Notes under the pieces: generated by a model | What the model saw: only the letters and a program-made list of their open reading frames with translations | The model's database searches: none | Told to the model about the DNA's origin: nothing | In this document: piece after piece, positions 1 to 64,000 of the stretch | How the letters are laid out: each line of letters starts with the position of its first letter | Numbering within the stretch: position 1 is the first letter of the stretch | Translations under genes and position numbers: made by a program | Assembly: GCA_963727895.1 (NCBI GenBank) | Contig: CAVSHT010000009.1 | Span: forward strand, 352,001 to 416,000 | Direction: 5' to 3' | Length of the DNA stretch: 64,000 nt | Origin: an uncultured Methanosarcinaceae archaeon | GTDB taxonomy: Archaea; Halobacteriota; Methanosarcinia; Methanosarcinales; Methanosarcinaceae

Positions 1-1088
1 GAAATATTAAGCAGTATACCTTCGGAGTCCCTCGCAATCTTAACCGCAGATTCATAGATCTGCCCTTCGACTTCAAATTTAACTAGCTCTATTTGTCTGG
101 CAGCCATCAATCTGTGTCGCGTAGGAATAACTCTAATTCCCAAAGATCCTGTTTCGATAATGATTTTCCTGGCGAGTTTTGCAGTATCTTCAGGTTTTGC
201 AATCACCTTTATAACGTGAGCAGGGCGACCTTTTTTCATTGTTGCCGGGATAATTGCAACATCTCTTGCCCCCATAGCAAGCAATTCTTCGAACAAATTA
301 CCCAGAACTTCTCCGCTCACATCGTCAGCATTTGTTTCGAGCACCTCAATTATATCAGGAATCAAACAGGAATCAAGTTCTGATACAACTCCCTGAAGCA
401 CATTGGGACCTGAAAGACCTGCATCTCCTGCGCCGTAACCTATTGAAATAACTCTTCCTTGAGGAAAAGATTCCACTGGTCTTGCGAAATGAGAAAGAAC
501 AGCAGCTCCTGTAGGCGTAAGAAGCTCTTTTTTCTCAGCCCCTCCTGCAAAATAGAACTTTCCTCTTCTGAGAAGCTCAAGGGTTGCAGGCGCTGGCACA
601 GGCATAACTCCATGTGCACATCTGGTTGTTCCACTGCCTACGTTAATAGGGGTACAGTAAATTGAATCGCAGCTGAGGGAATGGATAGCTGCTGAAGAGC
701 CAATTATATCGGCAAGGGCATCACTCTGTCCAACTTCATGGAGATGAAGTTTCTCAAGGTCAGACTGCCCATGAACTGAAACTTCGGCTTCAGCCAGTTT
801 CTGAAAAATATCAAGAGCACTTGCTTCTACCTTTGGGGGCAAGCTTGCGGACTTTACCACATCTATAAGTTCCGGATATGTGCGGACTGATTCTTTCTCA
901 GGTACTTTAATCTGAACGTCCAGGGACTTTATTCCTGTTTTCACGATTTCTTTTATATCTACGGATACGTTGACAGAAGCTTCGATCAGTTCTTTTACCA
1001 TTTTTCGGTCAGCTCCAAGATCGAGAACGCAACCAAGAATCATATCTCCTGCTGCCCCTGAAAAAGGATTGAATACAAGCGCTTTCAT
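1..1088 (-). CDS. larC: Nickel pincer cofactor biosynthesis protein LarC (3' end runs off the window)
   Basis: Manual translation from ATG 1088 gives MKALVFNPFSGAAGDMILG...LHLHEVGQSDALADIIG, matching LarC motifs; adjacent to larB; absent from the ORF track, consistent with no stop before the window edge. Confidence 0.9.
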   Translation of the reverse strand, partial: MKALVFNPFSGAAGDMILGCVLDLGADRKMVKELIEASVNVSVDIKEIVKTGIKSLDVQIKVPEKESVRTYPELIDVVKSASLPPKVEASALDIFQKLAEAEVSVHGQSDLEKLHLHEVGQSDALADIIGSSAAIHSLSCDSIYCTPINVGSGTTRCAHGVMPVPAPATLELLRRGKFYFAGGAEKKELLTPTGAAVLSHFARPVESFPQGRVISIGYGAGDAGLSGPNVLQGVVSELDSCLIPDIIEVLETNADDVSGEVLGNLFEELLAMGARDVAIIPATMKKGRPAHVIKVIAKPEDTAKLARKIIIETGSLGIRVIPTRHRLMAARQIELVKFEVEGQIYESAVKIARDSEGILLNI

Positions 1089-1143
1089 GAAAATTCCTTC
1101 CTGCATTTCGTTTTATTCTTTTCGTTTCCTTTCCCTATAAATC

Positions 1144-1944
1144 TCATTCCTGGTTTTCACAGTCTTCTTTTCCGTGATTATAGGCAGAAGCAATCATATT
1201 TGCAATCCTTGCAGCATATGCCCCCGCAACAAAGCCTGCATCAATATTTACAACAGCAAGTGTTGAACAGGATTGAAGCATTGCCAGCAAAGCAGCTTTT
1301 CCCTCGCCTCCTGCCCCGTAACCCGTTGAAACCGGAAGCCCAATTATAGGTACGTCAACTAACCCTGAAACTATTGTAGGAAGCGTACCTTCCCTTCCTG
1401 CTGCCACCACAATTGCTCCGGGCTTCATGGATTTCAGTTTATGCAGTGCTGGAATAAGTCTGTGGATTCCTGCAACCCCCACATCATAAACCGAAACAGT
1501 TTCGCAGCCCATTTCAGCAGCTACAACCCTGGCTTCTTCGGCAGCTGGTATGTCTGCCGTGCCTGCAGATATAACGCCAACAACTCCTCCCGTATGCGGA
1601 GCAGGAGTGCCGTCATGAATAACTACTGTGCGTGCACGGCTGTTCCATTCGAGATTATCTGGACCAAAAACCTTCTTTAAGGCTTCCAGATGGGGAGGAG
1701 AAACGCGGGTAATCAGGGCTCTTTTACTTTTATCGACCATAACCCTGGCAATTTCAACAACATCTTCAGGCTCCTTGCAGTCAGCAAGAATAGCTTCAAC
1801 TACTCCAGTCCTGTTTTTCCTGTGCGTATCCACTTTAGCTATATTTGAATAGGAAACAAAACCCATACTGCGTAGCTGCTGTTCCGCAGTTTCAAGATCG
1901 ATTTTTCCTTCTTTGACAGAATTAAGTATATCAGTGAGATCCAT
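1144..1944 (-). CDS. larB: Nickel pincer cofactor biosynthesis protein LarB (PurE/AIR carboxylase-like)
   Basis: AGTADIPAAEEA, DVGVAGIHRL, PVSTGYG and VVNIDAGF motifs; probable start MDLTDIL at 1944. Confidence 0.92.
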   Translation of the reverse strand: MDLTDILNSVKEGKIDLETAEQQLRSMGFVSYSNIAKVDTHRKNRTGVVEAILADCKEPEDVVEIARVMVDKSKRALITRVSPPHLEALKKVFGPDNLEWNSRARTVVIHDGTPAPHTGGVVGVISAGTADIPAAEEARVVAAEMGCETVSVYDVGVAGIHRLIPALHKLKSMKPGAIVVAAGREGTLPTIVSGLVDVPIIGLPVSTGYGAGGEGKAALLAMLQSCSTLAVVNIDAGFVAGAYAARIANMIASAYNHGKEDCENQE

Positions 1945-2274
1945 GTACCGTCCTTCAACATGAAGAATTAAATGCTTTAGCAATAAACAGCTTAAATACC
2001 ATTTTATCAGGCAATATTATTATTTTCAAGCAATACTATAATAGAGACTCTTTAGAGTTTCAGACTAACACTCATACATGTTTGATTTTTATAATTTTGG
2101 GTTACGGCTTTGTAATTTTTAAGGTAAAAATTTGAAATTTTAGAGCTAAATGAGTATAGATAACTTAATTTGAATATTAACAGTGGAAAGTAAAATATTG
2201 CATAATATTTTAATAAAGTTAGCTTAAACAATATCTTCATTTTGCTATTTTAAAACTTAGAATTATCCCTGCTG

Positions 2275-3591
2275 TTATATTTGTTTGAACACCTCTTTTA
2301 CCATTGAAACTCTCTTTTCCAGATCAGGTCCTTCAAGTTTTTCTACAACCAATTCAAGCATCGCTGATATATCTATGTGCTGAGGACATTTTTCAAGGCA
2401 CTGTCCACATTGTGTGCACTGGGATGCATATCTGGTTTCTCCAACGAATAAGGTACCACTCAAATGTTCAGCATAGAGAAACTTTACATTGCCTGTATTG
2501 CTAGACATATAGAGATTGTTGTACAATTCAAAACAGAGTGGAATATTAACCCCTGATGGGCAAGGCATACAGTATCTGCAGCCTGTACAGCCTATTTTCA
2601 TCAGTTCACGATACTTCTGCCCTACTTTCTTTATTAGCTGCAGTTCATCTTCAGTCAAAGAATTCGGGTAAGCTTCACCTTCTATCTTCAGGTTCTCATG
2701 AATATGCTCTCCCTCATTCATACCGGAGAGGACAACCGTAACTTCCGAATGGTTCCATACCCATCGAAGAGCCCATTCTGCAGGTGACCTCTTTATCAGG
2801 GCTTCGTCCCAGATATCTTTCACGACTGGAGGAATGATTTTTGTCAGGTTCCCTCCTCGAAGAGGCTCCATAATTACAACGCCAAGACCTCTGGAAGCAG
2901 AATATTTTAGACCCTTTTTCCCTGCCTGATTCTTTTCGTCCAGGAAGTTGTACTGGATCTGGCAGAATTCCCAGTCATAAGCGTCCACTATCCGCTTGAA
3001 ATCCTCCCCTGCGCCGTGGAAGGAGAAAACTGCATTAATTATGCGGCCGTCAGCTTTGGCTTTGTCAAGGAAATCAATGTAATTGATCTGTAATTGAACA
3101 AAATCAAGTTCCGGATGAGCAATTAGAATTTCATCCAGTAATTCCGGTGTATCATGAAAAGACATACCCATGTTCTTTATTTTTCCTTCTTCCTTTTTCT
3201 TCAAAGCAAAACCGAATGTATCGTATTTACATGCCTGCTCATAAGCACTTACACCAATATTGTGAAGCAAATAATAATCAAAAAATTCGACACCACAATT
3301 TTCCAGTTGTTCGTTGAAGATCCTATTCTGATCGTCAACTGACTTTAACATTCTGGGAGGAAGTTTCGTCGCAAGAGTAAATTCATCTCTCTTCTGTCTT
3401 TTTACCAGAGCTTCTTTGATAGCCTCCTCACCCTTAAACCCATGATATGTATATGCCGTATCAAAGTAAGTAAATCCTTTTTCCAAAAAGGTATTTACCA
3501 ATTTGTTTAATGTTTCTGTATCAAATGACGTCTGCTCATCTTTATCTAAAAGTGGTAATCTCATACAGCCAAAACCTAATCGTTTTGCCAT
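2275..3591 (-). CDS. Aldo/keto reductase with C-terminal 4Fe-4S dicluster (apparently chimeric)
   Basis: LGFGCMRLP, FDTAYTY, LATKLP, MEPLRGG motifs; CTGCRYCMPCP and CTQCGQCLEKCP; internal duplicated segment. Confidence 0.85.
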   Translation of the reverse strand: MAKRLGFGCMRLPLLDKDEQTSFDTETLNKLVNTFLEKGFTYFDTAYTYHGFKGEEAIKEALVKRQKRDEFTLATKLPPRMLKSVDDQNRIFNEQLENCGVEFFDYYLLHNIGVSAYEQACKYDTFGFALKKKEEGKIKNMGMSFHDTPELLDEILIAHPELDFVQLQINYIDFLDKAKADGRIINAVFSFHGAGEDFKRIVDAYDWEFCQIQYNFLDEKNQAGKKGLKYSASRGLGVVIMEPLRGGNLTKIIPPVVKDIWDEALIKRSPAEWALRWVWNHSEVTVVLSGMNEGEHIHENLKIEGEAYPNSLTEDELQLIKKVGQKYRELMKIGCTGCRYCMPCPSGVNIPLCFELYNNLYMSSNTGNVKFLYAEHLSGTLFVGETRYASQCTQCGQCLEKCPQHIDISAMLELVVEKLEGPDLEKRVSMVKEVFKQI

Positions 3592-3640
3592 TTTATCTCC
3601 CCTATTCAATGATTCATAATGTACTACAGCCTCGAACATT

Positions 3641-3805
3641 TCATGTAGTCATACCAATATTACTCAACCAATCCGTAACATCTTTTTTCGCATCACTTAC
3701 ACGAGAGCCCTAGATAGCCAGCCCTTTCAAAAGCGTTGCTTTCAGACAAAGTTTTACAATATATTTTTCACTGCAACCTAATCCGCTTCCTTTATGTGTA
3801 CAAAA
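3641..3805 (-). pseudogene. Flavodoxin C-terminal remnant
   Basis: Manual translation FCTHKGSGLGCSEKYIVKLCLKATLLKGLAI*GSRVSDAKKDVTDWL matches the flavodoxin FCTHEGSGLG motif; no 5' half; internal TAG at 3710-3712. Confidence 0.75.
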
Positions 3806-3850
3806 TTTTAGAGTTTTGAAACGGGCTCATAATATAACATGAGTTTCAAC

Positions 3851-3926
3851 ATTGACTGATTAATCAATCATTATAGTGATTGATATTATATAAATATTCA
3901 CCGTAGATAAGAGTGACTGATCACTC
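3851..3926. promoter_or_regulatory. Two candidate TetR-type operator palindromes
   Basis: attgactgattaatcaat (3851-3868) and gagtgactgatcactc (3911-3926) share a TGACTGAT core with the site at 4534. Confidence 0.55.
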
Positions 3927-3943
3927 ATAAAAGAGTGAAAAAA

Positions 3944-4521
3944 TTAATTTTTAGCTATACCTCTCCAAATAATCTGAAATCCATCCTCCAAAACCTGATT
4001 TTCATCCAGTGAGGAATCTGAATCAAGGACAAGATTCACTACCGCTCTGCTACCTTGATAAAACATTGCAATGATCAGATCCGCGGAAAAGTCCCTTATC
4101 TCTCCCTCTTTCATTCCTTCATCCACAAGCTTATGGAGGAAGACATACTCTTTCATCACTTCATCACGTGTAAACTTTGTGATGTAAGGAGATGAGCAAA
4201 ATTGCCCGACAAAATGAAATTCTTCCTGATAGCTAACTCCCCACCTGATTAAATTTAACCATATTTTTCTTAACTCATCCTGAAAGGTACTCTCAGCTTC
4301 AAGATCTGTCCCCATAGCATGGCTCAAGTCTCCTTTAACCTCGAAATACAGGCTATTTATAAGATCTTCCTTTGTAGGAAAATAATTAAAAAGAGTACCT
4401 GTAGCTACACCTGCTTCTTTTGAAATCTGAGCAGTGGATGTACCGTGAAAGCCTCTTTCAGTGAAGAGCTTCGGGCCGCTTCCAGAATGGCTGTTCTTTT
4501 ATCCTTGACATGTTCTTTCAT
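3944..4521 (-). pseudogene. TetR/AcrR family regulator, frameshifted
   Basis: MKEHVKDKRTAILEAA, a 1-nt deletion at about 4472, then KLFTERGFHGTSTAQISKEAGVATGTLFNYFPTKEDL, which continues into ORF 3944-4327. Confidence 0.88.
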
Positions 4522-4533
4522 ATAGATCGCTAC

Positions 4534-4553
4534 AATTGACTGATTAGTCAGTT
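4534..4553. promoter_or_regulatory. Candidate TetR autoregulatory operator
   Basis: Imperfect palindrome aattgactgattagtcagtt 13 nt upstream of the tetR ATG. Confidence 0.55.
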
Positions 4554-4850
4554 AAATAGTAATATTATCTTATTACATATACTTAATGGTACTGATTCAT
4601 AATTATCAGCCAAAGATTTATAATATTTTCTTGCCACAGATATAAAAGAGGGAAATGTCCTTGCTAAAAATACAACCAAAAAATAATATATTGAATCCGT
4701 TTGTATTACATATAATATATAAAAGTAAGGATTTAATTAGAAATCAATAACATATGACTCTAATGAGTAAATAGAAATTTTTAGTTACTCAAACAAAAAG
4801 TATTTAGCGATACATTTAAAAATCCTGATTGTTAATGTGTAGAGATCATC

Positions 4851-5552
4851 ATGCTCATAGTACTCTCATTAGGCGGTTCAATTCTCGCAAAAAATCTTGA
4901 TCCGGATCGTTTTTTAAAATATGCAAATGTTCTCAGGAAGCTTTCGAAGAAGCATACTCTGCTTGTAGTAGCCGGAGGAGGAGAAGCAGCAAGGAACTAC
5001 ATAGAAACTGCCAGGGCAGTTGGTGCTGATGAAGTAACCTGCGACTATATAGGCATTGAAATTACTCGCCTGAATGCACGCCTGCTTGCCGCAGCTCTTG
5101 GACCCGACGCCTGTCCGGAAATTCCAACAAATTACCTGGAGGCCTCAAAAGCTATACGTCCCGGAAAAGTAGTTGTTATGGGAGGTGTCATCCCTGGACA
5201 GACTACGGATGCTGTTGCTGCAATTCTTGCGGAATTTTTGAGGGCTGACCTTCTTACAATTGCAACATCGATTGATGGAGTTTATTCAGCAGACCCCAAC
5301 TGTGACCCATCTGCAATAAAATATGAAAAAATACCTCCTGGAGAACTTATAAAAATTGTAATGGCAATCGAAATGAAAGCAGGTTCTAAATCCCCTGTTG
5401 ACCCTGTGGCTGCAAAAATTATCGAACGCTGTAAACTCGATGCACTTGTCATGGACGCCCGAAATCCTGCCTTACTTGAAGAAGTTCTTGATGGAGAAGC
5501 AATTAAAAAGTCTCCAATATCTTGTGGAACCTGGATTACAACAAAGATATAA
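4851..5552 (+). CDS. pyrH: UMP kinase
   Basis: SLGGS, GGGEAARNYI, PGQTTDAVAA and DGVYSADP motifs of archaeal PyrH. Confidence 0.95.
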   Translation: MLIVLSLGGSILAKNLDPDRFLKYANVLRKLSKKHTLLVVAGGGEAARNYIETARAVGADEVTCDYIGIEITRLNARLLAAALGPDACPEIPTNYLEASKAIRPGKVVVMGGVIPGQTTDAVAAILAEFLRADLLTIATSIDGVYSADPNCDPSAIKYEKIPPGELIKIVMAIEMKAGSKSPVDPVAAKIIERCKLDALVMDARNPALLEEVLDGEAIKKSPISCGTWITTKI

Positions 5553-5973
5553 GAACTCAATACTTAAACCAATAAAAGTTCAAGAAGCTTTAGCATCCAG
5601 ACAAAATATAGTTAAAAAAATCAAAATTGTGTTGGCGCAATCCTTTGAAAGTAAAAGGATATGTCTGCGCCAGCACTCTGATTAAATAGGAATTATCAAA
5701 AATCGAATATTTCTTGCTTACAATTCTTTTATCCCTGATTTCCTGATTTTCAACATATTTTTGGGCAATATCAAAAATCATTCCATTTCCTACGAAATCA
5801 ATAATCCTTAATCATTTCATACTTCATTTTTATATTTTAGAGTCTTCTTCATGATTTTATTTTAATATTAAAACATATTATAGACCTCACCTTAGAATAA
5901 TAATTTGGTTTTCCTTATTGGAAAAAGAGTAATATTTCGAAATAACTAACATATATGTATAGGGGGTTTACAA

Positions 5974-6372
5974 CTGGCACAGAAAACAGTTAAAAGATCT
6001 AAAGATGAGTGGAAAAAAGTACTTACGCCCAAGCAATATCACGTTCTGCGGCAAAAAGGTACAGAAAGACCCTTTTCAGGCAACCTGTACTATAATAAGG
6101 AAAAAGGAGTTTATACCTGTGCTGCCTGCGGGCAGGAGCTTTTTTCCTCGAATACCAAATTTGAGTCTGGATCTGGCTGGCCAAGTTTCTATGATGTACT
6201 TTCGAGTGATAGGGTACAGCTTAAAGAAGATACCAGTTATTTCATGAACAGGATCGAAGTAGTCTGTTCCCGCTGCGGAAGCCATCTGGGCCATGTCTTT
6301 GAAGATGGACCTGCTCCAACAGGGAAGCGTTATTGCATAAACTCTGTTTCTCTTAATTTCAAAAAAGAATGA
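5974..6372 (+). CDS. msrB: Peptide-methionine (R)-S-oxide reductase (missed by the ORF track; probable CTG start)
   Basis: Translation contains [44 protein letters not shown] and RYCINS; in-frame stop at 5947 and no canonical start before the conserved N-terminus. Confidence 0.92.
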
Positions 6373-6538
6373 GAAGAAGACAAGCCAAGTGAAAAATGAA
6401 ACTAGGAAGATTTTTTGGTCAAAAACAACCATTGGTCTACAACTTTCGTGTCACTTGACCAAACTATAACTATATGTTTTGAGACAAACTTTTAAACAAA
6501 ATGTTTTGGGGGATTGGATAAAGGGGGCAAGGTAAAAC

Positions 6539-6727
6539 TTGAAACTGGAGAAAGAATATGTTGAGAGAATTGGATTTTTAACCTTTTTGATATTTTACCT
6601 TTTATTATTCAACCTTTTATTTTCATTTAAGGGATCAGATTTTTCAATTTATGCTCCAGGAACACTCATTTTTGCCCTGGTGGGATATTGGTTTGGGGGA
6701 ATCTTACATGAGAAGTATTTAAAATGA
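6539..6727 (+). CDS. Small two-TM membrane protein
   Basis: 62-aa ORF with two hydrophobic segments and a purine-rich upstream region. Confidence 0.5.
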   Translation: MKLEKEYVERIGFLTFLIFYLLLFNLLFSFKGSDFSIYAPGTLIFALVGYWFGGILHEKYLK

Positions 6728-6842
6728 ACAACACGTTTGAAAAAATCCAGATATTACAACCCAATGGACATCTATATAGAAATTTTCTTAAACTTTGAGT
6801 TTCAAAATATTTATTATAGATTATAACAACCTATCGGACTAG

Positions 6843-7488
6843 ATGTTAAAAGCAATAATTTTTGATGTAGATGGGGTTCTCGTAGACTCCATGCCTCTTC
6901 CAGGCAGATGCCTGGGTCGAAGCATTCAGTGAAGTTGGAATTAGCATTACAAGAAAAGATATTTACGAGATAGAAGGCTCAAACAACAAGAGATTAATCA
7001 AATCAATTTTTGAAAAGGCTGGAAAAGAACTTGAACCCTGGCATTTAGAGCAACTGCCTAAAAAAAAATGTGAAGCTCTTGATTTTGATCAAATAAAACC
7101 CTTTGATGGCATAAAGGATTGTCTTAAGGAATTAAAAAGGCATTTCAAACTTGCCATGGTTTCCGGATCACATGCTGATACAATAGACAAAATTGTTAAT
7201 AAGTTTTTTCCTAACTATTTTGACGTAATAATTACAGGAAGTGATCTTGAGCGTGGAAAACCGGACCCAGCCCCTTACCTCAAAGCCCTTGAGAAGCTTG
7301 AACTAGCAAAAAACGAGTGTATAGTAATTGAAAATGCACCCCTAGGAATAACTGCTGCCAAAAGAGCTGGGCTTTACTGTGTTGCAGTTGCGAGCACACT
7401 TGAACCCGAAAAAGTACAACATGCGGACCTTGTGTTCAACGATCATTCGGCTCTTTTAGAATATCTAAAAAGTCTCATAATAGAATAA
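6843..7488 (+). pseudogene. HAD-family phosphatase, frameshifted
   Basis: MLKAIIFDVDGVLVDSMP (motif I), an extra base at about 6897-6900, then QADAWVEAF...GKPDPAPY...IENAPLGITAAKRAG. Confidence 0.85.
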
Positions 7489-8023
7489 TCACGAATTATT
7501 AGTGACGAGAGGTTTTCCTCTCAAATATTTATATAGAAAAAGAGAAAGGAAGTAACATGGGGGAGCTATTTTAACTTCTTACTGATGGCACGGTTTTTGG
7601 TCTGTTCGTATATTTTCGTCCCACGCTACAATTTAGTGATAGTTCTTGATTCTAGATATAGTTTACTTTTTCTATATATATATTGGTTTAGTATTGTTTT
7701 ATGCCCCAAATATATATTTAAAAGATATAATTTTATTTTATTATCTATTTGCCCTGACTTATTTTTTCAACTCACTTTTCCAGTCTTATTTATCCCCTCC
7801 CTTTGAACCTTCTGATTGGCAAAGTTGCGCCCCTACCGTGTTCCCAGGGTATCTTGAATATTTAATTGTGTAGTCAGCCTTTTCAGAAAAAATAGAGTGC
7901 AACATTTCCGAGAAAAGCTTGATACAAATCTTATCACAAAAGATTTGAATGGAAGAAACAGTGTAAAAACAAAGGTCAAAACAGTGAGATTTATAAAAAA
8001 CGATGAGGGTTAAATACAAACTT

Positions 8024-8052
8024 AAAAAAGAAAAAGAGAACCGGAGGGTTCG
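8024..8052 (-). terminator. Hairpin plus U-tract after mtaB
   Basis: Minus strand GAACC-CTCC-GGTTC followed by TCTTTTTCTTTTTT immediately after the stop. Confidence 0.6.
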
Positions 8053-8054
8053 GC

Positions 8055-9440
8055 TTAGAAGCCGTAGTTTTCCGGCAGGAAGACTTTAACTTCATTCTTG
8101 TATTTTGTAAGACAGTCGTCCATGAATGTGTCCATGTCGTCTGGAAGAGTATCGAGAGCTGCCTTTGCATCTGCGAGGGCTTTGGTTTCGAACCTTGAGA
8201 GTTCAAGTTTACCGGCTGCACCTTCTTCGACAATCTTGCAGCATTCGACTGCAGCATTCTTTGCTCTGAGGTAGATGTTGTCCCCGTCCTTGACAATTGA
8301 CTGACCGACTCTGTATGCGTTGTCGTATGCAAGCATATAAGCCTGTGGGTCTCTGTACCTGTCGGAGAGCATCATAAGATCCCTGAGAACTTTCTCGTTC
8401 TTGGTTTCAAGAGCAGTGTTCATGAGAGCACAGTCATATGCAAGGGTTTCAGACCAGCACTGAACAGTTGTACCACCGAATTCACCGTGATACTCAACAG
8501 ACTCGTTGGACCAGCAGTCACAGCACTGCATGACCAGGTTACCCATTACGTCAGAGTGAGCACAGGTTGAGGTTTTACCTTCCATGGTCATCGGCATACC
8601 TGTGATGGCTTTGACGATGATGTTTTCATATCCACAGTCTTTTCCGGGCCCTACTGCACCTGCTTCGTATGCAACGAGGGATCTGGGAGCAGAGATTGCC
8701 CTTGCGATAACTGCAATGGTGTGGGCGAGGTTCTTGTTGAGCAGTCCGCCACCAATGAACATTGCGGTGTTTGCCTGAGCACAGTCTGTATCACCTGCAG
8801 AAACAGTGCCGGTCTTCTTTGCAATGTTGGAGATGTCGTTCCAGATCATTTCCATATCAATGGAGCCGAGACAACCAATTGAGTAGAGCATACCAGGGAT
8901 ATCGTTCCTGAGAATTGCATAGTCGAAAACTTCCTTACCACCCATGCTCTCTACAGAAAGCAGGTCTGCACCACTCTTGGCACATTCTTCAAAGGCTTCA
9001 AGGAAGACAGAGTATTTGTCACCTCTGAGCTGTGGAAATTCTCTGTTCTCACGGATGTCACCAATAGTATGGCGAAGTGCACATTTTATGCCATATTCAT
9101 CATGGTATTTTTCCATAATGGTTTTCTGGGCATGTGCGACTTCTGCTCCCCAAGAAGGGTTGTTGGACATCTGCTGAACGTGTTCAGTTTCGAGGATAAT
9201 AGCTGGAAAACCAACCTGAACCATTCTCTCCATAACGTCAGTGGTGATCCTCTCGTATTCCTTTACGAGCTTTTCCTTGGATGCGCCAGCTTCAGGTCTT
9301 GGAGCATAATTAATTTCAGGAATAGTGTAACCTGCACCGATTTCGAGGTCAAGACCTGCCTTTACAGGGTACTTGGATACGCCGAAGGTCATTTCATCTG
9401 CGTTTGCGTATGCCATTGAAGTGTATCTTTTTGCTGCCAT
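8055..9440 (-). CDS. mtaB: Methanol:corrinoid protein methyltransferase MtaB (mtaB1-like)
   Basis: MAAKRYTSMAYANADEM N-terminus; GDTDCAQANTAM and GKDCGYE Zn-ligand motifs. Confidence 0.97.
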   Translation of the reverse strand: MAAKRYTSMAYANADEMTFGVSKYPVKAGLDLEIGAGYTIPEINYAPRPEAGASKEKLVKEYERITTDVMERMVQVGFPAIILETEHVQQMSNNPSWGAEVAHAQKTIMEKYHDEYGIKCALRHTIGDIRENREFPQLRGDKYSVFLEAFEECAKSGADLLSVESMGGKEVFDYAILRNDIPGMLYSIGCLGSIDMEMIWNDISNIAKKTGTVSAGDTDCAQANTAMFIGGGLLNKNLAHTIAVIARAISAPRSLVAYEAGAVGPGKDCGYENIIVKAITGMPMTMEGKTSTCAHSDVMGNLVMQCCDCWSNESVEYHGEFGGTTVQCWSETLAYDCALMNTALETKNEKVLRDLMMLSDRYRDPQAYMLAYDNAYRVGQSIVKDGDNIYLRAKNAAVECCKIVEEGAAGKLELSRFETKALADAKAALDTLPDDMDTFMDDCLTKYKNEVKVFLPENYGF

Positions 9441-9450
9441 TTTACTCACC

Positions 9451-10227
9451 TCAGTGCTTGTGGAATATATCTCTTAGTTCTTTGACACCTGTAGCTCCTG
9501 CAATGATTGCGTCAGCAATCTTTGGAGCATCAGCGGCTTCTTCACCATAAACCCCAAGTTCAAACTGGGATACAAAGTCCTGATTAACTGCGCCGCCACC
9601 ACATGCGAATGGAATCTTTATTCCGTTTTCAAGGAGCTTATCATTAACTTCCTTGAATGCATACATGGTTGTGGTCATGAGTGCAGTACCTGTGAGCAGT
9701 ATTGGATTCTCTTTTTTAACTGCATCAAGAACTTCTTCTGCAGGTACGTCCCTTCCAAGGTCAACTACATTGTAGCCGTTTGCCCTGAGGAGAGCGGTAA
9801 CGATGTTCTTTCCAATGTCGTGAACGTCACCTTCTGCGACGTGGCAGACAACGGTTCCTTTGGTTTTAGGAGCAGCTCCAGATTTTTCCTTACAGTATTC
9901 GATACCATCAAGCATGGCATCGGCAGACATCATGACATTGGGGAGAAAGATTACACCTTCGTCATAGAGTCTTATGACAACTCCCATACCGACCATGAGA
10001 GCGTCATCGATAAGAGTAATAGGTTCCTTGCCAGCATCGATTGCTACCTCGAGACCCTCGATAACGTCATCTTCTTCTCCTTCGAAGATGGCCTTTGCGA
10101 TGGGGTAAATCAGTTCTTCTTTAGGATAGAGCTCTTCTGCGGCTTCTTCAGGCGATAATGCCTTTTCCAGAGCCACGTTGTATCTGGTTAATATCTTTTT
10201 CAGACTTGCCTCTGTAAAGTCCAACAT
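9451..10227 (-). CDS. mtaC: Methanol corrinoid protein MtaC (mtaC1-like)
   Basis: MLDFTEASLKK N-terminus; [13 protein letters not shown]12-binding motif; upstream of mtaB. Confidence 0.97.
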   Translation of the reverse strand: MLDFTEASLKKILTRYNVALEKALSPEEAAEELYPKEELIYPIAKAIFEGEEDDVIEGLEVAIDAGKEPITLIDDALMVGMGVVIRLYDEGVIFLPNVMMSADAMLDGIEYCKEKSGAAPKTKGTVVCHVAEGDVHDIGKNIVTALLRANGYNVVDLGRDVPAEEVLDAVKKENPILLTGTALMTTTMYAFKEVNDKLLENGIKIPFACGGGAVNQDFVSQFELGVYGEEAADAPKIADAIIAGATGVKELRDIFHKH

Positions 10228-10484
10228 ATTTCTAAACCTCCGTTTTAGTTTTTAACAAAAAGGTTATACTGCCTTCGGGTCTGCAGTCCCAATATGTCAG
10301 TATCGTAAAGTCCCAGCTTTACCTCCGTGAAGTCCTTTCTTTCTGGGTATTCAGCCCTAGAAAAATCTATAAAACACCTGTTCTACAGGATTTTATCACT
10401 AGATTTCCCTCATCATCTACCACGAAAGAAGATAATCCTTCTCACCAGAACTTTTCCTTTTTAATTGATTTGCGTGTCTGCGAA

Positions 10485-10524
10485 TGCAAGAAACACCTAT
10501 ACATTGCAAGAAACGCCTATACAT
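10485..10524. repeat. 20-bp tandem duplication upstream of mtaC
   Basis: tgcaagaaacacctatacat followed by tgcaagaaacgcctatacat. Confidence 0.85.
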
Positions 10525-10904
10525 TATAAGAAGGGGAAATTATCACATATACCATAATCGATGAAAATTTTTCCCGATTTATTATGAAGAAATATAAGAT
10601 CCAAAATTTTGAATTGGATCCATAGCTTTTTGACCTCGAAATTTTTGCGCTTATATACCTAGAGAAACTAGAAACAAATTTTGAGTACTGATTAACCAAT
10701 GTTTAGTATTAATATGCACAAACATAAAACAGAGCAAATATTTTCAAACAATGAGAGTATTTAGATAAAGCCCGTCAAAAATTTCAATGTTCTTGTTGTA
10801 CTCTCTAAATTTCCCATAAATTGACAATACGGTTAGTTAAGATACGAATAAATTAAAAATAGGTTTAATGATAGCGTTTTCATTGGAATAGTGGACTTTA
10901 CCAC

Positions 10905-10976
10905 ACACTTTTATATAAAAATTACTGAGTATCGTCCTATTTAAAATTATTAATCCAAACCCTTTTATATAAATGG
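10905..10976. promoter_or_regulatory. Candidate divergent BRE/TATA promoters between mtaCB and msrAB
   Basis: TTTTTATATA on the minus strand at about 10913-10922 and CCAAACCCTTTTATATA on the plus strand at about 10955-10971. Confidence 0.4.
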
Positions 10977-11137
10977 ACATATCAAATCTTCCTAAGATAT
11001 GGCACAAGTGCTTCTTCCTATTCAGGTTATACCAAACCAGAATGGAACTCGAATTTTTCATCCGTCTTTTTGCGGAGATTATAGTGCCAAATCGTAGAGA
11101 TTATATACTATACAAAAACGCGATAGAAGTGGTTTGA

Positions 11138-11998
11138 ATGCAACATGAGTTAATAGATGTCGTATTTCGTTCCCAGAAAAGAAGAGACCTCCTTTTACTC
11201 CTGGGAGAGAAACCAAGAACAATGGAAGAAATTAAGACACTCCTTGATGTTTCTCCCACAGCTATCTTACCCCAGATAAAAAGGCTTACAGATAGTGATC
11301 TAGTTATCCAAAAAAATGGCAGTTATGAATTGACAGATATGGGAGAAGAAGTCTGTAAAAAAGTTCAATCCCTTGTTAATGTCCTTACTTTACTTGAACA
11401 AGGCAATTACTGGATAGAACATGACCTGAGTGGAATTCCAAAGTATCTTCTCGACAGAATAGGAGATCTAAAGGATTGCAAGCTGGTTGAAGCGGATCCA
11501 AGCCATATTTTTGAGCCAAGCACGGAACTTTTGGAGTTTTTCTCCTCATCATGTTATCTTATGGTATTTTCGTCCTTCTACAGACCTGAGTTTCTTCCCC
11601 TTTATACAAGACTCGGAAGGCTGGAATCAGATATAACTCTTATTTTCACTGAGTCAGTACTTGAAAAAATAACTCACAACTATGAAAGGAAAATAAAGAA
11701 ACTTGCCACGCTGGAAAACACTGAACTTTTTGTATGTAATGACGGGATAAAGTTGGCTGAACTTATGGTCTCAGACCGTGGAATGATGATTTCTCTCTTT
11801 GACAGTAACGGTAGGTTTTATTATGATTATATGTGTTCTTCCAAACCTGAAGCAATAAACTGGGCAAAAAAGCTTATTGAATTTTATAAATCAAGAGCCT
11901 GGGAGATAGAAGGAGAGCAATGTATTGATAATTTCATCTGTACCGAGAATGAAAATTCGGAATCTATGATGTTATCTATGATGTTCAGCCTTCACTAA
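11138..11998 (+). CDS. msrA: Methanol-specific regulator A (ArsR-like wHTH plus methanogen effector domain; not methionine sulfoxide reductase)
   Basis: SQKRRDLLLLL wHTH; HDLSGIPKYLLDRIGDL motif; divergent from mtaCB1, as known in Methanosarcina. Confidence 0.8.
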   Translation: MQHELIDVVFRSQKRRDLLLLLGEKPRTMEEIKTLLDVSPTAILPQIKRLTDSDLVIQKNGSYELTDMGEEVCKKVQSLVNVLTLLEQGNYWIEHDLSGIPKYLLDRIGDLKDCKLVEADPSHIFEPSTELLEFFSSSCYLMVFSSFYRPEFLPLYTRLGRLESDITLIFTESVLEKITHNYERKIKKLATLENTELFVCNDGIKLAELMVSDRGMMISLFDSNGRFYYDYMCSSKPEAINWAKKLIEFYKSRAWEIEGEQCIDNFICTENENSESMMLSMMFSLH

Positions 11999-12106
11999 TA
12001 TATGTGAAGGAATTTGTAAAGCAGTTTTTATAGATATATATTTTAGAAATAGATTCCTCAAATCAAATTATCTCATCCCAGAATTTCCGTCAGGAGGTTA
12101 AATTAA

Positions 12107-12898
12107 ATGAGCATGGAACTGCAATTAATAGATACAATTTTTTTTTCAGACAAAAGAAAGAACTTGCTTTTACTCCTAAAGGACGGGCCAAAAACAATTG
12201 AGGAAATCAAGACCAGACTTGAAGTCAGTTCCAGTCCTATAATGGCTCAGATCCGTATTTTGCTCAAAGAAGGACTGCTGGTTCAAAAAGACGACAGCTA
12301 TGAACTTTCATTAAAAGGAAAGCTGATTGTTCCAAAAATGGAGCCTCTTCTTTCCACTTTTCAGGTTTTCGATGAGAACCATGATTACTGGGCAAGGCAG
12401 AATTTGCGGACACTCCCTCTACACCTGCTGGAAAGAATTGGAGAGCTTGGAAGTTGTAGGGAACTTATACCTGAGAGAACCCATATTTTTGATTACCCTC
12501 CTGAAATTATGGACCCTCTTTATAAATCAAAAACAGTTATGGAAGTCTCTTCTTTTTTCCGTCCCGGATACCCGAGCCTCTATCTGGACCTTGCAAAAAG
12601 AGGTATTGAAGTATCTCTTATTCTGGAAAGACCAATCTATGAAAGACTGACCTCCGATTTTCGAGCAGATGTGGAAGAATTCTTAAACCTGAAAAATGCG
12701 AATATATTTGTCTGTGACAATAAAATTGAACTTGCTTCCAGTATTGTTACCGATCGCTTCATCTCACTATCAATGATCTCTAAAGAAGGAAGATATTATA
12801 ATCATGAAATGATAAGCTTTGAAAAAAGCGCTCTTTCATGGGGTCATGAGCTATTTGACTACTATAAAGACCTGTCCGAACAAATAACCCAAATTTAA
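12107..12898 (+). CDS. msrB: Methanol-specific regulator B (ArsR-like wHTH)
   Basis: SDKRKNLLLLLKDGPKT wHTH; paralog of the preceding gene; position next to mtaCB1. Confidence 0.8.
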   Translation: MSMELQLIDTIFFSDKRKNLLLLLKDGPKTIEEIKTRLEVSSSPIMAQIRILLKEGLLVQKDDSYELSLKGKLIVPKMEPLLSTFQVFDENHDYWARQNLRTLPLHLLERIGELGSCRELIPERTHIFDYPPEIMDPLYKSKTVMEVSSFFRPGYPSLYLDLAKRGIEVSLILERPIYERLTSDFRADVEEFLNLKNANIFVCDNKIELASSIVTDRFISLSMISKEGRYYNHEMISFEKSALSWGHELFDYYKDLSEQITQI

Positions 12899-12962
12899 TT
12901 TTAATCAATTGATTTATATTTCACAAAGCTTGAAATAATCTTGAATTTTACCTGATGAAGAG

Positions 12963-13439
12963 ATGAAAAAAAAAGGTTTTCCAGCGATCATTGACGAAAA
13001 TACTGAAATCCTGATTCTTGGATCTCTTCCAAGCGATATTTCGATCAAAAAACATCAGTATTATGGAAATCCAGGAAATGATTTCTGGAGGCTGCTTGGC
13101 AGTATTATAGAAGAGAACCTTCAGGATCTGAATTATCAAAACAGGCTTGAAACTCTGAAACGTAATAAAATAGGGCTTTGGGATGTGTTTAAAGCTGGAA
13201 AAAGAGAAGGAAGCCAGGATTCAAAGATCAAAAATGAAGAAATAAATCAGTTTTCAATGTTGAAAGAATTAGCTCCGTCTCTAAAATTGGTTCTTTTTAA
13301 TGGTAGGAAATCTGGAAAATATGAACAGGTCCTGAAGGCAATGGGATATGAAACAAAAATCCTTCCTTCTTCAAGTGGAGCAAACCGTAGATTTCTAGAA
13401 AAGAGAAAGTTAGAATGGGAAGCAGCTTTCAAACGTTAA
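12963..13439 (+). CDS. DNA-deoxyinosine glycosylase (UDG family 6)
   Basis: ILILGSLPS, QYYGNPGNDFW, IGLWDV, FNG and LPSSSGAN motifs. Confidence 0.88.
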   Translation: MKKKGFPAIIDENTEILILGSLPSDISIKKHQYYGNPGNDFWRLLGSIIEENLQDLNYQNRLETLKRNKIGLWDVFKAGKREGSQDSKIKNEEINQFSMLKELAPSLKLVLFNGRKSGKYEQVLKAMGYETKILPSSSGANRRFLEKRKLEWEAAFKR

Positions 13440-14112
13440 TTTTCGTTTGCTTCACGTCCTTCGCAATTGAATATTTTGAGTTTTATGCGAATTTCGGTTA
13501 TTTTTTGCTTTTTTGAGGGATTGCAGTCATTAAATGTTGGAAAATTATGTATAATAGGTTTTACTGGATTATTTAATGAAATTTATTATGAAATAATCAA
13601 AATTAAATAAAATAACAGTAAATGATACTCTCAAACAAAAGGTCAGTAAAGAGGGATAGTTTCTTGTTTTTTAACCACAGTCTGTTACGTATAAATCATT
13701 GTGCAAAAGAAGTCCTTAACTGATAAACCAATAAAACTTGGTATAATCCCCTAAATATAGCCTAATTCTTCAAATTTAGTGTAATCCCATCAAATTTGAC
13801 ATAATTTTTCAAAAAAGAGGATAAAAAGCTGGAAATAGCTTGAGTATACCTTTGAACAACATCAAAAAACGAAAAGACTGTGTACAGTACATATTTTTTA
13901 ATAATAAGGAAAACTAATTCGGCTTATTTTATTTATATTCCAGTTGTATACATTTACGCTCAAAGATAAAATAAACTTAGCTTTATCATTTCAAGATAAG
14001 GGTGTGGGATCTGAATATTTAAAAAAATGTAATTTTTCCATTGTTACAGATATTCTTGAGCCTGCGAATATTAAAACGTAGCGTGGAATAGTGAAATTAA
14101 TGGAAGACTAAC

Positions 14113-14631
14113 ATGAAGAAATTAGTTATATTACTGATTATGCTTATATCAGTACTTTTTACAGCTGGATGTAGTGAAAATTCGAAAAATGCCACAAACT
14201 CTGTTACGCAAGTGGACAATAATGTTGTTGCTATAACCCAACTGGAACAGATAAACAAATCTTTAGAAAAAACTCCAGTCTTTGTAAAGATAGGAGCTAG
14301 ATGGTGTCCAGAATGTCGGTCTTTAAAGCCCGTACTTGACAAACTAGCAGTAGAATACCAGGGAAAAGCAACTATTGCGGCCATAGATGTAGATAAAAGC
14401 CCAGAAATTGGGAGATATTTTGGGGTAGAGATTATTCCATATTCATTTGTAGTTACGGGTATTGAAAATGGAAAATATATATACATGCAGAAGGATGGAA
14501 ATGTCAGCACGGATATTTCCCAGGCAAGATTTGTTGGACGAAATGAGACTGATGAAGAAATGTTTAAAAAAGTTTTGAATAACTCACTTCTTCAACAGAA
14601 AAAAGAGAGTTCAAACGAAACGAAACAATGA
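14113..14631 (+). CDS. Exported thioredoxin-family lipoprotein
   Basis: Signal peptide with lipobox TAGC; WCPEC active site. Confidence 0.85.
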   Translation: MKKLVILLIMLISVLFTAGCSENSKNATNSVTQVDNNVVAITQLEQINKSLEKTPVFVKIGARWCPECRSLKPVLDKLAVEYQGKATIAAIDVDKSPEIGRYFGVEIIPYSFVVTGIENGKYIYMQKDGNVSTDISQARFVGRNETDEEMFKKVLNNSLLQQKKESSNETKQ

Positions 14632-14729
14632 AAATATGATTACTCTCAAAAAGCCGAATGAGCTAGAAAATCAAAGTTTCAGATAAAATGCAGAGTTATG
14701 AATAAAGATAAAAAATCAAGAGGATAATT

Positions 14730-14963
14730 ATGGTTTGTCCAGTTTGTGTGGTTGGGGGAATTGGATTTATTCTCAGTAGGATTTTTGGGTTTCCAGATGT
14801 CTGCGTTGCCTTTATTGTCGGGATGTTGGCGACCTCTACGGCTTACTGGGCAAATCATCTCATGACAAAGAGATGGAAGAAAATAAAAGGTCAACTTGTG
14901 GCACTTAATATCATATCAGGAATTATGTTTTTATATTCTCTAAAATGGATTGGATTGTGGTAA
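14730..14963 (+). CDS. Small membrane protein with N-terminal CPVC motif
   Basis: 77 aa with about 3 hydrophobic segments; GAGG SD upstream. Confidence 0.7.
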   Translation: MVCPVCVVGGIGFILSRIFGFPDVCVAFIVGMLATSTAYWANHLMTKRWKKIKGQLVALNIISGIMFLYSLKWIGLW

Positions 14964-15041
14964 GACAGTAGATATGAAAAAATAGAAAAAGAAATAGAGA
15001 AATCGAAGAGTTAAAAATAAATAAGAAAATTCGAAGTTTCA

Positions 15042-17105
15042 TTATTTTTTGTTTTGAATTAAATATCCAATTATCACTATTATTACTCCACAACCCATAA
15101 TACCTAATAAAAAAGTTAGGTTGCTAGACTTTAATGAAGAATTAGAAGAACTTGCGTTAACATTTGCGTTAACATAAGTTTCTGTATTGTTCATCTGTTT
15201 ATATGTACAGTTTGAACTAACTATAGTCGGTATTTCAGGCATTGAAGAGATATCATTTGCAGATATTTTAATATTATATTGATCCAGATTAGGCGTTAAT
15301 GTGGTGGTGTACTTCTTTCCATCTGCGGTAATTGTTACAATTTTATATGTGACATATTGAGTCAAATGGAAATTTACTCTACCGTCATTATTTGTCCATG
15401 CACAAAAATTCGGTTTTTCAGTATTGGGATCATTATTTGGCGTATAAATCTGAACTTCGCACCCAGGAACTTTCTCATTTGAATCAGTAACATATAACTG
15501 TACATAGTGTGGTGCACAATAATTTGGTGCTTCAGTCATTTTCAAATTTAGTTCTGTGTTTATACCTGTCATATTGATTGGCAATTTTGGACTGTTAAGA
15601 TAGCCTGGTGCTGAAGCAGTTAAACAGTATTTGCCTGTGTCACTGGTCGTAGTAAACTGGTAAAGTCCATCAACATCGGTAATTTGAGTACAATTCCATG
15701 TATTATTTGATAACGTAATTACAGCACCCTGAACAGGTTTACCCGTGGCTGCATCAATTAAATATCCAAATATACCGGAAGAAACTGTAGCAGATTTTTT
15801 ACCGCATACTGTGAACAAACTTACAGGACTGTTGTATACCCATGAATTGTGAACTTTATCATATGCACCGATTTTTATAGCAAACGACCCGTTGTGGCTT
15901 ATTGGTATATTTGCAGATGTTTGTGAAGTTTTAAGACTGTAGATTAAGTGAGAAGAATCTAATTTTGATGTGCTGTTATATACATTAATAGAATAACTGG
16001 TTGCATTCAAATATGTCCAGCTTATACTCACATATCCGTTAACAGTTGAAATTTTACTGCCATTCGCTGGAAAAGTAACTGAAGGCACTACAGAACCATT
16101 GTAAGCAGGTAAATTTTTTGTACCGTTTTCTGCAACATACCCACGATCTTTTGTACCTCTGGAGCAGGAATAAGTGCTAGTTACAATATTGCCGGTTGAT
16201 TTAATATTCAGACCACTAATTCCATCATATGCAGGACTGTGATAGAAAATATTATTTGAAACAGTGCCTCTGCCTGAACAATTACCATCAGCTGAATCCT
16301 GATAGATTGTATTTAATTGAAGGGTTGAGAATATATTATCACAAATACTAAGACCTGTTACATTTCCTCCCATAACTTCTACACCAGCATTACCAGAACC
16401 GGTCTCAGTGTAAAAAGTATTCTTGCAAATCTGGACGTTTTTAGTATTATGAATTTTAATGCAAGAATTTATGAAAGTGCCCCAGCAATTGTTATATATG
16501 GAAATTCCATCTCCTGCAGACCATGCATCAAAACTGTCATGCCCGGGTTTACACACTGTATTATAAACCTTGACATTGCTGGTATTTTTTTTGCAGGAAA
16601 TAAAGTCTCCCATACTGTATTGCATTTTTAAGTCATGAATAACTACATCTGAACAGCCAGACAAAAAAATTCCTTTTTCATATTCCCTATACTTGTTTTT
16701 TGCCGAATGCATTATGCTTAAAGATCCCCAACCACCGTCAATTAAGAAATTTGAAATTTCAATATCAGAAACACCATTGCAGTTAATGATATTTTGAGTT
16801 GCAAAATTAGATTCAGGATTATCACAATAGATAACGGTTGCACCAATTCCATTTCCATTAAGGTTTACTCCTGATTTCATGATAATAGGTGAACTTATGT
16901 GAAAAGTAATTGGTGCAAGCTGTACAGTGTCACCTGAATTTGCTGATTGTATGGCAGCGTTAATAATATTCTGGTCGTCTGAACCTGTAGGACTAAAAAA
17001 AGTTCCTGGACCAACATTGATAACTTCAGCTGAACAATTTGCTGAAAAAAAACATACAAACAAAAGTAGAGAAATGAAAAAATTATGAGGTTTAATACAT
17101 ACCAT
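15042..17105 (-). CDS. Membrane-anchored cell-surface protein (pectin-lyase-like beta-helix plus carboxypeptidase-regulatory-like domain)
   Basis: Signal peptide; DDQNIINAAI beta-helix cap; GYLIDAATGKPVQGAVITL..TDVDGLYQF..ASAPGY; C-terminal TM plus basic tail. Confidence 0.75.
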   Translation of the reverse strand: MVCIKPHNFFISLLLFVCFFSANCSAEVINVGPGTFFSPTGSDDQNIINAAIQSANSGDTVQLAPITFHISSPIIMKSGVNLNGNGIGATVIYCDNPESNFATQNIINCNGVSDIEISNFLIDGGWGSLSIMHSAKNKYREYEKGIFLSGCSDVVIHDLKMQYSMGDFISCKKNTSNVKVYNTVCKPGHDSFDAWSAGDGISIYNNCWGTFINSCIKIHNTKNVQICKNTFYTETGSGNAGVEVMGGNVTGLSICDNIFSTLQLNTIYQDSADGNCSGRGTVSNNIFYHSPAYDGISGLNIKSTGNIVTSTYSCSRGTKDRGYVAENGTKNLPAYNGSVVPSVTFPANGSKISTVNGYVSISWTYLNATSYSINVYNSTSKLDSSHLIYSLKTSQTSANIPISHNGSFAIKIGAYDKVHNSWVYNSPVSLFTVCGKKSATVSSGIFGYLIDAATGKPVQGAVITLSNNTWNCTQITDVDGLYQFTTTSDTGKYCLTASAPGYLNSPKLPINMTGINTELNLKMTEAPNYCAPHYVQLYVTDSNEKVPGCEVQIYTPNNDPNTEKPNFCAWTNNDGRVNFHLTQYVTYKIVTITADGKKYTTTLTPNLDQYNIKISANDISSMPEIPTIVSSNCTYKQMNNTETYVNANVNASSSNSSLKSSNLTFLLGIMGCGVIIVIIGYLIQNKK

Positions 17106-17298
17106 AAATTATTCTATAGCATTATTGTCTTAAATTTTTTATTATTACTTTCTCTTTAATCATCAAAGTTAAGTTCCAAATGTAAATAATTTGCTCATTT
17201 ATCTTTTTAGTCTCTCACTCTTTAAGTATAAATGACAATATTTAACTTGTTCATTGTTGATAAAGGACAGATAAACGTTTGTAGCAAAGGAAAGGTAC

Positions 17299-18653
17299 AT
17301 GGATTTAAGAGAAGTAATTAGGAAATATAAACAATTTAAGGTCCCTTCTTTATCGGAAATTCAAAAGAAGGCGAACCAACACTCAAAAACAAGCCTAGTT
17401 ATTATCATTCTTCTTTTTGCTCTTTTGCTTTTGGCACTTCAATACATTCCTCATAATCAAGTAGCTCAATTTAATATCACGAATCAAAAAGACTTAGCTG
17501 ATGCTGAAAACAGTTATCGAGCGACATTAGCTCAAATATATGGTGGCGTTGCTATTGCTATTGGTATTTATTACACATGGCGTAGGATCACGATAGCTGA
17601 GGAAGATTTGAAAGCAACTCAGGAAAATCTTAAGGTTGCCCGAGAAACCAGATTACTGAACGCTTTACAAGAGCTGTTGAGCAGTTAGGAGCTATTGATA
17701 ACTTAGGAAATCCAGCAATTGAGATTCGATGAGGTGGAATATATGCACTTGAAAGAATCGCAAATGAATCTGAAAAAGACTACTGGCCAATTATGGAGAT
17801 TTTAACGGCATATATTAGAAAGAATTCACATGTTGAATATGGGGAAAGAACCTTTCATTTTGAATATTCCAATGCTCATAAAGAGAGTATAGAAATTGAA
17901 GATCGAAAAATGCAAGATCGAGTCTCTTTGGACATTCACGCAATTATTACTGTAATTAGGAGACGCAAGCATTTATTAAATTATGGAGAAGCTGACCATC
18001 TAGATCTACAAGGAACTAACCTACGAGAAGCTAACTTTCAAGGAGCCAATCTTCAAGGGACTGATTTTAAATGGACTTACTTTGGAGGAGCTAACTTTAG
18101 AGAGGCTAAACTTCAAGAAGCAGATCTAGAAGATGCTAATCTTCAAGAAGTTATCTTTGTAGATGCTGACCTTGCAGGAGCTAATCTTACAGGAACTTAT
18201 CTTAGAGGAACTAACCTAATTAATGCTAACCTTAAAGAAATTAACCTTAATGGGGCAGATTTAAGAAAAGCTTTCCTTCAAGGGATCAATCTTCAAGATG
18301 CTACTCTTATATTAGCAAACTTTGAAAGAGTAAATCTTGAAGGGGCTAACCTTAAAGATACTGACCTTATGGATGCTAATCTTGACAGGACTAACCTTAG
18401 AGATGCTAACCTTGGAGGAGCTAACCTTTTAGGAGCTTACCTTGGAGACGCTCACTTTGAAGGAACTAATTTTGGAAGAGCAAACTTTGAAATGGCTAAC
18501 CTTGAATATGCGGAATTGAAAGGAGCAAAAAATCTTACAGTTGACCAGCTCTCAAAAGTGAAAACGCTTTATAAGGCAGAATTAGACCCAGAGCTAGAAG
18601 AAGAATTAAGAGCGAAAGGCTTTGGTAAACTAATTGACGATGAACCAAAGTGA
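17299..18653 (+). pseudogene. Pentapeptide-repeat membrane protein, disrupted
   Basis: Frameshift near 17641-17648 and in-frame TGA at 17730-17732 in QITERFTRAVEQLG..EIR*GGIYALERIA; A(N/D)L repeats downstream. Confidence 0.85.
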
Positions 18654-18771
18654 TGAACTGTGAATTATCAAATCTGAAAGGTCAATTCCGACACGCGTTC
18701 CTTTTCTTTTTGTCTTCATAAAAATCACAAATTTAACCAAGTTTTAATATCATTTAGACTTTCTATACTTT

Positions 18772-19587
18772 ATGGACCATACATATGAAGAATTAAGAAC
18801 GGCAGCAATAGATATATTGGCAGGAAGAGAAAAGACTGTTCAAGGACCATTTCAATACGGGGAGTTAAGTAATTATGTTAAAAGTGTACTGGATAATAGA
18901 GAAAATGGTAGAAATCCAGGCAAGCATAGTTTGTCATATGAACTATCATATCAGGATAGTGATGTATTTCTTGAAGTTTTTTGGGATCTTTTCAGACAAG
19001 GAATAATAACTATAGGTCTTAATAATTCAAACAGAAATTTTCCATTTTTTAGAGTTTCTGCACATGACAAGCGAATTCTTGAAAATCAGGATGTCTACTG
19101 TTATCATGACGTTTCAAGCTATGAAACTGTTATTAAACAGCAAGTACCAAACATTGATGACGTAACTTTGATTTATCTCAAAGAAGCAATGCAGTCATTC
19201 TACAGCGGTTGTTACTTATCATCATCGGTTATTCTTGGAGTTGCTTCAGAGCATACATTTTTGAAATTATTGGAAAAAATCGAGACTATCGGAACGTATA
19301 AGTCAACATTTAAGAAAGCATTTGATGAACGAAATATTTCAAAGAAGTTTGAAGCATTCAAAAACAGGTTAAAACAAGAAATAGGTAACAACAATATATC
19401 TCTACCAGATGAAATAAAAGAAAATCTGGATACAAACCTTGATGGCATAATGAACACCATACGTAACTTCCGTAATGACTCTGGACATCCTAGTGGAAAT
19501 ATAATCAGTCGGGAACAATGCTACGTGAATTTAAATCTCTTTATCCCATACTGCAAAAAAGCCTATCAGTTGATTGATTATTTTTAG
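18772..19587 (+). CDS. Hypothetical protein with HEPN-like C-terminal domain
   Basis: EAMQSFYSGCYLSSSVILGVASE helix and RNDSGH (Rx4H) motif. Confidence 0.6.
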   Translation: MDHTYEELRTAAIDILAGREKTVQGPFQYGELSNYVKSVLDNRENGRNPGKHSLSYELSYQDSDVFLEVFWDLFRQGIITIGLNNSNRNFPFFRVSAHDKRILENQDVYCYHDVSSYETVIKQQVPNIDDVTLIYLKEAMQSFYSGCYLSSSVILGVASEHTFLKLLEKIETIGTYKSTFKKAFDERNISKKFEAFKNRLKQEIGNNNISLPDEIKENLDTNLDGIMNTIRNFRNDSGHPSGNIISREQCYVNLNLFIPYCKKAYQLIDYF

Positions 19588-19613
19588 ATTTAGAGAATTA
19601 AAGCAAAACGAAA

Positions 19614-19660
19614 AAGTGGACCCGCTGAAATTCGAATTCAAGACCTCTACCGTTGTGAAG
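19614..19660 (-). repeat. Degenerate copy of the tRNA-Val 3' half (att-like direct repeat)
   Basis: aagtggacccgctgaaattcgaattcaagacctctaccgttgtgaag aligns to 21722-21767 with 6 mismatches and a 1-nt insertion. Confidence 0.85.
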
Positions 19661-19846
19661 ACTGAAATATGAGATTTATGCACCATTATTAACAAACCAA
19701 ATACGATAAATATTTCTTTCCCAGTAAATGAGTTGGGTAATGCCTTCTTGCGATGATCTTGAAATGCCATGAATTGCAATTAACTTGAAGACTCACTAGA
19801 GATTGAAACATAGCCTATAAGTAGTGAATATCCAGAAGGCTTAAAA

Positions 19847-20002
19847 TTGGGAAAAAAAAGAATATCTAGCCTGAATATAATCATGGCTGTTGTTTCCTAT
19901 TTAATATGTGGTTATGCGACCTGGAAGTACAATTTAGATCCTTCTAGCAATCGCTTAATTGCTGTAGCCCTTTTAATTTTGAGCTTCACATTAGACCTAT
20001 AA
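19847..20002 (+). CDS. Possible 51-aa two-TM peptide or gene remnant
   Basis: TTG-started LGKKRISSLNIIMAVVSYLICGYATWKYNLDPSSNRLIAVALLILSFTLDL. Confidence 0.3.
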   Translation: MGKKRISSLNIIMAVVSYLICGYATWKYNLDPSSNRLIAVALLILSFTLDL

Positions 20003-20360
20003 CTGATATTTTGTAGGAAAATAAAACATGGCCGAAGAATATATTGAATGCTGGAAAAACAAATTACGTATTATTCCTCAGAAATGAAGCTTTTTCTACG
20101 TATTATTCTTCAAAAAAGTCTTAAAACCTCTAAATCATAAAGTATAATAAATAATAATTTACATGTTTATTATAAAATATCAAGATCGTTTATAATAAAT
20201 TGTCTTTTTTGCATCCATTTTACCTATTTCATATATGAATTTTTTAGATTACATGATTTTTAAACAATTTATATTTTAAATAAAAAAGTTTAAGAATCAA
20301 ACAAGCTAAAATTATAAACATTATTTTTATGAAAATAAAAAAAGATAATGAAGTAGATAA

Positions 20361-20840
20361 ATGCAAAATAACAAAAAATTGTATATCTTGCCTTTTATTT
20401 CTGTAATTGCTATTTTATTTTTAATTGTTATTTCGTCTACGGCTTTAGCGTCGATCACTGAAACTCAGATTACAAACTATGGAAAAGCAGGAAGTCCTGC
20501 AATCTATGGAAACAAAATAATTTGGAGTGATATTAATACTGGAGTCTCGAAAATTCATATTTATGATATGTCCACTAAAAAACAGAGTTATATAAACAGT
20601 TCAGCAAGCAAGATGAATCCTGCTATTTATGGAAACAAGGTAGTGTATGAAGACCTTCGGAATGGTGGACCTGATATTTATATGTATGACATTTCTTCTA
20701 AAAAAGAGACTCAAATCACTAATTTAGAAAATGCAGTTTATCCTCATATATTTGGAAATATTATTGCATGGGATACAGAATCGGGTTACAGTGTTGGCAT
20801 ATATGATTATACCACTAAAAAAAAGGGCATTGTTACTTAA
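20361..20840 (+). pseudogene. Methanosarcina beta-propeller cell-surface protein truncated by an IS
   Basis: Signal peptide; PAIYGNKIIW and EDLRNGGPDIYMYDIS..KETQIT repeats; the frame ends inside the IS terminal repeat that starts at 20826. Confidence 0.85.
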
Positions 20841-21556
20841 CTATATCTAGTTCTTTATTTCTTTATTTCATCAATAGAATAACCGAGTACTTTAGCATTT
20901 CAAGACTCTTCGTATAACACTTTGTCTTTCTTCTCAACCTTGCCAAAAAGTGCCTCAATATGCTGTTATATCCTTCAACAGTATACGTTTCTGCTTTTGA
21001 TTGAGTATGGATCTTTTCTGGAAGAAACTCTGCATATGCTCTCCAGTGATCGGTCATCACTTCTCCAATCTCTTTTTTCTTCAATTTTTTTCAGAGTAGT
21101 TTTCCAGTTTCCGTTCCTCTGCTGCCAAAAGAGCAGTTAATAAACTTTTTCCCAACTCTATCAACAGCAATCCAGATCCAGCAATATTTTTTTTTGTTAC
21201 CGATGTAAGTGTGCATCTCATCCATTTCAACAATAGATATCTCACTTTCACTTTTTAGGTTCTCTCACTCTTGACCAAATTTCTTTATCCATTTTTGGAC
21301 AGAAACATGACTCACCCCTAAAACTCTTCCTATTGAACGAAAGCCCAATCCTTCAAGGTAAAGTTGTAAAGCCTGTTTTTTGACAGAAGCGGAAAAAGCA
21401 GTTGATTTTAGCTCTACTGTATAGTTATAGCCACAATCATGGCATTTGTACCGTTGACGCCCACCAACTATACCATTCTTTTTGTGATTAGAACTATTGC
21501 ATTCATGAAGAAATATATGTTATAAGCATATATATCTATTTTTGAGTACCAATGCC
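20826..21556 (-). mobile_element. IS1-family element, inactivated copy
   Basis: Terminal IRs ggcattgttacttaa / ttgagtaccaatgcc; closely similar to 33323-34059; 10-bp deletion after the ATG and an internal TGA; no target duplication. Confidence 0.92.
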
Positions 21557-21724
21557 TTTTATAAAAATGCATAAGATTTTATGGGGGCACTCTTGAATCA
21601 AAGAAAAAGTTCAGTAATAAACACAGTGTACAACAAGAAACCAAATCAGACTTAGAATCAAGACTTGAAGCATTAGAAAATAAAGTCAATGCGTTCTTAG
21701 AATCCGAAAACAAGGATAATTAAG

Positions 21725-21798
21725 TGGGCCCGCTGAGATTCGAACTCAGGACCTCCGCCGTGTGAAGGCGACGTCATAACCGTCTAGACCACGAGCCC
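21725..21798 (-). tRNA. tRNA-Val(CAC)
   Basis: GGGCTCGTGGTCTAGACGGTTATGACGTCGCCTT-CAC-ACGGCGGAGGTCCTGAGTTCGAATCTCAGCGGGCCCA folds as a cloverleaf. Confidence 0.95.
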
Positions 21799-22130
21799 AT
21801 AACCTGCATTTGAAAATCATAAAGGTTAAGCAACCATAAATATAACTTCTTAGGTATAAGTTTATCGCTTCAAACTGATATTGGGCTTGCTTGAATATGT
21901 AATAGAATTAACTTGAGTTTTTTGCCACATAAATTACCTTTTGCTTATTTTGAAGTATAAAGTAAAGAGAAAAGTAGAGAGAATTCCTGCTTGAATTTAT
22001 CTTTTTGTAGCTGAGATTTCCTATCTGAGATTTCCTATCTGATTTTTGAAAATTACAATTGAACGACAAAGTAAAAAAGTAAAGAAGTCTTATGTAATAA
22101 CTATATAAATAATTTAGTTATCGGGTTATT

Positions 22131-22895
22131 ATGATAGAAATACTCAAAATCCTCTTCAGCATACCCTTTTTACTTTATTCTTGCTATTCCGATCTGAACT
22201 CCCGCAGAGTTTCGAATAAAGTGTGGAAGTATATGCTCGCATTGGGTTCTATATTTGTGTGTTATGAAATAAATACAGAAGGAATGCCTTTTATAAAGTC
22301 TCTTCTTTTATCAGGAGTTCTCGTATTTACTGTCGTATACATCCTTTTTCAGCTTGGAGCCTTTGGAGGAGGAGACGCAAAAGGTCTAATAGTACTTTCT
22401 ATCCTTTTTCCATCTTATTCGGTTTATCATTTATACGGAGAAACTTATCCCTTGCTAGGACTTCCTCCTATAGGGCTTTTTACATTCACCGTCCTTGGAA
22501 ATGCTCTTCTGGTAACAATAATTGTTCCACTTGAAATGTTTTGCTACAATCTCCTGCATTTATCACCTGAGATGATTAAAAATCCGTTTTATATGTTTCT
22601 AGGTTATAGAACCGAGGTTTCTTCCCTGAAACATAAAAAGCACTTTGGTTTGCTTGAAAAATTTGAGCTTGACGAAAGTGGAAGACTCAAAATAAAATTT
22701 TCGCGAATAGGAAATTGTTTCGATGAAGACCAGAGACCAGAAATTGAAGAGTATCTGAAAAAAGGCTTGATTAAAAAAGATATTTGGGTTACCCCCTGCT
22801 TACCCTTCATGCTTTCAATTACAGCTGGCTTTTTCATAACAGTTATTTTAGGGGATTTAACTTTTTATATAGTTACGCACCTTATTGCAAACTAA
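22131..22895 (+). CDS. Archaeal preflagellin/prepilin peptidase (A24, FlaK/PibD-like)
   Basis: SCYSDLNSRRV, FGGGDAKG and IWVTPCLPFM motifs; multiple TM segments. Confidence 0.9.
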   Translation: MIEILKILFSIPFLLYSCYSDLNSRRVSNKVWKYMLALGSIFVCYEINTEGMPFIKSLLLSGVLVFTVVYILFQLGAFGGGDAKGLIVLSILFPSYSVYHLYGETYPLLGLPPIGLFTFTVLGNALLVTIIVPLEMFCYNLLHLSPEMIKNPFYMFLGYRTEVSSLKHKKHFGLLEKFELDESGRLKIKFSRIGNCFDEDQRPEIEEYLKKGLIKKDIWVTPCLPFMLSITAGFFITVILGDLTFYIVTHLIAN

Positions 22896-22950
22896 AATAA
22901 AAACTAATCCCATATGTCTACAAACCAGAATTTACGTTATATTTTAAGAA

Positions 22951-23538
22951 TTACTTATTTTGTACGATAAGCAACCCATAAAGAATTGTTTTTGGAACAG
23001 GGGGATTCTCAGGAGTGCCTGTTGTTATCTTTTCTTCAGGATAGCCAAGGTTTTCGCAGGTGTAAAGCTCAGCTTTGATACTCAGTTCTCGCAGGACTTC
23101 CGCAACTTCAAGTGAGCCAAAGTTTTCTTCCGGAAGCAGGAAGATATTTCTTCCGTTCTTTAATTCCCGGATAAGTTCAACTTTTGCGGGTTCGGAATCT
23201 CGACCATGAGCTGTAATTGCACAGAGATTGGTAAGATTAACTTTTGTACGAGCACAAGCCACCTGCATCGAGGAAATTCCCGGAATAACTGTGTCCTTTT
23301 CACCTGCAAATTTTCCAAGCCCTGAAAACATAGGATCGCCGGTAGATAATATTACTGCATCTGCTGGCAAGAGATGAAGAGATTTATAATCCTTAATCGG
23401 TTTTGCCTCGCAGGTAATATAATCCTGAGCAATTTCAAGAGCCCTTTTTGCACCATAAACCACCGAAGCTTTCCTTATAGCCTGTATTCCCTCTTCCGTG
23501 AGCATTCCAGGCCCAACTCCGACTCCTACTACAATCAT
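22951..23538 (-). CDS. cbiE: Cobalt-precorrin-7 C5-methyltransferase
   Basis: VGVGVGPG, LSTGDPMFSGLG, PGISSMQVA and ENLGYPEEKI motifs; next to cbiD. Confidence 0.85.
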   Translation of the reverse strand: MIVVGVGVGPGMLTEEGIQAIRKASVVYGAKRALEIAQDYITCEAKPIKDYKSLHLLPADAVILSTGDPMFSGLGKFAGEKDTVIPGISSMQVACARTKVNLTNLCAITAHGRDSEPAKVELIRELKNGRNIFLLPEENFGSLEVAEVLRELSIKAELYTCENLGYPEEKITTGTPENPPVPKTILYGLLIVQNK

Positions 23539-23674
23539 TATTTTTCCCTTGCCGTTAATTTATAGTTTCAATTTTACGGTCTGCTTTTGCCACGTAATTT
23601 ACGTAAATTACTGCACAAATCTATTAGAATTCCAGTTTAATTCAACCTTTCAACAGGAATTTCAGTTTTCAAGT

Positions 23675-24694
23675 TTAACTCTTGCTTTTACTGTCCATCA
23701 GGACCGAACCGTCTCTGTCAATTACTACAATCCTTGCACCTTTCCCTTTCTCAATTGCCATTTCAAAAGCTTCTTTCAGACGAGGATGTTCAGGATCTTT
23801 TTCAAGCATCTCGACAACTGTTGCATATTCACCGTCTTTAAGCATATCCGGGTTTCCCCATTTGAGAACAAGACCAGGAAGCCCACAGATAACTACATCG
23901 CCAGAAGCGTAATCCAGTCCTTCTGAAATCCTGCTTCCTATCATAACAATTGTATAATCGGGAAAAAGCATATGTGAATAGCGCATTCCTATACGGCCTG
24001 TAGTTAGGACTACTTTGTCCGTGCAGCGGATAAGATCTCCTTTCATCTCACCCAGATGGTCGTTCCAAGGCTCAACAAAACCCGTGCTTCCAAGCACAGA
24101 AATTCCACATTCAACCCCTATTCTGCTGTTCAGAGTTTCCTTTCCAATTATTTCCCCGTCAGGAATTGAGATTGTAACCTCGGCTCCTCTCAAACCCAGT
24201 TCTTCTACAGCTTCCTTCACTGCTGCCTTTATCTGTTCCATCGGTTTTGGATTAATAGCTGGCTGACCCCTTGGAACTTGAAGCCCATCCCTTCTAACAA
24301 CTCCAATACCTTTTCCTCCGAGAATTCGGATTTCTTCTGCTTCCTTTGCTTCTCCTACAAATTCGAGTCCCCGGGTAATATCAGATTCATGGTCATTAAG
24401 AATCTTTTTCACAACTGCATATCCCTTTGAGGATTCAGCGACCTCAAGATGAGCTCTCAATCCTACAGGAGTCGGAACGGACACACTATCAACCGCTTTC
24501 TTAAGGGAAAGGACTGCAGCTTTTGCAGCAGCACTTGCTGTAGTTCCTGTAGTGTATCCTCTTTTGAGGACAGAACCGTCACTTAGAACCACAATCATCC
24601 CGGATGCGATTTTTGTTTCAAGCTCTTCCCTTGGCAATCCTGTGCGGGCAATCCATTCGTCAGGAATTTTGAAATTGTTAACAGGATCTATCAT
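23675..24694 (-). CDS. cbiD: Cobalt-precorrin-5B C1-methyltransferase
   Basis: [22 protein letters not shown] and [13 protein letters not shown] motifs. Confidence 0.93.
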
Positions 24695-25365
24695 GGGGAA
24701 TATTCAGAGGTTTTTTATTATAAATGTATTGACGTGAAAATAGGAAAAAACCCAATAAATCCTCAGTGTAAGCCTTGCTCACTTCCTGCTCACAACATTT
24801 GATAACGACATTAAGCACTATAGAATTATGGAATACAGAAAATAGAAAAAAGGCGGATAGAATACAGAAAATAGAAAAGAGGTGGCACCATTCCAGGATT
24901 AGGGAATTTTATGGGGATTCGTGTTTTGGAAATGGATATTATCCTAGATTTTGGAACGATTGGGGATCGTTTCTTATTGGGGGGTTTTTGGGTTGGTGTG
25001 TGAAAAATAGCCTTGTGGAATGATGCCTATTTCAAACGCCAGGATTCGCCTGGCACACTATTACATCTTAAGTTCTATTATATAAACATATAGGAAACTA
25101 AGAATGACATCTCTAAATAGAACTATATTTTCAGATTAGAGACATATTGACTAGTTATTTACATAAAATCACTACATATTCGAGCTACAAACTGATTTTT
25201 TAACCGTGATGAAAGAAATTCCTTTTAAAAAAGAGATTCATTTAATTTTAAATGAATTAAAAGAAAAAAGTAGTACTGTTCTGTATTTATAAAATATAGA
25301 AAAATTAAACTCTGTAAGAGAGATATGAAAAAACAGAAAGGATATTTTTCAGGTTACAGCTTTTT

Positions 25366-27423
25366 TTACAGGATTCTTGCAAACATGCGGTCCAGCTCTC
25401 CTTTCGTAAATGTAATTATAGTAGGTCTTCCATGAGGACAAGAGTATGGATTTTCTGCCCTTTTAAGTTGTTCTATTAGATCTTCCATCTGCCTTGGGTT
25501 ACAGACAGCTCCACCCTTAATTGCGGCTCTACATGCAAGGATTTTACAGACCTTTTCCGAAATACCGGTATCTTTTTTAACTTTTCCTGAAGCCAAAAGG
25601 TCCGAAACTATATCATGGATAATATCAGTATCTTCAAGCCTTCCGAAAACCTCTGGCACGAAGGTAACCACATATGTATTCTCGCCAAATTCAGAAATCC
25701 CGAAACCGTAGTCTTCAAGATATGGAATATATTCTTCCATAAGCACTTTCTCTTTAGGAGTAAGGTCTATGGTTACAGGTGTTATCAGCTCCTGCACACT
25801 GGATTTTTTCATTTTTAAAACTTGTTCGTAAAGAATTCTCTCATGAGCAGCATGCTGATCAATAATAACAAGGTCTTCTCCCTTTTCAGCAAGAATATAC
25901 AATTTAGAGACCTGCCCTATAATCCGGAGGTCTTCAAGAGAGTCAATATTAGAGTTATTTTTTAGTTTAGACCGTCCTTCTGAACGTATTTTTTCTCTAT
26001 ATTTCACTTCAACATCTGTTTGTCCATTTTCCTTATCATGAAGAACTGTTTGTCCTTTAACAGCATCTTCATTCTCTCTTTCCTGCTCTTTTTTATGATC
26101 CAAAGTTTTATCTATTTTCTGCGTAGCATCCTCTACAGTGAAATTCAAGAGACGTTCAGATCTTTTTAGTTTTCTTTCGGTATCTTTTACCGGATATGTA
26201 TAAGTTTCAGCTTGTGTTCTGGGAATCTTATCGTTTTCAGGAAAAATGGTCTTTTCCAGAGTTTCTGGAATCTTTCCAGCCGTTTTCTCGAAAGTTTCCG
26301 CGGCTTCTGAGACCTTAAATCCATCTGAGGGACCTGAAACTTCAAAAGTTTTCTGGAAGATTTTATCTCTTTTTTCTCTGATTTCAGGAATTAAGATATT
26401 TTCTGAAAGTACATTTTCAATCACAAATGTAACTGCATCTCCAAGTTCTTTTTCCCGGCTGAAACGTACTTCAGCTTTACGAGGATGAACATTTACATCC
26501 ACCTCTCCGGGATCGAGAACCAGAGAAAGTACTGCTACAGGATAGCGTCCCTTTGGAATCTTGGTATAGTAACCTTCGCGAACAGCTTTATTGATGGCTC
26601 TTGAAGTCACTGGACGGGTATTTACGAAAAGAAAAAGCTGATCACTTTCTCCTCGAGTGATTTCAGGCTTTGAAATATATCCCTGAATCTCAAAATTTTC
26701 AGTTTTATATTTCAGAGGAAGCATGGAACGAGCCGTATCTGGCCCTAAAAGATTTACAATGCTTTTGAAAGACTCATTTGACCCCGCATTTCTTATGATT
26801 TGCTTCCCTTCACTTAACAGAGTAAAAGAAATTTTCGGATTTGCCAGGGCAAGCTGCATAACTGTCTCTGTAATATGGGCAAGCTCAGTACGATCACTTT
26901 TCAGGTATTTCTGCCTTGCTGGAATATTATAAAATAGATCTTTCACATGAACACTCGTACCTGGAGCCGTGCCTGTATCCGAAGTTTCAAGCACTTTGCC
27001 CCCATGAACCGTTATTTTAGTGCCTGTGATATCTTCTGGAGGTCGGGTAAGAATTTCCACTTTTGCAACAGCCGTAATAGATGAAAGAGCCTCTCCCCTG
27101 AAACCCATTGTAGAAATAGTATCAAGATCTTCAATACGCGTAAGCTTGCTTGTTGCATGTTTTTTGTATGCGAGCAAGGCATCCTCTCTACTCATTCCAC
27201 AACCGTTGTCTCTTACAAGGATAGAGCGTTTTCCACCCTTTTCTACTTCAATACGGATATCCGTAGCTCCTGCATCAATTGAATTGTCTAGCAGTTCTTT
27301 TACTATAGATGCTGGACGTTCAATTACTTCTCCTGCAGCGATTTTATTTATCGTATCTTTGTCAAGGATTCGGATTTTGTTTCCTTGAATATTTTCTTTA
27401 TTTTGAATAGATTCTTCCACCAT
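25366..27423 (-). CDS. mutL: DNA mismatch repair endonuclease MutL
   Basis: IAAGEVIERPAS, GFRGEAL, DQHAAHER and CPHGRP motifs. Confidence 0.98.
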   Translation of the reverse strand: MVEESIQNKENIQGNKIRILDKDTINKIAAGEVIERPASIVKELLDNSIDAGATDIRIEVEKGGKRSILVRDNGCGMSREDALLAYKKHATSKLTRIEDLDTISTMGFRGEALSSITAVAKVEILTRPPEDITGTKITVHGGKVLETSDTGTAPGTSVHVKDLFYNIPARQKYLKSDRTELAHITETVMQLALANPKISFTLLSEGKQIIRNAGSNESFKSIVNLLGPDTARSMLPLKYKTENFEIQGYISKPEITRGESDQLFLFVNTRPVTSRAINKAVREGYYTKIPKGRYPVAVLSLVLDPGEVDVNVHPRKAEVRFSREKELGDAVTFVIENVLSENILIPEIREKRDKIFQKTFEVSGPSDGFKVSEAAETFEKTAGKIPETLEKTIFPENDKIPRTQAETYTYPVKDTERKLKRSERLLNFTVEDATQKIDKTLDHKKEQERENEDAVKGQTVLHDKENGQTDVEVKYREKIRSEGRSKLKNNSNIDSLEDLRIIGQVSKLYILAEKGEDLVIIDQHAAHERILYEQVLKMKKSSVQELITPVTIDLTPKEKVLMEEYIPYLEDYGFGISEFGENTYVVTFVPEVFGRLEDTDIIHDIVSDLLASGKVKKDTGISEKVCKILACRAAIKGGAVCNPRQMEDLIEQLKRAENPYSCPHGRPTIITFTKGELDRMFARIL

Positions 27424-27470
27424 TCATTTACTCCGTCCAGACCAGAATTTTTTATTGGACATTTAGTACT

Positions 27471-30170
27471 TCAATTAATCAACCTTTTCAGCTCATGAAG
27501 CTTATTGAGAGCTTCTATTGGAGTCATCTCATCTACATTCAGCTTTCTCAGAGATGCTTCTACTGGGCTTAACCTGTTTGCCTTTGAACTTCCACCACTG
27601 TCTCCAGGGTCAAAAAGCATCATCTGAGTATAACGTGCTGTTGTCTTATTTTTCTTCTTTTTTCCGTTTTCTCCATCTTCAGTTTCTTCAAGCACGTTTT
27701 CTTTTTCGAGATCTTTTAGAATTTCATTTGCCCGTTCGATTACTTTTTCAGGAACGCCTGCAAGTCTTGCAACCTGGATTCCATAACTTCGGTCTGTCGC
27801 TCCAGGCACTATTTTTCTCAGGAAAACAAGTTCATGACCTTCTTCTTTTACTGCGATGTGATAGTTTTTGACTCTTTTTAGTTTCTCTTCAAGAGCTGTG
27901 AGCTGATGATAATGAGTTGCAAATAGTGCTCTTACTCCCACTTTTCCTCTGTTATGCAAGAATTCTACAACAGATTTGGCAATGCTGTACCCATCATAGG
28001 TACTTGTTCCCCTACCGATTTCATCAAGAAGTACAAGACTTTTAGGGCTTGCATTATTAAGGATGTTTGCAAGTTCAACCATCTCTACCATAAAGGTGCT
28101 TTGCCCGCTTGCAAGATCATCAAATGCCCCTATTCTTGTAAAAACCTGATCAATAACCCCTATGGAAGCATAAGATGCAGGAACAAAAGACCCTATCTGA
28201 GCCATAATAGCTATAAGAGCAGTCTGTCGCATATAAGTAGACTTGCCTGCCATGTTTGGCCCTGTTATTAACAAAAACTGATTTTCGTTACAATCCATTT
28301 CAGTATCGTTTGGAACAAAGCCTCCATATACGGCATTTTCAACTACCGGATGTCTTCCGTCCCGTATTAAGATCTTACAGTCATTTGTAAGTTGAGGCCT
28401 GATATAATTATTATTTTCTGCGACTTCAGCCAGAGTCGCAATGACATCAAGCGAGCCTATTTTTTTGGCAGTTTCCTGGAGTTCTCTTGAATGGACTGAA
28501 AGCGCCTGTACAATTTGTGTAAAGATTTCGTATTCGAGAGCTACAGCTTTTTCATTAGCTGTCAAAATAAGACTCTCTTTTTCCTTGAGTTCAGGAGTAA
28601 AAAAACGCTCGGCATTTGCCATGGTTTGTTTTCTGATATAATCATCAGGAACCTGGCTACTGTTAGAATTCGTGACCTCTATATAATATCCAAAAACCTT
28701 ATTATATCCCACTTTAAGAGATTTAATACCACTTCTCTCTCTTTCTTTCTGCTGAAAATTTGCAATCCACTGCCGACTGTTGCTCGCAATATCCTTGAGT
28801 TCATCAAGTTCTTCATTATACCCAGGTTTTATCATGCCTCCTTCCCTAACAGAGATAGGAGGCTCATCAACTATTGCTTTATTTATCATTTCAGACAGAT
28901 TTTCAAGCTCTGAAAACGATTCAAGCCCAATTGCAACTTTAGTTAAAAGTTCAGATTTAGCATATTTCAAGAGAGAATCACGAACAGAAGGTAAGACTTC
29001 AAGAGATTTTTTAAGAGCGATAAGATCCCTTGCGTTTGAATTTCCGTATACCACTCTGCCCACGAGGCGTTCTATATCCCTTACTTCTGAAAGCCATTTC
29101 CGTAAATCATAGCGGAGCAGAGGATTTGCTGTCAGTTCCTCTACAGCATCGAGCCGAAGGTTGATATTTTCTACGGAAAGCAGAGGTTTTAAAAGCCATT
29201 TTTTCAGGGTGCGGCTTCCCATTGGAGTTTTAGTGCAATTTATAGTCCGATAAAGAGAATTTCCATCTCCTTCATCTCTCACGTTTCTCACGATTTCGAA
29301 ATTTCTTAAGGTTATGGAATCAAGTATCATGAATTCTGAATTTGAGTAGGTTCTCAAAGTATTGATATGGGTAAGCTTTCTCATCTGTGTGGTCTGTGCA
29401 TATTCCAGAGCAGCACAGGCAGAATACACTGCGAAATCAAGATTTTCACAACCCATGCCTTCTAGGGTTGCAACCTTGAAATGAGCTTTCAATCGTTCTC
29501 TGGCTTCCTTTGATCCTGAAATATCTGGAGCAAATTCCTGCACAATAGTCTGGGTTCTCAGCCGATCTACAAGATCAGAATTTCCATATAGAGATGGAGG
29601 CAGGATGCACTCGGAAGGGCGCATGCGGGCAAGTTCACTTAGAAGCTTCTCAAAGTTTTCTGAGTCCCTAAACTGTGTTGTAAGGAATTCCCCTGTGGAA
29701 ATATCAAGAAAAGATACTCCAACTTCGATTTCTTTTTCACTGTGCTTTCCAGATCTTCCGATTTCCCGTCCAACAACCGCCATGAGATAATTGTTTGAGG
29801 CATCAAAAAACATGGAAGAATCAATTGCGGTGCCTGGCGTGACGACCCTGACAACTCCTCGCTTTACAACTCCCTTTGCCTTTTTCGGGTCTTCAAGCTG
29901 TTCGCAAATTGCCACCTTATACCCTTTATTTATTAGCCTTGGCAAATAAGTGTCAATTGCATGATAGGGTATTCCTGCAAGAGGCATTTTTTCTCCTGAT
30001 TTGTCCTTCCCTCGAGCTGTAAGCGTGATCTCAAGCTCTTTTGCAATAATTTTTGCATCATCTCCGAAAGATTCGTAGAAATCTCCCATACGGAAGAAAA
30101 TTAGGGTGTCAGGATATGCCTGCTTGGCTTCGTAGTACTGGCGCATTGCAGGGGTCATCATTTCAGTCAT
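27471..30170 (-). CDS. mutS: DNA mismatch repair protein MutS
   Basis: TPAMRQY, GDFYE, TGPNMAGKST and DEIGRGTST motifs. Confidence 0.98.
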   Translation of the reverse strand: MTEMMTPAMRQYYEAKQAYPDTLIFFRMGDFYESFGDDAKIIAKELEITLTARGKDKSGEKMPLAGIPYHAIDTYLPRLINKGYKVAICEQLEDPKKAKGVVKRGVVRVVTPGTAIDSSMFFDASNNYLMAVVGREIGRSGKHSEKEIEVGVSFLDISTGEFLTTQFRDSENFEKLLSELARMRPSECILPPSLYGNSDLVDRLRTQTIVQEFAPDISGSKEARERLKAHFKVATLEGMGCENLDFAVYSACAALEYAQTTQMRKLTHINTLRTYSNSEFMILDSITLRNFEIVRNVRDEGDGNSLYRTINCTKTPMGSRTLKKWLLKPLLSVENINLRLDAVEELTANPLLRYDLRKWLSEVRDIERLVGRVVYGNSNARDLIALKKSLEVLPSVRDSLLKYAKSELLTKVAIGLESFSELENLSEMINKAIVDEPPISVREGGMIKPGYNEELDELKDIASNSRQWIANFQQKERERSGIKSLKVGYNKVFGYYIEVTNSNSSQVPDDYIRKQTMANAERFFTPELKEKESLILTANEKAVALEYEIFTQIVQALSVHSRELQETAKKIGSLDVIATLAEVAENNNYIRPQLTNDCKILIRDGRHPVVENAVYGGFVPNDTEMDCNENQFLLITGPNMAGKSTYMRQTALIAIMAQIGSFVPASYASIGVIDQVFTRIGAFDDLASGQSTFMVEMVELANILNNASPKSLVLLDEIGRGTSTYDGYSIAKSVVEFLHNRGKVGVRALFATHYHQLTALEEKLKRVKNYHIAVKEEGHELVFLRKIVPGATDRSYGIQVARLAGVPEKVIERANEILKDLEKENVLEETEDGENGKKKKNKTTARYTQMMLFDPGDSGGSSKANRLSPVEASLRKLNVDEMTPIEALNKLHELKRLIN

Positions 30171-30397
30171 TTTTTACTCACGTAGGCCTTAATCGTTTTG
30201 TGTAAAATTGGGAATATTTATCTGAATTTTGGTTTTTTCAGGGGTCTTTAGGATAAAAATATCCTTTTTTGATTAGAGAAACTATAGATAATATATTGGA
30301 TGGATTAGATATTAGATAATACATCTTTATTAAAATCATCCTTCTTATATATATTTAACAATTCGATGTTGTAAACCATCTTGAAAGAGAAACTACT

Positions 30398-30604
30398 ATG
30401 GATCAAGAAAAACTCATTGAAATTTGCCCCATCTGCGGAAATGCAGATATAGATTATGAAGTTGGTGGGTATGCAGGTACAGTTTACCATTGCAAAGAAT
30501 GCGGATATATAGGAGCTTTCGTTATTGAAGCTAATGATGAAATGATAGAAAAAATTCGAGAGAAATATAAGCGTGAAAAAGTGAACGAAAATGCGCAAAA
30601 ATGA
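30398..30604 (+). CDS. Small CPxCG zinc-finger protein
   Basis: CPICG...YHCKECGYIG. Confidence 0.75.
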   Translation: MDQEKLIEICPICGNADIDYEVGGYAGTVYHCKECGYIGAFVIEANDEMIEKIREKYKREKVNENAQK

Positions 30605-30689
30605 ATGAAGAGAACTAAAAGATGAGAAAGTAGAAAATATATCATAATAGCGTGTAAAAACGTATCAAAAAAGTATCTAAATAAAGTTT

Positions 30690-30767
30690 TGGTGGGGCCG
30701 CTGAGATTTGGACTCAGGTCGCAAGACCCCCAGCCTTGCAGGATGGACCAGGCTACCCTACGGCCCC
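30690..30767 (-). tRNA. tRNA-Pro(GGG), CCA encoded, atypical T-loop
   Basis: GGGGCCGTAGGGTAGCCTGGTCCATCCTGCAAGGCT-GGG-GGTCTTGCGACCTGAGTCCAAATCTCAGCGGCCCCACCA. Confidence 0.92.
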
Positions 30768-30983
30768 GCAGAGTAGATTGTGATTTTTCAATAGCAAACC
30801 TCTTTCTTTGTTTGCCATCATCAACTATTCTAATTAAATACGTTGTATAAATGAGTATCGGTAGAAGAAAATAATGATACTCATTTTGTTGTAATTAATA
30901 TTATTTCATATCAATATAAGTTCATCATTTAGAGACGACACCAGTGCCATTATTATCTAGCGCTTTTAGTAAGGTTTTGTTGA

Positions 30984-31601
30984 TTATGGTTGTTGAGAAT
31001 CAACATCATAGGACGTGTTTAATATGCTTTTTGCCTTAAGGACTCTCTGGATAACAGTGATATGAGAAAGTACAGCTATAATTACAAGAGCCCAGTTAAG
31101 AAAACCTGAAATTCCTCCCAGAGCCAGAATAATCATTCTTTCTGTACGTTCGGCAATTCCAACTGATAGTTTTTGGCATCCTGCGGATTCCGCACGGGCG
31201 CGGGTATAGCTTACTAGAAAAGAGCCTATCAAAGCATAACCTGCCCAGAGCCAACCTTCAACTTGCACAATAGGGGAAAGGGAAAGTTTACCGTTAACTG
31301 CACCTGCTATTATCCCAAGGAATATCAAGCCATCAGAGTAACGGTCGCAAACTGAATCAAGTACGCCTCCAAAAGGCGTTATCCGGCCTTTTGCCCTTGC
31401 GACACCTCCATCAAGAACGTCAAAAATCCCGCTGAAAAGAATTAGAAGCCCACCAATAAAAGGGTTGCCTAGAGCAAAAAAAGCCCCAGCTACCACGCTT
31501 ACGGCAAACCCCATTAGAGTAAGGGTATTCGGAGATAGAGGAATCAAGCGAGCAACAGGAATTACCAGTTTTCTTACACTGTTTTTGAGTTCATTGAAGA
31601 T
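30984..31601 (-). CDS. pgsA: CDP-alcohol phosphatidyltransferase (archaetidylinositol phosphate synthase-like); start uncertain (TTG 31547 or ATC/ATT 31601/31607)
   Basis: SPNTLT and DVLDGGVAR...GGVLDSVCDRYSD signatures. Confidence 0.85.
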   Translation of the reverse strand: MFNELKNSVRKLVIPVARLIPLSPNTLTLMGFAVSVVAGAFFALGNPFIGGLLILFSGIFDVLDGGVARAKGRITPFGGVLDSVCDRYSDGLIFLGIIAGAVNGKLSLSPIVQVEGWLWAGYALIGSFLVSYTRARAESAGCQKLSVGIAERTERMIILALGGISGFLNWALVIIAVLSHITVIQRVLKAKSILNTSYDVDSQQP

Positions 31602-32046
31602 TTTAATCCCTTCCTTCTACGGTCTAATAATCGCTTATATAGTATGACATTATGGTTGAATATTAGCTTATCTTTTTGGAAAAAACCTGTTCACATTTAT
31701 AATTGCTTGTTAAAGGTTTCCTATAGTTTCAATGATGGTTATCCAAAGGTAAATGTAGGCAAAGAGAATGAGAATTTGTAGAAAGATATGAAAATTCATT
31801 TCAAGAGAAGAATATTACAATTATTTTGTAATGATTTTTGAAAATTTTATACAGGTATAGTTATTGTTATCAATATATTACTTTTCTAGTGTTGTAATTT
31901 CTTATTATTTTCTAGTAAAGAAGGAACTTTTAAGGACTTCTTGCCAAAAAGGACATTAATGATTCATAAAAACATAATTAATGATCCATTAAAACATAAG
32001 TATAACATAGAATACCCACCAAGTTTAAAATGAATGGAGTTAAAAA

Positions 32047-33195
32047 ATGGAACTTGTCGAAAAGCATAGGTCAAATTGTATAAAATGCGGGAGATGCCTC
32101 AAAATATGTCCTCGCTACAGTGACCTTGATTTGCTTGACAAGCTGTATGGATATCTAGAAGGTTATTCGGATATTGATGAAAACTGTTTGCCACGCTGCC
32201 TGACATGTGGACTCTGTAAGGATGCCTGTCCCGAGGAACTCGGAATCAAAATGCTTATTTCTCCTGCCAGACAGAAATGGGTAAATGAACATGGACTTAC
32301 AGACAAGCAAACAATGATAGACCCTGAAGCTGGAAACAATCTTTTCAAGAAGATTGCAGAGATGGACAAAATTCCTGTTTATAAAAAAGGTTCAGGCTCA
32401 ATAGTATATTTTCCTGGCTGTGCAGGTACATATATCAACAAAATTATGGCACAAGCTACAATTGCACTGCTAGATAAAGCCTCAGTTGATTACACTGTCC
32501 TAAGCGGAGTTGAATACTGCTGTGGGGCTGTATCTGCAGGTTATGGAGATCCTGAACCTATTCGCAGGAATGGACAAAGAAATATTGAAGAAATCCAAAA
32601 AAGGGGAGCAAAAATGTTTATAACAGCCTGCCCAGGATGCTTTAAGGCATTTAAAGATATCTACCCTAAAATGTTTGGAAAACTTAATTTTCAGGTTCTG
32701 CACGTTTCACAATATCTTGAACTTCTTCTAAGGGAAGAAAAACTTGCTCCCAAAAATGTTCTAAAGCATAAAGTTTTTTATCATGATCCCTGCCATCTGA
32801 CCAGGGCAATGGGAGTATACAAAGAAGCAAGGGATGTGCTGAAGCACATAGAGGGCACCGAACTTGCTAATGAATCCCCGAAAAATTCGGCATGCTGTGG
32901 ATTTGGCGGGGGAGTAAGGACTAATTATCCTTCTGAGTCTCTTGATGTAGCTTCAAACCGCTATAGGGCTGCTGAAAATTTAGGTTGTGATATAATTATC
33001 ACAAATTGCGGAGGCTGTATGCAAAATCTTATTGAAGCTGGGAAAAATGAAAAAATAAAAATTTTTGATCTTGCTGAATATCTTTCCCTTGCCTGTGGAA
33101 TAAAAATAGAGAGAGAAGATGCCAGAATGCTGGCACTCGTAAATAAGGCTTATAGACTTTGTATTGACGGTTACAAAAAGCTAGAATATTTATGA
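32047..33195 (+). CDS. HdrD-like Fe-S oxidoreductase (two 4Fe-4S motifs plus two CCG domains)
   Basis: CIKCGRCLKICP, CLTCGLCKDACP, YFPGC, YCCG, YHDPCHL and ACCGFGGG motifs. Confidence 0.88.
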   Translation: MELVEKHRSNCIKCGRCLKICPRYSDLDLLDKLYGYLEGYSDIDENCLPRCLTCGLCKDACPEELGIKMLISPARQKWVNEHGLTDKQTMIDPEAGNNLFKKIAEMDKIPVYKKGSGSIVYFPGCAGTYINKIMAQATIALLDKASVDYTVLSGVEYCCGAVSAGYGDPEPIRRNGQRNIEEIQKRGAKMFITACPGCFKAFKDIYPKMFGKLNFQVLHVSQYLELLLREEKLAPKNVLKHKVFYHDPCHLTRAMGVYKEARDVLKHIEGTELANESPKNSACCGFGGGVRTNYPSESLDVASNRYRAAENLGCDIIITNCGGCMQNLIEAGKNEKIKIFDLAEYLSLACGIKIEREDARMLALVNKAYRLCIDGYKKLEYL

Positions 33196-33322
33196 TCTTA
33201 CCTTATAACTTGATTAGCTTTATAATAGTACTTTAACTTCTCGTTTTGACTTTCTTACCTTTTTACGATTTAACAAAAAAATTAATAAGATAATTCAGAA
33301 CCAAAAAATGAGATATAAATTT

Positions 33323-34059
33323 GGCATTGATACTTAAACATAGTTATATATTATTAGAAAGTATATTTCTTCATGAACTGCCCCAAATGCAATAGTTCCA
33401 GTCACAAAAAGAACGGTATAGTTGGCGGGCGTCAACGGTACAAATGCTCTGATTGTGGCTATAACTATACAGTAGAGCTAAAATCAACTGCTTTTTCCGC
33501 CTCTGTTAAAAAACAGGCTTTACAACTCTATCTTGAAGGATTGGGCTTTTGCTTAATAGGAAGAGTTTTAGGGGTAAGTCACGTTTCTGTCCAAAAATGG
33601 ATCAAGAAATTTGGTCAGGAGTTAGAGGACCTAAAAAGTGAAAGTGAGATATCTATTGTTGAAATGGATGAGATGCACACTTACATCGGTAACAAAAAAA
33701 ATATTTCTGGATCTGGATTGCTGTTGATAGAGTTGGGAAAAAGTTCATCAACTGCTCTTTTGGCATCAGAGGAACGGAAACTGGAAAACTACTTTGGGAA
33801 AAAGTGAAGAAAAAAATTGGAGAAGTGATGACCGATCACTGGAGAGCATATGCAGAGGTTCTTCCAGAAAAGATCCATACTCAATCAAAAGCAGAAACGT
33901 ATACTGTTGAAGGATATAACAGCATATTGAGACATTTTCTAGCAAGATTAAGAAGAAAGACAAAGTGTTATACAAAAAGTCTTGAAATGCTAAAGTACTC
34001 GGTTATTCTATTGATGAAATACAGAAATAAAGAACTAGATCTAATTAAGTAACAATGCC
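33323..34059 (+). mobile_element. IS1-family element (737 bp) with 8-bp target duplication
   Basis: IRs ggcattgatacttaa / ttaagtaacaatgcc; flanking ataaattt at 33315-33322 and 34060-34067. Confidence 0.95.
33373..34052 (+). CDS. IS1-family transposase InsAB (programmed -1 frameshift at the A8 run 33694-33701)
   Basis: CPKC..RQRYKCSDC Zn ribbon and HTH; EMDEMHTY, then -1 frame WIWIAVDR..TDHWRAY..VEGYNSILRH. Confidence 0.9.
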
Positions 34060-34632
34060 ATAAATTTATTCTTTTTTAGTAAATTGAGCCTTAAGAGAAC
34101 ATTAAAAATAAAAAAGAAATTTTCAAAATAGAATTAGAGGATTTTTTGATTAATTTTCCATGATATTAACATAAAATTTGCCGTCTTTGAAGCTTATTTT
34201 TGGAAATATCTATTAGCAAATTATTTATTTTTACCCAGATAAATCTCTTATTTCTTTTTGTAATTATTGAGAGGTTTCATAAATAAGTTTCTATGTATAA
34301 GAGAGTGTAATCAGGAATATTTATATAGTATGTAACCGGAATTAGGATTCTGATTACTTGTTTAGATACAAACTCTAAACTACTATAAAACCTTGAGGAA
34401 TGGCAAAAATGATTACAGAAGTAGATTTTGAGCAAAAACTTTCTAACTTAACTGGTTGCTGCAACAGGAAAGGTGTTCCTGTAGCCATATAGAATGAAAT
34501 GTCAGACTTCTTCCACAAAAAAAATTCCAATTATGAGAAGTCTGGGAAAATAAACGCTGTTTATAATAGTTTTATGGAACGAGGACTGCTCCTACCTTTT
34601 AGAATGCAGAATGTGTCTAAGAGGTGTTACTT

Positions 34633-36126
34633 ATGAGTGGAGAAGACCACGACCTTGGAATCGATTGGGAACACGGTCCTCAGTGCAGTAAAGTGATCTG
34701 TGAAGCAGAAGAACTCAAAAGAACAATTGACTGGAAACAGGGGCTTGCGATTTCTCTTGGGGTTCCTTTATTGATCCTTCCTTCAATAGGTTATCTTACG
34801 GGTTATCTCTGGGCTTTTTCAATAATAGTATGGGGGTTAACTGTCCTTCTTGGTTTTCTCCAGAACACTTCATTCGGAGAGATGGCAACTGTTTTCCCAA
34901 AAGCTTTGGGAATGCCTGGCTATACTCAAACTGTTTTTAGCTCAGGTGATGAAGATGCAGGTAATAAATCGAAAAGTATAGGTAAATTCATAGGAGGTTT
35001 CAGCGCCTGGGGTTACTGGATAGGCTGGAGTCCGGTGCTTGCGATTTATGCAATCCTTATCGGTACTTATCTGCACGGACTAATTCCGATGTTTAGTTCG
35101 ATTCCACAGACTCCCTTCAATGTAGTGGTTGGAGCACTTGTATTTGCCCCTATGGTCTATATAAACTCAAAAGGACTTAAAAACGGAGCTAGTCTCAGTT
35201 ATATTCTGGCTATAATATCGATATTACCCCTGCTTATTATTAGTATTGCTCCTTTCTTTACCGGAGACTTCCACATTACAAACATTACAGGTGCCTGGAT
35301 ACCCACTGACTGGACCTGGGACTTAAAGCATGTATTAATGCTCTTTGGACTTTTCGCAATGGCTGAATGGAGTGCTGTTGGCTGGGAAAGCGCAGCAATA
35401 TTTGGGCCTGAGTATAAAAAACCCAATGTTGACACTCCAAAAGCACTGTTATCCTGTGGTTTAGTTTGTCTTGTAATCTACGTGCTTGTTCAGGCTTCAG
35501 TTGTTGGGTCTCTTGGAGTTAAAGGTGTACTTGCAGATCCAGTCTCCCCAATGCTACCTCTCGCAAAGCTTTCTTTGGGACCGACTGGAGGTACAATTGC
35601 AATTATCATACTAATTGCAGCCATGCTCCTGATTATTCAGACTGCTTTTCTCTCTTCGGCAAGGTCAATATATTCAATGGCAATGGAAGGAAACCTCCCA
35701 TCTGTCTTTGGTAAACTGAACGCAAATGGGAACCCTATGAATGCAATGATAGCGGATGCATTCTTCAATATGTGCCTAATTCTCCTTGGAACTCCAACAG
35801 CAATTATTTCAGCTTCTGCGGTTGGTTACATTGTCGCAAATGGTATGAGCCTCTTTGCCTACGTAAAATATAGAAAAGATCCAAAACTTTCAAAGCTTGA
35901 CAGACCTTTCAAAGCTCCTCGCGGATGGACTTACGTAGCTTTGATAACCGGGATTCTGAATATCCCCTTCTTCCTAATCGGAATCATATATATTAATGCG
36001 ATGGAAAGTGGATGGACTACCATACTAGTTGGTTTTGTTGTGCTTTTCCTATACATCCCTATTTGGCTCAATTTACATCAAAAATCAAAGACAGTAAACG
36101 ACCAAAAATCAGTTATTGCAGAATGA
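34633..36126 (+). CDS. APC-family permease, MtbP/MtmP-like methylamine permease
   Basis: About 12 TM segments; LKRTIDWKQGLAISLGVP, GWESAAIFGPEYK and RPFKAP motifs; directly upstream of the mtb/mtt operon. Confidence 0.82.
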   Translation: MSGEDHDLGIDWEHGPQCSKVICEAEELKRTIDWKQGLAISLGVPLLILPSIGYLTGYLWAFSIIVWGLTVLLGFLQNTSFGEMATVFPKALGMPGYTQTVFSSGDEDAGNKSKSIGKFIGGFSAWGYWIGWSPVLAIYAILIGTYLHGLIPMFSSIPQTPFNVVVGALVFAPMVYINSKGLKNGASLSYILAIISILPLLIISIAPFFTGDFHITNITGAWIPTDWTWDLKHVLMLFGLFAMAEWSAVGWESAAIFGPEYKKPNVDTPKALLSCGLVCLVIYVLVQASVVGSLGVKGVLADPVSPMLPLAKLSLGPTGGTIAIIILIAAMLLIIQTAFLSSARSIYSMAMEGNLPSVFGKLNANGNPMNAMIADAFFNMCLILLGTPTAIISASAVGYIVANGMSLFAYVKYRKDPKLSKLDRPFKAPRGWTYVALITGILNIPFFLIGIIYINAMESGWTTILVGFVVLFLYIPIWLNLHQKSKTVNDQKSVIAE

Positions 36127-36296
36127 GCCTACAAGATGTAACAGCTTGAAAGTATTAAGATAGAACAATATCAGTTTTATCTTATATCAGTTTTATCTTA
36201 TTTCTTAATAGAAACTAATCTATATTATATAAATATTAAAGAATATTTTTGAAAAATATTAATAGACATTTATAAAAAGGAAGTAAGATATATAAT

Positions 36297-36429
36297 GAGC
36301 CTATCCTAAAACTCAAAATTTGCTTATTAGGCATTCAATTTCAGATATTCAACCAAGCTTTTGATTGTGAAAACAATTTCGAAAATTCCCAACAATTAAG
36401 AATAATAAAGTAGTTTTTGGGATAGGCTC
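36297..36429. mobile_element. 133-bp MITE
   Basis: Terminal IRs gagcctatcctaaaa / ttttgggataggctc (14/15); flanked by aat on both sides; no ORF. Confidence 0.8.
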
Positions 36430-36769
36430 AATATTTATATTTTATGATTATCTATTTTTATATTTTATTTTGGGATAAACAAAAAAGACTAAATAGAAAA
36501 GTATATATAAAAGATCGTTGGGTACCAAAAAATTGCCAAAAAAATATATATATTAGAAAAAATAAACATGGTTATAAGAGACATCTGAAAGACGATATCC
36601 CAGAGGGGATTAAAATGGCACAAAATAAACTCCTCTGCTAAAAAAACTCATGAACCCCAATCAGCGTCATCATGGCACTCTATAGTTTCATTATTTCGCT
36701 TGTGGTAATTATGGTTTCTACCCAGAGTCAGGAAGAGACGTCTCTACTGTTCAAAAACTAAAACGGAGG

Positions 36770-37420
36770 ATGCGTAACATTAGCAAAGAAGAATTACTTC
36801 AGGAACTTGCAGATGCTATAATTTCCTGCAAGAAGGATGCAGTACTTGCTGCAGTTGAAAAAGCTAAAGGAGAAGTGGAACCTTCTGAGATAATTGAAAA
36901 AGGGCTTGCAGTCGGAATGAACGAAGTAGGTGTCCGTTTTGAGAGGGGAAAACTCTTCCTTCCACACGTGATGATAGCTGCCGACGCTATGACTGCAGGA
37001 GTAGCAGCTCTGAAGGACCTTATGCCAGAAGGAGCTTCCAGCTCAAAACTAGGAGTTATTGTGAACGGTACAGTTGAAGGTGACGTTCATGATATTGGAA
37101 AAGCAATCGTGTCCACAATGCTTCAATCATCTGGTTTTGAAGTGCACGATATCGGCCGTGATGTTCCAGTAAAGAAGTTCATAGAAAAGGCAAAGGAAGT
37201 AAACGCTAACATGATTGGAATTTCCGCCCTTATGACTACCACACTGCAGGGGCAGAGAGATGTCATTGAACTTCTTAAAGAAGAAGGAATGAGAGATAAG
37301 GTAAAAGTGATGGTAGGTGGAGCACCAGCAACCCAGGCATGGGCTGACAAGATCGGTGCAGACTGTTATGCCGAAAATGCAAGTGAAGCTGTCGTAAAGG
37401 CAAAGGAACTGCTCATTTAA
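36770..37420 (+). CDS. mtbC: Dimethylamine corrinoid protein (true start may be ATT at 36779)
   Basis: [19 protein letters not shown]-terminus; EGDVHDIGK motif; first gene of the mtbC-mttB-mttC operon. Confidence 0.92.
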
Positions 37421-37457
37421 GTTGTTTCAGGACAGCTTTTATTTGGAGGTTATAAAA

Positions 37458-38945
37458 ATGGCAAAAAATAATGCAGTTGCAGGATTTAATGCACTTAATG
37501 GCGTAGAATTAAACCTTTTTACGAATGATGAACTTAAGGCAATTCACTATGCAACCATGGAAGTTCTGATGGAACCTGGAATTCAGGTTTCTGACCCTGA
37601 AGCAAGACAGATCTTCAAGGAAAATGGTTGTGAAGTTGATGAGAAAACAAACGTTGTAAAAATTCCGGAATATCTGGTAAGAAAAGCTCTTCAGCTTGCA
37701 CCGTCAAGATTTGTTCTCTGGGGCAGAGACAAAAAGTTCAATACAGTCCAGGAATGCGGAGGAAAAGTTCACTGGACCTGTTTTGGTACCGGTGTAAAGG
37801 TGTGCAAGTACCAGGATGGAAAGTACGTAACGGTTGACTCTGTTGAAAAGGATATTGCAGACATCGCAAAACTCTGTGATTGGGCAGAAAACATTGACTA
37901 TTTCTCACTGCCTGTTTCTGCAAGGGATATTGCAGGCCAGGGTGCCCAGGATGTACACGAAACACTTACTCCAATTGCAAATACTGCAAAACACTACCAT
38001 CACATTGACCCTGTTGGCGAAAATGTAGAGTATTACAGGGATATTGTAACAGCCTACTATGGGGGAGACGAAGAAGAAGCAAGGAAGAAACCAATTTTCT
38101 CAATGCTCCTCTGCCCAACCAGCCCTCTAGAACTCAGTGTAAATGCATGTCAGGTCATTATTAAAGGTGCCCGTTTCGGAATGCCGGTTAACGTCCTGAG
38201 TATGGCAATGTCAGGTGGATCATCTCCTGTTTACCTGGCAGGAACTCTTGTAACACACAATGCAGAAGTTCTTTCGGGAATTGTACTTGCTCAACTTACA
38301 GTTCCAGGAAGCAAAGTATGGTATGGAAGTTCAACAACTACTTTTGACCTGAAGAAAGGTACTGCGCCTGTAGGATCTCCGGAACTTGGTTTGATAAGCG
38401 CGGCTGTGGCAAAACTCGCGCAGTTCTATGGTCTTCCTTCATATGTGGCAGGTTCTTAGTCTGATGCCAAGATCCCGGATAACCAGGCAGGACACGAGAA
38501 AACTATGACAACTCTTCTGCCTGCACTTGCTGGTGCAAACACAATTTATGGAGCCGGGATGCTTGAGCTTGGAATGACATTCTCAATGGAACAGCTTGTT
38601 ATTGATAATGATATTTTTAGCATGGTAAAGAAAGCCATGCAGGGAATTCCTGTATCTGAAGAAACTCTTGCAGTTGAATCTATCCAGAAGGTAGGGATTG
38701 GAAACAATTTCCTTGCCCTGAAACAGACCAGACAGCTTGTAGACTATCCTTCTAACCCAATGCTTATTGACAGGCATATGTTTGGAGACTGGGCAGCAGC
38801 AGGATCAAAAGACCTGGCAACAGTTGCACACGAGAAGGTTGAAGATGTTCTTAAAAACTACCAGGTAAAGCCAATTGATGCAGATATTCTCAAGGATATG
38901 CAGGCAGTCGTGGACAGGGCTGATAAAGCATTTAGAGGCATGTAA
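37458..38945 (+). CDS. mttB: Trimethylamine:corrinoid methyltransferase, 495 aa, pyrrolysine at codon 334
   Basis: [13 protein letters not shown] start; in-frame TAG at 38457-38459 (YVAGS-O-SDAK) joins the two ORF-track pieces. Confidence 0.97.
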
Positions 38946-38976
38946 TTAAATTTTCAGAGATTCAGGAGATCTAAAA

Positions 38977-39627
38977 ATGGCAAATAAAGAAGAAATAATT
39001 GCAAAAGCAAAGGAAGCAATTACAGAGTTCGATGGGGAAATAGCAGCAGAAGTGGCAGAAGAAGCACTTGCTGCAGGAATAGACCCTGTTGAACTTATTG
39101 AAAAAGGGTTTACTGCAGGTATGGAAGAAGTTGGAGAGAAGTTTGGACAGGGGGAACTGTTCTTGCCACATGTGCTTGCAGCAGCGGAAGCGATGAATGA
39201 AGGCATAAAGGTTATTACTCCGGAAATGGAAAAGAGAAAGTCTCAGACAAAGAGCCTGGGAACTGTTGTTCTCGGAACGATTGAAGGAGATATCCACTCG
39301 ATAGGAAAAGACATACTGGCTTCGATGCTGAAAATTGCAGGTTTTAAAGTGGTGGATCTGGGAAGAGACGTGCCTATAAAGACGTTTGTTGAAAAGGCAA
39401 AGGAAGTTAAACCACAGGTAATTGCATCCTCAGCACTTATGACCACTACAATGGTTAACCAGATACAGATAGAGGAACAGCTGAAGGAAGCTGGACTCAG
39501 GGACCAGGTTAAGACAATGGTCGGAGGAGCACCAGTAACCCAGGACTGGGCAGACAAGATCGGAGCAGATATTTACGGTGAAAGTGCAAACGATGCAGTA
39601 AGTAAGGTAAAAGCAGCGTTAGCCTGA
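38977..39627 (+). CDS. mttC: Trimethylamine corrinoid protein
   Basis: MANKEEIIAKAKEAIT N-terminus; EGDIHSIGKDI motif. Confidence 0.95.
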   Translation: MANKEEIIAKAKEAITEFDGEIAAEVAEEALAAGIDPVELIEKGFTAGMEEVGEKFGQGELFLPHVLAAAEAMNEGIKVITPEMEKRKSQTKSLGTVVLGTIEGDIHSIGKDILASMLKIAGFKVVDLGRDVPIKTFVEKAKEVKPQVIASSALMTTTMVNQIQIEEQLKEAGLRDQVKTMVGGAPVTQDWADKIGADIYGESANDAVSKVKAALA

Positions 39628-39834
39628 AGCAAGTTAAGTTGTAGACAATGTAATCTCATTGGATACATCGTCTACAAAAATTTGATTTTTTGTGGGTTTT
39701 GCGTAATCTGTATTTGAAAAATCAGATAAAGTCTTTTGCAGGTTACATCTATGGAAATATTATAGAATGTAATTACTGTAAAAATGGCATTATAAAAAAG
39801 ATTATTAAAAATTTAATGGCTAGGTGTTATGAAA

Positions 39835-41238
39835 ATGGCAACCGAATATGCTTTACGTATGGGAGACGGGAAACGTGTCTTCCTTACTAAAGAGAAAATT
39901 ATAGAGGAGATTGAAGCAGGAACTGCAAATGCTGCTGATCTTGGTGAGATACCTACCCTCAGTGCTGATGAAATTGACAAACTTGCAGAAATTCTTATGA
40001 TGCCTGGCAAGGCCGTCAGTGTTGAACAGGGTATGGAAATTCCTGTAACTCACGATATAGGCACTATCAGACTTGATGGTGACCAGGGTAACAGCGGTGT
40101 TGGGATTCCTTCAAGCCGTTTAGTTGGCTGCATGACGCACGAACGTGCTTTTGGTGCCGATACAATGGAACTTGGTCACATTGACTACAGTTTCAAGCCT
40201 GTAAAGCCTGTTGTATCAAATGAATGCCAGGCAATGGAAGTATGCCAGCAGAACATGGTAATTCCACTCTTTTACGGCGCAATGCCAAACATGGGGCTTT
40301 ACTATACACCAGATGGACCTTTTGAGAATCCAGGAGACCTTATGAAGGCTTTTAAAATACAGGAAGCCTGGGAATCAATGGAACACGCTGCTGAGCACCT
40401 GACAAGGGATACTGTGTGGGTTATGCAGAAGCTTTTTGCCTCTGGTGCCGATGGTGTTAACTTTGACACAACCGGTGCAGCAGGCGATGGTGACATGTAC
40501 GGTACACTCCATGCAATTGAAGCTCTCAGAAAAGAGTTCCCTGAGATGTACATCGAAGCTGGAATGGCTGGAGAATGCGTACTCGGTATGCATGGAAACC
40601 TTCAGTACGAAGGCACTACACTTGCAGGACTCTGGCCACACCAGCAGGCACCTCTGATTGCAAAAGCCGGAGCAAATGTTTTTGGACCAGTGTGCAACAC
40701 CAATACCAGCAAGACCTCAGCCTGGAACCTTGCCCGTGCAGTAACTTTCATTAAGTCTGCAGTACAGGCATCTCCAATTCCATGTCATGTAAATATGGGA
40801 ATGGGAGTTGGTGGAATTCCAATGCTTGAAACTCCTCCTATTGACGCAGTCACCAGGGCGAGCAAGGCAATGGTAGAAATTGCAGGCGTCGACGGCATAT
40901 AGATCGGAGTCGGCGACCCAATGGGTATGCCGATTTCCCACATAATGGCTTCAGGTATGACTGGTATAAGAGCTGCAGGAGACCTTGTAGCTAGAATGGA
41001 GTTCTCAAAGAATATGCGCATTGGAGAGGCAAAAGAATACGTGGCAAAGAAGCTAGGTGTTGACATTATGTCTCTTACAGATGAGCATGTTATGCGCGAA
41101 CTGCGTGAAGAACTTGATATTGGGGTCATAACTTCAGTACCAGGAGCTGCAAAAGGAATTGCAGCAAAGATGAATATTGAAAAATTGTTAGATATAAAGA
41201 TAAATTCCTGCAATCTATTCAGAAAGCAGATTGCTTAA
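39835..41238 (+). CDS. mtbB: Dimethylamine:corrinoid methyltransferase, 467 aa, pyrrolysine at codon 356
   Basis: [12 protein letters not shown] start; in-frame TAG at 40900-40902 (VDGI-O-IGVGDP). Confidence 0.97.
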
Positions 41239-41266
41239 GGGATTCAGGTAGTATCCTGAATATCCC
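41239..41266 (+). terminator. Hairpin directly after the mtbB stop
   Basis: ggga-ttcagg-tagtat-cctgaa-ta-tccc; no U-tract follows. Confidence 0.35.
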
Positions 41267-41543
41267 GCTCCAGCAGGGGAAAACAAGATCAAAACTGAAC
41301 AAATTTGTGCCTGTCAAAAAATATACAATAAATATGAAACCCCTCAGACGGGCCCAAAAAGTTCTTCCTTGAAAAAATAACGACCACCATCCCCTGCTGT
41401 TATTATTATTTTAGAAATTAATTACTTTTTAATAAATTAGGAATTTTCAATCGCACTCAACCCCTAACAACTTTTATTTTAATAAAATCATATAAGTAAA
41501 GTTATTTATTGTGATTTGAAATTCCATAATTGATCAGATCTCT

Positions 41544-41786
41544 TTTAGAAATGCATTTTAATAATTCACCTTATTTTGTTTACACGTAGTTTGTCTTACC
41601 ATTCTCTGATTTTTCTTACTGAAATTTAGAAATGCATTTTAATAATTCACCTTATTTTGTTTACACGTAGTTTGTCTTACCATTCTCTGATTTTTCTTAC
41701 TGAAATTTAGAAATGCATTTTAATAATTCACCTTATTTTGTTTACACGTAGTTTGTCTTACCATTCTCTGATTTTTCTTACTGAAA
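41544..41786. repeat. Perfect 3 x 81-bp tandem repeat
   Basis: Unit tttagaaatgc...cttactgaaa starts at 41544, 41625 and 41706; no spacers. Confidence 0.95.
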
Positions 41787-42208
41787 TCATCCGGTTATGA
41801 AATATTTATATATTTTTAGGTACAGGTTATAATTAGCAAATCAAGTTTTCTTGAGTTGTTCTGTAAAGTGCCATTAAATCTCCTTAAATCTGCAGACTCC
41901 GTAGTAAATTTGTCTTTAAACCTCCATTGTTTTTCTATTTAATTTAGAGATTTTCAGGTTAGAGCTGGATACTCATTCTGTTTTTGTTTTCTTATATTGC
42001 CAAAAAAAGAGTTAAGTAAGAAATAAAAAAGCTAAGGTTCCTCGTATTTAAGCCCAAAGTTTATCAGTTGATAAGCTAATTATGCAGGGAATCTAATAGC
42101 TGAAAAAAATTATACAACATACTTAGCTTCTGAATAAATGTATGAAGAGATATACATCACTTGTTTTTATATCTATTTCCAGGTTTATCGGAAATTTTGG
42201 TGAGAAAT

Positions 42209-43822
42209 ATGGCTGATACAATTCACTGGGCAGACGTCATAGCCGGAGACGTATTAAAAAAGAAAGGAAAACATCTTGTTGCTACAGGCATTACTCCGTC
42301 TGGACATATCCATATAGGCAACATGAGAGAAGTTGTAACTGCCGATGCTACATATAGAGCACTGATAGATAAGGGAGCAAGTGCCGATTTTATTTATATT
42401 GCTGATAATTATGATCCTCTTCGTAAAGTTTACCCATTTCTTCCAGAGAATTATGCTGAACATGTAGGAAAACCCATATCCGAAATTCCCTGCCCATGTG
42501 GAAACTGCGCAAACTATGCCGAGCATTTTCTAAAACCTTTCCTGGAAGCCCTAAAAAAACTGGGAATCAATCCTCAGGTTTACAGGGCAGATGAAATGTA
42601 TAAGACAGGAAAATACACTGAAGCAATAAAAACTGCCCTTGTTAAAAGAGACGAAATTGCAAAAATCCTGGAAGAAGTTTCGGGTAAAACCGTAGCACCA
42701 GATTGGAGCCCCTTTAATCCCAGATGCGATCAATGTGGAAAGATCACAACCACAAAGGTTACAGGTTTTGATCTGGAAGCCGAGACCGTGGACTATATTT
42801 GCACATGCAGTCATTCTGGAACCGTACCCATGGCAGGAGGAGGAAAACTCACCTGGCGCGTTGACTGGCCTGCTCGCTGGTCAGTTTTAGGAGTGACAGT
42901 AGAGCCTTTCGGGAAGGATCATGCTTCTAAAGGTGGTTCTTACGATACCGGAAAAAGAATAGTAAAAGAAATTTTCGGGCATGAACCTCCATATCCTATT
43001 GTCTATGAATGGATAATGCTTGGAAAACAGGGAGCAATGTCTTCATCTACAGGAGTCGCTATTTCGATTACGGACATGCTAGAAGTTGTTCCCCCTGAAG
43101 TTCTTCGCTATCTGATTATTCGAACAAAACCTGAAAAACATATTCAGTTTGATCCAGGGCAGCCTCTCCTAACTATCGTTGATGAATACGAAAAGCTTAG
43201 AACTCAGTTCAAAGAAAATGATCCTTCACTTGGAGATTTTCAAAAGAGAGTGTATGAACTTTCCAGGGCAACAGGTATCTGTCAGTCCGAAATTCCTTTC
43301 AAGCAAATGGTGACTATATATCAGGTAGCAAGGGGAGATTTTGACCAGATCTTGAAAATCGTAAAACGTTCAGGCTTTTCAACTGAAGACAAAAAATGTA
43401 TAAAAGAACTGATAGACAACGTTTCCAAATGGCTCAACCTTTATGCTCCACCTTTTGCCAAATTCAATGTAAAAGAGAAGGTACCTGTGCAGGCTGCAAC
43501 TCTATCTGAGCTCCAGAGAGCTTTTCTTTCAGCTTTTGCAGCACTTATTGAATCCAGAAAGGAAATCAGCGGAGAAGAATACCATATGCTGATATATTCT
43601 GCAAAAGACGAAGCTTCCGAACTTAACAGGCGGATTAGAGAAAAACTGAATAACTCTGCTTCAAAAATAGATCCAAAGGAACTTTTCAAAGCAATCTATA
43701 TATCACTACTGGGGCAGAATTATGGTCCCAAAGCAGGATGGTTCCTGTCTTCTTTTGAGAAAGAATTCCTGGTAGAAAGGTTTAAAGAAGCTTCAATTTA
43801 CAGTCCTGAAAAACAAGCATAA
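42209..43822 (+). CDS. lysK: Class I lysyl-tRNA synthetase
   Basis: [34 protein letters not shown] and MSSSTG motifs. Confidence 0.96.
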
Positions 43823-43824
43823 AC

Positions 43825-44505
43825 GTGAATAAATTGAACAGTCATAACCCCCAAAACATTCAAATAAGTTCTGCAAAGAATCATTTTCTTGCATGGGATA
43901 GAGAATATGCCCATCTAAAATGGGGTGGGCCTGCACCTCTCCAGAATATTCAGTCTTATCTTTTGCCCAACTCCAGAGTTCTTGATGCAGGTTCAGGAAA
44001 TGGTAGATATCTTGGAGAGCTTGCAAGACATTATAGAGCAATTGGAATTGATATTTCGTTAACTGCTCTAAAAGGTTCCAGAACTCAGCTTGCAAGAAGC
44101 AACAGATTTGCTGAGCACCTCAGAGCAAGTATCCTTAATCTTCCCTTCAAAGTTCAGGTTTTTGATGGAATTCTCTGTTATGGAGTACTCCAGCACCTCT
44201 TCAAAGAAGAAAGGGAATTTGCAGTCAAAGAATTCAGTCACGTACTCAAAGAGGGGGGAGTTATCTTTTTAGAAGCATTCGGCTGTGAAGATATGCGCTG
44301 TGGAGGAAGAAATTCAATTCCTTTTGAAGAGACGACTTTTACCCGACAAAATGGAATAATCTACCACTACTTTACCAAAGAGGAAGTTAAGACTCTTTTT
44401 GAAGGATTTGAAATTATAGAAATAGAAGACATAATGAAAGAAAAAAAGTTTAAAGGAAAAGCCTACAAAAGGCATCTGGTAAGAGGAATATTCCGGAAAC
44501 TTTGA
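43825..44505 (+). CDS. Class I SAM-dependent methyltransferase
   Basis: VLDAGSGNGR, GIDIS and FDGILCYGVLQHL motifs. Confidence 0.88.
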   Translation: MNKLNSHNPQNIQISSAKNHFLAWDREYAHLKWGGPAPLQNIQSYLLPNSRVLDAGSGNGRYLGELARHYRAIGIDISLTALKGSRTQLARSNRFAEHLRASILNLPFKVQVFDGILCYGVLQHLFKEEREFAVKEFSHVLKEGGVIFLEAFGCEDMRCGGRNSIPFEETTFTRQNGIIYHYFTKEEVKTLFEGFEIIEIEDIMKEKKFKGKAYKRHLVRGIFRKL

Positions 44506-44610
44506 GTTTATTTTGGAGTAAATCTTGACAAAAACTTATTAGAAAAAAATTTTTGATAAAATTTACCCCATAATTTTCATCATTCATACGGTCGTTTTAT
44601 TTACTTGCTT

Positions 44611-44868
44611 TTACATGAAGGCTATTTTCAGATAATTCAGTACAATTATGACAAGTGCACCAAAAATGCCTCCTATGGCACAGACAAGAACTGCAACCCA
44701 AGTAATTGCAATTTCAAGCCCGAGTAAAAGTTTTGCCGCCATTAATATTAAAACCCCAAGTACTGCATTTATTGCGAGGCTAGTTGCAGTCTTCAGGATT
44801 TTGTATAAAAGGAAGGCTGCCATAATTGCCAATAACAGTACAAAAATTTCAATAATTCCAACTACCAT
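44611..44868 (-). CDS. BofA-family small membrane protein
   Basis: LAINAVLG...I.ITWVAVLVCAIGGIFG pattern. Confidence 0.75.
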   Translation of the reverse strand: MVVGIIEIFVLLLAIMAAFLLYKILKTATSLAINAVLGVLILMAAKLLLGLEIAITWVAVLVCAIGGIFGALVIIVLNYLKIAFM

Positions 44869-45009
44869 ATGTTATAGGTAGGGGCTCAACTTATTTATAA
44901 TTATCATTGAGTTTTATAATACAGTTATAAGGTCAAAGTTTTAAATTAAAGGACTCAGCAGGATACTTAACGCCTTTTCTTTAAAAAAGGTTAATACCAG
45001 GTTTTTCTC

Positions 45010-45468
45010 TTAGAGACTTCTAATAAACTCAGTAATAATATTTTTAAGTGAATGTTGATCTTGATAAACTTTTAAGATAAGTAAAGCGTCAGGATTTCCC
45101 AGTACCATTGCCGAAACTGCTGCATTCGGACTGTAAAGGCAGAGTACAGGAATTCCCTGGACAAGCGCTCTGCAAATTTCGTAACCCACCCCCGTAGAAG
45201 GAACTGTAACTTCTGCTATCAGAGCATCGCTTTTTACAAGCAACCTCATATCCCTGGAATATATCTCTTCTTCTGTCATTCTCATTTCTACGTTTTCCAG
45301 TTCTGGATCCACAACGTGCCAGCTGAGCACTTCAGCCCCTGCTTTCTCCAGAGTATCAAACATAAACCTATATGTTTCAAGCAGTTGCCTTCCTCCGCGG
45401 ATAGAACCAGATAGAAAGATTTTGGGACTTCTTTTTTCCAAAACTCTTATTTTCTCCAAATTTTCCAT
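45010..45468 (-). CDS. Nucleoside 2-deoxyribosyltransferase / RCL-like N-hydrolase
   Basis: [16 protein letters not shown] and [14 protein letters not shown] motifs. Confidence 0.85.
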
Positions 45469-45510
45469 AGCTTCTTCACCTTTTAATCCGTTTTTCAGCA
45501 ATTTCAATAT

Positions 45511-48057
45511 TTACTGCACACCTCTGAAATAATGCCCATTAGTAAAGCCTTTTCCAAGCTTTTCGCAACTTTCTCTTCCCCGATTTCCAGTTTCGAGATA
45601 ATTATCAATCGTATTCCTGTAAGCTCTGGTTACCGTTCTGATTTCATCTGGATTTTCCATACCAAGAGTCTCGATCCTGAGACTTAAAACTCCGCTTTCA
45701 AGGATTTCAGGAACATATTCAAGCATACAAAGCGATCTTGAGTTAAGGAGATGCATCCTGCATTGATAATCCATTAGAAGAGGAAACTCATAGTGTTTTT
45801 CGTCTACAAGCGTAAAAGTTCCTGATCTGCAGGGAGCACTACATTTCCCTTTATTGTTTCCAAGCAGCCCACCTGTAAGGCAGTGTTCAGATTCCATCAG
45901 TTCAAGCCTACCATGAACTATACATTCTGCAGGCCCATAAGAAACAACTTTTTTTAATTTTTCAAGAGTCAACTCTGGAGAAATTACAGCCAATTGAGCC
46001 CCTTCCTGTAAAAGAAAAGAAAAAGTATGGCTGTTAAAGATGTTTAGAGGACTATCAACAATGAAAGGAATATTTCTGGATTTTGCAAGGTTCAGAGTCC
46101 CCAGATTTGACACAATAACACCATCAACTCCCCGTTGCATTACATAAGAAAGAGTTTTTTCTAAGGACTCCATTTCAGAATCTTTCACAATCTTCGGGGT
46201 GATGAAATAGATTTTCTTTCCTGCATTTTGCGTTTCAGTTACAGCTTTCTCGAAAATAGAATGAAGCTCCTGTGCAGAGTCTCTTTTTTGCCCTGTTGCA
46301 TCAGGTCCCCTGAAAAGCCCCTCACCAAAATAGATTCGATCAGCTCCACCTGCAAGTGCTCCTTCAAGTCCTTCAAGGGAATAAACAGAAACTGAAAGCT
46401 GAGGAAGCATTGTTTCGTGAATGGTTTTACCTGCCTCCTTTTCTGTTCGTTTGAATGATTCAAAGAACTGAGAAGAAAACTGAGATACATCGCAAGGTTT
46501 ACGTTTCCATATAGCAATTCTAAGGTTTTCAAGCTGATTTATTGCTTTTGTCCTCAACTCGTTAAGCTGACCCATAGGAACAAAAACATCTCCTTCTACA
46601 ATAACATGGAGTTCAGCAGCCTCAAAAAGTGTAGTTCCAAGTTTTGAAAGTTGTGTTTCTATCCTGACCTTTGAAGTAGGCTGCTTTTCAGCCTTCTCGA
46701 CCAGATATTCAGACTCAACCATAACTGCATTTGAATCTCTGTCTTTTACCTCAAGCCTGACAGGACATCCTGGTGCAACAGTTGCCTTGATGAAAACAGG
46801 GATTTTAGGCCTCAAGCTTCCAGATCCACTTTCTTTTTTGAGAGAATCCATTAGCTTTTTGTCATGCGTCCTGTAAACTGTGCTTTTAGATGGTGCTTTT
46901 GAGTCAAAGGGAATCTCTACTGTATCTCCTGATCCTGCACTGTATACAGGACCCTTTCCTGTATACATTGAAGATATGATTTTTCCTTTATCTTCGGATC
47001 TGGTTTCTGCATTTTCAACCATAATCCCGTCTCCTAAGCGGAGAGGTCTTGAAAGTCTAATATGTATAAGATTTGAATGTATGTCATATCCTATAACCAT
47101 ACCTGCCGGAACTCCACGGTTGTGAGGATTTTCTCTACTCATAAGTTCCCAGAGAGGGTTTTCAAAAAAGTAACCCTGAGTAAAACCCCTATTAAAGAGC
47201 TGGGTAAGTGTTTCCTGTTCATCTTCAGAAATGAAATACTCTGCAGGATTTTTAATATACCTGTCAATCAGGCGGCGGTAGATCCTGACAACGCCTGCAA
47301 CATACTCAGGTCTTTTCATCCGACCTTCGATTTTGAACGATTCAATCCCAGCTTCGATAAGAGCTCCCAGGCCAGAAGTTGTGTTAAGGTCTTTTGGGCT
47401 TAAGAGATAGCTTCCAATTGTTTTGATTGGCTTTCCTTCACAGTATAGCCTGTACTTTTTACGGCACGGCTGGGCACAGAACCCCCTATTTCCACTCCTT
47501 CCACCTATAAGACTGCTCAGTAAACATTGCCCGGAATAGGAAATGCAGAGAGCCCCATGTATGAAAACCTCTATTTCGGTCCCAGTTATTTCTTTTATCC
47601 TTTTGATCTCTTCAAGCGAGGACTCACGTGCAAGAACAGCCCTTTCTATTCCCAATTGTGTTACAAATTCAACCCCTTTGCTATTATGCAAAGTCATCTG
47701 TGTGCTCGCATGCAGCGGAAGGTCAGGCAGAAATTTTTTTGCAAGCGAGATAAGCCCGATATCCTGAATTATTATTGCATCAGTTCCGATTTTTCTCAAC
47801 CACGAAAGTAGCTTAAGGGCATTTTCTAATTCTTCTTCTTTAAGTAGAGTATTTACAGTTACGTAAACCTTCACGCCTCTTAGATGAGCATAATCAACAG
47901 CTTCTTCAAGTTCATTATCTGAGAAATTTGAGGCGTATCCCCGAGCACTGAAAGCTCGAGCTCCGAGGTATACGGCATCTGCTCCATTTTCTACGGCTGC
48001 AACAAAAGCTTCCATGCCGCCTGCCGGGGCAAGCAGTTCCGGTTTTTCAGGCATCAT
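45511..48057 (-). CDS. U32-family protein with DUF3656 (RlhA-like RNA hydroxylase)
   Basis: PELLAPAG, HASTQ, HGALCISYSGQC, RSGNRGFCAQPCR and KIEGRMK motifs; second degenerate U32 domain. Confidence 0.9.
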   Translation of the reverse strand: MMPEKPELLAPAGGMEAFVAAVENGADAVYLGARAFSARGYASNFSDNELEEAVDYAHLRGVKVYVTVNTLLKEEELENALKLLSWLRKIGTDAIIIQDIGLISLAKKFLPDLPLHASTQMTLHNSKGVEFVTQLGIERAVLARESSLEEIKRIKEITGTEIEVFIHGALCISYSGQCLLSSLIGGRSGNRGFCAQPCRKKYRLYCEGKPIKTIGSYLLSPKDLNTTSGLGALIEAGIESFKIEGRMKRPEYVAGVVRIYRRLIDRYIKNPAEYFISEDEQETLTQLFNRGFTQGYFFENPLWELMSRENPHNRGVPAGMVIGYDIHSNLIHIRLSRPLRLGDGIMVENAETRSEDKGKIISSMYTGKGPVYSAGSGDTVEIPFDSKAPSKSTVYRTHDKKLMDSLKKESGSGSLRPKIPVFIKATVAPGCPVRLEVKDRDSNAVMVESEYLVEKAEKQPTSKVRIETQLSKLGTTLFEAAELHVIVEGDVFVPMGQLNELRTKAINQLENLRIAIWKRKPCDVSQFSSQFFESFKRTEKEAGKTIHETMLPQLSVSVYSLEGLEGALAGGADRIYFGEGLFRGPDATGQKRDSAQELHSIFEKAVTETQNAGKKIYFITPKIVKDSEMESLEKTLSYVMQRGVDGVIVSNLGTLNLAKSRNIPFIVDSPLNIFNSHTFSFLLQEGAQLAVISPELTLEKLKKVVSYGPAECIVHGRLELMESEHCLTGGLLGNNKGKCSAPCRSGTFTLVDEKHYEFPLLMDYQCRMHLLNSRSLCMLEYVPEILESGVLSLRIETLGMENPDEIRTVTRAYRNTIDNYLETGNRGRESCEKLGKGFTNGHYFRGVQ

Positions 48058-48365
48058 TAAATGAGACTAGAGAGTCTGCCCTTAATTAAACTTTGGCATC
48101 CTCTTCACTTATCTATAAATTAAAAGTTTCATTAAGGTTTCAAGAAATATAAGAAAAAACTGGAATAAAAAGATGGAATAAAAAGACTGGGGATTAATAA
48201 CTCGGAAAGGGATAAAAAGAATAGAACCCATCAGAAGGAATTCCCCCATAATCCGGAAAATTTTCTAGAGGATTAATGTCTTGAATAGCTTTCTACTACC
48301 TTAAAAAAGAAGAAAAAAGAAATAAATTGAAAATTTACAGGATAACTTGGATGCTATGTTCTGGT

Positions 48366-48767
48366 TTATGCTTTCGGACCTATTATCCAATTCACAGTCC
48401 TTGCGACTTTTTCATCTTTTGAAGCTTCACAGAGCATCTTTCCATCAGGAATGTGGCATTCACAGGAGTAGCTGAGTTTGTCTGTTTTTCCCACGTATCT
48501 GAAGTGTAGTTTACAGTACCCTTCCTTACACCCAAATCCGTACTTAACCCAACCTTCAATATCTGCTCCGCCTTCACAACTTCCTTCACATGCAATTAGT
48601 TCAAAGCTCTTTTCTTCATAAGATTCGATTTTAGCTGGAGCTGGACGACCTTTTTTGAATTTCCCTTTCTCAATTTTCTCAGCTTGAAGAACAAGATCTT
48701 CTCCAGTGTTGTTGAGAATTTTCAACTGCAAACCCTCAAGAAATTCCATAGTTTCGGCTTCTGACAT
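48366..48767 (-). CDS. Hypothetical protein, aegerolysin/Cry34-like pattern
   Basis: LKILNNTGEDLVL..KGKF..APAKI..G..EGWVKY..KLHF. Confidence 0.6.
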   Translation of the reverse strand: MSEAETMEFLEGLQLKILNNTGEDLVLQAEKIEKGKFKKGRPAPAKIESYEEKSFELIACEGSCEGGADIEGWVKYGFGCKEGYCKLHFRYVGKTDKLSYSCECHIPDGKMLCEASKDEKVARTVNWIIGPKA

Positions 48768-49035
48768 ATATATCCCCAAATAAATGATCCAGATAAGAAT
48801 TCCGTATAAGAAATTGCCTCTAAGAAATAAAAAAGTATCTATAAGTATCTAGAAGTGAATGAATAAAAATCAAAGAGAAGAAAAAACTAGATCAATCGGG
48901 ACCTCAAAAAAATTTCAAAAAATATTGGTAAGAGCGAAAAAAACGAAAACAGCATTTTCTGCATGATAAAGTGACACAATCTTTTCCAAAATCTCTTTTT
49001 CATTCTCACTCTATCTTTTTTGCTGCTTATGTAAT

Positions 49036-49857
49036 TTAAAGCCTTACAGGAATTTCCCGATCTCGAAGGTATTCTTTTACTTCCTTGATTGAATACTCTC
49101 TGAAGTGGAAGATGCTCGCCGCAAGGGCAGCATCGGCTTTCCCAATTGAAAATCCTTCGTAAATGTGCTGAGGGTTTCCGACACCTCCTGAAGCTATAAT
49201 CGGGATATCAAGCTCTTCGGAAAGTTTTCTTGTAATAGGTATGTCATAACCTGCACAGGTGCCATCCCGATCCATACTTGTGAGCAGGATTTCTCCTGAG
49301 CCCAATTCTTCTGCCCTTCTTGCCCACTGTACAGCATCGATTCCTGTAGATTCCCTTCCTCCGTAGATTACAACCTCATACCAGGCAGGAGTTCCGTCCT
49401 CGAGTTCCAGAATAGTTTTGTCTGGGTTATTCTTTATGTCGGTATTTCGCCTGCAATCAATTGCAGTCACAATACACTGAGATCCAAATATCTTGGAAGA
49501 TTCTTTGATGAAATCTGGATTCTTGACAGCAGATGTGTTAACTGAAACCTTATCTGCTCCGGCCCTGAGAATCTGACGAATTGCATCAGTGGAGTTTATT
49601 CCTCCTCCAATAGTAAGAGGAATGAAAACTTCATCTGCAGTCCTTTCAATCACATCAATCATAGTTTCCCTGCCATGAGCCGAAGCTGTAATATCCAGAA
49701 AAACAAGTTCATCTGCACCCTCTTCGTTGTAACGCTTGGCAAGTTCCACAGGATCTCCGGCCTCTTTCAGATCCACAAATTCAATACCCTTTACAACACA
49801 GCCACCCGCTCTGTCAAGAGTCACATCAAGGCATGGTATTATTCTTTTAGTGAGCAT
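49036..49857 (-). CDS. hisF: Imidazole glycerol phosphate synthase cyclase subunit
   Basis: [19 protein letters not shown] and LTSMDRDGT motifs. Confidence 0.97.
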
Positions 49858-50135
49858 CTACGGAATAATAAATTTAACTGTTATTAAAAGCTTATTGAAA
49901 TCAAGCCAATGGAAATATTAGATAGCGATTTCTAAAGATAATAGAAAATCTAAAGATAATAGAAAATAGATTTAAAAGAGAAATTGTATGAAATAGACTG
50001 TTAAAAGAAAAAACTACATGCTACAGACTGCTATGAGAATTAAAATCCGATTTTTTGCAGACTGACAAGACATGACTAAGCAAAGTTAAGCTAAAATCTT
50101 AAAACTTGAAAAAAATATATGAGATTCAATTGGTT

Positions 50136-50600
50136 TTAACTGAAAATGTTTATTACACGAGCGCCTTCAAGTCTTGACATTTCGATTTCAGAACTTTCAA
50201 GCACCTTTTTTCGAACTCTAATCGGAGCTTCAACACGCAGAGCAAGAGCAATGCAATCACTTGGCCTTGCATCAAATTGCATGACACAATTATCCTTTCT
50301 TATCAGAAGACGTGCATAATAGATTTTGTCTACCTTTTCATCAATCAATGCACCCTCAATTTTTATGTTGAGCCTGTCGAAAATATTGAGTATAAGGTCA
50401 TGAGCCATAGGTCTTGGTGGAGAAACTTTTTTAATCACGTTTCCTATTGAAAGAGCCTCTAGATGTCCTATATATATCGGAAGCATATTCCCCTGCAGAT
50501 CTTCAAGAAGCACTACAGGAGTTGGATCTGTAAAAACATCAACTATATAGACATCTTTAACTCGAATTTCTTGAAAATCCTCATAGAAGTTGATGCTCAT
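50136..50600 (-). CDS. Bifunctional nuclease family protein (DUF151)
   Basis: LPIYIG..EA, RPMAHDL and DARPSDCIALALR motifs. Confidence 0.9.
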   Translation of the reverse strand: MSINFYEDFQEIRVKDVYIVDVFTDPTPVVLLEDLQGNMLPIYIGHLEALSIGNVIKKVSPPRPMAHDLILNIFDRLNIKIEGALIDEKVDKIYYARLLIRKDNCVMQFDARPSDCIALALRVEAPIRVRKKVLESSEIEMSRLEGARVINIFS

Positions 50601-50704
50601 ATTTAATAAATAACTTCACACTTATTAATACCTTATTTAATTTTTTTGAATATATTAAAAATGAGGATTATAACTCAAGTTTAGTCCATTTATGACCAGA
50701 GAGT

Positions 50705-51454
50705 TCAGCATTCCAAACCTTTTCGAAAGCCATGTTTTCCGAGAAGGGGAACAAAAATAACTTCTCCTTTTCTCTTTTTATGTATACGGCCTTTAATATC
50801 TTTTTTCACTTTGTATAATTCCTGGAAATAATCCCCTACAGGAATAACCATTATGCCTCCAGACTTCAACTGTTCCAGCAAAGGCTCAGGGATATAAGGA
50901 GCTGCACATGTCACAATTATTCTGTCGTAGGGAGCACACTCAGAGTAACCCATTGATCCATCCTCAAGTACCACTGTGACATTTTTGTACCCTGTTTTTG
51001 TCAGATTTTCTTTTGCAAAGTTCGCAAGGGCTTCAATACGTTCAACAGTATATATATGTCCGTTTCGTCCTACGATTTCTCCCATCACTGCAGCATTATA
51101 TCCTGAACCTGTCCCTATTTCCAGGACTTTATGCCCTTCTAAAAGCTCAAGGAGTTCACACATAATCGCAACCATATGAGGGGCAGATATTGTTTGCCCG
51201 TGACCGATATCAAGGGGTCTGTCCATATAAGCTACTCTTTGCTCATATTCCAGAACAAATTTATGCCTTGGGACACGGAGCATAGCCTCGCGAACTTTAT
51301 CTCCCAGCAACAGGTAAGCCCCAAGATTATCTATGAGGCGTCTGTGCATCGTTTCTAGATTTTCTTCCTCTTCTATTTCTCGTTTATTTTTTCCTTTACC
51401 ACGGCCCTCTTCGGAAATCACGCTGACCCGAACCTTCCCATTTCTTTCTCGCAA
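50705..51454 (-). CDS. pcm: Protein-L-isoaspartate O-methyltransferase
   Basis: [26 protein letters not shown] and APYDRI motifs. Confidence 0.95.
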
Positions 51455-52031
51455 AAATCCTTTTTACGTATTTTGCAAGTACAACATCGCCTTTTCTGGA
51501 TCTAAATGCCCCATCTCTCACTTTGATTTTCGTGATGAAAAGGCGCTTGTTCCCCACTTTTTCTTCGTTTCCTATAACAAATTCATAATCTCCAGGTACG
51601 CGTTTTTCAATTACTTCGGTTTTTTCAATTCCTGATTGCGCGGAAAATTTTATAGTTACCTCATCAATGGCTCTGCCCCAGATAGTTTCGATATCTTCTG
51701 CCTTGGCGATCTGGACTCTTTTTCCTCCTGCATCAAGAGCAGTAATCAGGATCGGCACTACCATTCCTGTTTCTTCGGCATCTACAACCATCTCATCGTC
51801 TAACTGAAGAACAGTCTTGGAATCAAGTTCAGTCTTATAAGTGTTTGAAATGTCCATCTTGTTAACTATCACTTTCAATCCGACGGATTTGGGGGTTTTA
51901 ATTTTCGCTGCATGCACCTGACCGCAATCTACACAACGAACAATGGGGCTTTGCCCCTCTTTCAAAACCTCATGCTCCACTTCTTCTTCCGGGGAACATG
52001 AAGGGCACTCAACTTCAATATTTCTCATCAT
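51396..52031 (-). CDS. HVO_0476-family zinc-finger protein
   Basis: [20 protein letters not shown] and IETIWGR motifs. Confidence 0.8.
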
Positions 52032-52153
52032 GATCTGATCAATAGATGGATTCGAGATACTAAATACTTAACTTCTCCGGTGATGTTTTTCCAAAAGGTA
52101 TACCAGCTAGAATTTGCGATCAAAAGTTTTATTATAACAGAGTACATAATAGA

Positions 52154-52189
52154 CATCTCAGAAATGAGATGCGTCTCAAAAATAAGACG
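52154..52189. promoter_or_regulatory. Two abutting 18-bp palindromes (candidate RbkR operator)
   Basis: catctcagaaatgagatg plus cgtctcaaaaataagacg, between a TATA-like box (about 52127-52137) and the ribK start. Confidence 0.6.
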
Positions 52190-52199
52190 GGTGCCAACA

Positions 52200-52877
52200 G
52201 TGCCTGACATTGAATACCTTAAAAAACTAGCACTTATAGGAGCAGTAAATAAAACCATCAAGGTCTCATCAAGTGAGTTTCAAAAACATACTGGGGCAAG
52301 CTCCAAAACCGCAGCAAGAAAGTTAAAACAGCTGGAAGAGGAAGGGCTTATCGAACGGAAGATTGTTTCTAGTGGCCAGTTGATAAAAATGACAGAAAAA
52401 GGAATTGAAGTACTTAAGAACGAATACCTCGATTACAACAGGATATTTTCTCCGGAACCTGAAACTCTGGTGCTTGAAGGAAAGGTGCTTACAGGTCTTG
52501 GCGAAGGTCAATATTACGTAAATATACCAGGATACAGAAAGCAATTTGAGGAGAAATTGCATTTCGTACCTTTTCCCGGAACTCTGAATGTGCAACTTTC
52601 TGAAGGCAGTTTGCCTCTTCGAAGTCTTTTGCGTGAAATTCCAGCTACTCGGGTAGAAGGCTTCAATGACGGTGAACGTACATTCGGAGGAGGAAAATGT
52701 TATCCAGTTGTCGTTGGCGGAATAGAGGCCGCTATAGTGACTCCTGAAAGAACACATTACCCATCCGATTTGATTGAGATCATTGCACCTGTAAAGTTAA
52801 GGGATGCTTTGGAACTGAATGATGGAGACAAAGTTGTAATACAGGTAAAAAAACAGGATATGGAGAATCAGAAATGA
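52200..52877 (+). CDS. ribK: wHTH / CTP-dependent riboflavin kinase (RbkR type)
   Basis: N-terminal wHTH; GLGEGQYY, PFPGTLN, PERTHY and EIIAPVKLR motifs. Confidence 0.93.
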   Translation: MPDIEYLKKLALIGAVNKTIKVSSSEFQKHTGASSKTAARKLKQLEEEGLIERKIVSSGQLIKMTEKGIEVLKNEYLDYNRIFSPEPETLVLEGKVLTGLGEGQYYVNIPGYRKQFEEKLHFVPFPGTLNVQLSEGSLPLRSLLREIPATRVEGFNDGERTFGGGKCYPVVVGGIEAAIVTPERTHYPSDLIEIIAPVKLRDALELNDGDKVVIQVKKQDMENQK

Positions 52878-53614
52878 GTGGAAGTACGGTTTACAATTGT
52901 CTTACTTATAGAAACGAAAATATCAATCAGGCACTGGAAGCCATTCGGGCTGGAAAAATGATCCAGATCTATGATTCGGACGCAAGAGAGGGAGAAACTG
53001 ACCTTGTAATCCCTGCAAAAGCGGTCACTTTCAAAGAAGTAAAGTGGATGAGAAAAGATGCAGGAGGCCTTATCTGTGTAGCTGTTGATCCTGTTGCATC
53101 AAAACAGCTCAGGCTACCTTTCATGGCTGAACTTGTTAGAGAAGCCAGCAAAACCAGTGACATGCTTGGGGAAGTTGTGGAAAAAGAAGGTGATCTAAAG
53201 TACGATTCTCATTCTTCTTTTTCTCTCTGGGTAAATCATAGAGAAACCAGAACCGGAATTCCTGACAATGAAAGAGCTCTTACCATCCAGAAAATAGGAG
53301 AAATTACAGAAAAAAAGCTCTCAGGAGATGCAATCCATTTTGGAGACGAATTCCGAACTCCTGGACATGTTGCACTGCTCAGAGCTGCCGAAGGACTTGT
53401 AGATGAGCGCAAAGGTCAGACCGAACTTTCAATTGCCCTTGCCCGTATGGCAGGCATCGCTCCTGCAATGGTAGTCTGCGAAATGCTGGACGATACTAAT
53501 GGGAAAGCTCTCTCAAAAGAAGACTCAAAAGAATACGGTAAAGAACATGGTCTTGTATTTCTAGAAGGACAAGAAATAATAGACGCTTATATGACGTGGG
53601 CAAGCTCAGACTAA
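52874..53614 (+). CDS. ribB: 3,4-dihydroxy-2-butanone-4-phosphate synthase
   Basis: DSDAREGETD, GGLIC, FRTPGHV, RKGQTE and CEML motifs. Confidence 0.95.
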   Translation: MSGSTVYNCLTYRNENINQALEAIRAGKMIQIYDSDAREGETDLVIPAKAVTFKEVKWMRKDAGGLICVAVDPVASKQLRLPFMAELVREASKTSDMLGEVVEKEGDLKYDSHSSFSLWVNHRETRTGIPDNERALTIQKIGEITEKKLSGDAIHFGDEFRTPGHVALLRAAEGLVDERKGQTELSIALARMAGIAPAMVVCEMLDDTNGKALSKEDSKEYGKEHGLVFLEGQEIIDAYMTWASSD

Positions 53615-54033
53615 AAATTTATTTCTTCCATCCTTTTTAGTTTTATTTTTGTTTATTTCTTTGATTTTTTTCATCTTTTTTTAAAACGCAGAATTTTATA
53701 GACAGTGTTGCAAATTTGCTATAAATTTGAAGCCAAGTTTTTATATACTCTGGAAAAAATTGAGCTCTCGACATGGAATTTTTTATTCAATTACTTCATG
53801 AGATTTGTTATTTTGCGGATAAATTATGCACAACTCCACCACTTGTTTTCATAATTTGTTTTTTGTAAACTTTTTTGAATTTAGAGCTCTTGCACTTTGT
53901 TAAATTTGAGCATATTTATATATTCATAAGTATATCGTCCGTAACAAAATAAAAAGAGAAGAAGATTTCAGTAGTGGACTGAAGAACACTAAGCGATAAG
54001 TTTTGGATAAGTTATTGAAATTGGTGGATAAAA

Positions 54034-56609
54034 ATGGCTCGTATATATGTGTCTTCAACTTTTAAGGATCTTAAGGAATGTCGTGAAAAGGTTAGAGTCA
54101 CCTTAAAGCGAATGAGCCATGAAGATATAGCAATGGAATATTATGTTGCAGAGGACAAAAGACCAGTTGACAAATGCTTGGAAGATGTCGCCTCTTGCGA
54201 CCTATACATAGGTATCTTTGCGTGGAGATACGGTTTTGTGCCTAAAGAATATGATAAATCCATTACTGAACTTGAGTATAGAAAAGCAGTAGAAACAGGA
54301 AAAAATTGCTTAATATTTTTGTTACATGAAGACGCTCCCTGGCCACGAAATTTTATTGATAAAGGTGGAGATCAAGAGAAAATTGAGGCTTTAAGGAACG
54401 AATTGTCTGCTGAAAAAGAGGTTAGCTTTTTTAAATCAGCAGAGGAACTTGCCAGCGTTGTAGGTCCAGCTGTTCGTAATTGGGAAATGAACGGAAACCC
54501 AGTTCGAGATTCTTTTCATATAGCACCCATTCAAGTCCAAGCATTGACAGAACCTTTTGTAGAACTCCCTGTAATGCAAGAAATTAAAAGCCATCTCCTC
54601 AATGGTAGCAATTCAAAAGGGATACTTGCTATTACCGCAATTCAAGGACTGGAAGGTATTGGAAAAACAACCCTTGCTAAGATTGTAGCTCATGATAAAG
54701 AGATCCAAAGTTATTTTTCAAATGGAATACTCTGGGTTACTCTTGGTCAGGAACCTGATAAACTCTCTTTGCTAAATGGCTGGATAAAGGAACTTGGAGA
54801 TTCTCAATCTAATCATACAACGATAGAAACAGCATCGAATCATTTGATAACACTGCTTTACGAAAAACGCATTCTTTTAGTCGTAGATTATGCCTGGAAC
54901 TCCAGTGATGTAAAACCTTTTTTAGTAGGTGGGTCCAGCTGTCAGACTATAATAACAACAAGAAAAGCTTACATAGCTGATTATTTAGGTGCAAAATGTT
55001 ATTCTTTGAATGTAATGACAGAAGAGCAATCTTTAGAGTTATTTGCCAAAATTCTGAAAGATTCCTGGGAAGAAAATGAAAAAGAGGACGCCCTTAAAGT
55101 CGCCAAAGATATTGGTTACCTTCCATTAGCTTTAAATCTGGCAGCTAAAAGAGGAAAAAGGAACTATTCCTGGATCAAGATACACGAAGCGCTTGAAGAA
55201 GAAATTGCTCATCTTAGTGTTTTAAGTCCACGAATATTAGGAAAAGGAGAAGAAGGGCTAGAGGCATCTTTAAATTTAAGTTTAAACGCTCTCAGATCTT
55301 ATAATGAAGAAGCTTTTTTAAATTTAAGATGGCTTGGGGTTCTGCCTGATGACATTAAAGTGAATGAAAAAATGGCTTCTACTCTTTGGGGCATAGATAA
55401 AGAAGAAGCTGGAAATATACTGGAAGTGCTATGGGAAGAAGGTCTGCTTACACAAGATTCAGCAATTCATTTGGGGAACGAAAAACTAAAAACGTATCGT
55501 ATACATGACCTTTTTCATGATATTGCTTGTCATTATTGACATGTTCCCCCGTTGTGAAAAATAGCACAGAACTTCCTGGTTTAAGATTAACACTTAATGA
55601 AGCTCATGCTTCTTTATTAAAACGTTATCAATCAAAAATGCAGACCGAGGGTTTATGGCATACATTAGAAGATGATGCCTACATCCACAGTCATCTGACC
55701 TGGCATATGGAGAAAGCAGGAAAGATTGAAGATATCCATAATTTATTAACTGAGGAAAACGAAAAAGGAAAAAATGGGTGGTATGAAGTCCTTGAATCCC
55801 TAAAACTAAATGCAGTTTTTATTGAAGATCTTATGCGAGCTTAGAATTTATCCGAAAAAAATTCAGAGCAACAAATAGAACAGGGCAATAAAACTTATTT
55901 CATTGGACTGGAAATTCGTTATGCTCTCATATACACTTCGATTAACAGTTTGTCAGCTAATATTCCTACAGAACTACTGGTTACACTTCTTGAAACTAAA
56001 AAATGGACTGAAACTAAAGTATTCATATATGCACAAAAGGAACCTGAATTTTATAGAAGAGTAATCAAATTAATCTCGATTCATCAAATAATAAATGATA
56101 AATCTATAAAAAAAGAAGTAATTGACAAAGCCCTTGAAATAGCCTCAAATATTCAAGATGATTATGAAAGAGCAAAGGCACTTTCTGCTATTGTTTCTCA
56201 TTTAGATGGTCAAAGAAAAGAAGAACTGATGGAAAAGTCTCTTGAAATAGCCTCAAATATTCAAGATGATTATGAAAGAGCAAAGGCACTTTCTGCTATT
56301 GTCTCTCATTTGGATGGCCAAAGAAAAGAAGAACTGATGGAAAAAGCCCTTGAAATAGCCTCAATGATTCAATCTGATTATGAAAGAGCAAAGGCACTTT
56401 TTTTTGTATTATCTCTCATGAGAAATTCGCCAATAAATAAACTTTATTTTTGGTGGAAAAAAATAATTCAAATCCTCAGAGAATATACTCGAAGTAACTT
56501 ACTTTTTAGCATCATCACATTAATTCCAGTTATAAATGATTTGGGTAAAGATGAAACGCTCTTTGAAATCTCTCGGGCTATTATAGACGTGTCAAATTGG
56601 TTTCTGTAA
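54034..56609 (+). pseudogene. DUF4062 + NB-ARC (STAND) + APAF-1-like helical domain + TPR-like repeats; about 858 aa when reconstructed
   Basis: IYVSSTFKDL..CDLYIGIFAWRYG..SITELEY; GLEGIGKT, LWVTLG, GYLPLAL and IHDLFHD motifs; 1-nt deletion at about 55536; in-frame TAG at 55842-55844. Confidence 0.88.
56127..56400 (+). repeat. 108-bp (36-aa) near-identical coding repeats, about 2.5 copies
   Basis: cttgaaatagcctcaa recurs at 56133, 56241 and 56349. Confidence 0.9.
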
Positions 56610-56850
56610 AGTAAGTTTCTGATGGGTACTGTGTAGAAAGGAACCTATTTTTCTTTGTCCAGATGATTGTGATAAAAAGTCATCTCGAAAACCTAGCACT
56701 TTACTTTTGGTACACTGCCATTTTATATGAAGATAAATTAGTATATCTAATAGGTTCTTGATAGTTTCAACAGTATTAGGTTTCTTAACCATTTTCTCAT
56801 TCACCGCCTTTTTTTCGGTTTCGCACATTTGATGTCGGGGGGTTAGAATT

Positions 56851-57714
56851 ACGTTACAGAGATTCAAAAAAGTACAACAAGTTCTGATCTATGTACTAAT
56901 TCTAAACCTTGCAGTTTCATTTACCAAAATAATTTACGGAACTATGACTGGCGCGTTAAGTATGACTGCAGATGGTTATCATTCTCTTTTTGATGGAGTT
57001 TCAAATATCATAGGATTGGCTGGAAATTTTATAGGAGAGCGCCCGCCTGATATAGCACATCCTTATGGGCATAGAAAATATGAAACATTAGCCTCTATTC
57101 TTATCGCTTTACTTTTGATATTTGTAGGTGTTGAGATTTTCCGGAATGCGCTCAATCGATTCCTTATCCCTAGCACACCAGAAGTTACAGCTATAAGTTT
57201 TCTTATAATCCTCGTGACAATGGGCATCAACTATATGGTAACACAGTACGAATATAAACAGGGTGAATCTCTCCGAAGCCAGATGCTTGTAGCAGATTCA
57301 ATGCACACAAAAAGCGACATTTATGTATCTCTATCGGTTATAGTAAGTCTAGCTGCCGTAAAGATCGGTTTTCCTTTCGTGGATCCTTTAATAGCTGTAT
57401 TAATTTCATTCTTTATTTTCAGAGCAGGATATCGAATTGTAAAAGAAGGTTCAATAGCCCTTCTGGATATATCCAGAATTGAAGAAAAAGAAATTTGTAA
57501 CTTAGTAATGAAAGTTGAAGGGGTAAAGGGCTGCCATAAAATTCGAACTCGTGGGAGCATGGGAGATATCAAGGTTGATATGCACCTGCTTGTTCAGCCG
57601 GATAAATCTCTTAAGGACGCACACCTTATCTCTCACAAGGTCAGTAAAAAGCTGAAAAGTGAATATCAGGATATTTCTGATGTAGTAATCCATATTGAAC
57701 CTTTCTTACAATAA
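56851..57714 (+). CDS. Cation diffusion facilitator transporter (probable ACG start; first ATG at 56944)
   Basis: ADGYHSLFD, HPYGHRKYE, ADSMHTKSD and VIHIEP motifs; TM1 is encoded upstream of the first ATG. Confidence 0.9.
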   Translation, partial: TLQRFKKVQQVLIYVLILNLAVSFTKIIYGTMTGALSMTADGYHSLFDGVSNIIGLAGNFIGERPPDIAHPYGHRKYETLASILIALLLIFVGVEIFRNALNRFLIPSTPEVTAISFLIILVTMGINYMVTQYEYKQGESLRSQMLVADSMHTKSDIYVSLSVIVSLAAVKIGFPFVDPLIAVLISFFIFRAGYRIVKEGSIALLDISRIEEKEICNLVMKVEGVKGCHKIRTRGSMGDIKVDMHLLVQPDKSLKDAHLISHKVSKKLKSEYQDISDVVIHIEPFLQ

Positions 57715-57752
57715 CCCGAAGAATCAAATAGCAAAAAAACAAGTTAAGATGC

Positions 57753-58850
57753 ATGGCTGGAAACGTTTTCGGGCAGATGTTTAGAATAACCACCTGGGGT
57801 GAATCTCACGGCAGGGCTGTAGGTGTCGTGGTAGACGGATTGCCTGCAGGGCTTCCTTTCTCAGAAGCTGACATTCAGAAAGAACTGGATAAAAGACGCC
57901 CTGGACAGAGTAAGGTTTCAACTCCCAGGCGTGAGGCTGACAGGGTGGAAATCCTTTCGGGAATCCTTGAAGGAATGAGTACAGGTACCCCTGTTTCCAT
58001 GCTTGTCTGGAATTCGGATGCAAAGTCTTCGGCTTATGATGCAATAAAAGATATTCCAAGACCCGGACACGCTGATTATACCTATATGACCCGTTATGGG
58101 ATGAGGGACCATCGTGGAGGAGGAAGATCTTCAGCCCGGGAAACAATAGGCAGGGTTGCAGGTGGAGCCCTTGCAAAACTCCTGCTTTCCAGCTTTGGAA
58201 TCAAAATTGTCGGGCATGTTCTGGAACTCGGAACCATCCGGGCAAAGCCTCTTTCTTTTGAAGAAATTCTTGAAAACGTAGAAAAGACCCCTGTGCGCTG
58301 TGCTGATCTTGAAACCGCTGAAAAAATGCTTGAAAAAGTTGCAGCCCTTCGGCAGGAAGGAGACAGCATAGGAGGCATTGTAGAACTTATTATAAAAGGT
58401 GTACCTGCAGGTCTTGGAGAGCCTGTATTTGATCGGCTGGATGCAGACCTTGCAAAAGCACTCATGAGTATTCCTGCTGTCAAAGGTTTTGAAATCGGAG
58501 CAGGATTTGAGGCTGCCCGTTTGCGTGGGAGCGAAATGAACGATCCTTTCCGGCTCGAGGAAGGAAAAATAACCACTTTGACCAATAATGCAGGCGGTAT
58601 TCTCGGAGGAATCTCAACAGGTCTGGATATTATTTGCAGGGCGGCAGTAAAACCAACTCCCTCAATAGGGAAAATTCAGAAGACAGTTGACCTCAAAACA
58701 CTGGAAAATACTGAAATTGCAATAAAAGGAAGGCATGACCCAACGATTCCTCCACGCATGGTTCCGGTTGCTGAAGCAATGGTTGCCCTTGTGCTTGCTG
58801 ACCATATGCTCAGGAGCGGTTTTATTAATCCCAGAACTCTGCTGGAATAA
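57753..58850 (+). CDS. aroC: Chorismate synthase
   Basis: GESHG, RPGHAD, RSSARET and GRHDP motifs. Confidence 0.97.
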
Positions 58851-59135
58851 GGCAATAGGTTATAAAAATGATGAGAAACGCTAGTGAATTTTTCATAAAA
58901 GCAAGGCTTTATTTCCTACGTTCTTTTTATAATTATGCATTTGAAATGATAGAATATTAATATTACTTTATTAATATGAACTTTCAAAAATTCAAATATT
59001 TCGAGTCTCAATCAGACCAATTACAATTAAATTAATTTGACGTTATTGTTTTTAGAGATAGGATTAACATTTATATAATTAGTGAAATGTTAATCTCATT
59101 AAACTTTGAATGCTATAAGTAAAAACAGTTAATTT

Positions 59136-60744
<1,609 letters not shown>

Positions 60745-60749
60745 AATAA

Positions 60750-61208
60750 ATGGATAAAACGGATGTAAAACTGTTAAAACTCATGCAGGACGGAATTCCA
60801 ATCACACATTCTCCATTCAAAGAATTTGCTTCTGAACTTGGTATAAGTGAACAGGAAGTTGTTGACAGGCTAAAAAGCCTTCAGAAAGCCGGAAAAATTC
60901 GACGTTTTGCAGCTTCAATAGGGCATAGGGCAATAGGCATAACAGCCAATGCAATGTGTGTCTGGAATGTTCCTGATGAGCAGATCGAAACTGTAGGGAA
61001 TATCATGGCTGAATTTCCTGAAGTAACTCATTGCTATGAACGTCCTCGCTATCCTGACTGGCCATATAATCTGTTTACTATGGTTCACTCTTATACCCCA
61101 GAGGACTGTGAAAAAGTAGCTATAAGAATCTCAGAAGCCACCGGAATTAAGGATTACACACTCTTTTTCAGTGAAAAAGAATTCAAAAAAACCGGCGTCA
61201 GACTGTAA
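60750..61208 (+). CDS. ahbB: Siroheme decarboxylase beta subunit
   Basis: ANAMCVW, VTHCYER, WPYNLFTMVH and EFKKT motifs. Confidence 0.92.
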   Translation: MDKTDVKLLKLMQDGIPITHSPFKEFASELGISEQEVVDRLKSLQKAGKIRRFAASIGHRAIGITANAMCVWNVPDEQIETVGNIMAEFPEVTHCYERPRYPDWPYNLFTMVHSYTPEDCEKVAIRISEATGIKDYTLFFSEKEFKKTGVRL

Positions 61209-61247
61209 AGTCTCGAGATTAAGATTTTTATTAAGAGGTTTCTAGCT

Positions 61248-61922
61248 ATGGCCGAAACAAACAATATTCTTCCTCTTATGCTTGATTTGTCTGGCAAGAA
61301 AATCGTTATTTTCGGAGGAGGCTCAGTCGGAGAACATAAAGCTGAACTCTTTTCAGGCTGCGCAGATACCCTTGTTGTTAGCCTCGATTTCTCACAGAAG
61401 CTTAAGGAGCTTGAAGCATCAGGAAAGGTAAAACTTGTTCGGCTTAACCTGCTTGAAGCTTCAGATTCAGAACTCAAGAATCTAATATCAGGATCTTTCA
61501 TTGTTATACCGGCAACAAGCAATTTTGAACTTAACCAAAAAATCGCTGATATTGCACGAGAGAGCGATATTTTGATTAATCAGGTAGATGCTTTAGGTAG
61601 TGTCGTAATCCCATCAGTAATAAAAAGAGGAGATCTTGTAATCGGGATTTCCACTCTCGGCCACAGCCCTGCAGTCTCAAAATATACCCGCAGGAAAATC
61701 GAAGGTTTGATTACTCCCGAATACTCTGATATGATTAGACTGCAGGATGAGTTAAGGAGTTACCTTAAAAAACATGTGGCAGAACAGAAGCAGAGAAAGG
61801 AAATTATATGGAAAATCCTTGGAAGCGATTCTGTTTGGAGTGGATTTTCCGAATCTTATGAAGAAGCAGCCAAAAAAGCATATTCGATAATTTCGGATAT
61901 CCTTGAAAGTTCTGACAAGTAA
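61248..61922 (+). CDS. sirC: Precorrin-2 dehydrogenase / sirohydrochlorin ferrochelatase
   Basis: LPLMLDL, FGGGSVG, NQVD and ISTLGHSPAVSK motifs. Confidence 0.88.
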   Translation: MAETNNILPLMLDLSGKKIVIFGGGSVGEHKAELFSGCADTLVVSLDFSQKLKELEASGKVKLVRLNLLEASDSELKNLISGSFIVIPATSNFELNQKIADIARESDILINQVDALGSVVIPSVIKRGDLVIGISTLGHSPAVSKYTRRKIEGLITPEYSDMIRLQDELRSYLKKHVAEQKQRKEIIWKILGSDSVWSGFSESYEEAAKKAYSIISDILESSDK

Positions 61923-62119
61923 AACCTATCAAAACCTGTGAATCAAAATATGTTAGAAATAAACCTTAAAGCATTACGGAATAAACCCTAAAGTATTCTG
62001 TAAATAAAAATTCATTTAGTGAAAAAAGGTTTTGGAGTTCTGGACAAGTTTAATTTACAACTCCTTATATTACCCCTTAATTAATTTTATCCCCTTATCA
62101 TTCTATCCGGAGGCTCTCT

Positions 62120-63442
62120 GTGACAGAAATCTCAAGCATGGTTATATCCCATAAAAAAGCAAAAATTGAGGAAATGGAGTCCGCCTGGCATGGAGATCTG
62201 GACGGTCTTCTCGATCATCTAAGTAATCATGAGTACGTTTACGAGTGTGTTGTATTAAAAACCTGTAACCGTGTTGAAATCTACGTTGTTTCCCCAAAAA
62301 GCAGCAGTGTACTTTTCTCTTTTGCAAAGGAAATGGGAGCTTCCACCCACATTATAGATTTTTATGGACACGACGAGTCCCTTGAACACCTGCTCAGACT
62401 TTCTGGCGGACTTGAATCTATGATTGTAGGAGAAGACCAAATCCTTGGACAGATAAAAGATCTCTATGCATATTGCAAGAAAAAAGGAACAACTGGAAAA
62501 ATTCTGGACACTGCTTTTGATAAAGCTATTCAGGTCGGCAAACGTATACGCAACGAAACAAGAATAAATAAAGGTTCTGTTTCTATAGGTTCTGCGGCTG
62601 TAGATCTTGCGGAGGATATTCTGGAAGGGCTTACAGGAAAATCCGTGCTCGTAATAGGAGCAGGAGAAATTGGAGTTCTTGTAGCAAAAGCTCTTGCTGA
62701 AAAAGATATCGAGGCAATTTACATTGCTAATCGTACCTTTAAAAAAGCCGAAGAAATTGCCTATGAACTTGGAGGATATGCGGTAAAGCTCAATGATGTT
62801 CAAGCTCAACTTAAAAATGCTGATGTTGTAATTAGCGGCACCGGAGCCCCACATTACATTTTAACCAGGGAAATGATTGAAAAAACGATGAGCGAGCGTG
62901 ATAAAACCCGTAAACTCCTTTTAATCGATATAGCAAATCCCAGGGATATTGAGGAATCAGTTACTGAACTTGAGAACGTAGAACTATGTAATATTGACAA
63001 TCTCAGGGTAATTAGTGAAAAAACTCTTAAGATGAGAAAAGAAGAAGCTAAAAAAGCCGAAGATATAATTCAGGAAGAGATCAAGCTTTTAAATCTCCAG
63101 TACAAGCGCCAGAGAGCCGACAAAATTATATCTGACCTCTACAGGCAAGTGTACGATGTAAGAATAAATGAAAGGGAAAAAGCAGTAAACAGATTATCTG
63201 CTTACCATACAATAGGGAAAATTGAAACTGAGGTACTTGACGACCTTACCCATTCCATTGCAAATAAAATTCTTGCAGAACCTACTAAAGTCCTTCGTCA
63301 AGCAGCAGAACTCGAAAATGAGGAATTCCTTGATGTAGTTTCGAGGATTTTCTGCCTTGAAAAAGAGAAGGTAAAGGTTGAAAAAATAAAACCCGATTGC
63401 GTAAATGAGTTAAATCAAGTCTCTGAAAAAGGCAACTCGTAA
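62120..63442 (+). CDS. hemA: Glutamyl-tRNA reductase
   Basis: TCNRVEIY, GLESMIVGEDQILGQ, GAGE and DIANPRD motifs. Confidence 0.97.
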   Translation: MTEISSMVISHKKAKIEEMESAWHGDLDGLLDHLSNHEYVYECVVLKTCNRVEIYVVSPKSSSVLFSFAKEMGASTHIIDFYGHDESLEHLLRLSGGLESMIVGEDQILGQIKDLYAYCKKKGTTGKILDTAFDKAIQVGKRIRNETRINKGSVSIGSAAVDLAEDILEGLTGKSVLVIGAGEIGVLVAKALAEKDIEAIYIANRTFKKAEEIAYELGGYAVKLNDVQAQLKNADVVISGTGAPHYILTREMIEKTMSERDKTRKLLLIDIANPRDIEESVTELENVELCNIDNLRVISEKTLKMRKEEAKKAEDIIQEEIKLLNLQYKRQRADKIISDLYRQVYDVRINEREKAVNRLSAYHTIGKIETEVLDDLTHSIANKILAEPTKVLRQAAELENEEFLDVVSRIFCLEKEKVKVEKIKPDCVNELNQVSEKGNS

Positions 63443-63488
63443 GAATAACCAAAAGTTAGATTAAACTAACAATAACAGAAGTGATTAA

Positions 63489-64000
63489 ATGTTTCCAGAT
63501 CTAAGGTTAAGAAGATTGAGAAAAGGAAAGATAAAGAACCTTGTGCGTGAAACGACCTTATCCGTGGACGATCTTATCCAGCCTATTTTTGTGAATGAAA
63601 ATATCTACTCTCCTGTTGAAATACCTTCCATGCCTGGAATATATAATATTCCTCTCTCTGAGGTTGCAAAAGAGGCAAGGGAGATTGCAGACCTCGGAAT
63701 TCCTGCAGTAATCGTTTTCGGAGTACCTGCATTTAAAGATGCAGAAGGCAGTTCCTCTTATGGCAAAAAAGACATTGTTCAGGAAGCTGTCCGCAGAATC
63801 AAGGCAGAGGTTGGAGACGAACTTGTGGTGATTACAGATGTCTGTATGTGCGAATACACAAGCCACGGTCACTGCGGAATTGTGGACATGGAAACAAAAG
63901 AAATTTTGAATGATCCTACACTTGAGATCCTTGGAAAAATTGCAGTGAGCCATGCAGAAGCAGGCGCTGATATAGTGGCTCCATCAGGTATGATGGATGG
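63489..64000 (+). CDS. hemB: Porphobilinogen synthase (3' end outside the window)
   Basis: [11 protein letters not shown]..., [14 protein letters not shown] and VAPSGMMDG motifs. Confidence 0.95.

Follow-up and report, generated by a model that had tools for sequence, protein, structure and literature searches.

The analysed window is a stretch of 64,000 nt from a contig of an uncultured Methanosarcinaceae archaeon, and its right part holds the genes ribB and, downstream on the same strand, a CDF cation-efflux gene. Between these two genes, the sequence reads as a discrete insertion of 3019 bp at window positions 53701-56719, which encloses one STAND/NLR-like gene in three pieces and is hereafter termed the cassette (Table 1). 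The original prediction had placed a transposase-less mobile cassette at 53693..56727. On re-reading the sequence, each feature named for it was found, that is, a discrete 3019-bp segment, inverted ends, an exact 8-bp repeat and no transposase; the insertion is thus real. The stated range needs correction, as it takes in both target-site duplications that lie outside the element proper. The flanking CDF gene is itself affected in the assembly: a run of six G at 56837-56842 shifts the upstream ATG out of frame, and the ORF is listed from 56944. Its start region was compared with that of seven relatives, and a metagenome contig (X1) has one letter fewer at 56837.

Table 1. Features of the cassette and of its flanks, in window positions.
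Feature	Position	Strand	Remark
ribB (DHBP synthase), left flank, outside the element	52874..53614	+	Pfam PF00926, E = 9.5e-58; adjoins the CDF gene in congeners
8-bp target-site duplication, left copy	53693..53700	.	ATTTTATA; single copy at the site in relatives
Full-length 137-bp MITE, IS256-derived family	53701..53837	+	blastn copies; nhmmer profile positions 1-133
Cargo upstream region, carried along; presumed promoter	53838..54033	+	homologous stretch in congener G001
Cargo ORF 1, 501 aa: DUF4062 (TIR-like NADase domain), NB-ARC NTPase, winged helix	54034..55539	+	Pfam
Cargo piece 2: APAF1_C-type helical domain	55527..55844	+	Pfam PF17908, E = 2.4e-8, 34.4 bits (cutoff 22.8)
Frame break, one T missing relative to homologues	55534..55537	+	close metagenome contigs read TTT, the assembly TT
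Cargo piece 3: helical region, three 108-nt (36-aa) repeats, C-terminal cap	55845..56609	+	direct repeats D1
Truncated copy of an unrelated 88-bp MITE, its first 12 nt (GGTACTGTGTAG)	56625..56636	+	four other copies in this genome
66-nt spacer, orphan	56637..56702	.	no blastn match in this genome
Right terminal inverted repeat, solo IS256-type end	56703..56719	-	minus strand reads GGCAGTGTACCAAAAGT
8-bp target-site duplication, right copy	56720..56727	.	ATTTTATA; junction bridged by metagenome contigs
CDF cation-efflux gene, right flank, outside the element	56834..57714	+	Pfam PF01545, PF16916

The left end motif of the cassette, GACAGTGTTGCAAA (53701-53714), and the right one, TTTGGTACACTGCC (56706-56719; reverse complement GGCAGTGTACCAAA), agree at 11 of 14 positions. 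By itself, such an 11/14 inverted repeat is common: a repeat search over 3.4 kb returned 440 inverted pairs, with the end pair of the cassette outside the 25 longest. Combined with the duplication, it is far beyond chance. The whole genome was scanned for pairs of the end motif G[GA][CT]AGTGT that stand in + then − orientation 60-8000 bp apart, and identical abutting 8-mers were found at five of the 54 pairs obtained, the cassette included. No pair had matching 8-mers at any of six displaced offsets (0/54 at each), nor did any of the 32 pairs in the control with the reversed motif (0/32). The five duplication-bounded pairs comprise two MITEs, two MITE-plus-intron copies and the cassette, and 8 bp is also the length of the duplication in the parent IS family. 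A second, inner pair of motifs that had been pointed out before is likewise present, at 53824-53837 (reverse complement GGAGTTGTGCATAA) and 56625-56638 (GGTACTGTGTAGAA).

If the segment had inserted here, relatives were expected to have a single 8-mer at an empty site, and this was seen in all seven congener loci that could be aligned on both flanks (an eighth fetched locus, L012, had no flank match and is excluded from the count). The ribB-CDF spacer of these loci is uninterrupted and rejoins exactly at one 8-mer copy, which reads ATTTTATA in six loci and TTTTTATA in one; in three congeners (G001, G016 and G003), the blast pieces of the left and the right flank have exactly 8 bp in common. 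The right junction is bridged by contigs approximately 93-96% alike from two metagenome runs of two studies (X1 record 8 and X6 record 24), which indicates that this junction is not an artefact of this one assembly. Shares in the 20 sequencing runs were all small, at most 0.13 of the sampled words.

Inspection of the left arm identified it as a member of a MITE family derived from IS256, and its recurrence throughout the genome, as had been proposed, was borne out by 15 other blastn copies (E ≤ 1e-3) and by a total of 24 nhmmer profile matches that include the cassette copy, with many more matches across congeners. The outer terminal repeat of this copy (53701-53727) agrees with the left end of the MITE consensus at 24 of 27 positions and with IS end B at 20 of 27, and the consensus ends of the family agree with the IS ends at 22/27 and 23/27. 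At the inner end (53824-53837; the reverse complement reads GGAGTTGT), the conserved terminus GRCAGTGT is missing. The arm is short, non-coding and dispersed, with IS-like terminal repeats and target duplications as characteristic of MITEs, and exact 8-bp duplications also flank two 136-bp copies of the family in this genome. Two further copies of 2.26 kb contain nested group II introns. The MITE parts of these two copies are 88.4% identical to each other and their introns 95.1%, and because independent intron homing explains these identities as well as transposition of the whole unit does, the intron-bearing copies were not counted as showing that this family can carry cargo.

The right side of the cassette is differently built. 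Of the two MITE-like arms that had been proposed, the left one is a MITE, and the right one has no homologue in this genome or in 58 congeners, only its last 17 nt being a family end; a second MITE copy was looked for here by blastn, and no match was found in this genome, nor in the 58 congeners beyond the 3′-end of the cargo. Downstream of the cargo comes the truncated start of the unrelated 88-bp MITE, of which full copies lie 3′ of the same gene end in the congeners G023 and G043, and the homology to four congeners (G074, G023, G043 and G044) ends at 56636. The spacer that follows has no match over most of its length in the 58 congeners, with two weak short ones (E = 5e-4 and 9e-3). The terminal 17 nt are identical at 17/17 positions to a family end at C4:110597 of this genome and agree at 16/17 with IS end A as it reads in the intact congener copies (GGCAGTGTACCGAAAGT). 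Beyond these 17 nt the right end decays, with 19/27 positions agreeing with IS end A, the family repeat being ~27 nt long. Descent of the right arm from the group II intron end of the intron-bearing MITEs was also considered and was rejected as unsupported, as beyond the last 17-22 nt local alignments scored no higher than those of shuffled sequences.

An autonomous IS with the same ends had been postulated, and such elements do exist in the genus: they are the ~1268-bp IS256-family elements of congeners, which have GGCAGTGT...CTGTAAA ends with 27-nt repeats and contain intact ORFs of ~392 aa, found with a PF00872 (Transposase_mut) fragment. Among the 11 IS loci scanned, nine have an opposed end pair 1247-1372 bp apart, of which one is the decayed copy of this genome and eight are congener pairs of ~1247-1283 bp; six of the nine carry exact 8-bp duplications. 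The copies in congeners end in GGCAGTGTACCGAAAGTTCTGTAAAAT and GGCAGTGTGCCTAATTTTCTGTAAAAT. In this genome the transposase genes are all decayed, with stops in the copy at C14:28023-29394 and a fragment left at C5:~109248-109986; the decayed IS copy, itself bounded by matching ends, reaches 254 bits with PF00872. The assembly is 84% complete, and an intact transposase copy could be among the unassembled part. Inside the cassette, no transposase was found in the ORF list or by Pfam on the three STAND pieces, which gave STAND-related or insignificant matches; among the internal ORFs of ≥ 50 aa, this Pfam scan covered the three long pieces, the others being short (52-53 aa).

The IS1, IS6 and IS1595 families to which the ends had been attributed are not supported, since the cognate transposase is of the IS256 family (PF00872) and the IS1 copies here end in GGTATTG.... 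The IS1 family is represented by ~136 copies in this genome, and their ends differ from GGCAGTGT. IS1 was examined as the mobiliser owing to a 17/18 match between the MITE and this ~136-copy repeat, and was rejected: the match lies inside the IS1 transposase gene and is a coincidence. Ends of the form GGCAGTGT...CTGTAAA were not seen on any IS6 or IS1595 element, all matching elements being of the IS256 type. Judged from these sequence matches, the parent family of the cassette ends is IS256.

The cargo proved to be an NLR-like (STAND) gene as originally predicted, with an NB-ARC domain behind an N-terminal DUF4062 effector-type domain. In ORF 1, Pfam recognizes DUF4062 (E = 3.8e-25, 88.3 bits) and NB-ARC (E = 6.4e-25, 88.3 bits, cutoff 23.5), followed by an APAF-1-like WHD at 19.1 bits, under its cutoff of 27. 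A STAND NTPase is therefore indicated by NB-ARC and APAF1_C, both over their cutoffs, with the WHD under. Matches in the PDB include AfsR, APAF-1 and plant NLRs. For the N-terminus, an alignment with the solved DUF4062 domain of KpSwz was obtained (E = 9.6e-6), in which the Glu of the cargo motif S-I-T-E falls on that of S-F-T-E in KpSwz. The gene has the tripartite STAND/NLR layout of N-terminal effector, NTPase and C-terminal repeats, in a frame that is interrupted twice. Its pieces are colinear with homologues of 1097-1753 aa, which carry many more repeats than the three of 36 aa at 56108-56431. Among the PADLOC models (Avs included), no family matched any of the three pieces at E ≤ 0.001, and NCBIfam returned only sub-cutoff similarities of the NB-ARC type (AfsR, TPR proteins). 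The upstream part also has a counterpart elsewhere: at G001:C103:3085-3486 lies a sequence with 90% identity to the stretch 53845-54246 of the window, and no MITE stands before it.

The one cargo gene that had been described is not intact, its reading frame being broken by an apparent 1-nt frameshift and a TAG. At the frameshift, alignments with homologues switch frame at ...HDIACHY* / LLTCSP, and one more T follows position 55535 in those contigs of X1, X6 and X8 that are at least 90% alike; this frameshift may be an assembly error. The second lesion is an in-frame TGG-to-TAG stop at 55842-55844, which aligns with a conserved Trp (RAWNLSEK) in all three homologues compared. With its frame changing near 55535 and a TAG in place of the conserved Trp, the cargo does not have the intact reading frame of a functional defence gene, and by its sequence it is most likely a pseudogene.

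By blastn the cassette is single-copy in this genome, with no second insertion site. Exact searches with the right-junction string in metagenome and genome contigs, and with the left-junction string in metagenome contigs, gave 0 matches, a search that diverged copies escape. The end-motif scan revealed no other cargo-bearing end pair in this genome. In five complete congeners (G006, G012, G014, G004 and G060), no cargo-sized + then − pair was found beyond those of MITE or IS size; the strict 14-nt pattern used there lets degenerate ends escape. Neither trans-mobilisation nor several copies at different sites are thus evident for this single-copy cassette. The claim that it spreads defence genes in Methanosarcina is therefore unsupported, as there is no second copy and no other cargo cassette, and the cargo looks inactivated.

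Based on these results, the cassette is very probably a non-autonomous, cargo-carrying derivative of the IS256 family, of the mobile-insertion-cassette or composite-MITE type. Its outer ends form a proper inverted pair, B-type on the left and A-type on the right, the latter being the solo 17-nt repeat 2.9 kb to the right of the MITE. A ~1268-bp IS of the same family would supply an IS256-family (Mutator-type DDE) transposase in trans; this enzyme would use the two outer ends, and all DNA between them would move as one unit. The target would have been the AT-rich ATTTTATA in the ribB-CDF spacer, with the 8-mer duplicated on insertion. As payload, the element would have carried a chromosomal segment made up of the STAND/NLR-like gene together with its own upstream region, plus the initial 12 nt of the neighbouring unrelated MITE. 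The upstream region and the 3′-end of the cargo each occur without the cassette in other genomes, which fits capture of a chromosomal segment. The ends and their family, the duplication, the empty site, the domain content and the lesions are observed directly, and from them we infer movement as a single unit, a transposase acting in trans and a route by which the composite was first assembled; with a single known copy, movement as a unit rests on one event. At present the cassette is probably a fossil, because this assembly contains no intact cognate transposase.

Three other histories were weighed against this derivation from IS256. The same layout might have been assembled stepwise in place, a MITE or IS inserting first at ATTTTATA with its duplication and the cargo arriving later via recombination, gene conversion with another MITE-flanked locus, or nested insertions and deletions. 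The interior speaks for such a course, being a patchwork of a full MITE whose inner end has decayed, 12 nt from another MITE and the orphan spacer of 66 nt, and MITE copies here do gain nested elements, namely group II introns. Nevertheless, the left arm by itself already makes up an entire MITE, inner end included, so that the outer right end comes in addition and does not represent the second half of a MITE that was split. A recombination donor would need the same MITE-gene-end layout, again implying a pre-formed composite, and no intermediate was found among the seven relatives, all of which have clean empty sites. We therefore regard assembly in place as unlikely.

A cassette that is still active, for which an IS1-, IS6- or IS1595-type element acts in trans and which now spreads working defence genes among Methanosarcina, appears very improbable. 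In its favour are the ends that start with GG, the 8-bp duplication and the great abundance of the IS1 family here (~136 copies), and the cargo has an immune-type architecture, DUF4062 being an NADase effector of antiphage systems according to two 2026 preprints. However, IS1 ends read GGTATTG... and not GGCAGTGT, and the elements with matching 27-nt ends are of the IS256 family; the cassette is single-copy with no other cargo cassette found; and the cargo has the TGG-to-TAG stop together with a frameshift, with 0 PADLOC matches for its three pieces. Entry without any transposition, by illegitimate or homologous recombination of, for example, incoming foreign DNA, would turn the combination of repeat and duplication into a coincidence. 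Such a coincidence is made easier by the AT-richness of the 8-mer and by the commonness of 11/14 inverted repeats among 440 inverted pairs in 3.4 kb, yet the flanks match only at offset 0 (5/54 pairs) and in none of the controls, both ends come from a defined IS/MITE family that makes 8-bp duplications, the right end is identical at 17/17 positions to another family end, and the empty site rejoins to the base, which leaves this entry route hardly credible.

The preferred reading, an IS256-derived composite, has counterparts among known elements. IS256 is a Mutator-type family by its Pfam name. The cassette shares the ends of the IS256 family, but it lacks a transposase, and its length is 2.4 times that of the IS; it is a derivative rather than a member. 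Plant Pack-MULEs, reportedly described by Jiang et al. in 2004, are non-autonomous Mutator-like elements with captured host gene fragments. Like them, the cassette is non-autonomous, belongs with a related transposase superfamily and holds a captured degenerate host gene between terminal repeats; unlike them, it is one instance and not a population, it contains what looks like one colinear gene plus flanks instead of stitched fragments, and its capture route is putative. MIC231, derived from IS231 of Bacillus cereus, was reportedly described by De Palmenaer et al. in 2004. Mobile insertion cassettes (MICs) and the cassette have in common IS-type terminal inverted repeats around passenger DNA, no transposase, a duplication of the length made by the parent IS and a presumed dependence in trans. 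The cassette differs from MICs in its archaeal IS256 parent, in having a whole MITE as its left end and only a 17-nt partial repeat as its right end, and in its one known copy, with putative trans-mobilisation. The MIC concept itself is set out in the ISsaga paper (PMC3129680).

According to PMC6382973, MITEs flank class 1 integrons in Acinetobacter and MITE-297 flanks a 76-kb mer region. There too, non-autonomous miniature elements bracket cargo in a composite-transposon-like layout; those composites have two full MITEs and plasmid resistance cargo, whereas the cassette has one MITE plus a solo repeat and carries a STAND/NLR-like gene in an archaeal chromosome. Two preprints (bioRxiv 10.64898/2026.09.04.749371 and 10.64898/2026.05.01.722283) present antiviral STAND proteins that are NLR-like and have DUF4062 (NIR) as effector, for example Avs2 with DUF4062. 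The cargo shares with them the N-terminal DUF4062, the central STAND NTPase and the C-terminal repeats, and differs in its NB-ARC/APAF-1-like NTPase, the missing PADLOC match, the archaeal host, the interrupted frame and the mere three repeats. No description of such a MITE or MIC from Methanosarcina came up in a literature search, which is no proof of absence, the archaeal IS review of Filée et al. 2007 lying outside the coverage of that search.

A single and probably dead copy illustrates a mechanism, and not the weight of that mechanism in the spread of defence genes. It is conceivable, though we think it improbable, that IS256 (Mutator-type) MITEs in Methanosarcina are prokaryotic counterparts of Pack-MULEs, in which, past a decayed inner end, the transposase would reach the next downstream solo repeat, and host DNA would be captured and moved, the fast-evolving STAND/NLR-like loci being hit repeatedly. 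If so, this would be a route to duplicate and reshuffle archaeal immune receptors within and between genomes, with the cassette as the first caught example. As it stands, the cassette is a neat instance, from an archaeon, of the known MIC-like type of element, and extends the idea of the mobile insertion cassette or MITE composite, mainly bacterial so far, so as to include Methanosarcina and immune-type STAND genes. It offers a case, cleanly documented by ends, duplication, empty site and cognate IS, of an archaeal non-autonomous IS256-type element enclosing and very probably relocating a 2.9-kb chromosomal segment with an NLR-like gene, and thereby a concrete substrate for asking how much terminal repeat an IS256-family transposase needs.

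Re-reading of the sequence recovered all the features named in the original prediction, namely the pair of 8-mers, both outer ends and the two inner motifs. In a repeat search within 3.4 kb around the cassette, the claimed end pair, which matches at 11 of 14 positions, was outside the 25 longest of 440 inverted pairs; such an inverted repeat is unremarkable alone, and its pairing with the duplication is the notable part. When the whole 3.67-Mb genome holding the window (G000) was scanned for the motif G[GA][CT]AGTGT, plus and then minus, 60-8000 bp apart, 54 end pairs were obtained and the abutting 8-mers were identical in five of them. Identical 8-mers were found in none of the 54 at offsets of 8, 16, 24, 32, 50 and 100 nt, and in none of the 32 pairs that the reversed motif yielded as a control. 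The five duplication-flanked pairs comprise two 136-bp MITEs, two 2.26-kb MITEs with a group II intron, and the cassette.

A ribB-to-CDF query against 24 congeners and 16 relatives further removed placed ribB beside the CDF gene in many of them; in three genomes (G001, G016 and G003), the blast pieces of the two flanks share an overlap of exactly 8 bp. The spacers of the seven loci with both flanks detected (L005-L011; L012, without a flank hit, was left out) were then aligned with the window minus 53701-56727. All seven have the empty site ...AAAACGCAGA-ATTTTATA-TGAAGATAAGT... with the 8-mer once only, which reads ATTTTATA in six loci and TTTTTATA in L011. The single-8-mer empty site proposed as a test was thus found, and the core claim of a mobile cassette without transposase that carries a STAND gene stands, its ends, duplication and empty site being confirmed. 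The right junction is spanned by metagenome contigs, approximately 93-96% alike, from two runs of two studies, which indicates that the same insertion exists in related environmental lineages and therefore argues against a recent insertion; no exact match was obtained to either junction in metagenome contigs or to the right junction in genome contigs. About 110 nt before the CDF start, the target 8-mer and the TG after it are similar to the TATA box of archaea. Duplication of the 8-mer would leave the TATA-like right copy in place, and the promoter of the CDF gene may remain, with new sequence in front of it.

Features of the cassette, its junctions and its cargo gene (positions in the window)
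Feature	Position	Detail
Cassette	53701-56719	3019 bp; C9:405701-408719 of G000
8-bp direct repeat	53693-53700 and 56720-56727	ATTTTATA; abuts both sides
Left outer end	53701-53714	GACAGTGTTGCAAA
Right outer end	56706-56719	TTTGGTACACTGCC
Upstream region and gene start	53845-54246	90% identical to G001:C103
Gene body homology	54518-56400	~77% identical to genes in G014, G012, G022
Gene 3′ homology	56418-56636	87-92% identical to gene remnant then 88-bp MITE in G023, G074, G043, G044
First 12 nt of unrelated 88-bp MITE	56625-56636	GGTACTGTGTAGTCTA...; by homology to 88-bp MITE copies
Segment with no relative detected in G000 and 58 congeners	56637-56702	
Terminal repeat	56703-56719	17/17 identical to end at C4:110597
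Junction-bridging contig, X1 record 8	56544-56870	
Junction-bridging contig, X6 record 24	56551-56767	
Cargo ORF pieces (n=3)	54034-55539, 55527-55844, 55950-56609	ORF listing
DUF4062		E = 3.8e-25
NB-ARC		E = 6.4e-25
APAF-1-type winged helix		sub-threshold
APAF1_C helical domain		E = 2.4e-8
36-aa repeats (n=3)		repeat search

The parent family of the cassette ends is IS256. A related end pair in G000 (C14:28023-29394, 1372 bp) surrounds a decayed gene that matches Pfam PF00872 (Transposase_mut, IS256 family) with 254 bits, and a second decayed transposase fragment is on contig C5; no intact cognate copy was found in the 19 contigs of this assembly, which is 84% complete. With the transposase fragment as query, matches were obtained in 33 of 58 congeners, several of which have multiple intact copies of ~392 aa. 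Opposed ends 1247-1372 bp apart were present in nine of the 11 scanned IS loci, one of the nine being the decayed copy of G000, and exact 8-bp duplications in six of these nine. End A of these IS, on the side where the transposase gene starts, reads GGCAGTGTACCGAAAGTTCTGTAAAAT, and end B reads GGCAGTGTGCCTAATTTTCTGTAAAAT. The left end of the MITE consensus best matches end B (22/27) and its right end best matches end A (23/27), and the cassette right end best matches end A, at 16 of the first 17 nt and 19 of all 27. From these comparisons, the cassette has one end of each type, as expected of a transposable unit. The assignment to the IS1, IS6 or IS1595 family made in the original prediction was wrong, since the abundant IS1-family copies of G000 have the ends GGTATTG..., unlike those of the cassette, and the matching ends belong to PF00872 elements. 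The IS1-family element itself (~0.75 kb, with an InsA-like zinc-finger part and an InsB-like part; for example C3:126718-127867) has undergone a very large expansion to approximately 136 copies in G000.

As for the two proposed MITE-like arms, the left one is indeed a MITE, being a full-length copy of a dispersed repeat of ~137 bp with 15 further blastn copies in G000 (E <= 1e-3), 24 profile hits in that genome (the window copy spanning profile positions 1-133), and matches throughout the genus. In the consensus of this repeat family, the left end reads GGCAGTGTCGCAAATTTGCTGTAAATT and the right end ...TTATGTTACACTGTC; the outer end of the arm agrees with the consensus at 24 of 27 positions, and its inner end has GGAGTTGT in place of the terminal motif GRCAGTGT. 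The right arm did not hold up as a MITE: it has no blastn match in G000, its homology across 58 congeners ends at 56636, and it consists of three parts (see the table). The 88-bp MITE is a second MITE family with terminal repeats GGTACTGTGTAGTCTA / TAGACTACACAGWACC, and has four other copies in G000 (C4:60922, C4:126708, C14:17385 and C14:64847) and is also present at the loci L036 and L037. In G023 and G043, a full copy is found at the corresponding position behind the same gene 3′ end, and homology likewise stops at 56636 in G074 and G044.

The NB-ARC and APAF1_C domains uphold the identification of the cargo as a STAND gene, and the structure matches of its NTPase part are AfsR, APAF-1 and plant NLR. 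Its N-terminus matches the solved KpSwz DUF4062 domain (E = 9.6e-6), with Glu79 of S-I-T-E aligned opposite the Glu of KpSwz S-F-T-E, which would be the putative catalytic Glu (E97 in preprint numbering). DUF4062 is reported in two preprints to be a TIR-like NADase that serves as an effector of Avs2 and further NLR-like antiphage proteins (bioRxiv 10.64898/2026.09.04.749371, 10.64898/2026.05.01.722283), and the cargo architecture is therefore fairly described as that of an "NLR-like immune-type gene", with an antiphage role that is predicted; the PADLOC defence models gave no hit to the cargo. Three loci of congeners (L016, G014:C1:1978000-1993000; L017; L018) contain NB-ARC genes in tandem that are very long (1169-1753 aa) and have 36-aa repeats by the dozen; these loci appear to be a hot spot for the diversification of STAND genes. 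The N-terminal domains vary among congener NB-ARC genes, and the G022 copy starts with trypsin-like protease-looking sequence.

Homologues of 1097-1753 aa (G024, G014, G012 and G022), with varied N-terminal domains and long repeat arrays, are colinear with the cargo. Their alignment switches frame at ...HDIACHY* / LLTCSP, and the TAG at 55842-55844 is opposite the Trp of RAWNLSEK in all three homologues compared; relative to them, the cargo has therefore lost one nucleotide, has TAG in place of TGG and has a far shorter array of repeats. In the metagenome runs X1, X6 and X8, contigs of 90% or greater similarity read TTT where the window has TT at 55535. Similarly, the conserved CDF gene next to the cassette has, as assembled, an upstream ATG followed by six G at 56837-56842 (window 56834-56842), versus five in L005, the closest relative, and in a contig of X1; the sixth G moves the start codon into another frame. 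The occurrence of two such homopolymer differences within 3.6 kb is suggestive of assembly errors, and the cargo frameshift may therefore be an artefact; such errors could also account for the 84% completeness estimate. The TAG, being a substitution, is more likely real, and Methanosarcina is able to read some TAG codons as pyrrolysine.

The three homology stretches indicate that the cassette encloses an ordinary chromosomal segment, namely a gene with the DNA upstream of it and one edge of an adjacent MITE. At G001:C103 (L013), no MITE precedes the homologous segment, and the DUF4062 gene ends at ~3486, after the match to window 54246, cut off by other DNA; this contains ...TTTTTGCAACAGAACC..., which looks like an IS6-like element end. 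A similar string, GGTTCTGTTGCAAA, lies beside a truncated MITE at C3:~52900 of G000. The most economical account is capture and transposition in three steps: a STAND gene would have had a MITE upstream and a solo family end downstream; the inner end of the MITE would have decayed; and a family IS would have supplied the transposase, with the outer left end pairing with the downstream end and the 3019-bp unit entering ATTTTATA. IS256 elements transpose via excised circles with abutted ends.

A wider role in spreading defence genes, as originally proposed, was not borne out: the cassette is single-copy in G000, its right arm was found in none of the 58 congeners searched, and no other cargo-sized end pair was detected in G000 or in five complete congeners (strict 14-nt pattern). 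The two intron-bearing MITEs of G000 (C4:152231-154491 and C5:394159-396426) are flanked by exact 8-bp duplications, and each contains, at one shared internal position, a decayed group II intron with fragments of a reverse transcriptase/maturase ORF. These cannot be counted as cargo transport, because their MITE parts are 88.4% and their introns 95.1% identical; a homing site for the intron may lie in the MITE.

The literature searched, which did not include the main review of archaeal IS diversity, yielded no account of an element of this kind in Methanosarcina. The cassette is likened in its working to the mobile insertion cassette (MIC; PMC3129680) and is similar in layout to the MITE-flanked composites of Acinetobacter (PMC6382973), and differs from both in being archaeal and IS256-derived, in its NLR-like cargo, and in its asymmetry, since its left side is an entire MITE and its right side ends in a solo repeat of 17 nt. 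A MIC is defined by demonstrated movement or by occurrence at more than one site; the cassette was found at a single site, and we therefore call it MIC-like rather than a proven MIC. It is an archaeal case of an already known element type.
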